Positions 1 to 64,000 of a DNA stretch of 64,000 nucleotides are shown one piece after another. How positions within the stretch are numbered: position 1 is the first letter of the stretch; each line of letters begins with the position of its first letter. The stretch is taken from the NCBI GenBank assembly GCA_009835325.1, contig VXWP01000117.1, positions 33,111-97,110 on the forward strand, written 5' to 3'. Origin of the DNA: Gemmatimonadota bacterium. GTDB lineage: Bacteria > JAAXHH01. A model generated the notes under the pieces. The model was not told the origin of the DNA and did not search any database. It saw only the letters and a list, made by a program, of their open reading frames with translations. A program made the position numbers and the translations under genes.

Positions 1-56
1 AGGTTTTTGGCCGTTGTTTTTCGGCCGTTGTTTTCCCACTGAAAAGGACCGTTTTC

Positions 57-1028
57 ATGCAGTATCTGCTCACCGGCGGATATGGTTGCATCGGTTCGTG
101 GATCGTGAAGAACCTGGTCGACGACGGACACGATGTCGCCATCTACGACCTGGTGGAACACACCGCCCGCATGGCGCTCATCATGGACGAGGATCAGATC
201 GCCCGGGTCCGGTTCATCGAGGGTGACATCGCCGACGGGACCCACTTCACCCGCGTGGTCGGAGAAACGGGAGCGTCCCGCATCATTCACCTGGCCGGAC
301 TGCAGGTGCCCGTGTGCCGGGCCGACCCCATCAAGGGCGCCACGGTCAACGTAATCGGCACCCTGAACGTCTTCGAGGCGGCGAAATCCCACGACGACAT
401 CGTGGAGCGCGTCGTCTACGCGAGTTCCGCGGCTGTCTACGGCATGGAGGACGACTACGATGCGGGTCCGGTCGGCAACGACGCGGTGCTGCGGCCCGTC
501 ACCCACTACGGCGTCTTCAAGCAGTGCAACGAGGCAAACGCGCGGGTATATTTCCTCGACCATGGCATTTCCAGCATCGGTCTTCGGCCATGGACCGTGT
601 ACGGGCCGGGCCGGGACTTCGGACTGACCTCCGACCCCACGAAGGCGGTCAAGGCCGCCCTGTTGAACCGTCCGTACGTGATCGGGTACGGCGGGCGTAA
701 CAACATGCAGTACGTGAACGACACGGCGCGAACCTTCATCCGCTGCGCCCAGGCCGCCAACGATGGCGCCGGGGCCTACAGCATCCGCGGCGACGTCGTG
801 ACCATCGACGAGGTCATCGCGTCCATCGAACGCGTCGTTCCGGGTTCGGAGGGACTCATTTCCCACCTGGATCTGAACCTGCCCATCGCGCCCGACCTCG
901 ATGACCGCGCCATCCAGGAGGACGTGGGCGAGATCCCCTACACGCCGCTGGACGAGGGGATCAGGGAGACCTGGGACGTATTCCGCCGCCATCACGAGGC
1001 CGGCACGCTGAGCACGGACGACCTGTAG
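57..1028 (+). CDS. NAD-dependent epimerase/dehydratase family protein
   Basis: N-terminal Rossmann GxxGxxG (GGYGCIGSWIV). Length and internal motifs (YASSAAVYG) are typical of SDR-type sugar epimerases. AAAAGGA lies upstream of the ATG. Confidence 0.85.
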   Translation: MQYLLTGGYGCIGSWIVKNLVDDGHDVAIYDLVEHTARMALIMDEDQIARVRFIEGDIADGTHFTRVVGETGASRIIHLAGLQVPVCRADPIKGATVNVIGTLNVFEAAKSHDDIVERVVYASSAAVYGMEDDYDAGPVGNDAVLRPVTHYGVFKQCNEANARVYFLDHGISSIGLRPWTVYGPGRDFGLTSDPTKAVKAALLNRPYVIGYGGRNNMQYVNDTARTFIRCAQAANDGAGAYSIRGDVVTIDEVIASIERVVPGSEGLISHLDLNLPIAPDLDDRAIQEDVGEIPYTPLDEGIRETWDVFRRHHEAGTLSTDDL

Positions 1029-1115
1029 GGACAACCGTCGTACTGCGGCTTCGCAGACCCGACGGACCGAAACCCATCGATCGGACCTGTATATCAAATT
1101 GCAGGCGGTGACCGA

Positions 1116-1910
1116 ATGATGCTGGAATGCCAGATACAGGCCATGCGGACGGACGGCTGGTGCGTCCTGGACAACATTATCCCCGAAGACAGGCTGGCCG
1201 AGACACGCGACCGGGTCATCGCCTCCACCAACCGCCACCGGAATCCCGACGCACCCGCGAACATCGGCCACGTGAGTGGTTTCCTCAAGTACGACCAGTC
1301 GCTGGCGCCCTGGCTCGCGGACCGGCGGTTACTCGACCTGGCCGGCGCGCTGCTCGGACGCCATTTCCGCATCTCCTTCACCACGGCTACGATCAACGAG
1401 CCCGGAAACGACCGCGGAGGCTGGCACGCGGACTGGCCCTTCAACCAGCGGAACGCGGGACATGTGCCCGCTCCGTACCCGGACGCGGTCATGCACCTCA
1501 CGACCATCTGGATGCTCTCCTCATTCACCGGCGAGAACGGAGGCACACTCATCGTCCCGGGCAGCCACCGCAGCGACAACAACCCCACCGGCAACAACGG
1601 GATACCTCCCGACGAACCCCATCCGAGCGAACTGAACGTGACCGGCGAGGCGGGAAGCGTCCTCGTCATGGACAGCCGGCTCTGGCATTCCACGGCCGCC
1701 AACTCCTCCCGGGATCCGCGCGTGGCCGTCGTCGTCCGCTACGCGCCCTGGTGGCTGAACCTGAACGTGCTGCGGCCCGGTTCGGAAGACCGCCGGATCC
1801 TGGTGGACGAGACCGGCGGAACGGAAAACCTGGTCCCCACCCTCCCCAGGGACGTCTTCGACAGCCTGCCCGGCGAGCTGAAACCTCTCGTATCTCACTG
1901 GGTGGGGTAG
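1116..1910 (+). CDS. phytanoyl-CoA dioxygenase (PhyH) family Fe(II)/2OG oxygenase
   Basis: 264 aa with an HxD...H-type iron-binding pattern (WHADWPF ... LWHS). Resembles PhyH-family hydroxylases. Confidence 0.6.
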   Translation: MMLECQIQAMRTDGWCVLDNIIPEDRLAETRDRVIASTNRHRNPDAPANIGHVSGFLKYDQSLAPWLADRRLLDLAGALLGRHFRISFTTATINEPGNDRGGWHADWPFNQRNAGHVPAPYPDAVMHLTTIWMLSSFTGENGGTLIVPGSHRSDNNPTGNNGIPPDEPHPSELNVTGEAGSVLVMDSRLWHSTAANSSRDPRVAVVVRYAPWWLNLNVLRPGSEDRRILVDETGGTENLVPTLPRDVFDSLPGELKPLVSHWVG

Positions 1911-1915
1911 GACGT

Positions 1916-1954
1916 CCGTATACCTCAGCCGTATACCTCAGCCGTGTACCTCAG
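1916..1954. repeat. 13-bp tandem repeat x3 (ccgtatacctcag / ccgtgtacctcag) just after the PhyH stop
   Basis: Read directly: ccgtatacctcag ccgtatacctcag ccgtgtacctcag. Confidence 0.8.
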
Positions 1955-2060
1955 CAAGACATTCCCTGGGTCCCTGTAACATTATACCTCTCGCATTAGT
2001 CTAATGTTTAAGAATCGCAGCAAACCATTTCGATTCTAAACATCTCGATTGGAGGAGGTT

Positions 2061-3035
2061 ATGAGCCGGACTGGAGTTGTCGCGGTATTATGTGCGTGCG
2101 TTTGGATTTCAAGCGCGTGCAACACCCGGGAGTTCGGATTCGAGCGCGACGGGCAGATGAACGGTATTAAGCGTGATGGGCAGGACTATACCGAGACCTT
2201 TCGGCAGAATTACGAGGTCAACCCCGGGGGTACACTGACGGTCGATGCCGAATTGGGGGCAATTCACATTAAAAGCTCAATCCTAAATGAAGTAGATGTC
2301 CTGGTGAGAAAGCGATATCGGGCAACCGATGCAGGCCAGATTCGAAAAGCATTCAGTAATGTCGAAGTCGGAATTGAACAGACGGATAACGATGTACGAA
2401 TCGATGTCGACCGAATCGACGACAACGCAGAGAATTGGTTTTGGCAGGAAAAAACCCGCGTGGAAATCGAAGTAACGGTTCCCGTGGAATTCAATCTGGA
2501 CCTCAGTACGATTAGTGACAGTATCGAGACTGGAAACATCAAAGGAGACGTGACGGCCGAAACGCTTTCCGGGATCGTTTCGACCGGTCCAACCGAAGGT
2601 AATTTGAGCATAGAAACGACCAGCGGGCATATCAGAGCCGGTCGCGTAGTAGGCAGGGTACATACCAAAACACTGAGTGGGAGCATCGAAATTGGACCGG
2701 TGAATGGTAACGCGACACTCTCTTCAACCTCTGGCAGAATCGAAACAGATATCGTAAAGGGAGATCTGAACGCCGAATCCTTAAGTGGGCACATCAAGAT
2801 CGGACCCGTGAATCGTGACGCGACGCTCTCTTCCACCTCAGGCAGAATTGAATCTGATACCGTTAAGGGAGATCTGAACGCTGAGACCTTAAGTGGTAAC
2901 ATCAGGATTGGACCTGTGAATGGTGACGCGACGGTCTCTTCGACCTCGGGGAATATAAAAACTGGCCATGTGGGGGGAAAATTGGAAACCTCGACCCTCA
3001 GCGGCAAAATCGAAAGTAGTTTCCATACACGGTAA
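2061..3035 (+). CDS. secreted DUF4097-like beta-solenoid repeat protein (putative adhesin family), paralog A
   Basis: GGAGGAGG SD 2 nt upstream of ATG 2061 (the track ORF starts at an upstream TTG). Signal peptide present. ~20-aa repeats (SGxIxIGPVNGxATLSSTSGRIE) typical of DUF4097/YvlB-LiaG-like proteins. Markedly lower GC than its neighbours. Confidence 0.8.
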   Translation: MSRTGVVAVLCACVWISSACNTREFGFERDGQMNGIKRDGQDYTETFRQNYEVNPGGTLTVDAELGAIHIKSSILNEVDVLVRKRYRATDAGQIRKAFSNVEVGIEQTDNDVRIDVDRIDDNAENWFWQEKTRVEIEVTVPVEFNLDLSTISDSIETGNIKGDVTAETLSGIVSTGPTEGNLSIETTSGHIRAGRVVGRVHTKTLSGSIEIGPVNGNATLSSTSGRIETDIVKGDLNAESLSGHIKIGPVNRDATLSSTSGRIESDTVKGDLNAETLSGNIRIGPVNGDATVSSTSGNIKTGHVGGKLETSTLSGKIESSFHTR

Positions 3036-3162
3036 CGCCGTGCCCGGCACGGTCGAAGGAAACCTCCAGCGGCGACGCAACTATTTCATCATTGCCGGAG
3101 TCTTAGTCGCAGAACCGAAAGCTCGATGAACTTTAACCTAACCACACCAGGAATAGGGTCCC

Positions 3163-3936
3163 ATGAATGCGTTTTGGAAACTGTCGGTCGCTTGCGTATG
3201 TATAGTGGTGAATTTGAATGCAGCCGCGCAGGATACACAGGAAACCGAGATGATGCGAACTAACCAGGGATTCGTGGAGAGCATCACGGCGGCGTACACC
3301 GTCGATCCCGGCGGCGAGCTGATTATCGATGCCGACTTCGGATCGGTTCGGATCGAGACCGCGACCACCGACAAGGTGGAAATCCTCGTGGAAAAGCAGC
3401 GGAAGGAAGGCACTGAAGACGAGGCCCGCCGCGCCTTCGAAGATGTGGAGGTAACCACGGAACAGCGGGGCAACGACGTGCACGTCCGTGTCGACCATTC
3501 GCGATGGTTGGGACGCAACGGCATGTCCATCGAGATGAAGGTCCAGGTGCCATATACCTACAATCTGGATATCGAGACTGCAGGAGGCAGCATAATAATC
3601 GCGGACCTGGACGGCGAGATCGGGGCGAAGACGGCGGGCGGAAGCATCCGGATCGGCGCCACGCAGGGGGACGTGAACGCCCGGACCCTGGGTGGAAGCA
3701 TCCGCATCGGCCCGACCGAAGGGGGCGTGTCCGCGAAGACCCTGGGCGGCAGTATAGATATAGGTGACGCTAAGGGTGACGTGTCTGCCCAGACGATGGG
3801 CGGGAGCATCCGCGTCGGACGCACCGAAGGTGACCTGACCGCCTACACCATGGGCGGAAACATCACCGTGGAATCCGCTACGGGCAAAGTGTCGGCCAAG
3901 ACCCTGGGCGGCAAAGTCAGGGTCGGTTCCACGTAA
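3163..3936 (+). CDS. secreted DUF4097-like beta-solenoid repeat protein, paralog B
   Basis: Signal peptide present. The N-terminal domain is homologous to paralogs A and C (YxVDPGGxLxIDADFGSIRIE). Repeated TxGGSIRIG units. Confidence 0.8.
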   Translation: MNAFWKLSVACVCIVVNLNAAAQDTQETEMMRTNQGFVESITAAYTVDPGGELIIDADFGSVRIETATTDKVEILVEKQRKEGTEDEARRAFEDVEVTTEQRGNDVHVRVDHSRWLGRNGMSIEMKVQVPYTYNLDIETAGGSIIIADLDGEIGAKTAGGSIRIGATQGDVNARTLGGSIRIGPTEGGVSAKTLGGSIDIGDAKGDVSAQTMGGSIRVGRTEGDLTAYTMGGNITVESATGKVSAKTLGGKVRVGST

Positions 3937-3986
3937 CAAGCCGCTGTCAACGGCAATACCGTTTGTTTTGACAATTGGGAGGAATG

Positions 3987-5321
3987 ATGCGTCTATTATT
4001 AAACCTGGTTGGTGTCGGTCTGCTCGTTGCCTCGGCATACGCATGCAGCGCACAGGAGGTCACGTTTATGCGCGACGGTATGGGTCACGTAGAAAGAACC
4101 CACCAGAAATACGCGGTGGATGGGGCCGGCACGTTGACCGTAGAGACCGACTTCGGATCGATCCGTGTCGAAAGCTGGTCCAACGACGAAGTGGACGTCG
4201 AGGTGGAAAAACGTCGGACGGGTATCAGCGAAGCCAGCGCCCGCGACGCCTTCGATGAAGTATCGGTGGATATTTCCCAACGGGAGAACGACGTCGACAT
4301 CCGGATAGAGCGCGATCGGAAATACGGGAACGAAGGAATATCGGTGGATGTACAGGTCAAGGTGCCGGAAACGTACAGCCTGGACCTCAAGACCTCGGGC
4401 GGCGACATCGATGTCGGAGACCTGCGGGGTGACGTGCTTGCCCGCACCTCGGGCGGCGATATCAACGTTGGCAACGTTACGGACGCCGTGATCCGGGTTC
4501 ACACGTCAGGTGGAGATGTGACCGTAAAGGGAGGTGCAAGGGAGACGAAGGTGTCCACCTCCGGCGGGGATATCGAGATTCGTGACGCACGGGGCGCGGT
4601 GGATGCGACCACCTCGGGCGGTGACGTCACGATCGGCGACGCGGCCGGCGAAGTGTCGGCCAAGACCTCGGGCGGCGACATCAAGATCGGCCGTACGGAC
4701 GGTGAAGTGACGGTGAGAACTTCCGGTGGCGATATCAAAATAGATCAAGCCGGGGGAAACACCGATGCGACTACCTCGGGCGGAGACATCAGGATAGGCC
4801 ATACCACGGGAGAAGTGAAAGCGAAGACTTCCGGCGGCGACATCACGATCGAGCGAGCCGATGGCGAGGTGGACGTGCATACCTCGGGTGGCGACGTCAC
4901 CATCGACAGCGCCGAAGGAAGATTGAAGGCGGGCACCTCGGGCGGCGATATCTCGATCGGCAATGCGACGGGCGGGGGCGTGACGGCGAAGACCTCGGGC
5001 GGCGACATCGAAGCCGGTTTAACGGCGACGGTAAGCGCGCTGGAGGAAGACTGGCTGTTGCAATCGTCCGGTGGGGAGTTGACCATCCGCATTCCCGAGG
5101 ATCTTCAAGCCTCGCTCGAAGCGGAGATCCAGATCGGTAGTTCCTGGTTCGGACGTGACAAGGAATATCGTATCGATTCGGATTTCAACCTGGACGAGCA
5201 GGACGATGGCGGTCGTAACGGTAAAACCGTAAGGGCCACCGGCGATATCAATGGCGGCGGACATCTCATCAGGCTCAAGACAAGCGATGGCGATATAAGG
5301 ATTCAGAAAGTGTCGTCCTGA
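3987..5321 (+). CDS. secreted DUF4097-like beta-solenoid repeat protein, paralog C (expanded repeat array)
   Basis: GGGAGG lies 5 nt before ATG 3987. Signal peptide present. About 15 consecutive TSGGDIxIG(x)A units, followed by a C-terminal domain. Confidence 0.8.
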   Translation: MRLLLNLVGVGLLVASAYACSAQEVTFMRDGMGHVERTHQKYAVDGAGTLTVETDFGSIRVESWSNDEVDVEVEKRRTGISEASARDAFDEVSVDISQRENDVDIRIERDRKYGNEGISVDVQVKVPETYSLDLKTSGGDIDVGDLRGDVLARTSGGDINVGNVTDAVIRVHTSGGDVTVKGGARETKVSTSGGDIEIRDARGAVDATTSGGDVTIGDAAGEVSAKTSGGDIKIGRTDGEVTVRTSGGDIKIDQAGGNTDATTSGGDIRIGHTTGEVKAKTSGGDITIERADGEVDVHTSGGDVTIDSAEGRLKAGTSGGDISIGNATGGGVTAKTSGGDIEAGLTATVSALEEDWLLQSSGGELTIRIPEDLQASLEAEIQIGSSWFGRDKEYRIDSDFNLDEQDDGGRNGKTVRATGDINGGGHLIRLKTSDGDIRIQKVSS

Positions 5322-5366
5322 GCCCTTGACGGGTGCGGACCTGACTTCTCGGTTCAGGCCGCGCCA

Positions 5367-6326
5367 TCAGGCCGCGCCCAGATACCCCGCGAGTTGCTCG
5401 GGCATGATGTTCCCGCCGCTGAGCAGCGCCACGACCTTTTTGCCCTCCAGAGATACGATGCCGTTCAGCAGGGCGGCGACGCCGACCGCGCCTCCCGGCT
5501 CGACTACAAGTTTCGTCGTCCCGATCAGGTACTTCACCGCGTCGATCGCCTGTTCATCCGATACCAGGACCATCTCGTCCACGTAGGCCATTACGTGCTC
5601 GAAGGTAAGGTCCCCGGGGCGGGGCGCCACGAGTGAATCGCATACCGTGTCCGGTTCCGGCACCTCGCAGATCTCCTTCTTCATAAAAGACCGGTAAACC
5701 GCCTGCGACCCTTCGGGTTGTACCCCGATCACCTTCACCGCGGGGTTCAACGTTTTCACGGCCGTGGCAACGCCGCCGATCAGGCCCCCGCTGCTCACGG
5801 GGACGATCACGGCGTCAAGATCCGAAGCCTGTTCCATGATCTCGGCGCCGATGCTGCCATGGCCCCGAACGACGTTCGCGTCTTCCCAGGTGTTGATCGC
5901 GGTGATGCCCCGTTCCCTGCCCAGCCGGTCCAGCGTGTCCCACCTTGCCTGGTTGCGGTTTTCGCACAGCACCGCTTCGGCGCCGTAGTCCATCGTGCGC
6001 CGCACCTTGTAGGACGAGGTCTTTTCCATCATCACGATCGCCGTCGGAATCCCGAGCAGCGTGCCCATGTAGGCGAACGCCGTCGCGAAATTACCGGAGG
6101 ATGAGATCGCGGCGCCCTTCCTCTTCTGGTCCGCGGTAAGGCGGTTCAGGATGGTATAGGCCGCGCGCGTCTTGTAAGACCCCGTCACCTGCAGGTTTTC
6201 CGCCTTCATCCAGACGTCCGCGCCGGTCTGATCGGAAATCGTACCTGAATGCAGGACGGGCGTATATACGACCTCCGGCGGAAGTTCCTTTCTCGCCTGT
6301 TCGATTTCTTCCAGGTTGATCAGCAT
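5367..6326 (-). CDS. PLP-dependent threonine/serine dehydratase (catabolic-type, no regulatory domain)
   Basis: PLP-lysine motif TGSYKTRA and glycine-rich SSGNFATAFAYMG. The start was moved to internal ATG 6326 (MLINLEEIEQ), which has a GGAAGGG upstream. 319 aa. Confidence 0.8.
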   Translation of the reverse strand: MLINLEEIEQARKELPPEVVYTPVLHSGTISDQTGADVWMKAENLQVTGSYKTRAAYTILNRLTADQKRKGAAISSSGNFATAFAYMGTLLGIPTAIVMMEKTSSYKVRRTMDYGAEAVLCENRNQARWDTLDRLGRERGITAINTWEDANVVRGHGSIGAEIMEQASDLDAVIVPVSSGGLIGGVATAVKTLNPAVKVIGVQPEGSQAVYRSFMKKEICEVPEPDTVCDSLVAPRPGDLTFEHVMAYVDEMVLVSDEQAIDAVKYLIGTTKLVVEPGGAVGVAALLNGIVSLEGKKVVALLSGGNIMPEQLAGYLGAA

Positions 6327-6363
6327 CGCTATACCCTTCCGATCACCGATTTCATGCCTGATA

Positions 6364-6403
6364 TGGCGCACGCGCGATGTGGCGCACGCGCGATGTGGCG
6401 CGC
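6364..6403. repeat. 16-bp tandem repeat (tggcgcacgcgcgatg x2 plus a partial copy) in the divergent intergenic region
   Basis: Read directly from the sequence. Confidence 0.8.
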
Positions 6404-6604
6404 TGGCAAAGCCCGGTACCGTACGGTCGCCCGGGCGTGGTTAGATGATGGCATCAGCGTGATAAAAGTGCAAGGGCAAACTGGCGCGGCCGATACGACA
6501 AACTTGGCAGCCCTGGTATTACCTATCTTCCCGTTGCAAGCAACCGTGGGGACGCGCATATTCCGGTATGGGGTTACTTCCGGCTTTGGATGGAGGCACT
6601 ATCG

Positions 6605-7528
6605 ATGAACCGCATCATTTCACTTCTGCCCAGTAGTACCGAGATCATCTGCGCCTTAGGCTGCGCCGAGCGCCTCGTTGGCCGTTCTCACGAATGCGAC
6701 TATCCTCCCGATGTCGCCCGGCTGCCCATTTGTACCTCTCCGAAATTCGATCCGGACGGCACCTCGTACCAGATCGACCAGCGGGTCAAAGCCATCCTGC
6801 AGGAAGCAACCTCGGTATATCGGTTAGACGCCGATCAGCTCGATGAGCTGGCTCCGGATCTGCTGGTGACGCAATCCCATTGCGAAGTCTGCGCCGTCAG
6901 TCTCCGGGATGTCCAGGAAGCGGCCTTCCAACTGGTACGTTCCAGGCCGAAGATCCTGTCATTGCAACCGAATACGCTGGACGAAGTGTGGCACGACATA
7001 GAAAAGGTGGGCTCCGCACTGGGCAAGGAGGACGAAAGTAGCGTTCTGGTAGATCAGCTGAACGAACGGTTGCGCACGATAGCCGACCGCGCCCGGAGAA
7101 CGGAAAACACCCCGCGAGTGGCCTGCATCGAGTGGTTCGATCCACTGATGGCCGCGGGAAACTGGATTCCCGAACTGGTGGAAATCGCCGGTGGCCATAA
7201 CATCTATACCTCGAATGGGGAACATTCACCGTACCTCGCGTGGGAAGACATGGTCGAAACCCAGCCCGACATCATCATCCTGATGCCCTGCGGTTTCGAT
7301 ATGCACCGTTCGCGAATCGAGTCGCCTTCGCTCACACGTCAATCGCCATGGCAAAACCTGCATGCCGTACAGAAGGGGCAGGTATTCTTTACCGACGGCA
7401 ACCAGTTCTTTAACCGTCCCGGACCGCGCCTGGTTGAATCGGCAGAGATTCTGGCAGAGATTATCCACCCAGGCGTCTTCGGCTCGAAACACGAGCACAC
7501 CGGGTGGGAACGATGGAGGGTGTCCTAG
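6605..7528 (+). CDS. BtuF-like periplasmic-binding-protein fold (cobalamin/siderophore-type ABC substrate-binding protein), orphan
   Basis: Resembles BtuF/FhuD class III binding proteins (ISLLPSSTEIICALG...). GGAGG lies 8 nt before ATG 6605. There is no obvious signal peptide and no adjacent permease or ATPase. Confidence 0.7.
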   Translation: MNRIISLLPSSTEIICALGCAERLVGRSHECDYPPDVARLPICTSPKFDPDGTSYQIDQRVKAILQEATSVYRLDADQLDELAPDLLVTQSHCEVCAVSLRDVQEAAFQLVRSRPKILSLQPNTLDEVWHDIEKVGSALGKEDESSVLVDQLNERLRTIADRARRTENTPRVACIEWFDPLMAAGNWIPELVEIAGGHNIYTSNGEHSPYLAWEDMVETQPDIIILMPCGFDMHRSRIESPSLTRQSPWQNLHAVQKGQVFFTDGNQFFNRPGPRLVESAEILAEIIHPGVFGSKHEHTGWERWRVS

Positions 7529-7561
7529 CACACCGGATGCTGAACTGGACAAATCGGAAGT

Positions 7562-7583
7562 GGGCGGCTATATTCCGCCCGCC
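7562..7583 (+). terminator. GC hairpin (GGGCGG-ctatattc-CGCCCGCC) downstream of the BtuF-like gene
   Basis: Inverted repeat read directly. No U-tract, so the terminator function is uncertain. Confidence 0.3.
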
Positions 7584-7585
7584 TC

Positions 7586-7623
7586 GATATCTGGCGTATC
7601 ACTTGATATCTGGCGTATCACTT
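7586..7623. repeat. 19-bp perfect tandem repeat x2 (gatatctggcgtatcactt)
   Basis: Read directly. Confidence 0.85.
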
Positions 7624-7721
7624 GAAGAAGCGACGGATGTAAGTTGTAGAATATAAGACTGTGCCCATCGTAAGTGACGTGACTGCTGATTGTAACCTGT
7701 TGTCCGATGCTGGAGGAATTA

Positions 7722-10286
7722 ATGCCAATATTCCCACCCGTCCGCAAAACCGGCGGCACTTGTTTCATCTTGGCCTGTCTGCTGTTCCTCCCAGGCATCA
7801 CGGGGGCGCAATCGCCCCAGGATCGGACCGCGACCGAAACGGACATGACGGAATCCGTAGTGGCCATGACGGGGGAAATCGAAAGGACATCGAATCCTCG
7901 ACCGTTCAGCGTTCCTCTTCCCGTATCCAAGTCGCCCTTCGACTATAGGACCCTGGATCCCGAGGACTATATGCTGGAGGCCAGACGGGTTAATGCTGCC
8001 ATCCAGGTGGACGGCCATCTGGACGAAGCCGAATGGCAGCAGGCGGATGTCGCCAAAGATTTCTTCCAGCTCGAGCCGGTTGAGGGCGCACCGGCCACTT
8101 ATCCCACCGAAGTCCGTGTAATGTACGACGACAAGAACCTGTACGTGGGATTCGTCTGCTTCGACCCGAATCCGGAGCAGATCATGGCGCCGGACATGCA
8201 ACGCGATACGAGAATGAGCTGGTCGAACGACATGGTCACGGTCGTCATCGCATCGCTCGACCACTACCGCGAAGCCTTCGAATTCCAGACCAATCCCAAC
8301 GGCGCCCGGTCCGACTCCTTCGTCAGCGCCGAAGGCAATAACTCCGACCGTGACTGGAACGGGCTGTGGAACGCGGCCAGCCAGATCTATGATTACGGAT
8401 GGTCGGCCGAGTACGTGATCCCCTTCCATACCCTCAGGTTTCCGCGACGCCGCGATCAGACGTGGGGCATTAACTTCGGACGCCGCATTCAGCGCACCCG
8501 GGAGGAATCGTTCTGGGTTCCACTGAGCCTGAGGGACGGTGACCAGGCGCTCTATCGCTTCGGCAAGGGCGGCCGGCTGACGGCCCTGTCCGACATCACG
8601 CCGGGCGGGCGGGTGCAGGCGACGCCCTTCACCGTACTCGGCGGCCAGTCTTCCCGGTTCACTGAATCCGCCCCGTCGCCCGTCCAGCCCATCGCGGCGA
8701 CGGCCCTCGACAACGACATGCAGCGGAAACTGGGCGGCGACCTGAAGGTCAGCGTTACTTCCGGGATGACGCTGAACGCCACGGTCAACCCCGATTTCGC
8801 CCAGGTGGAAGCGGACGATGAGGTCGTGAACCTTTCCCGCTTCGAATTCCAGTTCACCGAAAAGCGGCCCTTCTTCCTGGAACGCAGCGATATCTTCACC
8901 TTGAACGAGCGGCCGCAGCGCCGCGGACCTCAGCGCAACTTTGGCGACCTGACGCCCCAGCTCTTCTTCAGCCGGCGCGTTGGCCGGCAGTTGCCGGACG
9001 GACAGACCGTTCCCATCGACCTCGGGATGCGCCTTACCGGCAAGTTCGGTCACACGACCGTAGGGTTCCTGAACGTCCAGACCCGGGAGACCCGGTACGA
9101 CGACGACGGAGAGGAGAAGACGGAACCGCTGACCAACTGGCAGGCTTTGCGAGTACGGCAAGACTTTGGATCACGGTCCAGCGTGGGCATGCTGGCCACC
9201 TTCAAGGAACCGAATCCCCGGTTCGACGACCGTGTCGGAATGGCCCTGCCACGGTACGCGGAATCGGACTACAACAGGGTGTTGGGGTTCGACCTGAACC
9301 TGGCCTCACAGGCGACCAATCACCGGGGACAGATCACCTTCGCCAAGAGCTGGACGGATACGGTGAGCACCAGCAACCAGGACTGGACCTTCCGGGTTAT
9401 CGAACGGTGGCAGAATCGTTGGCTGATGTACGGCGTTTCCTTCCTGGATATCGGGGAGGACTTCATCAGCCAGACCGGGCTGGTACGGGACGAAGGCCTG
9501 CAAAGGGTCGGGGGTGGACTTACGGCCAACACTTTTCTGCGCCGGTTCGGCATACGTCGCATCAGCGGGGGCTTTCGGAGTAATTACGTGACCCGGAAGG
9601 ACACGGGCTTCTCCGATGCCGATTCCTGGTCCTTCCAGCCCAACGTGTTCCTGGAACTGGAGCGGGGTCTGTGGATTTCCGCCTCGTACGACATGCGATT
9701 CGATACACTGAGCAAAACGACGCGTATCGCCGGTGTGCATTTCCCCGAGGGATCCTATTCCTACAACCAGGCAAACATGTTCCTCTTTACCGACAGCGGC
9801 CGGAAAGTCTCCTTACAGGGCAATGTCCGGTTCGGTCGATTCTACGGTGCCGATCTGCTCAGTATTTCGAGCGAACTGTCCCTAAAGCCGAATCCCCGTT
9901 TCGCACTGGAACCGGGCATCACCCGCAGCCAGGTCGACCGGGGCAATCGAGAGGGGCTGGAGGACGACGAATACGATCATCGTACCCAGCTCATACCGAG
10001 CGTCCGGATGAGTTACGCATTCACGCCGAACCTTTCGTTCTCCTCCTTCATCCAGTTCAACGCGGACCGGCAACGGGAGATCGACGACTTCCACACGAAT
10101 ACGGTAACGATGAATCTCCTTCTCGCCTACCGGTCGCCCTTCGGCCACTCGTTCTTCCTGGCCTTCAACCAGTTCCGTGACGACGACCTCGATACCGACG
10201 GAAGCTTCGGGGTCTACGAACGGACGCCGCTAAGGCTGCGGGACCAGCAGATCGTGGCCAAGGTCTCCTACCTGTTCAACCTGTAG
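7722..10286 (+). CDS. large secreted protein with an N-terminal CBM9-like/DOMON-like domain and a DUF5916-like C-terminal region
   Basis: GGAGG lies 5 nt before ATG 7722. Signal peptide (FILACLLFLPGITGAQS). The N-terminal region (AIQVDGHLDEAEWQQA...) resembles carbohydrate-binding family-9-like domains. The domain assignment is made from memory. Confidence 0.6.
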   Translation: MPIFPPVRKTGGTCFILACLLFLPGITGAQSPQDRTATETDMTESVVAMTGEIERTSNPRPFSVPLPVSKSPFDYRTLDPEDYMLEARRVNAAIQVDGHLDEAEWQQADVAKDFFQLEPVEGAPATYPTEVRVMYDDKNLYVGFVCFDPNPEQIMAPDMQRDTRMSWSNDMVTVVIASLDHYREAFEFQTNPNGARSDSFVSAEGNNSDRDWNGLWNAASQIYDYGWSAEYVIPFHTLRFPRRRDQTWGINFGRRIQRTREESFWVPLSLRDGDQALYRFGKGGRLTALSDITPGGRVQATPFTVLGGQSSRFTESAPSPVQPIAATALDNDMQRKLGGDLKVSVTSGMTLNATVNPDFAQVEADDEVVNLSRFEFQFTEKRPFFLERSDIFTLNERPQRRGPQRNFGDLTPQLFFSRRVGRQLPDGQTVPIDLGMRLTGKFGHTTVGFLNVQTRETRYDDDGEEKTEPLTNWQALRVRQDFGSRSSVGMLATFKEPNPRFDDRVGMALPRYAESDYNRVLGFDLNLASQATNHRGQITFAKSWTDTVSTSNQDWTFRVIERWQNRWLMYGVSFLDIGEDFISQTGLVRDEGLQRVGGGLTANTFLRRFGIRRISGGFRSNYVTRKDTGFSDADSWSFQPNVFLELERGLWISASYDMRFDTLSKTTRIAGVHFPEGSYSYNQANMFLFTDSGRKVSLQGNVRFGRFYGADLLSISSELSLKPNPRFALEPGITRSQVDRGNREGLEDDEYDHRTQLIPSVRMSYAFTPNLSFSSFIQFNADRQREIDDFHTNTVTMNLLLAYRSPFGHSFFLAFNQFRDDDLDTDGSFGVYERTPLRLRDQQIVAKVSYLFNL

Positions 10287-10386
10287 GCCGACTCCATCCG
10301 TACGGACACCGGCAATTATCCCTTAGCAACTAACAGTCAGGTTCAGGGAACTATATCCTTGCCGTTTATGACCTGCCTTCTTATTA

Positions 10387-11316
10387 ATGAAGACAACCCG
10401 GAATGAACGGTTTATTATGAATTTACAGAGACAAATTACCGTGGCTTTCGCGCTTTCGATCTGCCTGCTCCTCGCCGCGCACGGCGAAGCGGCGGCACAG
10501 GATCGGAGGGATTCCGGCTGGTACGTCTCAGGCGGACTCGGTGGTAATTTCGCATACGGCCTGGACCAGTCGGGCTCGAACACGGAGTCCACGTGTTATC
10601 CCACCAGCGCCTGCTTCGATATGATTCTGCGGGACATTCCCGGCTACCGGTGGCGTTACGACCCGTCCGCCGACCGGGGTATCGGTTTCGATGCGGCCGT
10701 CGGTCGGGTGTTCGACCGCACCCGTATCGAGGTCGCGTACGCGCATCGGAAAAACAAGGTCGATCAGGGCCCGCCCCTGGAGATAACTTACCTCGACGGC
10801 AGCTCGGCGGGCGCCAGTTCCTTCCTCGGTCTGGGACTTGTTCAGGCTACCAGCATGAATTTCTTTGAAGACCTCGTGACGAGAACTGTGACCCTGAATG
10901 CCTACTACGATCTTCCCTTCGGTCCGAGCAGGATCACGCCTTACGTGGGGGTGGGAACCGGCATTGCGTTCGTAGAACTGACCAGGATCTTCTTTTCAAT
11001 CGAATACAGCGATCCATCCGGAGAGGGAACGATCTACGATCCCCCGCTGTCCTTCTACAACAGCAAGCAGGATACCAGGTTATCCGATACGGTATTCGCG
11101 GGGCATGTGTACGCGGGCGCCGACTACGGCTTGAACGACCGTGCCGCAGTCGGCCTTAAAGCGGCCTATTCGAGGGTGGACGACGTCGAACACATCGGGA
11201 CGTACGAGTACCATCCCCACTTCGATACGGATCCTTCGCTTACAAACAAAAACACGTTCAGTGCCACGAACCACTGGTCCCTGACACTGAACGTGCGTTT
11301 CCTGTTTGGAAATTGA
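10387..11316 (+). CDS. outer-membrane beta-barrel protein (porin/OmpA-like fold), hypothetical
   Basis: Signal peptide ending AAAQ. Alternating amphipathic beta-strand pattern, rich in Tyr and Gly. An alternative in-frame ATG lies at 10417. Confidence 0.55.
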   Translation: MKTTRNERFIMNLQRQITVAFALSICLLLAAHGEAAAQDRRDSGWYVSGGLGGNFAYGLDQSGSNTESTCYPTSACFDMILRDIPGYRWRYDPSADRGIGFDAAVGRVFDRTRIEVAYAHRKNKVDQGPPLEITYLDGSSAGASSFLGLGLVQATSMNFFEDLVTRTVTLNAYYDLPFGPSRITPYVGVGTGIAFVELTRIFFSIEYSDPSGEGTIYDPPLSFYNSKQDTRLSDTVFAGHVYAGADYGLNDRAAVGLKAAYSRVDDVEHIGTYEYHPHFDTDPSLTNKNTFSATNHWSLTLNVRFLFGN

Positions 11317-11322
11317 CCCTTC

Positions 11323-12693
11323 TTATCCCGTGGAATCGACGAAGACCTGGTGCGCGCTGCGGTCCTTGCCGGCATCCTGCGCATGCTGGTATGACCGGTG
11401 CTCGGACGGCTTGCCGAGCGAGGTAAGGGCCAGCATTTTCTCCGCGGTCTTCGTGGCCACGTAGGGCCGCCGGATGTCCGTAGGGTTCGCCTGGATGTGC
11501 TGCTTCCACGCGCCCAAGTCCGTCTTGGCCTGGATCAGTCCCTTGATCATCCCCATGTCGTTCAACATGGCCACGTCGTCGGCAGGTCCGAGCATGATGG
11601 CGCCGGTGATCGTGGAACCGTCCCAGATCAGCTTCCGGTAGACCGGACGATTGGCGTTTATGACCTCGGTGACGTCGCCGTCGCCGGACCAGTCGCCGAA
11701 ACTGGCGCACTGCAGGCCGCACACGTCCAGGATGTTCATCAGCAGGCTGCCGGGATACTCCACGTCCTGGCCGGCCATGTTCGCGCCCGCGATCCGGCCG
11801 TGGTCGACGGCGGTGGGCTGAATGGCGTGCACCGCCTGGCTTCCGGTGGACAGGTCCGGTCCTTCGGCCACGTCACCCGCCGCATACACGTTGGCCACGT
11901 TGGACTGGCACCGGTTGTTGACCAGGACGCCCTGATTGGTCTCGATGCCCGATCCATCGAGAAAGCCGATATTGGCCTTGATCCCCGTGGCGACGATGAC
12001 CACGTCCGCCCGGGTGGACGAGCCATCGGAAAGCTCCAGGGTCTTCACGCCGTCGTGGCCGTGATCGATGGCCTGCACGCTCACGCCTGTGTGGACTTCG
12101 ACGCCCTGGGACTCGAGCCAGGAACCCACCAGGGAAGCGCCCTGGGCGTCCAGCATGCGAGGCAGCACCTGGTCTTCCAGTTCGATCACCTTCAGACGGG
12201 CGCCGCGCTTGTGCATCGCGTTGAGGATGATGAATCCGATGAACCCGGCCCCGATGAAGGCCACCTCGGCATCGCTTCCCAGGGCTGCCACGGTCTTTTC
12301 CGCGTCGGCCACGGTCCAGAGATTATGGACGCCGTCGCCGTCCGCGCCGGGTATGTTCAGCTTCTGAGCGGATGATCCCGTAGCGATCAGCAGGTTGTCG
12401 AAGGGCACCATGGATCCGTCGCTGAGCGTGAGCATGCTCGCGTGGGGATTCACCTCGGAGACGCTGACCCCGAAGCGGGTCTTCACCCCCAGCCTGCCGA
12501 AATAGTCGTCGTCCCCGGTATTAACCTGATCGACCGGGATGTTCCCCGAGATATAGTAGGGCAGGGCCATGCGGGAGTAGGCCGGTTCGTCGGAGATCAG
12601 GGTGATGGACGCGTCCGCGTCGTAACCGCGGATCGTTTCGATGGCATTCATCCCGCCCGGTCCGCCGCCTATAATCACGTGTTCTGTCGCCAT
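11323..12693 (-). CDS. FAD/NAD(P)-dependent pyridine-nucleotide-disulfide-family oxidoreductase (AorC-like electron-transfer subunit)
   Basis: Dinucleotide-binding motifs: an N-terminal GGGPGG and a second GAGFIG. Lies immediately downstream of two AOR genes on the same strand. Confidence 0.8.
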   Translation of the reverse strand: MATEHVIIGGGPGGMNAIETIRGYDADASITLISDEPAYSRMALPYYISGNIPVDQVNTGDDDYFGRLGVKTRFGVSVSEVNPHASMLTLSDGSMVPFDNLLIATGSSAQKLNIPGADGDGVHNLWTVADAEKTVAALGSDAEVAFIGAGFIGFIILNAMHKRGARLKVIELEDQVLPRMLDAQGASLVGSWLESQGVEVHTGVSVQAIDHGHDGVKTLELSDGSSTRADVVIVATGIKANIGFLDGSGIETNQGVLVNNRCQSNVANVYAAGDVAEGPDLSTGSQAVHAIQPTAVDHGRIAGANMAGQDVEYPGSLLMNILDVCGLQCASFGDWSGDGDVTEVINANRPVYRKLIWDGSTITGAIMLGPADDVAMLNDMGMIKGLIQAKTDLGAWKQHIQANPTDIRRPYVATKTAEKMLALTSLGKPSEHRSYQHAQDAGKDRSAHQVFVDSTG

Positions 12694-12774
12694 AATCCGC
12701 TCCTTCTAAAGAAAGTACCTGAAAACAAAGTACAGATCATCCGTGGTTTGGTGGTCATCCGTGTTCGGGTTTCG

Positions 12775-14604
12775 TCACGCGAGCCCCAGTTCCATCAGTT
12801 TTTCCCTGGTGGGCTGTCCGTCCGCCGTCCAGCCCCGGGCCGCGTAGTAGTCCGGCAGCATGGCGTCGAGATCGACGGTCACCCCCGCCGAAGGCCCTTC
12901 CTTGTGGGCTTCTTCCATCAGTCTTTTCGGCAACGTGTCATCGGCCGCGGTGAGACCGGCCTTCAGGTTCCACAGCCGTTCGATGTTCCAGATCCGTTCG
13001 CCGATATGCACGAAGTCGTCCATGGTGTATTCCACGCCGGTGGCCGCGGACAGCACGGGGATCAGGTCGTCCAGGGGCGCGCCCGCCGTGGTGAACATGC
13101 AGATGCCCGTGGCGTCATGTGCCGTGGTCCGGTTCTGCTCCTCGGCCACCCAGACCGACTTCCCGTCGGTACCGTGGGGATCGTACTCGCCGCTGGTTTC
13201 GATGCCGGGCGTCCAGGCCCTCAGGTGACAGGCACCGCGGTTGCAGGTGGCATAGGCCACGCCCATGCCCTGGAATCCCCGGGGATCATAGGCCGGGAAC
13301 TCCTGCCCCTTGACGCCCATGAAGTACTCCGGATGCTCGAACTTGTCGGTCATCCGCTTGGAGCCTTCGGCCAGTTCGTCGCCGAAGCCTTCCCGGAATC
13401 CCGTGGCTTCCGTCATGGCGACCAGGGCCTTGCCGTCTCCGAACCGTAGCGCCATGCCCGTCTGCTCATCGCTCAGCAGGCCCCGCTCGTACATTTCCAT
13501 GGCCGTGGCCAGCGTGGCGCCCATGGAAATGGGGTCCATGCCCAGGTCGTTGCACAGGTAGTTGGCCATGACGATGGCGTCCATGTCGTCCACGCCGCAG
13601 TCGGCCCCCAGCGACCAGAGGTTTTCGTACTCCGGTCCCTCGCCGGCGACCTTCCAGTTGCGGGGATGCATGTTGACCATGTACTTGTCGGCGTTGGGGG
13701 ACACCTGGGTCACGCGGCCGCAGGCGATGTTGCAGGCGAAGCAGGCCTTGTTGGCGATCAGCCAGTTATCCTTGATGCTCTCCCCGTTGATCGCCTCGGT
13801 GCCTTCGAACTGGCCGGCCGTGAAATTGCGCGTCGGCAGGCCGCCGAAGGTGTTGACCAGGTCGACCGTGGGCGCCGTGCCCAATTCCGTAAGTCCCTGC
13901 CGACCGGGACTCTCCGCCAGATGTTCGTGGTAGGACCAGATGGCGGACATGTAATCCCGGGGCCGTGCGACCCGCACGCCCTGGTTGCCCCGGACGGCGA
14001 TCGCCTTCAGGTTCTTGGAACCCATGACGGCACCGACGCCGGAACGGCCGGCCGCCCGGTGCTTGTCGTTGACGATGCACGCGAACCGCACCAGGTTCTC
14101 GCCTGCCGGTCCGATGCCGGCCACCCGTAACTCGGGCATGCCGGTCTCTTCTCGGATGGCGTCCTCGGTCTCCGAGACCACCTTGCCCCACACGCCGGCG
14201 GCGTCGCGGATCTCGACGCGGTCATCGTCGACGAGGAGGTAGCACGGACGGTCCGCACGGCCTTCCACGATCACCATGTCGTAGCCGGCGAACTTGAGCT
14301 CCGGGCCCCAGTGTCCGCCCGAATTGGACGTGGTGATTGCGCCGGTGAGCGGTCCCTTGGTGACCACCATGTAGCGGGCGCCGCAGGAGGCGTTGGTGCC
14401 CGTAAGCGGTCCGGTGGCCATGATCAGCTTGTTGTCGGGACCGAGGGCGTCGACCGAGGGATCCATCTCCTCGTAGAGGTACCGGGCGGCCAGTCCGCGG
14501 CCGCCGATGTATTCCTCGGCCCAGTCCAGTCTCAGGGGCTCTTTGGTCGCCTTGCCCCGCGACAGGTCCACCCGCAGGATATGGCCGGCCCACCCGTGTG
14601 TCAT
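12775..14604 (-). CDS. tungsten-containing aldehyde:ferredoxin oxidoreductase catalytic subunit (AOR family), copy 2
   Basis: 609 aa, full-length AOR family (N-terminal MTHGWAGHILRVDL..., conserved AOR domains). About 70% identical in the N-terminal region to the upstream copy. Confidence 0.9.
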   Translation of the reverse strand: MTHGWAGHILRVDLSRGKATKEPLRLDWAEEYIGGRGLAARYLYEEMDPSVDALGPDNKLIMATGPLTGTNASCGARYMVVTKGPLTGAITTSNSGGHWGPELKFAGYDMVIVEGRADRPCYLLVDDDRVEIRDAAGVWGKVVSETEDAIREETGMPELRVAGIGPAGENLVRFACIVNDKHRAAGRSGVGAVMGSKNLKAIAVRGNQGVRVARPRDYMSAIWSYHEHLAESPGRQGLTELGTAPTVDLVNTFGGLPTRNFTAGQFEGTEAINGESIKDNWLIANKACFACNIACGRVTQVSPNADKYMVNMHPRNWKVAGEGPEYENLWSLGADCGVDDMDAIVMANYLCNDLGMDPISMGATLATAMEMYERGLLSDEQTGMALRFGDGKALVAMTEATGFREGFGDELAEGSKRMTDKFEHPEYFMGVKGQEFPAYDPRGFQGMGVAYATCNRGACHLRAWTPGIETSGEYDPHGTDGKSVWVAEEQNRTTAHDATGICMFTTAGAPLDDLIPVLSAATGVEYTMDDFVHIGERIWNIERLWNLKAGLTAADDTLPKRLMEEAHKEGPSAGVTVDLDAMLPDYYAARGWTADGQPTREKLMELGLA

Positions 14605-14714
14605 GAAGAAACTCCATTCCTCGGCTCAGGCCGGGTGATGCGGGGCCGCGCCCCGGTCACCTGACCCGGGAGCACGCCCTGCGGATCACCCTGGTTCAAA
14701 AGCCGGATCGGGCG

Positions 14715-16562
14715 CTACGCCAGTCCCAGCGACGCCAGTTTCTCCTGAGTGGGTTCGCCTTCCGCGTTCCAGCCGCGGATTTCGTAGTATTCCGGCAGCA
14801 TCTCGCCGAGTCGGTTCACTTCGCCCTTGGTCGGCCCGTCGGGGATCGGCTCTTCGAGCAGCCGCTTCGGCAGCGTGTCGTCCTTGCCCGTGAAGCCCGC
14901 CCGCTGGTTCCACATGCGCTCGATGTTCCAGACGCGCTCCCCGACCTCAAGCAGTTCGGGCACCGTGTAGGAGATGCCGGTCACCGCCTCGAGCTGGGGC
15001 TGTATCTCATCCAGGCCCACGCCGAAGGTGAGGAACAGGCAGAGGCCCGACGCGTCCACCGTGCAAGTGGCGTCCTGGAAGATCTTGGTGATCTCCGCCT
15101 TGCCTTCCGTCACGGCCGGATCCATCTTCTCCGGGATCCCCAGGATCTCGGGGGCGACCGTGTAGCTCTTCAGGTGGCAGGCGCCCCGGTTCGAGGTCGC
15201 GTAGCCCAGGCCCATGCCCTGGATCGCCCGGGCGTCGTAGGCCGGGAATTCCTGGCCGCGCACGCCCATGAAGAACTCGGGCCGGTTGAACTTGGCGGTC
15301 ATGCGCTTGGAGCCCTCGGCCAGTTCATCGCCGAAGCCTTCGCGGTAGGCCGCCTTTTCCGTCATGGCGACGAGCGCATCACCGCTCCCGAAGTTCAGCG
15401 GCATGCCGGTCTGCTCATCGCTCACGGCGCCGCTTTCGTACAGCTCCATGGCCGCGGCCAGCGTCGCCCCGAAGGAGATCGGGTCCATGCCCAGTTCGTT
15501 GCACATGGCGTTCGCCTTGATGAGCGCGTCCAGGTCGTTGATGCCGCAGTCGGCGCCCATGGCCCAGGCGTTCTCGTACTCCGGTCCTTCCACCGCGATC
15601 TTCCAGTTGTGGGGCCGGGTGGTCACGGTGAACTTGTCCTGCGCCTCGCCCGGCAGCTGAGACACCCTGCCGCAGGCGATCGTGCAGCCGAAGCAGGCCT
15701 TGTTGGCCACCAGCCGCGTATCGGCCAGGGTCTCCCCGCTGATGTTGTCCGCGCCTTCGAGCTGCGAGACCTGGTGGTTGTTCGTCGGCAGTGCGCCGCT
15801 CTCGTTGATGATGTTGACCAGCACCGCGGTGCCGTATGCGGCCAGACCCTCACCCGTTACCGGATGCTCGACCAGCTTGCTCTTCATCTCCCACATGGCC
15901 GACATGAACTTCTGCGGGTCGGCGATGGGCACGCCCCCGGTACCGCGTACGGCAATGGCTTTGAGGTTCTTTGAACCCATGACCGCGCCGACGCCGGATC
16001 GTCCGGCGGCCCGGTGCCGGTCATTGACTATGGCGGCGAAACGCACGAGGTTCTCGCCCGCCGGACCAATACAGGTAACGACTGTATCGTGCTGCCCCGA
16101 CTCCTCCCGGACGATATCATCCGTCTCCCAAACCGTCTTGCCCCACAGGTGCTCGGCGGAGCAGATCCGGACATCGTTGTCGCAGATGGAGATGTAGGAC
16201 GGAACCGGCGCCCGGCCTTCCACGATCAGCATGTCGTACCCGGCGAACTTCAGTTCCGGTCCCCAGTGGCCGCCCGAGTTGGACGTGGTGATGGCGTTGG
16301 TCAGCGCCCCCTTGGTGACCACCATGTAGCGTGAACTCGTCGAGGCGTTCGTGCCGGTCATGGGACCGGTCGCGAAAATCATCTTGTTGTCCGGGCCCAG
16401 CGCGTCCGCCGCCGGGTCCATTTCTTCATAGAGGTACCTGGCCGCGAGGCCGCGCCCGCCCACGAAGGACTTGGCCCAGTCCATGTTGAGGGGCTCTTTG
16501 GAGATCCGACCGGTGGTCAGATCGATGCGCAGGATCGTGCCTGTCCATCCGCCGTTGCTCAT
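14715..16562 (-). CDS. tungsten-containing aldehyde:ferredoxin oxidoreductase catalytic subunit (AOR family), copy 1
   Basis: True start is the internal ATG at 16562 (MSNGGWTGTILRIDL). The 726-aa track ORF is read-through. The start overlaps the ferredoxin stop as ATGA. Confidence 0.9.
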   Translation of the reverse strand: MSNGGWTGTILRIDLTTGRISKEPLNMDWAKSFVGGRGLAARYLYEEMDPAADALGPDNKMIFATGPMTGTNASTSSRYMVVTKGALTNAITTSNSGGHWGPELKFAGYDMLIVEGRAPVPSYISICDNDVRICSAEHLWGKTVWETDDIVREESGQHDTVVTCIGPAGENLVRFAAIVNDRHRAAGRSGVGAVMGSKNLKAIAVRGTGGVPIADPQKFMSAMWEMKSKLVEHPVTGEGLAAYGTAVLVNIINESGALPTNNHQVSQLEGADNISGETLADTRLVANKACFGCTIACGRVSQLPGEAQDKFTVTTRPHNWKIAVEGPEYENAWAMGADCGINDLDALIKANAMCNELGMDPISFGATLAAAMELYESGAVSDEQTGMPLNFGSGDALVAMTEKAAYREGFGDELAEGSKRMTAKFNRPEFFMGVRGQEFPAYDARAIQGMGLGYATSNRGACHLKSYTVAPEILGIPEKMDPAVTEGKAEITKIFQDATCTVDASGLCLFLTFGVGLDEIQPQLEAVTGISYTVPELLEVGERVWNIERMWNQRAGFTGKDDTLPKRLLEEPIPDGPTKGEVNRLGEMLPEYYEIRGWNAEGEPTQEKLASLGLA

Positions 16563-17050
16563 GCCGCGTTCCCTCCCTCGATGGATGTCAGGTAGGACTC
16601 GTTTACCTTCTCGGCCCATCCGCCCAGCCAGTCGGCCGACTCGCTCTCGGTGTATTCGATGGCGCCTGTCGGGCAGGCGACCGCGCAGGCCGGATTGCCG
16701 TCGCACAGATCGCACTTGAAGGCCTTCTGCGTGTCGGGATTGTAGAACACCGTGCCGAAGGGACAGGCGATGGTGCACAACCCGCAACCTACGCAGTTGG
16801 CATCGCCCACGACCTTGGCGCCGGTATCCGCGTCGATGCTGATGGCGTTCACGGGGCAAGCCGTCATGCACCAGGCTTCGTCGCACTGGAAACACGTGTA
16901 CGGCGCGTAACTGGCCTGCTCATCGAAAATGTTCACGCGGATCAGCGACCGGGATGGTTGAAACATGCCGGTCTGCACCCAGGAACATGCCAGTTCGCAC
17001 TGCATGCACCCGGTGCATTTTTCAGGGATTATGCGTAGAGATTTAGCCAT
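16559..17050 (-). CDS. ferredoxin-like electron-transfer subunit with four [4Fe-4S]-binding Cys motifs (AorA-like)
   Basis: Four CxxCxx(xx)CxxxC(P) motifs. The start was moved to ATG 17050 (MAKSLRIIPEKCTGC), which has AAGGGAG 6 nt upstream. Confidence 0.85.
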   Translation of the reverse strand: MAKSLRIIPEKCTGCMQCELACSWVQTGMFQPSRSLIRVNIFDEQASYAPYTCFQCDEAWCMTACPVNAISIDADTGAKVVGDANCVGCGLCTIACPFGTVFYNPDTQKAFKCDLCDGNPACAVACPTGAIEYTESESADWLGGWAEKVNESYLTSIEGGNAA

Positions 17051-17318
17051 ACCGACTCCCTTCTGTAACGATGAGCTGGGTTTGGAGGCGTTTCTTTCTG
17101 TAGACTTGAACAACGGTAAAAACAGCGTATATGACAGGCCACTCACGTCCGGTTTCAAGGGCCGTCATCGCGAAGGACAACGATGTATTACGTAAGGTGA
17201 TTACCTAATACTGCTTGGGGTTATTTATCAGTATAACAACTTAAAACAGAATGGCAACAGTTAAATCTGCGGTTCTGCGGGAAAGAGTCACGACGGATCG
17301 GGCTTAGGTACGGATGAT

Positions 17319-17400
17319 AGGGCCTGGCCGCGACCGACCGGGCCTGGCCACGGCTGACCTGGCCTGGCCGGCTTGCCTGTGCATCGACCCGGCCTGTTTG
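17319..17400. repeat. phased GGCCTGGCC repeats (three copies exactly 20 bp apart plus a degenerate fourth) between the GYD gene and the AOR operon
   Basis: gggcctggccgcgaccgacc / gggcctggccacggctgacc / tggcctggccggcttgcc ... cggcctg. Read directly. Confidence 0.7.
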
Positions 17401-17401
17401 C

Positions 17402-17722
17402 TTACGCTCCGGGCAACCGGTAGGTCACGCTCTTTCCCACCGCTTCGTCGATCGTCTCGGGTGAGATCAGCACCGTCGTGGATACTTCGAGCGCCCCCGC
17501 CGCGGCCACGTTGAGGGCAATCGCGGTCGCGGTCGCTTCATCGGGGATTTCGGCGATCAGTATGAGATCGTCGTCTCCCATGGCGTAATAGAATCCTTCC
17601 AGGCTGCCGCCCATCCCTTCGATCGTCTGCGAAAGGGCCGCGCGCCGGCCAGTACCACCCTCCCTGATCAGTCCCTGCAGGCCCGCTTGCGTGTACTTGG
17701 TTCGGTACATGTACTTCGCCAT
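17402..17722 (-). CDS. GYD domain-containing protein
   Basis: A ~105-aa protein MAKYMYRTKYTQAG...GFYYAMGDDDLILIAE matching the GYD family. GGAGG SD before ATG 17722. The 174-aa track ORF is an N-terminal over-extension. Confidence 0.75.
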   Translation of the reverse strand: MAKYMYRTKYTQAGLQGLIREGGTGRRAALSQTIEGMGGSLEGFYYAMGDDDLILIAEIPDEATATAIALNVAAAGALEVSTTVLISPETIDEAVGKSVTYRLPGA

Positions 17723-18055
17723 GTCACTTCCTCCCACGGAAGTTGTCGTATGGTCCGTGCCACACCTCCCCGCAGCACGGACTCCGGATGGTGCTAAAGA
17801 CCGATTGTACCTGTTAACAAGGCATGATCGCGCGGTGACTGTCAAGGCTATTTTTAGTATCCGCGGGCCGGTTGAAACCCCCGGTTTTCGCTGGTGACCC
17901 ACTTGGACAAGCACCGTGTGCGGCACGCTTGCGGCTTCGATGCATTCTTTCCTATATTAAGCATACCAGATCGACGGATACCCGATCGACAACGGTTTCC
18001 GCTTTGCCCGGGTGTCAACACCGGGATATACGACTTAATAATCAGGCCAGCCGCC

Positions 18056-18916
18056 ATGACCGCAACAACTACCCGCCGGACCGGGGAGATGCACGATGCC
18101 AATCGCCGATCCTGGGACTACAACGAGATGCACGATGCCAATCGCCGATCCTGGGACTACAACGCCGGGTCCTGGGCCGAAATGCGGGACCGGGACGGTC
18201 TGTGGCGCCTCTGCCCGGAGGAACCCGAACTGGGATTTTCGGGCGGTGCGTACGAGTTGATCGGATCCCTTGCCGGAAGCATGGAAGGAAAAGAAGTCGC
18301 CGTCATCGGCAGCGGGGACAATTACGCCGTTTTCGCCCTCTCTGGCATGAAGGCAAAGGTCACTTCCATCGACATCTCCGAGCGCCAGTTGGAGATCGCT
18401 TCCGCACGGGCGGATCAGCTGGGTCTGGCGATCGACTTCGTACGGGCGGACGCGACGGATCTCCACGCGATGGCGGACCGTTCGTTCGACCTGGTCTGCT
18501 CGACCAACGGGTTCTTCGTCTGGATCGCGGATCTCCGCGCAGTTTACGAGGAGGTCTTTCGCATACTGAATCCGGGCGGGTACTACGTCTTCTACGATGT
18601 GCATCCGTTCCAGAGACCGTGGGCAGATCGGACCATGCCCATCGAAATCGAAAAGCCCTACTGGCAAACCGGACCGTTTCGGGACGAGAAAGAGGGCACG
18701 TTCGAATTCAACTGGACGATGGCCGACTTGCTGAATCCGGGGGCCGATGCCGGCCTGGTCCTCCGGCGTATCCTGGAACGTCCCGCGGAGGATTCGAATA
18801 CCTGGGAGGGGGCCTCCTATCGTCCGGGCAAAGACAAGCAGCTGGTGGACTGGAAGGTGAATCCCCGTGCGGCCCTGCCGTTCTGGCTTTCGGCGGCCTG
18901 GCAAAGGCCTGGATGA
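18056..18916 (+). CDS. class I SAM-dependent methyltransferase (paralog 1)
   Basis: SAM motif I VIGSGDNYAVFAL and post-I acidic residue. Paralogous to the gene at 20426..21247. Start uncertain (ATG 18056, 18089 or 18128). Confidence 0.8.
   Translation: MTATTTRRTGEMHDANRRSWDYNEMHDANRRSWDYNAGSWAEMRDRDGLWRLCPEEPELGFSGGAYELIGSLAGSMEGKEVAVIGSGDNYAVFALSGMKAKVTSIDISERQLEIASARADQLGLAIDFVRADATDLHAMADRSFDLVCSTNGFFVWIADLRAVYEEVFRILNPGGYYVFYDVHPFQRPWADRTMPIEIEKPYWQTGPFRDEKEGTFEFNWTMADLLNPGADAGLVLRRILERPAEDSNTWEGASYRPGKDKQLVDWKVNPRAALPFWLSAAWQRPG
18086..18163 (+). repeat. perfect 39-bp tandem duplication inside the methyltransferase 5' coding region (in-frame EMHDANRRSWDYN x2)
   Basis: gagatgcacgatgccaatcgccgatcctgggactacaac occurs twice consecutively. 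Confidence 0.9.
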
Positions 18917-18997
18917 CGCCGGAGGCCTGTCCGCAACACTGCCGGAGGCCACTCCGCGCGAAGTGGCGTTCTTTGATCCGCAATTTCCGGTTCGGCC

Positions 18998-19597
18998 ATG
19001 GACGTAAACACCGTCGCAACCTACCGAGGCAAGCCCGTTGGCCGCAGGATTCACGTCACCGGGAACAGTTGTTCCGGGAAATCCACCCTGGCGAACCAGC
19101 TGGCATCCGCGCTCGACGTCCCCCTGGTCGAATTGGACGCGCTTAACTGGCAGACCGGATGGGTCGGCCTGGCGGATACGGATCCCGGGGAACTTGACCG
19201 GCGTCTCGACGGCGCGACGGCCGGGGAAGAATGGGTCGTCTCCGGCTCCTACATGGCTTTCTCCCAGCGGGTATTCTGGCCGCGCGTGGAGACGGTCGTC
19301 TGGTTGGACCTGCCCGTGCACCGGCTGCTCTGGCGCGTGCTGGTCCGGTCGTGGAAGCGCTGGCGTTCGAAAGAGTTGCTCTGGGGCACCAATTACGAGC
19401 GATTCTGGCCCCAACTCAAAGTGTGGAACCGGGAGGACTCGCTGATCTGGTGGATCGTTACCCAGCAGGGCCGGAAACGCCGGCGCATGCAGGCCTGCAT
19501 CCAGGATCCCGCATGGCGGCACATCGCCTTTATACGACTCGGATCCAATGCGGAAATCGAAGCGTTCCTGCGTGTCGTGAATGGTATGCAACCGTAG
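18998..19597 (+). CDS. P-loop NTPase, adenylate-kinase-like / topology-modulation (FlaR-like) family
   Basis: Walker A GNSCSGKST near the N-terminus. Trp-rich C-terminal segment as in small AAA/kinase-like proteins. Confidence 0.65.
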   Translation: MDVNTVATYRGKPVGRRIHVTGNSCSGKSTLANQLASALDVPLVELDALNWQTGWVGLADTDPGELDRRLDGATAGEEWVVSGSYMAFSQRVFWPRVETVVWLDLPVHRLLWRVLVRSWKRWRSKELLWGTNYERFWPQLKVWNREDSLIWWIVTQQGRKRRRMQACIQDPAWRHIAFIRLGSNAEIEAFLRVVNGMQP

Positions 19598-19621
19598 CTT
19601 AATCGACTCGTCGATTTTAGG
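19598..19621 (+). terminator. hairpin AATCGAC-tc-GTCGATT followed by TTTT immediately after the stop codon
   Basis: Perfect 7-bp inverted repeat plus T-run, inside an AT-rich spacer. Confidence 0.35.
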
Positions 19622-19705
19622 CTGATTCAAAATCGAAACTTGATTTAGCCTGAGTTGATTAAGCCTGAAACGTGCAGTTGATCGTCCTCGGAGAGGAGTG
19701 TTAAA

Positions 19706-20371
19706 TTGCGTCGTGGCGGTCAACCGGGGTCGAAACCCCTTGTCTATCGCTTCGTGTGCCACGCGGGCGGTCCGGTCGGCCGGGTCCACCTGGCCCGCCT
19801 GGTTCGCCTCGTCGGCGCCGTATGCGTGCTCTGCGCGGTCTACGCGGCGTTTATTCCCATGGCCGTCCTTTCCGTACCCGCCATTGCCGCACAGGAAGAA
19901 ACAGAGGATAACACCGTGTTCTGGTCGACCACACTGAAGATGATCCGTGCGAAGTTCCCAGGGGTCGCGCAGCTTTCCACCGACAGCCTGCAGACCTGGC
20001 TGGATGAATCCGGGCAGGCGCAGATGGGGCGTCCGCTGCTTCTGGACGTGCGGGAGAAGGAGGAATACGAGGTCAGCCACTTGAAAGAAGCCGTACTTGC
20101 CGCTTCTGAGAAGGAGGCGCTTGAGGTGCTTGAAGGCGTTCCTTCGGATCAGCCCGTCGTGCTCTACTGTTCCGTGGGCTACCGGTCGTCGGAGATGGCC
20201 GGCTTCCTGCAGAAGAGGGGATTCGATAGGGTCTACAACCTGGAAGGATCGATATTCGCTTGGGCCAATGAGGGGAAGCCCGTGTACCGCGGTGATGAGC
20301 GCGTGCGGGTTGTCCATCCCTATGACCGGGTGTGGGGCAAGCTGCTGAAGAAGGTGCTCAGGTCCTGGTGA
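19706..20371 (+). CDS. rhodanese-domain sulfurtransferase with N-terminal signal/anchor
   Basis: Active-site Cys loop LYCSVGYRS. Hydrophobic N-terminal segment. Probable TTG start at 19706 preceded by GAGAGGAG. Confidence 0.7.
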   Translation: MRRGGQPGSKPLVYRFVCHAGGPVGRVHLARLVRLVGAVCVLCAVYAAFIPMAVLSVPAIAAQEETEDNTVFWSTTLKMIRAKFPGVAQLSTDSLQTWLDESGQAQMGRPLLLDVREKEEYEVSHLKEAVLAASEKEALEVLEGVPSDQPVVLYCSVGYRSSEMAGFLQKRGFDRVYNLEGSIFAWANEGKPVYRGDERVRVVHPYDRVWGKLLKKVLRSW

Positions 20372-20425
20372 GCCGTCCGGCCGTTGCTGCCACCCAATCC
20401 TCTCGGTCTCATAGCCCGCTCTATC

Positions 20426-21247
20426 TCAAGGTGAACACGGTTTCTTCCGCCCCACCAGGAGCAGGTTCGCCGGCAGTTTCTCCAACGGCGCATCGCGCTC
20501 CCAGTCCTGACGCCCGTCTCCGTATTCCTTCATGGCCGTGAGTTCGCATCCGCCATCCAGCATGGCGCGGACCATGTCCGATACCGTCCAGTGGAATTCG
20601 TAACTCGGGAGCGATCCCTGATAACCTGAAAGATCCTCGGACCGGTCGTAGGTAAGGGGACCGTGGTCGAAGTAGTGGTATTCCTGCGTCATCGGACCAG
20701 CCGAATGTTTCCAGATCCGGCGGAAGGGATGGTACTCGTTGACCATGAAGAGGCCGCCGGGTTTGAGTATCCGAATGGCTTCTCCATAGTAACGATTCAG
20801 GTCGGACACCCACACGGCGACGTGGCCGCCCGTATACACGATGTCGAACCCACCGCCAGACGGTTCGGCCGGATCGCCCGGTTCGTCCGGGACGCGTGGA
20901 CCGCTCGGGTCGCCAAGGCCTCCCAGCTCGGTCACGTCCGCCCGGTGAAAGACGATCGTTAGACCGAGTTCTTCCGCTCTACCGGCGGCGATATCCAACT
21001 GGGCCTGCGAGATATCCACGGAGGTGACCCGGGCTCCGGCGGCGGCCAGGGCGAAGGCGACCAGGTTGTCTCCACTGCCCAGCACGCAAGCTGACCGGCC
21101 GGACACGTCGCCGAGGTATTTCAACTCGACGTCGTCCAGGGCGATGCGGATATTGCCCGGGATGTTCCGCCAGTCCACCCTGGCGTCTATTCCCGCCTGC
21201 CACTGGGCGGAAACGGCGTCCCAGCCCCGGCGATTCGCCTCGTGCAT
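20426..21247 (-). CDS. class I SAM-dependent methyltransferase (paralog 2)
   Basis: Start set at internal ATG 21247 (MHEANRRGWD...), collinear with paralog 1. The 573-aa track ORF is read-through overlapping the next gene in another frame. Confidence 0.8.
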   Translation of the reverse strand: MHEANRRGWDAVSAQWQAGIDARVDWRNIPGNIRIALDDVELKYLGDVSGRSACVLGSGDNLVAFALAAAGARVTSVDISQAQLDIAAGRAEELGLTIVFHRADVTELGGLGDPSGPRVPDEPGDPAEPSGGGFDIVYTGGHVAVWVSDLNRYYGEAIRILKPGGLFMVNEYHPFRRIWKHSAGPMTQEYHYFDHGPLTYDRSEDLSGYQGSLPSYEFHWTVSDMVRAMLDGGCELTAMKEYGDGRQDWERDAPLEKLPANLLLVGRKKPCSP

Positions 21248-21291
21248 GGGATTCCGGCTCAAATCCTCTGGTCCTCTTTTCTCTGGTCCTT

Positions 21292-22074
21292 TCAGATCCT
21301 TCGGGCGACCCAGACCTGTTCGTTGCCATGCTTGAATGGACCACGCTGGAAGTCCCCGTAAATCGCCTCGATTTCGTAGCCGCACAGTTCGAGAAGATAC
21401 TGCATTTCGAATCGATAGACGTAGCGTAGATACAATGGGGTGGTGGTCTTCGCAATCACCCGGCCCTCGTCGTCCACTTCTTCGAAGAACCGGTGTTCCT
21501 CCAGCGTCTGATCCAGGGGATCGTACCGTCGCGTATCCGATACCAGGACGCGGCGTCCCGTCTCGGGATGGGTGAACGAACCCAGGTGATTGAGGGTGCC
21601 CCTGGGCGGTTTCATGTAGGCCGCGATCAACTCGATGCTGGGGTCGAACACGTTGAAAACCAGCCGTCCCCGGTCCGTCAGATGCTCGCGGATCCGAGTC
21701 AGGGCCCGGCGCTGGTCCTCGCCGCTCATCATGTGAAGGAACGCGCGGTACGGCATGATGGCCAGCGGAAAGCGCCGCTCCAGGCTGAACGTCCTCATAT
21801 CGCCTTCGACGATTTCCATGCGTCGTTTCGTTTCGTCCGGCAGCGCGTCCATCTTGCGGCGCGCCACCTCCAGCATCGCGGGAGCCCGGTCCAGGCCCAC
21901 GATGGACACGCCCGACTCGGCGATCGGGATCATGATCCGGCCCGTTCCGCAACCGATCTCCAGCACGGGGCCTTCCGCCCCGGCGGCTTCCTCGACGTAG
22001 AATGCCTCGTCGCCTTCGAGTCCCGTCGAAAAGCTGTCGTATAATCCGGCGTCTTTCCTGTCGTATTCCGACAT
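21292..22074 (-). CDS. class I SAM-dependent methyltransferase (distinct family)
   Basis: Motif I LEIGCGTGR with acidic post-I residues. 260 aa. Confidence 0.8.
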   Translation of the reverse strand: MSEYDRKDAGLYDSFSTGLEGDEAFYVEEAAGAEGPVLEIGCGTGRIMIPIAESGVSIVGLDRAPAMLEVARRKMDALPDETKRRMEIVEGDMRTFSLERRFPLAIMPYRAFLHMMSGEDQRRALTRIREHLTDRGRLVFNVFDPSIELIAAYMKPPRGTLNHLGSFTHPETGRRVLVSDTRRYDPLDQTLEEHRFFEEVDDEGRVIAKTTTPLYLRYVYRFEMQYLLELCGYEIEAIYGDFQRGPFKHGNEQVWVARRI

Positions 22075-22339
22075 ACCATACGCTCCTCATCCAAAAACAG
22101 CCTGATACCGGACCGTAATCCACGGACCGACTCCGATTCCTTTCCATACATGCAACCTGATCCTCGACTATTATACATATGTAAGGATGCAGATGCAGGA
22201 TGTTTCAATATTTCCGTGCTTTCCGATTTAATCTCCACTTGGTACATTCCAACACGGCAACCAGCCTGGAAATGAAAAGCAATGCACTGACGTCGCCAAA
22301 CGTCGCACGGTATCGATCCACGCAAATATTGAGGGAACC

Positions 22340-23302
22340 ATGCCAGACCGATTACGTATCGTCATACCCGGGGACGACCCACCCCAGATGCAGGGATCGC
22401 CCCACCTGGAACGACTGGAAGCCTATGGAGAGGTCGTCCTGCACACCGATCGGCCGGAAACGGCGGAAGAGAAGATCGAACGGGCCAGCGGCGCCGCGGT
22501 AATGATCAACTCCCGGGGGCTTGTGACGTGGCCCGGGGACGTCCTCCGCGCGCTGCCCGATCTCCGCATGATCGCGACCTGTTCGATCGGCGTCGACTGT
22601 TTCGATCTGGAAGCGGCGCGGGAATGCGGCATCGTCATCTCCAACCAGCCCGGTCGTACGGCGCCGGTCGTCGCGGAGCACGCCTTCGGCCTGATGTTCG
22701 CCCTCGCGAAAAGGGCGGCGTTCTTCACAGGCGCCATGAAAGCCGGCCAGTGGCCTCGGCTGGACGCGTACTATCTCAAGGGGAAGACCCTCGGCGTGAT
22801 CGGAACTGGTCCCATCGGATCGGAGATGGCGAGACTGGCGGGAAGCGTGGGCATGGAGGTGATCGCCTGGACGTACAACCCGTCGGATGAAAGGGCCCGG
22901 AAGATCGGGGTGACCTACGTGGAGCTCGACGAATTGCTGGAGAAATCGGACGTGGTGTCGCTGCACGTCATGCTGACGGAGTACAGCCGGTACATGATCA
23001 ATCGGGATTCGCTGGCAAGCATGAAACCGGGCGCGTTGCTGATCAACTGCGGCCGGGGGGGCCTGGTGGATACGGACGCGCTGGTGGCAGCGCTTCGATC
23101 GGGTCACCTGGGCGGCGCGGCTCTGGACGTCTTCGAGGAGGAGCCGTTACCCGCGGGCCATCCGCTGCTCGAGATGGAACAGGTCGTCCTTACCCCTCAC
23201 TGCGCGGACATGACCCCGGAGGGCGTCGAACTGCTCAACGAGGGGGCGGTGAACAACGTCATCGCCTTTTTGGAGGGCCGGCCGCAAAACGTCGTGAAAT
23301 GA
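22340..23302 (+). CDS. D-isomer-specific 2-hydroxyacid dehydrogenase (glycerate/hydroxypyruvate reductase-like)
   Basis: NAD-binding GVIGTGPIGSEMARLA. Catalytic Arg/Glu/His region (HCADMTPEG). Confidence 0.85.
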   Translation: MPDRLRIVIPGDDPPQMQGSPHLERLEAYGEVVLHTDRPETAEEKIERASGAAVMINSRGLVTWPGDVLRALPDLRMIATCSIGVDCFDLEAARECGIVISNQPGRTAPVVAEHAFGLMFALAKRAAFFTGAMKAGQWPRLDAYYLKGKTLGVIGTGPIGSEMARLAGSVGMEVIAWTYNPSDERARKIGVTYVELDELLEKSDVVSLHVMLTEYSRYMINRDSLASMKPGALLINCGRGGLVDTDALVAALRSGHLGGAALDVFEEEPLPAGHPLLEMEQVVLTPHCADMTPEGVELLNEGAVNNVIAFLEGRPQNVVK

Positions 23303-23389
23303 TAGCGCAAACCGCGTGGTGAAACAGACCGCGTGGCGGGTCTTAACGAGGGTGGCGAGCTGATCGAGGGTGGCGAGCTTCGTCGAGAC

Positions 23390-23791
23390 TCACTCCGGTG
23401 CGCGGTGCCGCGCCTCCCTGCCCTTGTCCGGCGTCGGATCCTCGACCAGGCCGTACATCTGCCGGCCTTCGTGGTCTTCGGGAAGGTATTCGGTAATCGG
23501 AAGGCCCTCGGGGGTCACGAACAGCAGGCAGTGGCAGTACTTCCAGATCTTCATCTCATCGCAGGCGCAGACCCACTCGCGGCTTCGTTCCAGTTCGGCC
23601 TTCTTGTCGGGATAGAAATTGCACGGGCACAGGGGCCGGCCCAGTTCGTCCACGTGGGCGGCGAGACCCTTGACCACGGAATCGGTCACTTCCGCGTTCG
23701 GATGAGGCGAGGTACCCGTCTTTTCCCAGTACTTGTCACAGTACTTTTGCATGCGCTGCATGCTCTTCTCCGACGGTTGCTGCTCGTTCAT
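23390..23791 (-). CDS. ferredoxin:thioredoxin reductase catalytic-subunit-like protein (stand-alone)
   Basis: CPC-x17-CAC-x8-CHC cysteine pattern characteristic of FTR catalytic chains. AAGGAG SD. Confidence 0.65.
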   Translation of the reverse strand: MNEQQPSEKSMQRMQKYCDKYWEKTGTSPHPNAEVTDSVVKGLAAHVDELGRPLCPCNFYPDKKAELERSREWVCACDEMKIWKYCHCLLFVTPEGLPITEYLPEDHEGRQMYGLVEDPTPDKGREARHRAPE

Positions 23792-24172
23792 GGGCTACTC
23801 CTTAACTGGGTACCACTGCCGGACAGACCTGTCTGGTTTACTATCACGGTTTCCTGATATCAATTTACCCGGTATCGTCCTCCGTGTCAACCGGCCAGTG
23901 CCTGGGTCCGGGGATGGCAGACGGGCCTGTGGCCGGGGAAGGCAGCCGGACGAGAATCGCGCCCCGCAAGGCGAAAACATCGACCGATTGCGCGTAGCCA
24001 TCAGGGCGACGACATGCCCGGATTTCGGGTCCTCGGTCCGGCGGTCAAAAAAACGATTCGCACTGCCGATTTATATTGACTTTGATTGCTGCGCGGTATA
24101 TCGTTCAAGACTGTTGTCGAGAGTCCGGTCATTTGGTGAAGAACGCATCAGAGAAAGACAGAACGAGTCCAT

Positions 24173-24841
24173 ATGCCACAGATTTTCTCCCCCGCCGCGA
24201 ACACGTGGCTCAAGGCGAGCATCGTCGGCGGGGCGCTTCTCCTGGCAACCACATTCGGCGTCATTTTCTACCTCGGTTCGACTTCCTATGTTACCCGGCA
24301 GCATCAGGTAAGACCCCAGCCCGTTCCTTTCAGCCACAGGCACCACGTCAATCAACTCGGCATCGACTGCCGGTACTGCCACGCATCGGTGGAAACGAGC
24401 GCCTTCGCGGGCCTGCCGGCGACCAAGACGTGCATGAGCTGCCACTCCCAGGTGTGGACCGACGCGCCTATGCTCGAACCGGTGCGGACCAGTTACGCGA
24501 CCGGGGAGTCGCTCGAATGGACCCGGGTGCACGATCTGCCGGACTACGTGTATTTCGATCATAGTATTCATATCAACAAAGGCATCGGCTGCGAGTCCTG
24601 CCACGGCGCCGTCAACGAGATGGCCCTGATGTGGCAGGAGGAATCGTTGCAGATGATGTGGTGCCTCGAGTGCCACCGCGGCCCCGAGGACTTCATCCGG
24701 GAACGGGCGGACGTGTACAAGTTCGAATCGCAGCCAGACTACTCGGCGCCCATGGACCAGAGCGCCCTCGGCGCGCAACTGATCCGGGGCTACCGGGTCA
24801 ACAAGGATCAGCTGGAAGACTGTTCCATCTGTCACCGGTAG
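24173..24841 (+). CDS. actA: Alternative Complex III subunit ActA (pentaheme cytochrome c)
   Basis: N-terminal TM anchor plus five CxxCH motifs (CRYCH, CMSCH, CESCH, CLECH, CSICH). First gene of the act cluster. Confidence 0.8.
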   Translation: MPQIFSPAANTWLKASIVGGALLLATTFGVIFYLGSTSYVTRQHQVRPQPVPFSHRHHVNQLGIDCRYCHASVETSAFAGLPATKTCMSCHSQVWTDAPMLEPVRTSYATGESLEWTRVHDLPDYVYFDHSIHINKGIGCESCHGAVNEMALMWQEESLQMMWCLECHRGPEDFIRERADVYKFESQPDYSAPMDQSALGAQLIRGYRVNKDQLEDCSICHR

Positions 24842-24865
24842 CAGGAACAGCCACGACATCAGATC

Positions 24866-27886
<3,021 letters not shown>

Positions 27887-27899
27887 GAGGAGTAGTTCC

Positions 27900-29294
27900 T
27901 TGTCGCAACAGGAACAGGCAGTCGACATAGAAAAGGTCGACAAGTACACGGGCGATGGTTTCGTAGCGCCCGAGTACGACAATACCACCGTCACGCAGAA
28001 GATATCCAACATCGTCCTGCGGGCGGATACGCCGTGGGGCTGGTACCTGGCCGTGGCGGTCCTGCTGCCCATCGTCGGCCTGCTGGGCGTCTCCATCACC
28101 TGGCTGGTGCTGATCGGTACGGGCGTCTGGGGCCTGAACGTGCCGGTCGGCTGGGGATTCGCCATCATCAACTTCGTCTGGTGGATCGGGATCGGACACG
28201 CCGGGACGCTCATCTCCGCCATCCTGCACCTCATGCGGCAGGACTGGCGCAACTCGATCAACCGGTTCGCCGAAGCCATGACGATCTTCGCCGTGATGTG
28301 CGCCGGCATGTTTCCGCTGCTCCACGTGGGCCGTCCCTGGCTGGCCTACTGGCTGCTTCCGCTGCCCAACACCATGTCGCTGTGGCCGCAGTGGCGCTCG
28401 CCGCTGGTCTGGGACGTCTTCGCCGTATCCACCTACTTCACCGTTTCCCTGATCTTCTGGTACATGGGCATGATCCCGGATCTCGGCACCCTGCGGGACC
28501 GGGCGAAGCATCCCGTCGTCGCGCGGATCTACGGCATATTCGCCATGGGCTGGCGCGGCGCGTCCTCCCACTGGGCCCGTTACGAGAAGGCCTACCTGAT
28601 CCTGGCCGGCCTGTCCACGCCCCTGGTCCTGTCCGTGCACTCCATCGTTTCGCTCGACTTCGCCGTCTCGCTGATCCCGGGCTGGCATACCACCGTGTTC
28701 CCGCCCTACTTCGTGGCCGGCGCCATCTACGCCGGATTCGCCATGGTGCTGACGCTGACCATCCCCGTGCGGCACTGGTTCGGCCTGCAGGGACTGATCA
28801 CGACGCGCCACCTGGAGAACATGGGCAAGGTGACCCTGGCGACGGGCTTCATCGTCGTATACGGATACGCCATGGAGGCCTTCATATCGTGGTACAGCGC
28901 GAGCCCGTACGAAGGGTTCATGATGTGGAACCGCATGACCGGCCAGTACGCGCCGGTTTACTGGGCGCTGATCTTCTGCAACGCCGTCAGCATCCAGATC
29001 CTCTGGTGGAAGCGCGCCCGCCGCAGCCCCCTCGTGCTGTTCATCGTCTCCCTGATCGTCGGCGTCGGCATGTGGCTGGAACGGTTCGTCATCGTCGTGA
29101 CCAGCCTGGCCAACGACTACATGCCTTCGTCGTGGGACTACTACGCGGGCACGATCTGGGACTGGAGCCTGTACATCGGCACCATCGGTTCCTTCCTGTT
29201 CATGATGTGCCTGTTCATCCGGTTCCTGCCCATGATCCCCATGTCCGAAATGAAGATGATCATACCGAAGCACCGGAATAAGAAGGACGCCTGA
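27900..29294 (+). CDS. actC: Alternative Complex III subunit ActC (NrfD/PsrC-like polytopic membrane subunit)
   Basis: Multi-TM NrfD-like protein immediately after actB. Confidence 0.85.
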
Positions 29295-29295
29295 G

Positions 29296-29844
29296 ATGAA
29301 TCACGGACCCGCCCGGCCCGAACTGCGCGGCCTCGTTGCCGAGTTTGAAAACGAGGAAGCCATCGTGGAAGCCACGCAGAAGACCGTGGACGCCGGGTAC
29401 CATCATATCGAGACCTACACGCCCTACCCCCTCGACGAGTTGCTGGACATCCAGCACCTCCACAAGAATAAAGTGGCGCTGGTGATCCTGATCGGCGGGC
29501 TGACCGGATGCGCCGTGGGTTTCTTCATGCAGTGGTTCGCCTCCGTGGTTCACTACCCGATCAACGTGGGCGGCCGGCCCCTGAACAGCTGGCCGGCCTT
29601 CATCCCGGTCATGTTCGAGTGCACGGTCCTGTTCGCTTCCTTTGCCGCGCTGATCGGCATGATGGTCATGAACAAGCTGCCCCGGCCGAACCATCCGCTT
29701 TTCGATATCGAGCGGTTCCGGTACGCCACGCAGGACCGGTTCTTCCTGTGCATCGAGGCGGAAGACCCGTACTTCGAAAAGGACGCGACCCGGCAGTTTC
29801 TGGAAGAGTTGAACCCGCACGAGGTGAACGAAGTTGAAGCGTAG
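29296..29844 (+). CDS. actD: Alternative Complex III subunit ActD (DUF3341-like)
   Basis: Position and size in the cluster. Two TM segments. Confidence 0.7.
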   Translation: MNHGPARPELRGLVAEFENEEAIVEATQKTVDAGYHHIETYTPYPLDELLDIQHLHKNKVALVILIGGLTGCAVGFFMQWFASVVHYPINVGGRPLNSWPAFIPVMFECTVLFASFAALIGMMVMNKLPRPNHPLFDIERFRYATQDRFFLCIEAEDPYFEKDATRQFLEELNPHEVNEVEA

Positions 29845-30436
29845 CCCCATGGCCCTCCTATACGCCGGTTTCCTGTGCGTCCTGTGCCTGGCCGCCGCGT
29901 CGGCCTGCCGGCAGGACATGCACGACCAGCCGCGCGCCGAGCCCTTCGAGGAGAGCGACTTCTTCGGTGACCGCCGGTCGGTGCGTCCCGCGGTGGAAGG
30001 GACCATTGCCCGGGGCCACCTGAGGCTGGACGAGCATTTCTATACGGGGAAGATCGACGGTGCGCTGGCGACGACGTTCCCCAGCACGGTTACCATTGAA
30101 ATGCTGAAGCGGGGGCAGGAACGGTACGACATCTACTGCGCACCGTGCCACAGCAAGACGGGCGACGGACTCGGCATGATCGTGCAGCGCGGCATGAAGC
30201 AGCCGGAGTCCTTTCACAGCCAGCGGCTCCTCGATGTGGAAGTGGGGCATTACTTCGACGTGGTGACCAACGGCTTCGGCAACATGTACAGTTACGAGGA
30301 ACGCATCGATCCGGCCGACCGATGGGCCATCGCTGCCTATATCCGGGCGCTGCAGATGAGCCAGGGCGCCAACCTGGCCGAACTGCCGGAATCCGATCAG
30401 CAAAGAATTCAACAAATCGTGGAAGTGGAAGAATGA
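29834..30436 (+). CDS. actE: Alternative Complex III subunit ActE (monoheme cytochrome c, lipoprotein-like signal)
   Basis: Single CAPCHS heme motif. Signal peptide with a Cys near the cleavage region. The stop overlaps the actF start (ATGA). Confidence 0.75.
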   Translation: MKRSPMALLYAGFLCVLCLAAASACRQDMHDQPRAEPFEESDFFGDRRSVRPAVEGTIARGHLRLDEHFYTGKIDGALATTFPSTVTIEMLKRGQERYDIYCAPCHSKTGDGLGMIVQRGMKQPESFHSQRLLDVEVGHYFDVVTNGFGNMYSYEERIDPADRWAIAAYIRALQMSQGANLAELPESDQQRIQQIVEVEE

Positions 30437-31644
30437 CAGCGATCTCCAGCAATCTTCTGGCACAGCTTAGCAGCATTCAGACCCGGGCTTTGACCGTCGG
30501 CGTCATCCTGGTGCTGGGCGGATTGCTTTACGCCTTCGCCACGGGCGCGATGTCCGGTTTCTACCAGGCCTACCTGGTGGGCTACATGATCTGCGCGGGC
30601 ATTGCCCTGGTATGCATGGCCTTCACCATGCTGCACCACCTCATCGGCGGCCGCTGGGGATTCGTCATCCAGCGCCTGCTCGAAGCCGGCATGAGCACAC
30701 TGCCCGTACTGCTCGTCCTCTTCATACCCATCGTGATGGGCATGCACGACCTGTACCACTGGACGCACGCGGAAGTGGTGGCCGTCGACCCGATTCTGCA
30801 GCACAAGGAATCCTATCTCAACGTGCCCTTCTTCATCGCCCGGACCGTCTTCTACTTCGCCATCTGGATCGCCGCCTCGTTCCTGCTGATCAGGTGGTCC
30901 ACGTCCCAGGATGCGTCGGGAGATCCCGGGCTGACGGACAAGATGCGCAACGTATGCGGACCCGGCGTCGTGGTGTTCGCCCTGACCATGACCTTCGCGT
31001 CCTTCGACTGGATCATGTCCACCGACCCGCACTGGTTCTCGACGCTCTACGGGGTCATGATGATCGTGAACGCCGGCGGTGCGACCCTTTCGTTTATCAT
31101 CATCATGATGACCTGGCTCCGGAAACACGAGCCCATCTCAAAACTCGCCGACGCGGACCGGTTCCACGACTGGGGCAAGCTCCTGCTGGCCTTTACGCTG
31201 CTCTGGTTCTACATGATGCTGTCCCAGTTTCTGATCATCTGGGCGGCGAACCTGCCGGAAGAGAACCCCTGGTACGTGCATCGCGTCCACGGCGGCTGGG
31301 AAGTCCTGTCCGTCGTCCTGGTCCTCTGCCGGTTCGTCATCGCCTTCTTCCTGCTCCTGTCCATACCACGGAAGCGGGACCCGAGGAGGCTGGTACGCGT
31401 GGCCTGGTTCATCCTGGTCATGCACCTGGTCGACATCTTCTGGCACGTGGCGCCGAATTTCCGCCTCGACGGGTTCAGTGTCAGCGTAATGGACGTGATG
31501 GTTCCGGTCGGACTGTTCGGCATCTGGTTTTTCTTTGTCCTGAACCGGCTGAAGCGGTTCCCGTTGATCCCGCAGAAGGATCCCCGGTTCGAGGAACTCG
31601 TGGCTTCGGTCTCGAAGGCACCGGTCTCGAAGGCAAAGGCCTAG
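30433..31644 (+). CDS. actF: Alternative Complex III subunit ActF (second NrfD-like membrane subunit)
   Basis: True start is ATG 30433 (MTAISSNLLAQ...). The track ORF is over-extended. Polytopic membrane protein. Confidence 0.8.
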   Translation: MTAISSNLLAQLSSIQTRALTVGVILVLGGLLYAFATGAMSGFYQAYLVGYMICAGIALVCMAFTMLHHLIGGRWGFVIQRLLEAGMSTLPVLLVLFIPIVMGMHDLYHWTHAEVVAVDPILQHKESYLNVPFFIARTVFYFAIWIAASFLLIRWSTSQDASGDPGLTDKMRNVCGPGVVVFALTMTFASFDWIMSTDPHWFSTLYGVMMIVNAGGATLSFIIIMMTWLRKHEPISKLADADRFHDWGKLLLAFTLLWFYMMLSQFLIIWAANLPEENPWYVHRVHGGWEVLSVVLVLCRFVIAFFLLLSIPRKRDPRRLVRVAWFILVMHLVDIFWHVAPNFRLDGFSVSVMDVMVPVGLFGIWFFFVLNRLKRFPLIPQKDPRFEELVASVSKAPVSKAKA

Positions 31645-31668
31645 GAACGTGTATTATAAGAGGACGGC

Positions 31669-32109
31669 ATGAATCACGGCGAAAACCATAACACCGTTGA
31701 CCAGGCCTCGGTAGAACGGGGACACGAAGTATTCGAGACCAACGTGCCCCTGGTCATCAAGTTCGGCATCGGGCTGACGGCACTGGCCATCATCTCCATG
31801 GTACTGATGTGGCTGATGTTCGTGGTGATCGAAGACTACAACGCGATGACGTTCGACGCGCCGGCGCCTCTGATCGAAGCGGACGCGCTACCGCCCGAAC
31901 CGCGGCTCCAGGTCATCCCCGAGGAAGACCTGATTGCCCTCCAGGAGGCGGAAGCGAAGAAGCTGAATAATTACGGGTGGGTGATCCGCACGGCGGAAAT
32001 CGTCCAGATTCCCATCGAGCGGGCCATGCACCTGATCGCGACCGACGACCGGTACAGGCTGCCCTCGGCGGTGGATGCGGGGGTAGAACAGACCGGGGAA
32101 GGACCGTAG
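31669..32109 (+). CDS. small single-TM protein, possible ACIII subunit ActG
   Basis: AGAGGA SD. One TM helix. Lies between actF and sco1. The assignment rests on position only. Confidence 0.4.
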   Translation: MNHGENHNTVDQASVERGHEVFETNVPLVIKFGIGLTALAIISMVLMWLMFVVIEDYNAMTFDAPAPLIEADALPPEPRLQVIPEEDLIALQEAEAKKLNNYGWVIRTAEIVQIPIERAMHLIATDDRYRLPSAVDAGVEQTGEGP

Positions 32110-32110
32110 G

Positions 32111-33025
32111 ATGATGGCAAGCAAACCATACAGATACGCCGCAGTTGCCGCGGGGCTCATCGCGATCGCGGTCCTGATCGCGGCTCCCGGCGGCATGCAT
32201 GGACAGGAAGGCGAGCGCGGTCCGGCGGTCATGAAGGATATCGGCACGGGACCCGGCCTGGACGCGAGCGCCACGCCCGAGATCCTGAAACACGTGGGCA
32301 TCGAACAGAGAATCGGCGTCTCCCTGCCCCTGGATCTCGAGTTCAACGATGAGTCGGGCGCGCCGGTAAGCCTGGGCAGCTACTTCGGCGACAAGCCGGT
32401 CATCCTGACGCTGGTCTACTACGATTGCCCCATGCTGTGCACGGAGGTGCTCAACGGGCTCAACCGCAGCCTGGCCCCCCTGAAATACAGTATCGGGGAG
32501 GAATTCAAGGTCGTGACCGTCAGCTTCGACCCCCGGGAATCCCCGACGCTCGCGTCGCAGAAGAAGGCGGTCTACACGCAACGCTACGGGCGGCCCGGTA
32601 CCGGGGAAGGCTGGCATTTCCTCACGGGCGAAGCGCCGGCAATCGACGCGCTGACCGAATCCGTCGGCTTCAATTACGTCTACGACGAAACGGAAGGGCA
32701 GTTCGTCCACGGCAGCGCCATCATGATCATCAGTCCGAAGGGCACGGTATCGCACTACTTCTTCGGGATCGAGTACCCGTCGGAGGACATCCGGCTGGCC
32801 ATCATCGAATCTTCCGAAGAAAAACTGGGCAACGTGTTCGACCAGATCATGCTGTACTGTTTCAACTACGATCCCGAGCAGGGCCGGTACGGCGTAGCCA
32901 TCATGAACGCGATGCGCCTCGCGGGGCTGGTCACGCTGCTGGCCATGGGTTCCTTCATGGTCGTCATGTTCAAGCGGGACCGCCGGCGGCGGCGGGAACG
33001 GATCGAACGCGGAGAAGATGCGTAA
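32111..33025 (+). CDS. SCO1/SenC family copper chaperone (thioredoxin fold)
   Basis: CPMLCT CxxxC motif. Signal/TM N-terminus. Lies directly upstream of coxB. Confidence 0.85.
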   Translation: MMASKPYRYAAVAAGLIAIAVLIAAPGGMHGQEGERGPAVMKDIGTGPGLDASATPEILKHVGIEQRIGVSLPLDLEFNDESGAPVSLGSYFGDKPVILTLVYYDCPMLCTEVLNGLNRSLAPLKYSIGEEFKVVTVSFDPRESPTLASQKKAVYTQRYGRPGTGEGWHFLTGEAPAIDALTESVGFNYVYDETEGQFVHGSAIMIISPKGTVSHYFFGIEYPSEDIRLAIIESSEEKLGNVFDQIMLYCFNYDPEQGRYGVAIMNAMRLAGLVTLLAMGSFMVVMFKRDRRRRRERIERGEDA

Positions 33026-33049
33026 CCGACATAACCGTAAAGTGAGCGT

Positions 33050-33997
33050 ATGAACAACCAATTCCAACTGCATCCCGAGATCGCATCAACCTTTGCCTTC
33101 GACGTCGATCTGCTGTATTTTTTCGTAGTGGCCGTCAGCATATTCTTCATGGCCCTGATCTGCGTGCTGATCTTTCTTTTCGCCATGAAGTACCGGCGCC
33201 GCACCGAGGACCAGCAGGCGGAAACGCAGACCCACGGCCACCTGGGCCTCGAAATCACGTGGTCCGCCATTCCGCTCGTCCTCATGCTGATCATGTTCGC
33301 CTGGGGCGTCTGGCTCTTCTTCCGGGTGTACCAGATCCCGGACGGCGCCATGGAGTACTACGTGGTCGGCAAGCAGTGGATGTGGCACGTACAGCATCCC
33401 ACGGGCCAGCGGGAAATCAACGAAATGCACGTGCCGATCAACACGCCGGTGAAGCTGACCATGGCGTCCGAGGACGTCATACACAGCTTCTTCATCCCGG
33501 CGTTCCGGGTGAAGAACGACGTGATCCCCGGACGGTACACTTCGTTGACCTTCGAGGCGACCAAGCCCGGCAAGTACCACCTTTTCTGCGCCGAATACTG
33601 CGGCACCGAACACTCTTTGATGATCGGAAGCGTTTACGCCATGGAACCGGAAGACTACCAGGACTGGCTGGGCGGCGGCGTGTCCGACGAGACGCCCGAG
33701 GAGGCCGGGGCGCGGCTCTTCTCGCAGCTCAACTGCGATACGTGCCACAGCGACCAGGCCGCGGCCCGCGGGCCGTCCCTGAACGGCAAATTCGGCACGG
33801 AGGAAGTCCTTGCCAGCGGTGAACGCATCCTGATCGACGAAGCCTATATCCGGGAATCCATCGTCAATCCCAGGATCCGGATGGTGGCAGGCTATCCGTC
33901 GATCATGCCGACCTACCAGGGTCAGATTACGGAGACCAACATCTTCAATCTGATTTCCTATATCAAATCGCTGCCGAGTACGGAGGGCGCCCAATGA
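33050..33997 (+). CDS. coxB: cytochrome c oxidase subunit II with C-terminal cytochrome c domain (caa3-type)
   Basis: CuA motif H...[13 protein letters not shown]-terminal CDTCHS heme-c motif. Two N-terminal TM helices. Confidence 0.9.
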
Positions 33998-35667
33998 GCA
34001 CGATAGCCCAGCAGGGGGCTGCCGAACACCGGATGCCCCGCGACCACTTCCTGAACGCGGCCTACACGATCAAGTCCTGGCTGCTGACGATGGACCACAA
34101 GCGCGTGGGACTGCTTTACCTCATCTCGATCACCTTCTTCTTCCTGATCGGGGGGACCTTCGCCAGCCTGATCCGCCTGGAACTGGCAACGCCCGAAGCG
34201 GACCTGATGGAAGCGGACCAGTACAACGTGGCCTTCTCCATGCACGGCATTGTGATGATCTTCTTCTTCCTGATCCCGTCGATCCCCGCCGTATTCGGGA
34301 ATTTCATCATGCCGCTCATGATCGGGGCGAAGGACGTGGCCTTCCCGAAACTGAACCTGATGAGCTGGTATCTCTTCATCTTCGGCGGCACCTTCGGCGT
34401 GCTGACGACCCTGCTGGGCGGCGTGGATACCGGATGGACCTTCTACACGCCCTTCAGCAGCACCTATTCCAACAGCAACGTGATCCTGGCGGGCATGGCG
34501 GCCTTCATCGCCGGATTCTCCTCCATCCTGACCGGGCTGAACTTCATGGTGACCATCCACAAGATGCGGGCGCCGGGCATTACCTGGTTCAAGATGCCCC
34601 TCTTCGTCTGGGGCATGTACGCCACGAGCCTCATCATGGTACTCGGCACGCCGGTCATTGCCATCACGCTGGCCCTGATGATGGTCGAGCGCGGGCTGCA
34701 CATCGGCATCTTCGATCCCGCCCTGGGCGGCGACCCGGTCCTGTTCCAGCACCTGTTCTGGTTCTACTCCCATCCGGCCGTGTACATCATGATCCTGCCC
34801 GGCATGGGGGTCATTTCCGAGGTCATCGCCGCCTTCAGCCGCAAGCGGATCTTCGGCTACGAATTCATCGCCATGTCCAGCGTTTCGATCGCGGTCCTCG
34901 GCTTCTTCGTCTGGGGCCACCACCTCTTCGTGAGCGGGCAGTCGATCTACGCCGGCATGGTCTTCTCCTTCATCACCATGCTCGTGGCGGTGCCCTCGGC
35001 GATCAAGGTATTCAACTGGATGGCGACCATCTACAGGGGATCGGTGTCCTACGACGCGCCCATGCTCTACGCCCTGGGCTTCATCGGCCTCTTTTCCGTG
35101 GGCGGTCTCACCGGGGTGTTCCTGGCCATAATGGGGCTGGACATCCACATGCACGACACGTATTTCGTGGTGGCCCATTTCCACTACGTCATGGTGGGCG
35201 GCGCGGTGACGGCCTTCATGGCGGCGCTGCACTTCTGGTGGCCCAAGATCTCCGGCCGCATGTATCCGGAAGGCTGGTCGCGCCTGGCCGCCTTCCTGAT
35301 CTTCGCCGGGTTCAACCTGACCTTCTTCCCGCAGTTCATCGTCGGGTACCTCGGCATGCCACGGCGGTATCACGTCTATCCGGAAGAATGGCAACTGCTC
35401 AACATCATGTCGTCCGCCGGCGCCACCATCCTGGCTGCGGCCTTCATCGTCCCGGCGATTTACCTGGCCTGGTCGCTGAAGAACGGCAAGATCTCCGGAC
35501 CCAACCCCTGGCGGGCCACGGGACTGGAGTGGATCCTGTCGTCGCCGCCGCCGGAACACAACTTCCCGACCACGCCGATCGTGGAGGAGGAGCCGTACGA
35601 CTACGGCGAGGTGATCGAGAACCCGGTGCACGAGGAAGAGCACGAGAAAGAACGCGAACACGCGTAG
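33994..35667 (+). CDS. coxA: cytochrome c oxidase subunit I
   Basis: Highly conserved heme-copper oxidase subunit I sequence ([17 protein letters not shown]..., HHMF-type region). Confidence 0.95.
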
Positions 35668-35680
35668 AAGGAGCACGATC

Positions 35681-36376
35681 TTGTCAGTCAGTACTGAAGC
35701 GGCCGCACACGGCCACGATGAACACGCCGCGCATCCGGAATACATGCGTCATCAGTTCGACGACATGGACCAGCAGAACGATGCCGCGAGCCTGGGGATG
35801 TGGCTGTTCCTGCTGACGGAAGTCATGTTCTTCGGCGGGTTCTTTCTGGGATATTCGATCTACCGGAGCGAGTACTACGATTCCTTCGTTATCGGAAGCC
35901 AGAATCTCGACGTCTTCTTGGGCGGCCTGAACACCGTCGCCCTGATCACCAGCAGCGTCACCATGGCCTTCGCCGTCCGGGCGGCCCAGCTCGGCAAGAA
36001 GAACCACATCCTGATCTTCCTGGTGCTGACCCTGGTACTCGGCCTCGTGTTCATGGTGAACAAGTACATCGAGTACTCCCACAAGCTGCACGACGGCCTG
36101 ATTCCCGGATACAATTTCCTGTGGACCGCTGCGGGCGACGGGCAGACCATCCAGTTGTTTTACGGCTTCTACTTCTGCATGACCGGGACGCACGGCCTGC
36201 ACGTCCTCATCGGACTCGTGCTCATCGTCTGGCTGCTGATCCGCGTCTGGCAGGACAAGTTCACCACCGAGTACTACGCGCCGATCGAGAACTTCGGCCT
36301 GTACTGGCACTTCGTCGACCTGGTCTGGATCTTCCTCTTCCCGCTGCTGTACCTCATCGGCGGACTGGCCGTATAG
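35681..36376 (+). CDS. coxC: cytochrome c oxidase subunit III
   Basis: Conserved subunit III sequence and TM pattern. Confidence 0.9.
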
Positions 36377-36386
36377 GGATCATACC

Positions 36387-36761
36387 ATGACTGAACACGC
36401 AGAACACGGACATCAAGCCGAAGGTGGCCATCAAGCCGAAGGCGGACACGGGGACCACCACGGCCCCCACATCGCGACCACGGCCAACTACCTGACCATC
36501 TTCACGGCGCTGCTGGTCCTCACCGCCGTGACCGTGTGGGCGGCCACCATGGAATTGGGCTTTCTCAACACGCCTGTGGCCATGTTCATCGCCAGCGTAA
36601 AGGCCATCCTGGTGATCCTGTACTTCATGCACCTGAAGTTCAGCCCCGGCCAGACCAAGCTCGCCGCCGCCGCAGCCATCTTCTGGCTGCTCATTCTCCT
36701 CATCATCACCTTCTTCGACTACATAGGCCGCACCTGGCAGGACAATCCCGCGGGCTGGTAA
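36387..36761 (+). CDS. cytochrome c oxidase subunit IV (bacterial caa3-type small subunit) with His-rich N-terminus
   Basis: Three TM helices. Position after coxC. N-terminal HGHQAEGGHQAEGGHGDHHGPH. Confidence 0.7.
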   Translation: MTEHAEHGHQAEGGHQAEGGHGDHHGPHIATTANYLTIFTALLVLTAVTVWAATMELGFLNTPVAMFIASVKAILVILYFMHLKFSPGQTKLAAAAAIFWLLILLIITFFDYIGRTWQDNPAGW

Positions 36762-37114
36762 CGGGCTGGATTTTGTCCTCAGCTAAGCCGTCGGCCGTAC
36801 CGCTTGGATGGCGAATCGTCCAAACCTCCGGTTGACGTTCTGCCCTTCGACGAACCGCCTTCCAAAGTCAAATGGCCGCTACTGCCGAAGCATCGGTTGT
36901 GGCGCGGGTGCGGTTTTCTCTTCTGTCGGCGACGGATCAAGTTCCCCCTTTTTAAAAAAACCACGATATAGCCCTTTCAATTCTGACTATCCCCTTTAGG
37001 ACATCGGACGTGTATTGTGCCACGCGGAATCTGCATCATGGCCGGTACCCGTTCCAGTACCATTCGTGTACGCCGTACACCAATCGGTTCATTCAGTTGC
37101 ATAAGGAGGGGGTC

Positions 37115-37438
37115 ATGTTGAAAGGTATTTCGGATACGAACACGGAAGAACAGATATTGCGCTCAATAGATGTTCTTAAAGAAGTTGTACTATCTTCGAG
37201 AACGGACACCAAACAGCGGTTCGAACGTGTTGAAGCCGACATCACGGCATTCCGATCGGACGTCAATCAGCGGTTCGAAGGCGTCGAGTCCGACATCCAA
37301 GACATCCGTAAGGAATTGTCGGAGTTCCGAACGGACGTCAATCAGCGGTTTGAACGCGTTGAAGCCGACTTCAAGGAAGTTCGAAACGACATCAAGGAGA
37401 TCAAGGAGTCGCTGCGAGAGATGAACAGGCGCGGTTGA
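37115..37438 (+). CDS. small coiled-coil repeat protein (three R[ST]DV[NK]QRFE[RG]VE[AS]D units), unknown function
   Basis: AAGGAGGG SD 4 nt before ATG 37115. Lies in an AT-rich island. The 142-aa track ORF is over-extended upstream. Confidence 0.5.
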   Translation: MLKGISDTNTEEQILRSIDVLKEVVLSSRTDTKQRFERVEADITAFRSDVNQRFEGVESDIQDIRKELSEFRTDVNQRFERVEADFKEVRNDIKEIKESLREMNRRG

Positions 37439-37509
37439 TTGACACGGAGGGGAGGTTTTGCAGGCGAGATCATCAAACCTGCGCACAGTTCGCACAATAG
37501 GAGTACGTC

Positions 37510-37701
37510 ATGTGGGAAAACCCAGTCACATACGCAGTACTATTAGGCGCGATGGGTAGTCTTGTCAGCATTGGGGTATGGATCGGCAGAGTAAATTCGT
37601 TCAAAGCTTCAGTTGAAAACACGCTTGCGGAGATCAAAGAATCCATCAAAGGCATTCAGGATTCCATCGAGAAGATCCTGCTCCGACTACCGCCGGATTG
37701 A
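37510..37701 (+). CDS. small protein with an N-terminal TM helix and C-terminal coiled coil, unknown function
   Basis: AGGAG SD 6 nt before the ATG. Same AT-rich island. Confidence 0.45.
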   Translation: MWENPVTYAVLLGAMGSLVSIGVWIGRVNSFKASVENTLAEIKESIKGIQDSIEKILLRLPPD

Positions 37702-37750
37702 AGCGGAATTGCACGGGTAATGTGAATCGTAAACAGCTTGCGAGCCGGAG

Positions 37751-39052
37751 CTAGATATACCTTACCCATCCTTTGGGACGGCGGGCTTTGAATCGGCGGA
37801 ACCACAGGCACACCGGATAGAGCAGGATCAGCACCCCCAGGGCGGCCAGGTAGGCGGCGCCCAGACCCTGTTGCATGAACATGCCCAGAGCCAGCCCGCT
37901 GAAGATCAGGATGTGCATATGAATCAGGTAGAAGAAGAAGGCGGTCTGGCCGAACACCAGCAGGGGATTCCGGTTTCGGATCGGATTTTTCAAATTGCGC
38001 TGGTACCGGAAGAAACCGGACAGGATCAGGGCCATCAGACCCAGCTCCAGCAGTGCGAAGGTCAGGCTTGGCGGGTATTTACTGACATAGAGCCACTGCA
38101 CCAGGGAAAAGTCCTCACGCAGGAGCAGCATGTTGCCATATCCGTTCCAGGCGCGGAACAGCACGAACAGTCCCAGTGCCAGAAGCCCCGCGATGACCAG
38201 CAGGCGCTCAATCGGCATCGGGGACCGTGGCGCGCCGGCGGACGCTCCGATGGTCGACCCACTTGAAACATCGGACGACGGCGTCGGTGCGATCGATTGC
38301 TGTACCAGGTAACGCCCCAGCAACCAGCCCAGGATCATCATCCCCAGCCAGGGCACGAAGGGATACTGCACCCACAGGGGTATGGGGCCGATCTTGACGA
38401 GCAGCCCCGGATGAAAAAACGGGTTGAAAACGCTCATCCAGCCCAGGTTGCGGACCTGGGCAGCCGCCTCGTTCATCGCTTCCTGATCGAATTCCCCGTC
38501 CGGCATCGGCATCTTCGTCACCTCGCGAATCATGTCGGCCGAAATGCCGCCCAGGTGCATGATGCCCCAGAACACGGCTTCGTGACGGAACAGGATCGAA
38601 AGGGCGGCGATCAGCAGCGTGCGGGTGGACAGGCGCCGCAGGGGGATCATGCAGATCAGGCCCATGGCGATGGCGAACAGGACCTGGAGACTGAACGGAG
38701 ACCACCACAGCAGTTCGAAGGCAAGGATGACGAGCGCCCGCTTGAACAGGTGCCGATCCAGGTCGCGGTCACGCGCGCCGGCAAGACGGCGCCGCTCGAA
38801 ACTCAGCGCCAGCGCGGTCCCGGCCAGGAAGACGAAGGTCGGCGCGCACAGGTGGGTGATCCAGCGTGTGAAGAACTGGGCGGCGGGGAGCGCGGTTCCC
38901 GCCTCATGGGCGTACCACGAATCGTCGGCGAGCCGGCCACCGTTAAACGCCAGGCTGGCGTGGTCGATGGCCATCAGGACCATGACGAGGCCGCGCATCC
39001 AGTCGATCGCCGCCATGCGGTTGGCGTCTGTGATCGGCCGCGTTCCAGCCAT
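37751..39052 (-). CDS. polytopic membrane acyltransferase-3-like protein (HGSNAT/DUF1624-like)
   Basis: About 10 TM segments. N-terminal motif MAAIDWMRGLVMVLMAIDHA is typical of this family. Confidence 0.6.
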   Translation of the reverse strand: MAGTRPITDANRMAAIDWMRGLVMVLMAIDHASLAFNGGRLADDSWYAHEAGTALPAAQFFTRWITHLCAPTFVFLAGTALALSFERRRLAGARDRDLDRHLFKRALVILAFELLWWSPFSLQVLFAIAMGLICMIPLRRLSTRTLLIAALSILFRHEAVFWGIMHLGGISADMIREVTKMPMPDGEFDQEAMNEAAAQVRNLGWMSVFNPFFHPGLLVKIGPIPLWVQYPFVPWLGMMILGWLLGRYLVQQSIAPTPSSDVSSGSTIGASAGAPRSPMPIERLLVIAGLLALGLFVLFRAWNGYGNMLLLREDFSLVQWLYVSKYPPSLTFALLELGLMALILSGFFRYQRNLKNPIRNRNPLLVFGQTAFFFYLIHMHILIFSGLALGMFMQQGLGAAYLAALGVLILLYPVCLWFRRFKARRPKGWVRYI

Positions 39053-39106
39053 CCCCGCATCTTGGACTGTTCGGTTGTTCGAGATTTCCTGACTCCCAGA
39101 TCGATT

Positions 39107-39119
39107 TTAGTGTAAATTA
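39107..39119. promoter_or_regulatory. inverted repeat GTGTAA-a-TTACAC immediately upstream of the hdc start
   Basis: Perfect 6-bp arms with a 1-bp spacer, 7 nt before ATG 39126 in the divergent promoter region. Confidence 0.3.
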
Positions 39120-39125
39120 CACGTT

Positions 39126-40271
39126 ATGACCACGAGACCTGCATACCCTGACCCGGTTGCCGATACAGCCGTGCTCGACGAGTGTAGCACGGCAAGGCTG
39201 GATGCGCTCTACGAGCGACTGACCTCCCTCAGGAAGGTATCCATCGGCTATCCGTGCAATCACCGGTTCGATTTCGCCCCGCTCTACCGCTTCATGGAGT
39301 TTGCCGTCAACAATCTGGGCGATCCGTTTTCGGGCAGCAACTTCCGCATGAACACCCACGACTTCGAACGCGAGGTGATCATGACCTTTGCCCGCCTGAC
39401 GGGGATCGACAGCGAAGACTGCTGGGGTTACGTAACTAACGGCGGGACGGAGGGGAACATGTACGGCCTCTATCTCGCCCGGGAAATCCATCCGGACGGC
39501 ATCGTCTATTTCTCCGAGGATACGCATTACAGCGTCAGCAAGATACTCAGGCTGCAACATACGCGCAATATTATGATTCGAAGCGGTCATACCGGTGAAA
39601 TGGACTACCGGGACCTGGAGGAGAGCATCCGGATCCACCGCGATGTGCCGCCCATCGTGTTCGCCAATGCCGGTACGACGATGACGGGCGCCATCGACCG
39701 GCTGGACCGCATACGGGAGGTCCTTGAAAGACAATGCACGCCGAACGCGTACATTCATGTCGACGCGGCCTTTTCGGGCATGATCCTGCCCTTCGTGGAC
39801 GATCCGCCGCCCTGGCACTTCGGCGATGGCGCCGACAGCATTTCCATTTCGGGACACAAGATGATCGGATCTCCCCTGCCGTGCGGCGTGGCCATGGTAC
39901 GGAAGACGCACATGGAACGTATTTCCCGTTCGGTCGAATATGTGGGCGCGCTCGATACCACCATAAGCGGATCCAGAAACGCGATTACACCCCTGATGCT
40001 CTGGTATGCCCTGCGCCTGCACGGCGACGACGGGTTTCGAGACCTGGTCGGCGAGTCCGTGCGAAAAGCGGCCTATGCGGAGAAGGCGCTGAACGAGATC
40101 GGCGTGAAGGCCTGGCGTAATCCCTACTCGGTCACGGTCGTCTTTCCCCGGCCGCCGAAAGCTATCATGGACAAATGGGTGCTAGCCGGTTCCGGCGACA
40201 TAGCGCACCTCATTGCCTTGCCAGGCGTTACCTGGGAAACGCTTGAGGAATTCATTGACGATATGCAGTGA
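39126..40271 (+). CDS. hdc: pyridoxal-phosphate-dependent histidine decarboxylase (Gram-negative HdcA type)
   Basis: Strong collinear similarity to enterobacterial/Vibrio PLP-HDC (CWGYVTNGGTEGNMYGLYLAREIHPDGIVYFSEDTHYSVSKI; PLP-Lys motif SISGHKMIGSP). ~380 aa. Confidence 0.85.
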   Translation: MTTRPAYPDPVADTAVLDECSTARLDALYERLTSLRKVSIGYPCNHRFDFAPLYRFMEFAVNNLGDPFSGSNFRMNTHDFEREVIMTFARLTGIDSEDCWGYVTNGGTEGNMYGLYLAREIHPDGIVYFSEDTHYSVSKILRLQHTRNIMIRSGHTGEMDYRDLEESIRIHRDVPPIVFANAGTTMTGAIDRLDRIREVLERQCTPNAYIHVDAAFSGMILPFVDDPPPWHFGDGADSISISGHKMIGSPLPCGVAMVRKTHMERISRSVEYVGALDTTISGSRNAITPLMLWYALRLHGDDGFRDLVGESVRKAAYAEKALNEIGVKAWRNPYSVTVVFPRPPKAIMDKWVLAGSGDIAHLIALPGVTWETLEEFIDDMQ

Positions 40272-40693
40272 GCAACCGAGAAATCCACATGAATGAAATC
40301 ATCATCCCGGTAAAAGAACCTCCCGGCACCCTGGCGGCCGTCTCCGAATCGCTCGCCCGTGCCCAGATCAACATCGAATTCATAGAGGCCCGCGTGGTGG
40401 GGGAGGGCGGCATCATCGTATTGCGCGTGGACCGCTATGACGCCGCGCTCCGGATACTGAGGGATGCGGGGTACCGCGCGGTTACCGAGGATGCCCTTGT
40501 GCTCGACCTGGAAAACCGGCCCGGTGCGCTGGCGGAGGTGGCAAGGCGCCTGGCGGACGCCAGGATCGGAATCCGCAGCCTTCGGATCGTCGAACGGGCC
40601 GGTGAACGAAGCCTGGTGGCGCTGGTCGCGGATGATCCGGACGCCGCCCGGCAATTACTCGCCGCGGAGCTTGTGGGTGGGGGCGGGACTTGA
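40268..40693 (+). CDS. ACT domain-containing protein (two ACT-like halves)
   Basis: The GTG at 40268 overlaps the hdc stop (GTGA). An alternative ATG lies at 40289. The beta-alpha-beta-beta-alpha-beta pattern is repeated twice. Confidence 0.65.
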   Translation: MSNREIHMNEIIIPVKEPPGTLAAVSESLARAQINIEFIEARVVGEGGIIVLRVDRYDAALRILRDAGYRAVTEDALVLDLENRPGALAEVARRLADARIGIRSLRIVERAGERSLVALVADDPDAARQLLAAELVGGGGT

Positions 40694-40700
40694 ATAAAGC

Positions 40701-42050
40701 CTACAGCAGGGACATGTAGGTTTTCAGTTCGTAGTCGGTGACCTGGGACCGGTAGCGTTCCCATTCTTCCTGCTTGTTCTCGATCAGCTTGTCGAAGACC
40801 TCTTCTCCGAGACAATTCACCAGCAACTCGCTTCCTTCCGCCAGTTTGATCGCCTCGTTCAGGTCTTTGGGCAGGGGCTGTATGCCCAGCTTCCGGCGTT
40901 CCTCATGGGACATGCTGGACAGGTCGACCTCCGCCGGTGGGCCGAGTTCGTACCCGTTCTCAATGCCCGCCAGGCCCGCGGAGAGGATGACGGCAAAGGC
41001 CAGGTAGGGGTTGCAGGATGGATCGGGGGCGCGGTATTCCACGCGCATGGCTTCATGTTTCGAGGGGTTGTAGGTAGGCAGCCGGATCATGTCCGCCCGG
41101 TTGTGCAACGCCCACGATACGAAAAGCGGCGCCTCGTAGCCGGCGATGAGCCGCTTGTACGAGTTGACCCACTGATTGGTGACCAGCATGGTCTCGGGAG
41201 CGTGGCGCATCAGCCCGGCGACAAAAGACCGGCCCGTATCCGACAGGTGGTATTCCATGCCTTCGTCGAAAAAGGCGTTTTGGTCGCCGCGGAAGAGCGA
41301 AAGGTGTATGTGCATCCCGCTTCCGTTGTGGCCGGCGTGGGGCTTGGGCATGAAGGTGGCGTACACGTTGTGCCGGAGGGCCACTTCCTTCACCACGAGG
41401 CGGTAGGCCATCGTATAGTCCGCCATGGTCATGGCGTCGGTGTACCGCAGGGAGATCTCGCTCTGGCTGGGACCGCCCTCGTGGTGGCTGAACTCGACGC
41501 CGATACCGATCTCTTCGAGGGCCATCACGGTGTCGCGCCGCAGGTCCGTCGCCCAGTCCAGGGGCGTCAAGTCGAAGTAACCGCCCTGGTCGAGGGGCTG
41601 GGGCGGGCCTTCGCTGGACTTCAGGTAGTAGTATTCCAGTTCGGGCTGGACGTAGAAGGTGAACCCGTGCTCGGCCGCGCGATGGAGGCTCCTTCTCAGG
41701 ATCTGGCGGGGGTCGCCCTCGTAGGGCCTGGCGCCGTCGGGTTCGAGGATATCGCAGAACATGCTGCCCACGGCGCTCTTCCGGGCGTCAGGCCGCCACG
41801 GCAGGATCTGGAACGTGCTGGGATCCGGCATGGCGATCATGTCCTCCTCGCTGTGCCGGATGAATCCCTCGATGGAAGAGCCGTCGAAGACTTCGCCGTC
41901 CTCCAGGGCGTCTTCCAGTTCCTCCACGGTGATGGAAAAACTCTTCAGAAAACCCAGAATGTCCGTAAACCACAACTGGATGATCTTGACGTTGTGTTCC
42001 TGGGCTGTATGGAGGACGTAATCCTTCGCCGCATCCGATGTGTCGTTCAT
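40701..42050 (-). CDS. glnA: glutamine synthetase, type I-alpha (449 aa)
   Basis: Full-length GS signature regions (NVKIIQLWFTDILG..., MPKPHAGHNGSGMHIHLSL, NPYLAFAV). GlnA versus a gamma-glutamyl-amine ligase cannot be distinguished from sequence alone. Confidence 0.85.
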   Translation of the reverse strand: MNDTSDAAKDYVLHTAQEHNVKIIQLWFTDILGFLKSFSITVEELEDALEDGEVFDGSSIEGFIRHSEEDMIAMPDPSTFQILPWRPDARKSAVGSMFCDILEPDGARPYEGDPRQILRRSLHRAAEHGFTFYVQPELEYYYLKSSEGPPQPLDQGGYFDLTPLDWATDLRRDTVMALEEIGIGVEFSHHEGGPSQSEISLRYTDAMTMADYTMAYRLVVKEVALRHNVYATFMPKPHAGHNGSGMHIHLSLFRGDQNAFFDEGMEYHLSDTGRSFVAGLMRHAPETMLVTNQWVNSYKRLIAGYEAPLFVSWALHNRADMIRLPTYNPSKHEAMRVEYRAPDPSCNPYLAFAVILSAGLAGIENGYELGPPAEVDLSSMSHEERRKLGIQPLPKDLNEAIKLAEGSELLVNCLGEEVFDKLIENKQEEWERYRSQVTDYELKTYMSLL

Positions 42051-42078
42051 GCCTTACCTGCAGGGGGTTCCACCATGG

Positions 42079-42189
42079 CTACTTGGACGGCTTTACCTTG
42101 CGCTTCCTCTTCATGTCGCGGATCGCGGCCTTGCGCCTCTGTTCCTTGCGGAACCGCTGTCTCCGGAGTTCCTTCTGGCGTTCGCGCAT
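42079..42189 (-). CDS. unannotated 36-aa highly basic small ORF (MRERQKELRRQRFRKEQRRKAAIRDMKRKRKVKPSK) 28 nt upstream of glnA
   Basis: Translated by hand. AGGAG lies 5 nt before the ATG. Below the ORF-track size cutoff. Confidence 0.3.
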   Translation of the reverse strand: MRERQKELRRQRFRKEQRRKAAIRDMKRKRKVKPSK

Positions 42190-42417
42190 ACCTGCTCCTG
42201 GTGCGTGTCCGGCACCTGGACCGGACGGTTGTTTTAGGCTCCCGAAGACCCGGATCGAGCTGTTCTTCGGCGAGCCCTGACTGCTCGGATTCGATCAGAT
42301 TGTCATTGATTGCAGCTTCAAGGACGATTATACAATCTAATCCGGGCAGCCTGTCCGGGCAATCAGTTTCTCGGTCGTTCAACACCCCGGTATTCCGTCT
42401 TCCGACTGGAGTCTTGC

Positions 42418-43404
42418 GTGAACCAGGTACGTCTACTGTCTAGATCGGATATGGCTTCCGTCCTCACCATGCCGGATGTCATCGAAGCCGTGGAAGAGGG
42501 GTTTCGGTCCGCGGGCGAGAAAGACGACGTCCCCGTCCGCCTGCCCGTCCACGTAGCGGACCGGCCCTCCGTCGCGCTTTTCATGCCGGCCTACCTTGCC
42601 GGATCGCATACGCTGGGCGCCAAGGTCGTTTCCGCGTTCCACGACAATCCTGCCAGGGGCCTTCCGATGATCACGGGATTCTACGTGCTGTGCGACGCGG
42701 AGACCGGGCGGCTCATCGCCCTGATGGACGCCACTTTCCTCACCGGAATACGTACGGCGGCCGCGTCCGCGGTGGCCACGAAGTACCTGGCGCGCAAGGA
42801 TGCCAGGGTACTGGGCATCATCGGGACGGGCGTCCAGGGCCGGTTCCACGTGGACGCGATCCTGGCGGTCCGCCCCATCGAACGGATCGTCGTGTACAAC
42901 CGGACGCCCGAGCGGGGACACGCACTCGCCGATGACCTTTCGTCCCGGGGGATATCCTGCCGCGTGGCGGAAACCGCTGCCGAATGCGCGGCCGAAGCGG
43001 ACGTGCTCGCGGTCTGCACGTCCAGCAAGTCGCCCCTCTTCGACGGCGGCCTGGTTCGTCCCGGCAGCCACGTGAACGCCGTTGGCGTCTACACCGCCGA
43101 CTCGCAGGAACTGGACGCCGGGTTGATCCGGCGGGCCCGCGTGTTCGTCGATACCTACGAAGGCGCGCTCGAGGAAGCGGGCGACATCATCGTCCCCCTG
43201 CGGGCGGGCGAAATCTCCAGGGATCACATCCGCGCCGAACTGACCGAACTGGTGACCGGCAGGAAGGAAGGACGGACCGGTGACGGGGAGATCACCGTTT
43301 TCAAATCCGTGGGTTACGCCATGGAAGACGCGGTCACCGCGCGCCTGGCCTATGAACGGGCAGCGGATTCGGGGGTAGGCGCTACATTCGACCTGGAAGC
43401 ATGA
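42418..43404 (+). CDS. ornithine cyclodeaminase / mu-crystallin family protein
   Basis: Rossmann GIIGTGVQG and typical OCD-family N-terminus. Start placed at GTG 42418 (GGAG 8 nt upstream). ATG 42451 is an alternative. Confidence 0.8.
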   Translation: MNQVRLLSRSDMASVLTMPDVIEAVEEGFRSAGEKDDVPVRLPVHVADRPSVALFMPAYLAGSHTLGAKVVSAFHDNPARGLPMITGFYVLCDAETGRLIALMDATFLTGIRTAAASAVATKYLARKDARVLGIIGTGVQGRFHVDAILAVRPIERIVVYNRTPERGHALADDLSSRGISCRVAETAAECAAEADVLAVCTSSKSPLFDGGLVRPGSHVNAVGVYTADSQELDAGLIRRARVFVDTYEGALEEAGDIIVPLRAGEISRDHIRAELTELVTGRKEGRTGDGEITVFKSVGYAMEDAVTARLAYERAADSGVGATFDLEA

Positions 43405-44444
43405 AGCGCGTTTTGATCATCCGATCGGGCGCGGTCGGGGACCTGATTCTTACGCTCCCCGTGCTCTCCGCGTTGAAGAAGCGTTATAGCGGCCTGTCCA
43501 TCGGCATAATGGGCGATCCGGTCCGGCTGTCGCTGTTGAAGCACTGCGGGTTCGTGGACGACGTGCTATCGGTGGACGACCGGAAATTCACCCCTCTGTT
43601 CGCGCCGGGCGGACCGGGCACACCGGGCGGCGCACTCCCGGGCTCCGTGCCGCGGAAGCTGCCCGATCATTTGATTCGGCACCTGCGATCCTACGACTTA
43701 ATACTCTCCTATCTGCCCGATCCCGACGGTGTGTTCGTGGAGAATCTCCGAAGGATTGCGTCCGGCCCGGTGCTCACAGGACAGTCCCGGCCTCCCGACG
43801 GCCGTAGAATCCACATGACCCGCGTGTTGATGGATGCACTGAAACCCCTGGGTATCGAGACTGCAGTCGATCCACCCCGGGTCGTAGTTCCGTCAAGCGA
43901 CGCCCCGGACGACTTGGGAGAACCGGAAACGGAACAAGGGCTGGTCGCCATCCACCCTGGTAGCGGTGGCGCGGACAAATGCTGGCAGGCGGAAAACTAC
44001 GGGGCACTGATCGACCTGTTGACCGAATCGGGCTTCAGGCCGATGATCACCTTCGGGCCGGCGGATCACCGGATCCGTCGTCGCCTGCTGCCCTGGATCG
44101 AATCCCGCGATGTCCTGGTTATCGAGGACCGGTCCCTGGTGGAAGTGGCCGCCCTGTATGCCCGTTGCCGGACCATGATCGGCAACGATTCGGGCATGAC
44201 CCACCTGGCCGCGGCCGCGGGCACGCCGGCCATCGCGCTGTTCGGACCGACGGACCCGGCCGTCTGGGGTCCCCGGGGGAAGGACGTGTGCATACTGTGG
44301 GGTACCGATGTGTTCGAAGGAGACGTGGACGGTATAAGATGGAAGCCACCGTTCCGCCCGCGAAGCCTGGACGACATCGAAGCGACGACCCCGTTTCGAA
44401 CCCTGTCGGGTTTCTGTGCAGCCGCCGGCGCGGAACGCAATTAG
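43401..44444 (+). CDS. glycosyltransferase family 9 (heptosyltransferase-like)
   Basis: N-terminal MKRVLIIRSGAVGDLILTLPVL and C-terminal GNDSGMTHLAAAAGTPAIALFGPT, both typical of GT9. Start overlaps the OCD stop. Confidence 0.8.
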   Translation: MKRVLIIRSGAVGDLILTLPVLSALKKRYSGLSIGIMGDPVRLSLLKHCGFVDDVLSVDDRKFTPLFAPGGPGTPGGALPGSVPRKLPDHLIRHLRSYDLILSYLPDPDGVFVENLRRIASGPVLTGQSRPPDGRRIHMTRVLMDALKPLGIETAVDPPRVVVPSSDAPDDLGEPETEQGLVAIHPGSGGADKCWQAENYGALIDLLTESGFRPMITFGPADHRIRRRLLPWIESRDVLVIEDRSLVEVAALYARCRTMIGNDSGMTHLAAAAGTPAIALFGPTDPAVWGPRGKDVCILWGTDVFEGDVDGIRWKPPFRPRSLDDIEATTPFRTLSGFCAAAGAERN

Positions 44445-44516
44445 ATTCAAGAGTCAGGGGTGGTTTCATGTAAATAAGTTGAGGTTACCTCAGAACCGAT
44501 GAAATGTTGAAGGCAC

Positions 44517-44837
44517 TTGACACGACTTCAAGGGCGTACTATGTTCGCCGACATGCGACCGGATTGGTTGAAGCTAAAGTGTTGGACCGCGGTTTTTGCT
44601 GTCGCCCTCTTCGTGCTCTCGGCGACGCCCCATGACCACGACCACGACGAAGAATGCGTAAACGGCACCTGTGTTCCCTGTCATGTCCAGGGACTGCCAA
44701 CCATCGATTCCATCGATCGCTCCGGGGCACACGACTTTCCCGATGTGCCGGTATACCGTATATCCGGCGCGTACGCCCAGGTGCATCCCCTTGATGCGGC
44801 GACCCGAGGACACGATTCTCGGGCCCCACCTGCCTGA
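44517..44837 (+). CDS. small secreted His/Asp-rich protein with a CxxCH-like motif (HDHDHDEECVNGTCVPCH), hypothetical
   Basis: The ORF has a hydrophobic N-terminal segment. The start is uncertain (an ATG at 44541 gives MFADM...). Lies upstream of the ABC ATPase. Confidence 0.35.
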   Translation: MTRLQGRTMFADMRPDWLKLKCWTAVFAVALFVLSATPHDHDHDEECVNGTCVPCHVQGLPTIDSIDRSGAHDFPDVPVYRISGAYAQVHPLDAATRGHDSRAPPA

Positions 44838-45019
44838 ATACCCCTTCCTTTCCCTTTTTCACATAATTCGTCCAGTTCCTGATGCCAGTTCGCTGGTTTT
44901 GCGCCATCAAATACGTCCCGTGCATCGGTGACTTTGTCTTCCTGGAAACAGTGATCCGAAGTCGCGCCAGCGGCGTGGCAAGGGATCGAATATACTTCAT
45001 GCAACCGGAGGGAAAATCT

Positions 45020-45826
45020 ATGGAATCCGGTCCGGAATCCCGGATGAAGAACACAAGCGATGTACAGACTGCCGAGGAGCCTGAAACCCCGGCCGATTCG
45101 GCAGGCTCCGCGATGTCGCCCGTGCTGGAAGCCCGGTCGCTGTCCAAGCGTTATGACGAAGTAGAAGCTGTTGTCGGCCTCGATCTCCGTGTCGGCCCGT
45201 CGGAGATCTACTGCCTCCTGGGTCCGAACGGCGCCGGCAAGACGACGACGATCCATCTTTTCCTGGGGTTTCTGGAGCCGACGTCCGGAAGCGCTCACGT
45301 GATGGGTCTGGACGTCGCCGAGGAACCGCTGAAATCCAAAACACACCTCGCCTACGTTCCCGAACAGGTCATGCTCTATCGCAACCTGAGCGGCCTGGAA
45401 AACCTGGCCTATTTCGCCGCTCTGGGCGGGAAGGAATCCCTTTCGGCGGATCGCCTCACCGAGATCCTTGGCGAGGCGGGACTCCAGGCGGATGCGGTAC
45501 ATTCCCGCGTATCCTCGTATTCCAAGGGTATGAGGCAGAAAGTCGGCATTGCGATCGCCATCGCCAAGGAGGCCGACGCCCTGCTCCTCGACGAACCGAC
45601 GTCCGGGCTCGACCCCGAGGCTTCGAACGAGTTCTCCGAACTGCTGGAGCAGCTCAAGGACCGGGGCGTAGCGGTGCTCATGGCGACCCACGACCTCTTT
45701 CGCGCGAAGGAAACCGGAACGCGGGTCGGAATCATGCGGCACGGCCGCCTCGTTGCGGAGATGACCACCGACGAAATCGGCCACGCGGATCTCGAACGTA
45801 TCTACCTCGAACACATGCACGATTAG
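45020..45826 (+). CDS. ABC transporter ATP-binding protein
   Basis: Walker A GPNGAGKTT, ABC signature and Walker B LLLDEPTSGLD. GGAGG lies 8 nt before ATG 45020. Confidence 0.85.
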   Translation: MESGPESRMKNTSDVQTAEEPETPADSAGSAMSPVLEARSLSKRYDEVEAVVGLDLRVGPSEIYCLLGPNGAGKTTTIHLFLGFLEPTSGSAHVMGLDVAEEPLKSKTHLAYVPEQVMLYRNLSGLENLAYFAALGGKESLSADRLTEILGEAGLQADAVHSRVSSYSKGMRQKVGIAIAIAKEADALLLDEPTSGLDPEASNEFSELLEQLKDRGVAVLMATHDLFRAKETGTRVGIMRHGRLVAEMTTDEIGHADLERIYLEHMHD

Positions 45827-45835
45827 GAGCCAACT

Positions 45836-47245
45836 ATGATCAGGCATATCGTCCGAAAGGAATTCATGGACGTAGTGCGGGACGGGCGCTTCCGCTGGTG
45901 CGCCGCCCTGGTAGGCGCCCTGCTCCTGGTTTCGCTGGGAACGGGATGGGTCCAGGCGCGAAATGCGCAGAAGGAACTCGCCGCCGCACAGGCAACCGCC
46001 CGCGATCACTGGGAATCACAGGGCGAGAAGAACCCCCACTCCGCGGCCCACTATGGTGTATACGCGTTCAAACCCCGGCTGGCGCTGTCCTTCGTCGATG
46101 AAGGGGTGGATTCCTATACGGGAACTTCCGTGTTTCTGGAGGCTCACAGGCAGAACGACTTCCTGCTGCGCCCCGCACAGGACGCGACGCCCGCGCAGCG
46201 CATTGGCGCGTTAACGGCGGCGCAGGTCCTTCAGCACCTGGTACCGCTTCTTATCATCCTGCTGACCTTTGGGGCGCTCGCCGGCGAGCGGGAGCGGGGC
46301 ACCCTGCGGCAACTCCTCGCTACGGGCGTTGGACGCCTCGAACTCGCCATGGGCAAGGCCCTTGGCGCGACGGCCGCCCTGGCGCTGCTCCTGGTACCCG
46401 CGGCAGTTGTGGGCGCGGCCGCCATCGTCGTGGGCAGCCCAGGACCGGCGACTTCCCCGCTGGTACGCGGCGCCGTGCTTGCCGGGATTTACCTGGCCTA
46501 TTTCGCCACGTTCATTGGTTTGTCCCTCGCCGTCTCGGCCCGGGCCCCTTCGGCACGGGCCGCGCTGGTCGTCCTGCTGGCCATCTGGGTGGTGAACGGA
46601 CTCGTGGCGCCACGCGTCGCGGTGGATCTCTCGAAATGGCTGTACCCGACGCCTTCCGCGATCGAGTTCGCCCACACCCTTGAACAGGAGATGGCCAACG
46701 GCGTGGAGGGCGTTGACCGTCCCGACCGGGCCGCCGTGACGCAGAACCTGCTAGCCCAGTACGGGGTGGAGCGGACCGAAGACCTCCCGATCAACGCGAT
46801 CGGTGTCTTCCTGCAGGAAAGCGAGGTATTCGGCGACCAGATCTTCGACCGTAATTACGGTGCATTATGGGAGACCTTCGAGCGCCAGGGATACGTACAC
46901 GAAGCGCTCGCGGTGACGGCGCCGCTGCTGGCGGTTCGGACGCTTTCCATGGGCCTGGCCGGGACCGATGTCGAACAGCACCGCCACTTCGCCGGCGCCG
47001 CGGAGCAATACCGGAGGGATCTGGTGGAGCGCTTGAACGGCGAGTTGACCGAAAACTCCCGAACCGGTGAGGTCTACCTCGCCTCCGCCGATCTCTGGTC
47101 GCAGATGCCGCCCTTCCGGTACGACGCGCCGGAAGTGTCGTGGGTCCTGAAGAACCGGGCCCTTTCGCTCCTGATGCTCGGACTGTGGCTGGCCGGTGCG
47201 TTTGTGGTCGCCACATACGCCGTTCGCCGCGCGGAGGTGGCCTGA
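45836..47245 (+). CDS. ABC-2 family transporter permease (DUF3526-like)
   Basis: Polytopic membrane protein directly after the ATPase. Confidence 0.65.
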   Translation: MIRHIVRKEFMDVVRDGRFRWCAALVGALLLVSLGTGWVQARNAQKELAAAQATARDHWESQGEKNPHSAAHYGVYAFKPRLALSFVDEGVDSYTGTSVFLEAHRQNDFLLRPAQDATPAQRIGALTAAQVLQHLVPLLIILLTFGALAGERERGTLRQLLATGVGRLELAMGKALGATAALALLLVPAAVVGAAAIVVGSPGPATSPLVRGAVLAGIYLAYFATFIGLSLAVSARAPSARAALVVLLAIWVVNGLVAPRVAVDLSKWLYPTPSAIEFAHTLEQEMANGVEGVDRPDRAAVTQNLLAQYGVERTEDLPINAIGVFLQESEVFGDQIFDRNYGALWETFERQGYVHEALAVTAPLLAVRTLSMGLAGTDVEQHRHFAGAAEQYRRDLVERLNGELTENSRTGEVYLASADLWSQMPPFRYDAPEVSWVLKNRALSLLMLGLWLAGAFVVATYAVRRAEVA

Positions 47246-47247
47246 TC

Positions 47248-48696
47248 ATGCAGACCAGGAACATAAAGACCATCCTGCTCAACGAGTGGCGGCTTCTAGC
47301 GGCCGACCGCACCTTGCGGATCGTCCTGCCCCTTTTCATCGTCCTCTTTGCCTACGCGCTGGCCAACGGCATGGCCTGGGTCCGATTCCAGGAACACACG
47401 GTCCAGGTCGTACGGGAGGGGAATGTCCAACGGACTGAGGGGTTGGAACGCGAACTGGCCGCCATCCAGAACGGAGCCCAGCCGTCCTCCCCCTTCCGCG
47501 ACCCTCGCAACGCCAACGTGATGGGTGGCCGCAGGGGCGCCCGGGCCGTCGCGCTGGATCCCGGTCCCCTGACCGCACTGGCGGTGGGACAAAGCGACCT
47601 GCTGCCGTACTACTACGATGTCAGCATCTATACCAACGAAACCACGTTCCTGCAGAACGGCGAGGTGGAGAACCCGCTCAACCTCATGGTGGGAAGATTC
47701 GACCTGGCCTTCGTCGCGATCTACCTGCTGCCCTTGCTCGTGCTGGCTATGGGTTTCAACGTGCTATCGGGGGAACGCGAACAGGGCACCCTGGCCCTTA
47801 CACTTTCCCAGCCCGTATCGGCGCGCCGGTTCGTAACTGCGAAACTCGCCTTCCGCGCCATGCTGGTCCTGGCCGCGGCCATCGGGGTGTCGTTGATCGG
47901 AATACTGATCTCGGGAGGTTTCGGGTCTACGGGGCCGCTCGGCAGGGTGCTTCTGTGGTGCGCGGCGCTGACGGTGTACGCACTGTTCTGGTTCGCACTC
48001 ACCGCCTGGGTAAACAGCCTCGGCCGGTCATCCTCCTGGAACGCCACAGTGCTGGTGGGGGCCTGGCTTGTACTGGTGGTGGTGCTGCCGGCCGCCATCA
48101 ACATCGCCGCGGGCCTGCTCCATCCGCTCCCGTCGCGGGTGGAGATGATTACTGCCCAGCGCGAAGCCTCAAACGACGCGGTGAACCGACGCAGCGAACT
48201 GCTTGCCCGTTACCTCGAAGACCATCCCGAACTGACCGGTGGAGACGCGACCGATGAACCCAACCGGGCGGCGCTCGCCTGGGCCGCGACAGACGCGGTG
48301 AACCAGCGCCTGGAAGAGGTGTCTGAGCGACATAGGATAGGACGTGACGAGCAGAATGAACTGATCCGCCGCTACAGGTTCTTCTCCCCCGCGCTCCTGG
48401 TCCAGGAGCTGCTGATCGACGCGGCGGGTACGGGTGATGCGCGGTTTTCCCGGTTTCAGTCGCAGGTGCGAGATTTCGCCGGTCAATGGCAGTCGTTCTT
48501 CGTGCCCGCGATCCTGGCCGGGGAGAAGATGTCGGCGGATGTGCTACCCACGTTGCCGGGTTTCAATTTCGTAGACGAGTCCTTAGGCGACGTGGGCCAG
48601 CGCGCGACGGTACCGCTATCGGTACTGATCATACTGGTCGGGCTGGTAGGTACGGGCGCCTGGGTCGGACTCGGCAAGGTCCGGGGCGCCGGTTGA
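47248..48696 (+). CDS. ABC-2 family transporter permease, second subunit
   Basis: True start is ATG 47248 with a GGAGG SD, 2 nt after the previous stop. Polytopic. Confidence 0.65.
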   Translation: MQTRNIKTILLNEWRLLAADRTLRIVLPLFIVLFAYALANGMAWVRFQEHTVQVVREGNVQRTEGLERELAAIQNGAQPSSPFRDPRNANVMGGRRGARAVALDPGPLTALAVGQSDLLPYYYDVSIYTNETTFLQNGEVENPLNLMVGRFDLAFVAIYLLPLLVLAMGFNVLSGEREQGTLALTLSQPVSARRFVTAKLAFRAMLVLAAAIGVSLIGILISGGFGSTGPLGRVLLWCAALTVYALFWFALTAWVNSLGRSSSWNATVLVGAWLVLVVVLPAAINIAAGLLHPLPSRVEMITAQREASNDAVNRRSELLARYLEDHPELTGGDATDEPNRAALAWAATDAVNQRLEEVSERHRIGRDEQNELIRRYRFFSPALLVQELLIDAAGTGDARFSRFQSQVRDFAGQWQSFFVPAILAGEKMSADVLPTLPGFNFVDESLGDVGQRATVPLSVLIILVGLVGTGAWVGLGKVRGAG

Positions 48697-48736
48697 GCTG
48701 GCCCCGGATTTATCCCATAGGAGATTCAGATAAGAA

Positions 48737-49123
48737 ATGAACTATCAGATAAGTAGAGGAACCGTAGACAACATCGGCGTGTTCGTCTCGTCTGCATGTG
48801 CGATCCACTGCCTGGCCTTGCCGTTGGTGGTGACGTTCCTGCCGCTAGTGGGTCTCGGATTCCTGGCCGGTGAACCCGCCGAGTACGCCATAATCGGCGC
48901 GGTACTGCTCGCAGCCGGGAGCGTGGTCGCAGGCGTAAGGTTTCACAGGAGCTGGAGGGCGTTTCTTACCCTCGTACTGGCCGTGGGGATAATCGTTACG
49001 GGTTTCACGGCGGCCGAAGGGAACTTCGAGGTAGTCCTCCATGTAACCGGGGGCATATTGCTCGCGACGACCCATCTCCTGAACCGGCACCTGTGCAGGA
49101 CCTGTCCCGCGGCCGGCTGCTGA
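48737..49123 (+). CDS. small 4-TM membrane protein, MerC-like (SSACAIHC motif), putative metal-ion transport
   Basis: The Cys pair sits in the first TM helix. Family assignment is tentative. Confidence 0.4.
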   Translation: MNYQISRGTVDNIGVFVSSACAIHCLALPLVVTFLPLVGLGFLAGEPAEYAIIGAVLLAAGSVVAGVRFHRSWRAFLTLVLAVGIIVTGFTAAEGNFEVVLHVTGGILLATTHLLNRHLCRTCPAAGC

Positions 49124-49125
49124 TA

Positions 49126-50193
49126 TCAACCCGCGTCCGGCCTGAACGACCAGGCAGCTTTCCCCGTCCTGTCCACGGTAAGGCGGCACGCGGGGCCAAA
49201 GGTGTGGGTCGTGGTGACCGAGACCGGCTGCGTCTCCATGGAGAATTCGGTGATGCCGTAACCGTCGCCGAAGAGCCCGGATGCCGCGGACCCGGTGCGG
49301 TCGGCGGGAGCCCCGGCGGGAACCGCGCCGACCGCGAGAGGGTCGGCGCCTGGCCCGGCAAAACCGCCGCCCCGGGTTGACCATTCCACCACGATGTCGA
49401 GGTCTGGCCCGCGGAAGGATGCGCGTTTCTCTATCCCGGAAGGCTTCGCACCCGCGTCATCGTCCGTCTTGCCCGCCGCGATGCAGACCGCCGACCCCGG
49501 CTTCGTTCCCACGCCATCGTCCGCACTCCGTTCCACCGGGCTGGCCATCTTCGTTGCCACGTATCCGTACACCCCCAGTTCAGCCTCGAGCAGGTCCGCC
49601 TCGTCGGGCGGAAGCGTCACGGTCACCGACGTGATGTCCCGGAACAGCCGGCCAGGCAGGTCGTCGCCGATGGCGGAACGGTAACGGGTCAGGAACCCGC
49701 TTCTGGCAATACCGGCCGTCTCCGCGCCAGGCTTTTCCGGAGGAAGGTCCGGCGCCCAGCGTTCCAGGAACCCGGGATCGTATTCCATCACCCAGGAAAT
49801 CAACCGGGCGTCGTCCTTTCGGGGTATATCGACCGTCCAGAACCAGGGGATGTCCTGGTCCCGGTACCTTCTCTTCCGCTTGAACCGCGTGATATCCCGT
49901 TTCAACGCCCTTTCCAGGCGGCCGGCGAGATCCTCTGATCCGCCCTCCTGCTCTATGCCGAAAGCGATGGCGTCGCGGGGCGCCCAGGAGGTACGGCCCG
50001 GATCCATGAACTCGAAATAGGTCTCGCGGCCATAGTAGTAGCGGCCGGTCCACGACATGTCCGTGGCCTGGTCATGGGTCGTCCGCTCTTCGGAACAGGC
50101 GAAGTGCTCGTTCAGAAACCCGGACGCGCCGATGGAACGATAAGTCTCAGCGTCCAGGAAGATGAGCAGGTGGTTCAGATAGACAGGTTGCAT
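49126..50193 (-). CDS. hypothetical protein (355 aa), co-operonic with the sulfatase
   Basis: Long ORF with a 3-bp gap to the upstream sulfatase on the same strand. No recognisable motifs. Confidence 0.6.
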   Translation of the reverse strand: MQPVYLNHLLIFLDAETYRSIGASGFLNEHFACSEERTTHDQATDMSWTGRYYYGRETYFEFMDPGRTSWAPRDAIAFGIEQEGGSEDLAGRLERALKRDITRFKRKRRYRDQDIPWFWTVDIPRKDDARLISWVMEYDPGFLERWAPDLPPEKPGAETAGIARSGFLTRYRSAIGDDLPGRLFRDITSVTVTLPPDEADLLEAELGVYGYVATKMASPVERSADDGVGTKPGSAVCIAAGKTDDDAGAKPSGIEKRASFRGPDLDIVVEWSTRGGGFAGPGADPLAVGAVPAGAPADRTGSAASGLFGDGYGITEFSMETQPVSVTTTHTFGPACRLTVDRTGKAAWSFRPDAG

Positions 50194-50196
50194 GGC

Positions 50197-51522
50197 TCAG
50201 ACGGGATACTGGGGGTCATCGGCCGCCGACAGATCGGCGGGGCTGTTCAATACGCCCCCGGGATCCGGGGGAACGACCTCGTGATCGACCAGGGGATCGC
50301 CCGTGGAAACCATCCAGCGGTCCAACCGGGCGCGCATGTCGCGCAACACGTCCGCGGATTCGGGCCGGTCGGCCAGGTTGTTGGTCTCGTTTGGATCAAA
50401 CACGGTGTCGTAGAGTCTCTCACGGGGCACAACCCGATCGCGCCAACCCTGCTCGATCAGGGTCGTTTTCGTGATCGATGCGTCGCAGTTCGTCATGACG
50501 GGAAGTTCGCGGTCTCCGTATCGCCGGATGTACTTCCAGCGTTGCGTCCGCACGGCCCTCTGGGGCTCGTAGGCCGCGTGGTAGTTCACCTCGGCGAAGA
50601 CTTCTTCCCGGATCTCCGTGGCTTCACCTCGGACGAGCGGGTCCATTGACACGCCCTGCAGCCAGTCCGGCCAGGCCGACCGCTCGATCCCGACCAACGC
50701 GCAGATAGTAGGGAACAGGTCAATCTGGCTAACCATGCCATATATGACTTTGCCGCCGCTGTATCCCGCGGGACCGCGAAGGATGAGCATGACGCCCATG
50801 CCGTGGTCGGTGAGGTGGCATTTCATCATGGGGAAGGCGATGCCGTGATCGGTGGTGCAGACGACCAGGGTGTCGTCCCTCAACCTGCCCCTGTCGATGG
50901 CCTCCAACACCCGCCCCATCTTTCGATCGAGCGTGCGTGCGGCATCGATAAACAGGCCCATGTCCCGGCGAAGCTCCGGCGTATCGGGGAACGGTGCCGG
51001 CGGGCGCACGAAACGGGGATCGGCCGGCGGTTCCCCATCGGGTTGCGGTGCGAAGCCCGCGCCTCTGCGATGGGTTTCCCCGAACCCCACGTCCAGGAAG
51101 AACGGGCGGTCGTGGGGTTCGGACAGGAAGGCGGCGGCGAGTTCTTCAGCAGGGGCTTTCTCGTCACCGGTCTCCCGCGGCAGGATGCGTGACCACCCGG
51201 CGTCATCCAGATCCTTCACCACGTGCTGGAATCCGGCCATCACCGTGTCGAATCCCGCCTTGCGCAGCGTGTGCATGATGAGCCGCTCGGGATGGTGGAT
51301 CGACCATCCCCGGTTGACCAGGCCGAACATGCCGCAGCTGTGGGCCCACTGTCCGGTGAGCAGGGCCGCCCGGCTCGGGGAACAGGTCGGGTTCGCGCAG
51401 TAGGCCGACCTGAAAAGGACCCCGTCCTCCGCCAGTCGTTGCAGGGCGGGTGTGGGTATGGCGTGGCCGTAGGGTTGTATGTACCGGCCCGTATCGTGGG
51501 AATGGAGGTATACGATATTCAC
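50197..51522 (-). CDS. sulfatase (formylglycine-dependent arylsulfatase family)
   Basis: CSPSR (C-x-P-x-R) formylglycine motif near the N-terminus (CANPTCSPSRAALLTGQ). No obvious signal peptide. Confidence 0.85.
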   Translation of the reverse strand: MNIVYLHSHDTGRYIQPYGHAIPTPALQRLAEDGVLFRSAYCANPTCSPSRAALLTGQWAHSCGMFGLVNRGWSIHHPERLIMHTLRKAGFDTVMAGFQHVVKDLDDAGWSRILPRETGDEKAPAEELAAAFLSEPHDRPFFLDVGFGETHRRGAGFAPQPDGEPPADPRFVRPPAPFPDTPELRRDMGLFIDAARTLDRKMGRVLEAIDRGRLRDDTLVVCTTDHGIAFPMMKCHLTDHGMGVMLILRGPAGYSGGKVIYGMVSQIDLFPTICALVGIERSAWPDWLQGVSMDPLVRGEATEIREEVFAEVNYHAAYEPQRAVRTQRWKYIRRYGDRELPVMTNCDASITKTTLIEQGWRDRVVPRERLYDTVFDPNETNNLADRPESADVLRDMRARLDRWMVSTGDPLVDHEVVPPDPGGVLNSPADLSAADDPQYPV

Positions 51523-51559
51523 AGACTGACGATCCCTGGGTATGGTTTTCTACCTGTTG

Positions 51560-53329
51560 CTACATGCGCCTCGGCACCTCAATGCCGAGCAGGTCCAGCA
51601 CCCGCTCCAGCACGCGCAGCGTGACCCCCGACAGGGCGAGCCAGGAGGCCCGGCGGTCCGCATCTTCCTCGTTCAGGATGTGGTGGGTATGGTAGAACCG
51701 GTTATAGGCCGTGGCCAGCTGGAAGGCATACTCGCACAGGTGGTTCGGCGCCCGGGTTTCGAAGGCCAGGTCGACCACCTCGGGCAATTCGGACAACTTG
51801 AGGTCCAGGTCGCGTTCCGACTCGCTTCGGGGCGCCATGATCCCACCCGGCTGGAGGCCGCGTTCGCCGGCCCGCCTTAGCACCGACTTGATCCGGACGG
51901 CTGCGTAGAGGATGTAGGGACCCGTTCGGCCCTCGAAGGATGAAAAACGGTCCAGGTCGAAGACATAGTCCTTCGTCCGGTGGTTCATCAGGTCGGCATA
52001 CTTCAGGGCGGCTACGCCCACGATGCGGGCGATGTGCTCCTTCTCGTCCTCGTCGTATTCGCGGACCGATTCGATGGTTTCAATGCGCGCCATGGCGTGA
52101 TCGGTCACCAGCCCGATCAGGTCCTTCAGTTTCATGATCCCGCCTTCGCGGGTCTTGAAGGGCTTCCCGTCCTTACCGTTCATGGTCCCGAAGCCGTTGT
52201 GTTCCAACCGCGTCGTCTCCGGCGCTACGCCCGTCTTGTAGGAAGCCTTGAATACCTGTATGAAATGCTGCCGCTGCCGATTGTCGACCACGTATAGGAT
52301 GCAGTCGGGCTGGAATTGCTCCACGCGCTGGTTTATGGTCGCCAGATCGGTCGTGCCGTACAGCACAGCGCCGTCGGTCTTCTCCAGCATCAGCGGCGGG
52401 ATCGATTCCTTGTCCTCCGAGTCGTCGACCTCTACGACCAGTGCGCCCCGGCTTTCCGTGGCGTATCCCTCCGCCTTCAATCGTTCAATCAGACCAAGAA
52501 GCCGGTCCTGGGTATCGCTCTCTCCAAGCCACAAGTCGAAATGGATGTTCAACAGTTCGTAGCTCTGCCGGAGGTCGTCGACGGACACGTCACGGAAATG
52601 TTGCCACAGCGCGCGGTAACCCGGCCGTCCGGCCTGCAGGTCCACCGTGGCCTGACGCGCGGCCTCGGCGAATTCCTGGTCGCTTTTTTCTCTTTCGCTG
52701 GCCTGGGGATACAACTCCTCCAGGTCACTTATGGTCACGGGGGGCTCATCGGGATACGGCCCCGAGAAACCGGCGTCGAAATAGGGCAGGCCGGGCTGGC
52801 GGTCCCGGAGGCCCTCGATGATGAGACCCATCTGCAGACCCCAGTCGCCCAGGTGCACGTCGCCGATCACATCGTGGCCCAGGAAGCGGCAGATCCGCAC
52901 GATGCTCTCGCCGATGATGGCGGCCCGGAGATGGCCGACGTGGAGCGGTTTGGCCACGTTTGGGCCCCCGTAGTCTACGAGGATCCGGCCGGGCGTCCCG
53001 GTGATTTCGCAGCCCAGCCTGTCGTCCTCGTACACTTCCTGGACGTGGGCGGCGATGTAGTCATCCTGCAGCACGATGTTGATGAAGCCCGGTCCGGCGA
53101 GCGAAAGATCTTCGAACACGGCCGGCGCCGAGATGGAATCGACCACGTTCTGTGCAATCTGACGTGGGTTGGCCCGGTACTGTTTGGCCGCCGCAAGCGC
53201 CCCGTTGCACTGGAACTGGCACAGGTCCGGCCGGTCCGATACCCGCACTTCGCCATAGCTTCGATCATAGCCGGCCGATTCGAAGGCGTCGGCAAACAGG
53301 CCGGTCAGTTTATCCGCCAGGGTTCCCAC
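51560..53329 (-). CDS. argS: arginine--tRNA ligase
   Basis: HIGH-class motif PLHVGHLR and a conserved ArgRS N-terminal domain. 589 aa. Confidence 0.95.
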   Translation of the reverse strand: MGTLADKLTGLFADAFESAGYDRSYGEVRVSDRPDLCQFQCNGALAAAKQYRANPRQIAQNVVDSISAPAVFEDLSLAGPGFINIVLQDDYIAAHVQEVYEDDRLGCEITGTPGRILVDYGGPNVAKPLHVGHLRAAIIGESIVRICRFLGHDVIGDVHLGDWGLQMGLIIEGLRDRQPGLPYFDAGFSGPYPDEPPVTISDLEELYPQASEREKSDQEFAEAARQATVDLQAGRPGYRALWQHFRDVSVDDLRQSYELLNIHFDLWLGESDTQDRLLGLIERLKAEGYATESRGALVVEVDDSEDKESIPPLMLEKTDGAVLYGTTDLATINQRVEQFQPDCILYVVDNRQRQHFIQVFKASYKTGVAPETTRLEHNGFGTMNGKDGKPFKTREGGIMKLKDLIGLVTDHAMARIETIESVREYDEDEKEHIARIVGVAALKYADLMNHRTKDYVFDLDRFSSFEGRTGPYILYAAVRIKSVLRRAGERGLQPGGIMAPRSESERDLDLKLSELPEVVDLAFETRAPNHLCEYAFQLATAYNRFYHTHHILNEEDADRRASWLALSGVTLRVLERVLDLLGIEVPRRM

Positions 53330-53339
53330 GAAGATCCTT

Positions 53340-53768
53340 TCAGGCTGGACTGCCGTATATGGTGACCACCAGACGCCGCGCGCCGCCGCGGTCCCGGTGT
53401 TCGCAGAGATAGATGCCCTGCCAGACCCCCAGGTTCAGCCGGCCGGCGGTGACGGGAATGGACACGCTGCTGCCCATCATCGAGGCCTTGATGTGCGCCG
53501 GCATGTCGTCCGGTCCCTCCTCGTCATGACGGTAGTACGGCTGGTGCTCGGGGACCAGGACGTTCATGTGGCGCTCGAAGTCGCCCCGGACGTCGGGCGC
53601 CGCGTTCTCGTTGATGGTGAGGGAAGCGGAGGTGTGGCAGATGAAGACGTGGGCGATGCCGACATCGATATCCGCCAGCGCGGGGACCTGGCCGGTGATC
53701 TCATCCGTCACCAGGTGGAAGCCCCGGGGCCTGGGGGTCAAGGTAATCTGCTTCTGTATCCACCGCAT
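53340..53768 (-). CDS. yjbQ: YjbQ/UPF0047 family protein (secondary thiamine-phosphate synthase-like)
   Basis: 142 aa. Start at internal ATG 53768. Conserved YjbQ core (VFICHTSASLTINENAAPDVRGD). Its start overlaps the peptidase stop (TGATG). Confidence 0.8.
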   Translation of the reverse strand: MRWIQKQITLTPRPRGFHLVTDEITGQVPALADIDVGIAHVFICHTSASLTINENAAPDVRGDFERHMNVLVPEHQPYYRHDEEGPDDMPAHIKASMMGSSVSIPVTAGRLNLGVWQGIYLCEHRDRGGARRLVVTIYGSPA

Positions 53769-55711
53769 CAGAGTACGTACCGCTTCAGGAACCGTTCCAC
53801 GTCGTCGTAGAAGGAAACGATGGTTTCGACTTTGCGCCAGCCGTGCCCCTCGCCTTCGTACAACCGGTAGATGTGGGGCACCTTGTTCCGCTTGAGGACC
53901 TCGACGATCGATTCGGCCTGGTCCGGGGGGACCACCTTGTCCTCGCTGCCCTGGAATATGGCGACCGGATCGCGGATTCTGTCCGCGTGGAAGAGGGGCG
54001 ACCAGGCCTGGTACCGGTCGCTGTGCTCGGGCAGCGTCCCCACCATCAGGTCCAGGTATTTCGCCTCGAACTTGTGGGTATCCGTGGCCAGGCCGAAGAG
54101 ATTGGTCACGCCGTAGAGACACAGGCCGGCCCGGAAGACTCCGGGGTGATGGACCAGGGCGTTCAGTACGGTAAAACCTCCCGCGCTGCCGCCCTTGATG
54201 ACGATGCGGTCCGGATCGGCGAGTTCACGATCCACGAGGGCAAGGGCGCCGCTGACGGCGTCTTCTGTGTCGTACTCGCCCCAGTGCTCGCGCAGGGCGG
54301 TCATGTAACTGCGCCCGTAACCCGTACTTCCGCGGTAGTTGACATACAGGCAGGCATAGCCCCGGTTGGTGAAGAAAGGGATCTCGGCGGAATAGTCCGT
54401 CCGATGCTGGCCGGTCGGTCCCCCGTGGATGCTGACAATGGCCGGCGGCTTTCCGGACCCGGAGAACCGGCTGCTGGCCGGTGGATAGTAGAGTCCGTGC
54501 ACCTCGCCCCCGCCCGGGTTCTTCCAGGTAATCGATTCGGGAACGGAGAGGTCGGCTGCGGGGATCATCTCCGACTGGCTGCGGCGATGCACCGTATGGC
54601 GATGCACCGTTGATTCGCTTTCCTCCAGGGTAACCACGCGCTCCGGAACGGTGGACGAAGAGGCGATACAGGCCACGGCATCCCGCGCCGGGGAGATGGC
54701 AATCTGCATCATCCAGGTGTACCGGGGTGTTTCGACCTTCGTCTTCCGGCCGGTCGACACGGAGACCTTCCAAAGCGACGCGAAGCCCTTTTCGTTTGTG
54801 CGGAAGTAGAGGGTATCGCCGTCCGGCCCCCAGCCGTAGACCCGTACGCCCTGTACCCAGGCTGGGTCGGCCAGGGTGGCGCCCCCGGCCACGACGCGCT
54901 GCTCGCCCGTATCCAGGTTCAGCGCGACCAGGTTTTCCCACTCTCCTTCCGTGACGATGTAGGAAAGCCACCTGCCGTCGGGGGAAAAGGCGGGCTGGAA
55001 TACCGGCGTATCCGTATCTCCCGCGATCAACTGCTCGTCTTCCAGCGCACGGCGGCCGGAATCGATCCGGGCGGTCTTCAACCGCGTGCCGTCCCAGGGC
55101 ATCTGCGGCTGGTCCCACTCGATCCAGGCGATCCGCTCGCCGTCGGGATGCCAGGCCGGCTGCATGTAGAAATCAGCGCCGCGCACCAGGTTCACCGGCC
55201 ATCCGCTGCCCTCGCCGTCGACCAAAGCGATGACGTCTACCGATTCGCAGGTGTGGACGTACAGCACCCACTTTCCATCCGGTGACACGGTGGGCGAAGC
55301 GGCCGCGCCAAAGGCGGGCGTGATCGGCCGGGCCGTTCCCGGAGCGAGGGACTGGCGGTACAGCCTGCCGTCCTTTTCGGCGAACACGACCCAGTCATCG
55401 GCCACGGTGAAATCGCCGCCCCCGTAGCCCACGCCGCCCCGGACCGGATGGCCGTCCGTCAGGTCGTATGGCGCGTCGGTGCCGTTGCGGCAAACGAGCA
55501 CACCGGTATCCGATCGCTGTTCCAGCCATACCAGGCCGGTGCCGTCGCCGTTCCACTGCACGTCGTAGAGCGGTGTCCGGGCACCCATCGTCTTCGCCGT
55601 AATGGCGCTTTTCCAGTAACCATTCGCGACGGGTATGCGGTCCGTTGACACGGGTATGCGGTCCGCCGCCTGACCGGTCAGCACGGGTTTGTCCTTATCG
55701 CCAGGTTCCAT
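53768..55711 (-). CDS. S9 family serine peptidase (beta-propeller plus alpha/beta-hydrolase, prolyl-oligopeptidase/acylaminoacyl-peptidase-like)
   Basis: GGSAGG nucleophile elbow. C-terminal catalytic-triad region. N-terminal propeller repeats. Confidence 0.85.
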   Translation of the reverse strand: MEPGDKDKPVLTGQAADRIPVSTDRIPVANGYWKSAITAKTMGARTPLYDVQWNGDGTGLVWLEQRSDTGVLVCRNGTDAPYDLTDGHPVRGGVGYGGGDFTVADDWVVFAEKDGRLYRQSLAPGTARPITPAFGAAASPTVSPDGKWVLYVHTCESVDVIALVDGEGSGWPVNLVRGADFYMQPAWHPDGERIAWIEWDQPQMPWDGTRLKTARIDSGRRALEDEQLIAGDTDTPVFQPAFSPDGRWLSYIVTEGEWENLVALNLDTGEQRVVAGGATLADPAWVQGVRVYGWGPDGDTLYFRTNEKGFASLWKVSVSTGRKTKVETPRYTWMMQIAISPARDAVACIASSSTVPERVVTLEESESTVHRHTVHRRSQSEMIPAADLSVPESITWKNPGGGEVHGLYYPPASSRFSGSGKPPAIVSIHGGPTGQHRTDYSAEIPFFTNRGYACLYVNYRGSTGYGRSYMTALREHWGEYDTEDAVSGALALVDRELADPDRIVIKGGSAGGFTVLNALVHHPGVFRAGLCLYGVTNLFGLATDTHKFEAKYLDLMVGTLPEHSDRYQAWSPLFHADRIRDPVAIFQGSEDKVVPPDQAESIVEVLKRNKVPHIYRLYEGEGHGWRKVETIVSFYDDVERFLKRYVL

Positions 55712-55854
55712 GTTTACCGCTTGTAATCACCGCGCTTAAATCCTTTCTTGAATATACCCGCAGGCGGTTCGTAAGCAACCGTTTATGCATCGTCCGAAGG
55801 CATGTCCGAATCATCACCGCCCGGCTGGCCCGGGAACCGGTTACGGTGCTGTTC

Positions 55855-57600
55855 ATGCGTCTCTCAAAGTTCTTCTATCAAACGCTGCGCGAGGCACAGG
55901 GCGAAGCGGAAACGCCCAGCCACCAGCTTCTCCTTCGCGCGGGTCTCGTCCGGCAGGTGGCTTCCGGCATCTTCGCCTACCTGCCCCTCGGCCTGCGGGT
56001 CAAACGACGCATCGAAGAGATCGTCCGCGAAGAGATGGACGCCATCGGCGGCCAGGAGGTGGCGCTGCCCGTGGTGCAGCCGGCGGACCTCTGGCGGGAG
56101 AGCGGCCGGTGGCAGCAGATCGGGAGCGACATGGCCCGGCTTAAGGACCGGAACGGCCGCGATCTGTGCCTGGCAATGACCCACGAAGAAGTGGTGACGT
56201 CCCTGATACGCGACGTGATCAGAAGCTATCGTCAAATGCCCTGCCTGATGTACCAGATCCAGACCAAGTTCAGAGATGAGCCGCGGCCGCGAGCCGGGCT
56301 GATCCGCATGCGCGAGTTCACGATGAAGGACGGATACTCTTTTCACGTGGATGCCGGAAGTCTGGACGACTGGTACGAGAAGGTCTTCGAGGCTTATACC
56401 AACATATTCCGGCGCTGCGGACTCGACGCGGTGGCGGTGCGCAGCGACCCGGGGATGATGGGCGGGTCGGACGCCCACGAGTTCATCGAACCGGCGCCGT
56501 CCGGCGAAGACACGATCCTGTCCTGCGATGCCTGCGGATACCGTGCAAACAGACAGGTTGCACTATTCGGGAAAGACCGCCCGACCGCCGAGGAACGGCT
56601 GCCCCTCGAGGACATCCACACGCCGGGCACCGCTACGATCGACGATCTTGCCAGGTACCTGGACATCCCTGCGACGAAGACCGCCAAGGCTGTGTTCATG
56701 GTCGCCACTGTCCCGGACGATCGGGACGGCGGCGAAGGCGGGGCGGCGGACCGGTTCGTGTTTGCCGTGCTCCGGGGCGACATGGAACTCAGCGATACCA
56801 AGCTGGCCAATGCAGTCGGAGCGCTCCAGCTGCGGCCGGCCACGCCGGAGGAGATACGCGCCGTCGGCGCGGAGCCCGGCTTCGGGTCGCCGCTCGGCAT
56901 AGACCGGTCCCGATCGCTCCTCGTCGTCGACGATCTGATCCCGGCCTGCTTCAACCTGATCGCGGGCGCCAACCGGATAGACTATCACGTGCGCAATGTG
57001 AATTACGGACGGGACTACGAAGCCGATATCGTCGCGGACATCTCCGCGGCCGGCGACGGAGACGCCTGCCCCGCCTGCGGCGCCGGCCTCCGGGCCGACC
57101 AGGGTATCGAAGTCGGAAACATCTTCAAGCTCGGGGATAAGTACAGCAAGGCCATGAACGCTGGCTACCTGGACCGGGCGAATGTCTCCCGGCCCGTCGT
57201 CATGGGTTGCTACGGGATCGGTATCGACCGCCTCATGGCGTCGATCGTGGAGCGCCACCACGACGACAACGGCATCTGCTGGCCCGCAGCCACGGCACCA
57301 TTCCAGGTGGTCGTCATCGACCTGTCCGGCGGCGATTCCCGCCTATCTGACGCGGCGGAATCGGTTTACGAAACCCTGGTCTCGGCGGGACTCGAAGTGC
57401 TCTTCGACGACCGTGACGATCGAGCCGGAGTGAAGTTCAACGACGCAGACCTCATGGGCATTCCGGTGAGGCTGACCGTGGGCAGGCGCGGGGTAGAAAA
57501 AGGCGTTGTGGAACTCAAGATACGGCGGTCGGGCGAGATGAAGGATGTGCCGCTGGGGGACGGGCTGGTGCAAGCGGTGAAGGCGTCAATCGGGACGTAG
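55855..57600 (+). CDS. proS: proline--tRNA ligase (bacterial type with editing domain)
   Basis: Conserved ProRS N-terminus (MRLSKFFYQTLRE...). Class II motifs. Start at internal ATG 55855. Confidence 0.9.
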   Translation: MRLSKFFYQTLREAQGEAETPSHQLLLRAGLVRQVASGIFAYLPLGLRVKRRIEEIVREEMDAIGGQEVALPVVQPADLWRESGRWQQIGSDMARLKDRNGRDLCLAMTHEEVVTSLIRDVIRSYRQMPCLMYQIQTKFRDEPRPRAGLIRMREFTMKDGYSFHVDAGSLDDWYEKVFEAYTNIFRRCGLDAVAVRSDPGMMGGSDAHEFIEPAPSGEDTILSCDACGYRANRQVALFGKDRPTAEERLPLEDIHTPGTATIDDLARYLDIPATKTAKAVFMVATVPDDRDGGEGGAADRFVFAVLRGDMELSDTKLANAVGALQLRPATPEEIRAVGAEPGFGSPLGIDRSRSLLVVDDLIPACFNLIAGANRIDYHVRNVNYGRDYEADIVADISAAGDGDACPACGAGLRADQGIEVGNIFKLGDKYSKAMNAGYLDRANVSRPVVMGCYGIGIDRLMASIVERHHDDNGICWPAATAPFQVVVIDLSGGDSRLSDAAESVYETLVSAGLEVLFDDRDDRAGVKFNDADLMGIPVRLTVGRRGVEKGVVELKIRRSGEMKDVPLGDGLVQAVKASIGT

Positions 57601-57622
57601 ACTCTTGTCCTTTGCGGTATCG

Positions 57623-58486
57623 TCAGAAGATTTCCACCCCGGCTTCCGCCGCGATGCGCCGGACGTTCGCGACGGCCGTCGGGATTTTGTCCTCGGGCAA
57701 ATGCTCCACCAGCATGTAGCCTTCCGGCTGAACCTCCTCCCAACGCCGAACGGCCGTGACCAGGTCGAGCACCCCGGCGCCGGGCACTTCCTCGTTCATG
57801 TGGAGGACGAAGCCGGGTTCCACGCTGAGGTCCTTGATGTGGCAGACTGTCGAGATCGGTCCCATGACGTCGAAGATGTGGTTTAAACGTTCCGTGCTGT
57901 GGTAAGCCTGGTCCAGGGACTGGAAGTGGTTCACGAAATCCATGACCACGCGCAGTCGATCGGACCCGACGGCTTCGATCACCTGCCGGTTGATCTCGGG
58001 CGACCCCATGATCGTAAGCACGTGGGTCTCGATCACGATGGTCATCCCCTCCTCCTCCGCCTTGCCCGCGACCCGCGACAGGGTGTCGATCAGCACGTCG
58101 AGCCGACCCGGTTCGTGGTTCTCGGGCGTAGGGTCATAGGACCCCGCCGGGTTCAGGCTGCCGGTCCGGATTAATACGTTGTGAGCCCTGAGTGCCCGGC
58201 CTGCTTCGATGCCGCGGTAAATGGTCTGTAAAACCCGGTCACGCACCGATCCGTCCGGGTCGAACAGGCACTCGCGGTAGCCGATGCCGAACTGGGCCAG
58301 CTCCAGACCCAGCTCATCATAGAGCGCGTTGACCCGGTTGCAGTCCGCCGGCGTCAGCTCGTCCAGTACCTCACCGGGACCGTGGTAGCAGACCGAGGTG
58401 ACGCCCTGGTCCAGGCCCTTCTTCAATACCTCAGCCGTGACGGCCCGGGGATCCCCCGGCGCGAAACCCACGACGCCCAGTCGCAT
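57623..58486 (-). CDS. sugar phosphate isomerase/epimerase (xylose-isomerase-like TIM barrel) family protein
   Basis: Characteristic metal-binding Glu/Asp/His pattern (IETH..., MDFVNH...). 287 aa. Confidence 0.75.
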   Translation of the reverse strand: MRLGVVGFAPGDPRAVTAEVLKKGLDQGVTSVCYHGPGEVLDELTPADCNRVNALYDELGLELAQFGIGYRECLFDPDGSVRDRVLQTIYRGIEAGRALRAHNVLIRTGSLNPAGSYDPTPENHEPGRLDVLIDTLSRVAGKAEEEGMTIVIETHVLTIMGSPEINRQVIEAVGSDRLRVVMDFVNHFQSLDQAYHSTERLNHIFDVMGPISTVCHIKDLSVEPGFVLHMNEEVPGAGVLDLVTAVRRWEEVQPEGYMLVEHLPEDKIPTAVANVRRIAAEAGVEIF

Positions 58487-58573
58487 GTAACCGTCCTTTA
58501 CGTACCCGCTTGATCCGATCCGGACCGCGCGCTACGCGATGCCGCGCGCCTCGTTCTTCCGCCCGGCGTCCTT

Positions 58574-59080
58574 TCAGTTCCCGATGACCACCAGCACGTC
58601 GTTCTTGTCTACCGTGTCCCCTTCGCCGATCCGGATATCCTTGACCGTGCCGCCCGCATGAGCCCGTAGTTCGTTCTCCATCTTCATGGCTTCGATGACG
58701 ACCACACCGTGGCCGGTCTCCACCGTATCGCCCACCGCAACGGAAATCGACACGACGCGGCCGGGCATGGGCGCCTTGATCTGTTCGCCCCCGGCGCGTC
58801 GCCGGGTCTTGACCTGGCCGCGCAACCGGGCCAGTTGTTCGTCTTCCACGGTGACCAAGGACGATACGCCGTTGACCCTGACCTCCCGTTGCTCGCCCCA
58901 GGTCGCCGCGACCGCCGTATAGGACCTCCCTTCGATGAGCAGGGAATAGAACTGATCCCCCTGAATCGAGGCCATGTCGATTTCCACCGGGCGACCGTCG
59001 ATTTGCAGCGCGACCCGGCCTTCCCGGTCATCCAGGCTGACGGTGTATGTCGTACCCTGAATGGTGACTAGATAGCTCAA
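58574..59080 (-). CDS. biotin carboxyl carrier protein (biotinyl domain, AMKM motif)
   Basis: C-terminal EAMKMENEL biotinylation motif. Confidence 0.8.
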   Translation of the reverse strand: MSYLVTIQGTTYTVSLDDREGRVALQIDGRPVEIDMASIQGDQFYSLLIEGRSYTAVAATWGEQREVRVNGVSSLVTVEDEQLARLRGQVKTRRRAGGEQIKAPMPGRVVSISVAVGDTVETGHGVVVIEAMKMENELRAHAGGTVKDIRIGEGDTVDKNDVLVVIGN

Positions 59081-59158
59081 CGTGCACCCTTTCGCCGTCT
59101 TATGCGGCGGGCAATCCGCACGGCAACCTGCACCGGTCAGCCCGCGGCGGGAAGGCCG

Positions 59159-60673
59159 TCATCTGCCCCTGCGCATGGCGTCGCGCCTCCCGGTCAGCTT
59201 CCACGGACTCTCTCCGGACCCGTCGGATCCATCCCCGCCGACCCCGGCCGGCACTGCCCGTCTCGCTTCCCGGTGCTTCATGATGGCGGCGAAGGCGGCG
59301 GCGATATGACGCTCATCGGTCCCGGCGTCTTCGTCAGGCCCCATGGTCTCGACGAAAGCGGTGGAATAGTCGCCGGAAATGAACCGGGGGTCGGAAAGGG
59401 TCCGGAGGTGGAACGGAATCGTGGTCTTGATCCCGCCGATATCGTATTCTCCGAGCGCTCTTTTCATGCGGGCGATCGCTTCTTCCCGCTTCTCGGCCCA
59501 TACGATGAGCTTGGCGATCATGGGATCGTAATAGATCGGCACCTCGTAACCCACGCAGAAACCGCTGTCCAGCCGGACACCGGGGCCGCCCGGCTCGCTC
59601 AGGCGCGTAACCACGCCGACCGAGGGCATGAACTGCGCATTGGGATCTTCGGCGGAGATGCGGCACTCCAGGGCCGCGCCGTGCAGGCGCACGTCTTCCT
59701 GCCTGAAGGGCAGGGGCATGCCGGCGGCGATTTCGATCTGTCGCCGGACCAGGTCCTGCCCCGTTCTCAGTTCGGTGACCGGGTGCTCGACCTGAAGGCG
59801 GGTGTTCATCTCGAGGAAATAGAACTGCCGGTCCTGGTCGACGATAAACTCCACGGTACCGGCGTTGGTGTACTGGACGGCTTCGGCGGCCCGTACGGCC
59901 GCTTCTCCCATGGCGTTCCGCAGCGTATCGTCGAGAATGCAGGAGGGCGATTCTTCGATGAGCTTCTGGTGGCGGCGCTGGATCGAACACTCCCGCTCGC
60001 CAAGATGCACCGCGTGCCCGTGCCGGTCGGCGAGGACCTGGAATTCCACGTGGCGGGGTTCCACCAGGTATTTCTCCAGGTAGACCGTGGCGTCGCCGAA
60101 GGCGGACTGGGCCTCGGACCGCGCGGTCCGGAGCGCGCCGGCCAGGTCGTCCGGGGATTCCACGACGCGCATGCCCTTGCCGCCGCCGCCCATGGCCGCC
60201 TTCACGAGGACCGGGTAGCCGATGGATTCCGCCGCGCCGAGGGCTTCCTCGTCACTGCCGATCCCTTCTTCGGTCCCCGGTACGACGGGCACCCCGGCCC
60301 GGCCCATGGTCTTTCGCGCCGCCGTCTTGCTCCCCATGGTCCGCATGGCCTCGCCGGAAGGGCCGATGAACGTGATGCCGGCCTCCGCGCAGCGATCGGC
60401 GAACTCCCCGTTTTCGGAAAGGAACCCGTATCCCGGATGGACCGCGTCGGCCCCGGCCTTCTTTGCAGTCTCGATGATCCGGTCCACGCGGAGGTAACTG
60501 TCCGAGGAAGGCGCGTCGCCGATGCAGAAGGCCTCGTCGGCGAACTGGACGTGCAGGGCGGTGCGGTCCGCCTCGGAGAAGACGGCCGTCGATTCGATGC
60601 CCATTTCCCGGCACGTGCGGATCACCCGGACGGCGATCTCTCCGCGGTTGGCGATCAGTATTTTTCGGATCAT
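59159..60673 (-). CDS. biotin carboxylase subunit of an acyl-CoA carboxylase (ATP-grasp)
   Basis: Conserved BC N-terminus (MIRKILIANRGEIAVRVIR). ATP-grasp motifs. About 50 aa of low-complexity C-terminal tail. Confidence 0.9.
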   Translation of the reverse strand: MIRKILIANRGEIAVRVIRTCREMGIESTAVFSEADRTALHVQFADEAFCIGDAPSSDSYLRVDRIIETAKKAGADAVHPGYGFLSENGEFADRCAEAGITFIGPSGEAMRTMGSKTAARKTMGRAGVPVVPGTEEGIGSDEEALGAAESIGYPVLVKAAMGGGGKGMRVVESPDDLAGALRTARSEAQSAFGDATVYLEKYLVEPRHVEFQVLADRHGHAVHLGERECSIQRRHQKLIEESPSCILDDTLRNAMGEAAVRAAEAVQYTNAGTVEFIVDQDRQFYFLEMNTRLQVEHPVTELRTGQDLVRRQIEIAAGMPLPFRQEDVRLHGAALECRISAEDPNAQFMPSVGVVTRLSEPGGPGVRLDSGFCVGYEVPIYYDPMIAKLIVWAEKREEAIARMKRALGEYDIGGIKTTIPFHLRTLSDPRFISGDYSTAFVETMGPDEDAGTDERHIAAAFAAIMKHREARRAVPAGVGGDGSDGSGESPWKLTGRRDAMRRGR

Positions 60674-60681
60674 GTACCCTC

Positions 60682-62232
60682 TTACAGCGGGATGTTCCCG
60701 TGTTTCTTGGGAGGATTCGCGTCTCGCTTGTTCTTCAGCATCTCCAGCGCGGAAATGATACGTGGACGGGTCTCCTGGGGCTGGATTACTTCATCGATAT
60801 ACCCGATCTTCGCCGCGACATAGGGATTGTCGAACTTCTCCCGGAACTCGGCGGTCAGTTCCTCGCGCAGGGCGTCGGGATCATCCGCTTCGGCCAGTTC
60901 CCTGCGATAAAGCACATTCACCGAGGCTTCCGGACCCATGACCGCGAACTGCCCGGACGGCCAGGCGTAATTGATGTCGGCCCGTATCTGCTTGCTGTTC
61001 ATCACGCAGTAGGCGCCGCCGTAGGCCTTGCGCGTGACCACGGTCAGCCGGGGCACCGTGCTTTCACAGAACGCGTAGAGCAGCTTGGCGCCTTCCTTGA
61101 TGATGCCGCCGTGCTCCTGGCTTACGCCGGGCAAGAACCCGGGCACGTCCTCGAAGACCACCAGGGGGATGTTGAAGGCGTCGCAGAAGCGCACGAACCG
61201 CGCGCCCTTCACGGACGCGTCGATGTCCAGCACGCCGGCGAGCGAAGCGGGCTGGTTGGCGACGATGCCGGCGGTCCGGCCGTTGAAACGGGCGAACCCC
61301 ACGACGATATTGTCGGCGAACTCGCCATGCACTTCGAAGAAGTCGCCATGGTCCACCACCCGGTGGATCACGTCCTTGATGTCGTAGGGTTTGTTGGCGT
61401 CGTCCGGCACGATGCGGGCAAGTTCCTCGTCCATCCGGTCGGGGTCGTCCGTGGACGCGACCCGCAGTGGATCTTCCATGTTGTTCGAGGGCAGGAACGC
61501 CAGGAGCTCCTTCACCATGGAAAGGCACGAGGGTTCGTCCGGCGCGGAAAAATGGGCCACGCCGGTCACGGAGTTATGGACGTGCGCGCCGCCCAGTTCG
61601 TCGAAAGTCACCTCTTCGTGGGTCACCGCGCGGATCACGTCCGGTCCGGTGATGAACATGTAGCTGGTATCCTCGACCATGAAGACGAAGTCGGTCATGG
61701 CCGGAGAGTAGACCGCACCGCCCGCACAGGGCCCCATGATCACCGAAATCTGCGGGATCACGCCGGAAGCCTGGACATTGCGCAGGAAGATGTCGGCGTA
61801 GCCCGCGAGGCTGACCACCCCTTCCTGGATGCGCGCGCCGCCGGAGTCCTTCAGGCTGATGACCGGCGCGCCGTTCTTCATGGCAAGGTCCATGACCTTG
61901 CAGATCTTCTCGCCGTAGGCCTGGCCCAGCGAACCGCCGAATACGGTGAAGTCTTCGGACACGACGTAGACGCTGCGGCCGTCGATGGTGCCGTAGCCCG
62001 TGATCACTCCGTCGCCGAGCACTTCCGTGCCTTCCATGCCGAAATCCCGACAGTCGTGGGTCACGAAGGCGCCGATCTCCTCGAAACTGCCCTCGTCCAG
62101 GAGAAAGGCCACCCGCTCCCTGGCGGTCCACTTCCCGGCTTCGTGCTGGCGGTCGATACGGCGCTGCCCGCCTCCTTCGGCCGCCTGTTTTCGCAGCGCG
62201 TCCAGGTGTTTCATCTTCTCGGACATGGACAT
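60682..62232 (-). CDS. acyl-CoA carboxylase carboxyltransferase (beta) subunit (PccB/AccD5-like)
   Basis: 516-aa carboxyltransferase with both N and C CoA-binding halves. Substrate (acetyl versus propionyl versus other) is not determinable from sequence. Confidence 0.9.
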
Positions 62233-62292
62233 GGGATACGGTTCTCCCGGCGGGACCGGAACGATCGGATCGAGACGGTCACGCCCGCCTGA

Positions 62293-63186
62293 CTATACTA
62301 CTTCGAAATCCAGGGCCTCCAGGCCGGTCCGCAACCGGTCTTCCCCTTCCGCGGACAGCCGGGCGGTGGGCGGGCGCGGCGGCCCCACGGGTACTCCGCG
62401 CCATTCGAGCATCTTCTTGATCCCGGCCAGGACGCCCACCGAAATCAAAAGCGCGATGACCCGGTTGGCCTGTACCTGCAGTGACATGGCTTCCTGTATC
62501 CGTCCGTTTCGGAAGGCGTCGTACATGCCCAGGAACATCCGGGGCATGATGTTGTACGTGGAACCGATGGCTCCGTCGCTGCCCATCACGAACCCCGCAA
62601 CGCACATCTCGTCCGGCCCCGTGATGGCGTTCAGCCTGCCCCCGGACAGGTCTACGAGCTGCTGAAACACGAAGAAGTTCGGGTCCGTGAACTTGATGCC
62701 CGCGAAATTGGGTACCGAATCCATGGCCTCCAGGAACTGCCCGGGCGAGACCTGCCCGTCCACGTCGCGCGCGAGCCAGTAGACGTAGAACGGGACCTTC
62801 GAAGCGCCTCCGATGGCGGCATAGTGTCGTACGGCGGCCGCCAGGTCGTTGGGTCGGTCCGCGGGGGCGACGGAAGCCACGGCGTCCGCACCCAGCGCGC
62901 CGGCCTCCGACGCGAGGACGACGGCGTCCTCCGTGGTCGTGCCGCCCACGTGAAAGACCACCGGGACCTGGCCCGCGACGTCACGGGTTACGGTCTCGCA
63001 CATCCGCCGCCGCTCCGCGACGGACATCTGCCGGCCCTCACCCGTGCCTCCGGTGATGAAGAATCCGTTACTGCCGGCGTCCACCAGGTGACGCACCAGG
63101 GGCGCCACCCGGCCGGACGACAGCTCGAGTTCTTCATCGAAGGGCGTGCAGAGTGCCGGCCAGATGCCTTGGACCAGTTTGGACAT
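62293..63186 (-). CDS. dihydrodipicolinate synthase/N-acetylneuraminate lyase family class I aldolase
   Basis: GGTGEG region and Schiff-base lysine context (FAGIKF). 297 aa. Confidence 0.8.
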   Translation of the reverse strand: MSKLVQGIWPALCTPFDEELELSSGRVAPLVRHLVDAGSNGFFITGGTGEGRQMSVAERRRMCETVTRDVAGQVPVVFHVGGTTTEDAVVLASEAGALGADAVASVAPADRPNDLAAAVRHYAAIGGASKVPFYVYWLARDVDGQVSPGQFLEAMDSVPNFAGIKFTDPNFFVFQQLVDLSGGRLNAITGPDEMCVAGFVMGSDGAIGSTYNIMPRMFLGMYDAFRNGRIQEAMSLQVQANRVIALLISVGVLAGIKKMLEWRGVPVGPPRPPTARLSAEGEDRLRTGLEALDFEVV

Positions 63187-63209
63187 GATTCCGGTAATCG
63201 TCGTCGGCG

Positions 63210-63986
63210 TCAGAAACGGTAGTTAATACCCAGCTGAACGAAACCGTCCTGCCGGAGATCGTAGTACAGATCGTCGCGGTCGATGTTGGTGATCGCGACC
63301 GCCCCCAGGTCCAGGGAAACAGCATCCGACAGCCGGCGCGCCAGTTCAATACCGTAGATGCGCTGACGCTTGTCGAGATCGTGCAGCACACTCACCGTCG
63401 CCTCCGTACCCTGGACATCGTTAAGCATGAGCCGAAGGGCGGCGAAGAGGTCGTTTTCATAGAAATTGGTCGCGCGTCGGCCGCGTCCGTCACGGTCCCA
63501 TTCGGCGAAAAGAGTAAGGTCGGCGTCCGTATTCCACAAGGAAAAAAACGTGTACTCACCGCCCAGCACGAAGGCGTTGAAGGTCTCTTCCACGCCCGCC
63601 AGGTTGCGCGCTCCGGACCGCCTGATCGCTTCCAGCTTGAGCAGAAGAGACCCGGTGGTCCACTGGGCATCCAGGCCGAACTGGCGGATTTGATTGTATA
63701 TGGGATAAAGTACGGGTACGGGCAGAACGGACGAGCCGGGCAGGTTGGACGGAACGCCCGGTTCGCCGCAGTCAAAACACAGTCCGAAGGAAGGCTCCCT
63801 GGCCGTGCCGTCGAATACGCTGGCCCCGAAGTCCAGCAGGCCCACGGTATGGCTGTAGCGGGCGGCGAAATCCGGATGCCACTTCCCGGACGAACTTTCG
63901 TATTCCACCAGGTCATTGTCGACGACCACCGAAGCGCGCAGCCGCCCGTCGCTGCCGGGGAACGTGCGTTTCCGGTGCCAGGACAT
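63210..63986 (-). CDS. putative outer-membrane beta-barrel protein (C-terminal ...NYRF); N-terminus may lie beyond the window
   Basis: Alternating aromatic/hydrophilic beta-strand pattern and a terminal Phe. The reading frame stays open to the window edge. Confidence 0.45.
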   Translation of the reverse strand: MSWHRKRTFPGSDGRLRASVVVDNDLVEYESSSGKWHPDFAARYSHTVGLLDFGASVFDGTAREPSFGLCFDCGEPGVPSNLPGSSVLPVPVLYPIYNQIRQFGLDAQWTTGSLLLKLEAIRRSGARNLAGVEETFNAFVLGGEYTFFSLWNTDADLTLFAEWDRDGRGRRATNFYENDLFAALRLMLNDVQGTEATVSVLHDLDKRQRIYGIELARRLSDAVSLDLGAVAITNIDRDDLYYDLRQDGFVQLGINYRF

Positions 63987-64000
63987 GCCCAGCAGTTCCA

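Follow-up and report, generated by a model that had tools for sequence, protein, structure and literature searches.

Glutamine synthetase (GS) is the gateway of nitrogen assimilation, and its control differs between the major lineages studied, where it runs through adenylylation, feedback-inhibited GS with GlnR/TnrA, IF7/IF17, or 2-oxoglutarate/GlnK/sP26. In the 64,000-nucleotide stretch of DNA analyzed here (the window), an initial annotation had drawn attention to a minus-strand open reading frame of only 36 codons (sORF) at 42189-42079, immediately upstream of glnA. This raises the question of whether the sORF is a gene at all and, if so, what its highly basic product does beside the gene for GS. 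The position of the sORF, the AGGAG that precedes it and its 28-nt distance from glnA were all confirmed. Its ATG lies at 42189-42187 and its TAG at 42081-42079, the 36-residue product is MRERQKELRRQRFRKEQRRKAAIRDMKRKRKVKPSK, and the stop is followed on the same strand, after 28 nt, by the glnA ATG (42050). Two other figures needed correction: Lys and Arg make up 19 of the 36 residues, not 18, and the region up to the divergent gene of the ornithine cyclodeaminase family (Pfam OCD_Mu_crystall; hereafter OCD), given as about 370 bp, measures 264 nt from the sORF ATG to the OCD ATG (42454). The gap that gene callers leave between the sORF and OCD in other assemblies is 228–262 nt. Lastly, the sORF had been described as unannotated, which does not hold universally: in 77 blocks of public assemblies there are contigs with a gene call for this exact 36-aa product, unnamed and without Pfam hits. 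The features of the locus are collected in Table 1.

Table 1. Features of the sORF–glnA locus, numbered from the first nucleotide of the window.
Feature	Position	Strand	Basis and remarks
sORF coding sequence, 36 codons + TAG	42079..42189	-	ORF and translation; conserved in 36 loci; polybasic, predicted single helix
Shine-Dalgarno (SD) AGGAG	42195..42199	-	5 nt ahead of the sORF ATG; read from the sequence
glnA, type I-alpha glutamine synthetase (GSI-alpha), 449 aa	40701..42050	-	Gln-synt_N + Gln-synt_C; TIGR00653 457.6 bits, above cutoff; presumed co-transcribed partner
Intercistronic spacer, 28 nt, with the SD-like AGGTAAGG of glnA (42059-42052)	42051..42078	-	Sequence; no terminator or promoter
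5'-UTR hairpin, GTCCGG/CCGGAC stem, variable 8-13 nt loop	42206..42227	-	Just upstream of the SD; inverted repeat and RNAalifold
Second small 5'-UTR hairpin, 5 bp	42236..42251	-	RNAalifold
Promoter-like box TTGTATAAT, putative -10	42327..42335	-	Clade-invariant in the alignments; no recognizable -35
Operator-like cluster, four GATTGY hexamers, two per orientation	42298..42364	.	Brackets the -10 box; intergenic region common to the divergent OCD gene

Relatives of the locus were collected from several sources. With GlnA as the query, one genome per species was scanned, which gave 80 loci; 18 of these encode a GlnA more than 85% identical. Locus L010, with only 52 nt of upstream sequence, was set aside and L003 was counted as sORF-bearing; among the 17 loci with an intact upstream region the sORF lies directly upstream in 17/17. 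It is absent from all 61 loci of the same scan in which GlnA is at most 73% identical. The order sORF-then-glnA was also found in six contigs from an exact-protein look-up, in seven metagenome contigs and in six short contigs that carry the most divergent peptide variant, giving 36 loci together with the 17 genome loci. The initial annotation had held that a frame not conserved in relatives would speak against the sORF and had proposed that synteny with glnA be checked. In the relatives examined both the frame and the adjacency are kept in 36/36, the sORF being intact and always directly 5' of glnA. Between them, these loci carry 16 variants of the peptide in 25 different DNA versions.

The variation among these loci has the signature of a translated sequence. 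In a DNA alignment of the first 33 codons, variable columns are distributed 7/4/25 over codon positions 1/2/3, and the Nei-Gojobori pN/pS is about 0.09 for the whole sORF and 0.02 for codons 1-22. Pairwise synonymous divergence (pS) in the sORF is 0.29–0.73, similar to the 0.35–0.98 of glnA in the same genome pairs. Therefore, selection acts on the peptide sequence and not on an overlapping RNA or DNA element. A low-GC lineage retains the frame intact despite 15 synonymous differences. The GGAG core of the SD is unchanged in the 24 relatives of one alignment and the 18 of another. In-frame upstream extensions are present in some genomes and are unconserved, so the SD-preceded ATG is the real start. 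The other ORFs that overlap the region, one of 112 aa in another frame of the minus strand and two of 80 and 65 aa on the plus strand, receive no support from the codon-position pattern of variability. Furthermore, when the 64-kb window is read in all six frames, no other ORF of 30 aa or more reaches a Lys + Arg content of 40%. The sORF thus encodes a real protein and is subject to strong purifying selection. Its shortness, and the many spurious ORFs that arise in high-GC genomes, several of which overlap here, could suggest a chance frame or a by-product of GC composition within the glnA leader, conserved through DNA or RNA constraints. This reading is refuted by the third-position-dominated variation, the low pN/pS, the conserved SD and start and the 25 DNA versions that stay in frame, and we give it virtually no weight.

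The peptide is unevenly conserved along its length. Residues 1-18 are invariant in 36/36 loci and residues 1-21 in all but one (R19H), and changes are limited to positions 19, 22-25, 28, 30, 32 and 34-35. The C-terminus varies (KPSK, KSAK, KTTK, KSAAK) and stays basic; the penultimate codon changes, and the stop is either TAG or TAA. With 19 Lys + Arg against 4 Asp + Glu, the peptide has a net charge of +15 and a pI of about 12, and 8 of its 11 Arg fall within the invariant residues 1-18. From a small alignment of the family, AlphaFold2 predicts a single uninterrupted helix spanning residues 2-31 (mean pLDDT 86), followed by a less ordered basic tail. The predicted helix is non-amphipathic, the hydrophobic moment staying below 0.2 in every 18-residue window. 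We found no hydrophobic segment, Cys/His metal site or signal peptide in the sequence, and Gln codons number only three, with no run. The result is an orphan peptide that is more conserved than GS itself and hard-wired to glnA.

Database searches returned the family itself and little else. A HMMER profile search of all 1.84 billion cluster representatives matched three clusters, each belonging to the sORF family, and a word-indexed search of 5.8 billion proteins gave only eight close relatives. No family was found for the peptide in Pfam (E<=10), NCBIfam (E<=1) or PHROGs (E<=10). There was no significant match among PDB sequences at E<=10, where the best hits, barley RIPb and glia maturation factor (E 0.5-1.4), are compositional. 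Comparable basic ORFs sought beside glnA in other lineages gave chance-level or non-coding matches only, and none of the papers in the searched library mentions the peptide sequence or describes a small ORF ahead of glnA. By these searches, the sORF family is an orphan limited to one clade of uncultured bacteria, which depositors label variously as Gemmatimonadota or Latescibacterota. Many isolate and sample names, read as names alone, hint at a sponge, coral or sea-water/marine origin. We considered a host-targeting effector on account of the 'KRKRKV' stretch, which resembles a eukaryotic nuclear localization signal (NLS). This candidate was rejected, since the segment is variable (KLKRKIK, KKKKKVK) and the peptide lacks a secretion signal; moreover, a contig labeled marine metagenome carries one of the variants.

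The DNA between the sORF and OCD holds a conserved block. The four GATTGY hexamers pair up as two nested 7-nt inverted repeats: TGATTGC...GCAATCA is one and AGATTGT...ACAATCT the other. Four of the 37 GATTGY sites in the window fall within these 67 bp; the paired pattern is unique to this spot in the window and recurs at the same place in about 30 loci of the clade. The array looks like the operator of some regulator, shared with the divergent OCD gene. A sigma-70 scan found no full promoter here, and the intergenic region has no sigma-54 site even when three mismatches are allowed. From the layout of the locus, we infer that the sORF and glnA form one transcript.

Between the putative -10 box and the sORF lies a leader of about 130 nt that is poorly conserved in sequence and contains two small hairpins. 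In the hairpin next to the SD, RNAalifold finds compensatory pairs (GC:8/CG:4/UG:3 at one pair), with 97% paired; in the other, one pair switches GC<->AU in six sequences and 91% of cells are paired. Taken together, the two hairpins have 92.7% of cells paired and 14 two-sided changes against 5.9 in shuffles, and all slid controls are far lower. A plus-strand 'terminator' proved to be the SD-proximal hairpin read backwards, with an unconserved T-run. RNAalifold also pairs the sORF SD with a 'TCCTTG' that follows the TATAAT; we do not rely on this pairing, which involves invariant columns and probably untranscribed bases. Rfam gave no family over the whole window at gathering thresholds, nor over the region at E<=10 save a chance match to the L2 leader; the idea of a glnA/glutamine riboswitch was rejected, as no riboswitch or leader family of Rfam occurs in the window or the region. 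The spacer between the sORF and glnA is 28 nt long in 27 loci, 29 nt in six and about 73 nt in three (n=36). Within it the SD-like AGGTRAGG/AGGAGAGG of glnA is conserved and the remainder varies. No conserved structure was found over the sORF or the spacer, including any that would mask the glnA SD, and on that ground we rejected the possibility that sORF translation opens a sequestered glnA SD.

The best solved relatives of the neighboring GlnA are the GSI-alpha enzymes of Methanosarcina mazei, Methanothermococcus and Bacillus subtilis, whose structures do not have the GSI-beta insertion. Matches are full-length with M. mazei 8tfb and B. subtilis 4lnf, and cover residues 151-447 only in the GSI-beta of E. 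coli and Salmonella. The enzyme is strongly acidic, with a net charge of -23 to -32 in the clade versus -11.9 +/- 7.9 in 61 relatives. The extra negative charge is dispersed and forms no single patch, with a modest excess in residues 1-25 and 251-275. About 10 other GlnA relatives are equally acidic (-23 to -29) and have no adjacent basic sORF, and acidity is general in the proteome of the window (a crude ORF set has a median of about -2.9 per 100 aa, against -6.2 for GlnA). Because of this general acidity, the equally acidic relatives and the dispersed charge, the acidity of GlnA lends only weak support to the docking of a basic peptide.

What, then, might the peptide do? Its invariance suggests that it contacts something equally invariant, and because the linkage to glnA is absolute while neighboring genes change within the clade, its functional context is likely to be GS or glnA expression. 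By analogy with known small partners of GS, we tentatively favor, with less than even confidence, a microprotein translated from the glnA mRNA that would act in trans, by binding and modulating the acidic GS dodecamer. One sORF-glnA transcript would start at the conserved TATAAT-type promoter bracketed by the operator-like GATTG repeats. Its 36-residue product, predicted to be a free-standing helix of net charge +15, would act in trans on the co-expressed enzyme: electrostatic docking on the GS dodecamer, strongly acidic at about -28 per subunit, would modulate GS assembly, stability or activity. Since the peptide would be co-induced with glnA and not opposed to it, a role as stabilizer, activator or buffer seems more natural than an IF7-type off-switch. 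The strict glnA linkage, the lineage restriction and the selection on peptide rather than RNA count in favor of a GS partner, as do the physical fit of a basic predicted helix to an acidic GlnA and the precedents of small GS partners in other lineages. Against it stand the non-amphipathic helix and a charge of +15 that is more typical of nucleic-acid binders, as well as the missing GlnR tail motif XG(E/D)XSRF and the shaky precedent of sP26. Moreover, a cis-acting upstream ORF (uORF) would show the same adjacency.

The charge and shape of the peptide could also be those of a general nucleic-acid- or ribosome-binding polycation, a resemblance that the initial annotation had proposed from composition. 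Non-amphipathic, basic single helices are typical of rRNA- and RNA-binding peptides such as bS22, bL37, Thx and lambda N. The product could be a lineage-specific tiny ribosomal or RNA-chaperone-like protein, for which the position beside glnA would provide nitrogen-responsive expression only, or an arginine-rich-motif peptide that binds its own 5'-UTR hairpin and autoregulates the operon. The +15 charge, the pI of about 12 and the single non-amphipathic predicted helix agree with this, the invariant residues 1-18 would fit a very conserved partner such as rRNA, and the leader holds two hairpins with compensatory changes a short way ahead of the SD. However, searches of Pfam (E<=10), NCBIfam (E<=1) and PDB (E<=10) matched the peptide to no family of ribosomal or RNA-binding proteins, and a housekeeping role leaves its linkage to glnA in 36/36 loci unexplained. 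Recognition of its own hairpins is itself improbable, as their loops are free to change both in sequence and in length, and the peptide stays the same. Overall, we consider a polycation of this kind unlikely.

A second explanation turns on position. Translation of a cis-acting regulatory uORF would control that of glnA, by termination-reinitiation coupling or by nascent-peptide arrest that possibly senses glutamine or arginine. The position and size of the sORF are typical of leader peptides, and judging from footprint sizes the 28-29 nt spacer of 33/36 loci sets a terminating ribosome beside the glnA initiation region. A conserved peptide is a hallmark of arrest peptides too, SpeFL, TnaC and the fungal arginine attenuator peptide (AAP) among them, and this one is rich in the nitrogen-costly residues Arg, Lys and Gln. 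In one possible form, a ribosome parked at the sORF stop, about 18 nt from the glnA ATG, would block 30S loading on the glnA SD. On the other hand, glnA retains its own conserved SD, no structure sequesters it, and the roughly 73-nt spacer of three loci would abolish occlusion. The distribution of variation also runs against arrest: positions 22-35, which are nearest the peptidyl-transferase center at termination, vary together with the penultimate codon and the stop codon, and the invariant part is the N-terminal 18-21 residues. Nor are there more than three Gln codons. The initial annotation had suggested a regulatory leader peptide, which is disfavored in its classical attenuator form: the spacer has no terminator, anti-terminator or alternative structure, there is no regulatory codon run, and synonymous sites are as free as those of glnA while the amino-acid sequence is under very strong purifying selection. 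Control of glnA by a uORF of any kind is to us a doubtful reading, and the specific case of a nitrogen-metabolite-sensing arrest peptide that parks the ribosome 18 nt from the glnA start and so gates GS synthesis seems quite improbable.

A minimal GlnR-like co-regulator has still less to recommend it. Here the basic helix, alone or scaffolded by feedback-inhibited GS, would bind GATTG operator DNA and autoregulate the sORF-glnA and OCD promoters. The gene order equals that of glnR-glnA in Firmicutes (PMC9249791), the operator-like array around the -10 box is conserved, and no regulator gene is evident nearby. But the peptide has no HTH or MerR domain, no dimerization element and no GlnR tail motif, and 36 aa are too few for the known sequence-specific bacterial DNA-binding folds, so that we regard this reading as very unlikely.

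Were the favored reading of a GS partner true, the sORF would encode a dedicated, operon-encoded subunit or regulator of GSI-alpha. Small-protein control of GS would then have evolved independently a fourth time, next to IF7/IF17, sP26 and the GlnR/TnrA tails, and this partner would be the first one made by translation of the glnA mRNA. A peptide that binds GS would represent a new regulatory mode and also a very small, synthesizable ligand for a GSI-alpha enzyme. A cis-acting sensor, by contrast, would be the first case in which glnA translation is controlled through a peptide. On both readings, the sORF is a clean example of a functional protein that lies under the usual 50-aa annotation cut-offs.

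Finally, we compared the peptide with systems that it resembles. In cyanobacteria, GS is controlled by the arginine-dependent, electrostatic binding of the small basic proteins IF7 and IF17 (GifA/GifB) to an acidic GS surface (PMC6316151), and the sORF product is likewise small and positively charged. However, IF7 and IF17 are 65 and 149 aa long, their genes are unlinked to glnA and under NtcA are expressed opposite to it, and the gifB leader contains a glutamine riboswitch. The sORF adjoins glnA at 28 nt on the same strand and is presumably co-transcribed with it, no riboswitch was detected, and its putative target is a GSI-alpha in a non-cyanobacterial lineage. The searches of the 1.84 billion representatives, Pfam, NCBIfam and PDB found no homology to IF7 or to the C-terminal region of IF17.

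A 23-aa peptide of M. mazei, sP26, was reported to interact with GS and enhance its activity (bioRxiv 10.1101/2020.05.06.080432), while cryo-EM showed no stable binding to GS (PMC11957540). The sORF product resembles sP26 in being very small and lineage-restricted and in its GSI-alpha context; sP26 is co-induced with GS under nitrogen limitation (bioRxiv 10.1101/2020.05.06.080432). The two are not homologous, as the peptide has no homologues outside its clade among the 1.84 billion representatives, and the gene of sP26 lies far from glnA and yields a leaderless RNA of its own, whereas the sORF has a leader of about 130 nt and an SD. The glnR gene of Firmicutes lies directly ahead of glnA, and the short helical C-tail of GlnR inserts in the side pores of GSI-alpha (PMC9249791). 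The analogy with the glnRA operon is positional only: the sORF lies directly upstream of glnA in 36/36 loci, on the same strand and with no terminator between. Unlike GlnR and TnrA, the peptide has no winged-HTH MerR-type domain (no Pfam family at E<=10, and 36 aa would be too short) and is far more basic. The tail motif XG(E/D)XSRF (PMC9249791) is missing from a peptide that has no Gly and no SRF; the nearest stretch is LRRQRF, and the 'RF' in RRQRFRK alone is shared.

SpeFL, TnaC and the fungal AAP are, like the sORF product, conserved peptides 24-36 aa long whose reading frames come directly before a metabolic gene. The sORF differs from them in lacking a Rho- or terminator-dependent attenuator architecture, in its 28-nt spacer, in a variable C-terminus and stop context and in an invariant N-terminus. 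In size, extreme basicity and helical propensity it is close to the tiny polybasic ribosomal proteins (bS22, bL37, Thx, bL34, bS21) and to lambda N. Unlike those ribosomal proteins, it is strictly linked to glnA, which is atypical for such proteins, and bS21, bS22, bL34, bL36, bL37 and Thx gave no match to it, whether in Pfam at E<=10, in NCBIfam at E<=1 or, with ribosome structures covered, among PDB chains at E<=10. By sequence, the peptide is a member of none of these groups, that is, IF7/IF17, sP26, GlnR/TnrA, the small ribosomal proteins or the attenuator leaders, and what it has in common with them is confined to its basicity, its size and its position in the operon.

The gap between the divergent ornithine-cyclodeaminase-family (OCD) gene and the small polybasic ORF (sORF) that directly precedes glnA, the GSI-alpha glutamine synthetase gene, contains an operator-like array, detected by an inverted-repeat search and by comparison across the clade of uncultured bacteria that carry the sORF-glnA pair. 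It consists of four GATTGY hexamers arranged as two inverted repeats of 7 nt, one nested in the other (TGATTGC/GCAATCA; AGATTGT/ACAATCT), which bracket the invariant promoter-like TTGTATAAT box. The array occurs only once in the window and its position is kept in roughly 30 clade loci. It probably serves as the operator for some regulator.

The leader of the sORF-glnA pair also contains two small hairpins whose stems carry compensatory changes, while the loops of both are free to vary. The match returned by the terminator scan on the plus strand is the second of these hairpins.

Coordinates of features at the glnA locus and in compared loci (L-numbers)
Feature	Location	Position	Strand	Remarks
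GATTGY array, four hexamers	window	42298-42364	both	
Leader hairpin, first	window	42236-42251	minus	GC<->AU in 6 sequences
Leader hairpin, second	window	42206-42227	minus	GC/CG/UG at one pair
PLP-dependent decarboxylase (381 aa) and ACT-domain-pair protein (141 aa) genes	window	39126-40693	plus	convergent with glnA
~80-nt stretch 3' of glnA	L052	3895-3975		
~80-nt stretch 3' of glnA	L034	1695-1775		
~80-nt stretch 3' of glnA	L053, L029, L046, L048, L037			

On its other side, glnA faces a gene couple encoding a decarboxylase and an ACT-domain-pair protein, which overlap by 4 nt and adjoin glnA in the majority of clade loci. They and the OCD-family gene may belong to one shared nitrogen/amino-acid module. 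Close relatives differ in the genes flanking the conserved sORF-glnA core: a Big_2-domain protein gene is inserted 3' of glnA in L082 and L084 (5823-6455), and a TIR_2-domain protein gene lies beyond the GT9 gene in L085 (643-1464). The flanks are therefore fluid, whereas the sORF-glnA pair is fixed. Within glnA itself, two clade members (L006 and L011) carry a 21-nt (7-codon) insertion at the 5' end, near the GlnA N-terminus, giving a locus match length of 1368 nt versus 1347 nt otherwise; the unaligned average of glnA pN/pS is skewed by this insertion.

Separately, Syntrophaceae/Deltaproteobacteria loci possess a conserved stretch of ~80 nt located ~100-400 nt 3' of glnA. A 27-aa basic ORF can be read from it in two of these loci and in-frame stops are found in the remainder; the stretch probably represents a non-coding 3' element, not a gene. 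It may be compared with GlnZ, an sRNA from the 3'-UTR of enterobacterial glnA (PMC9731577).
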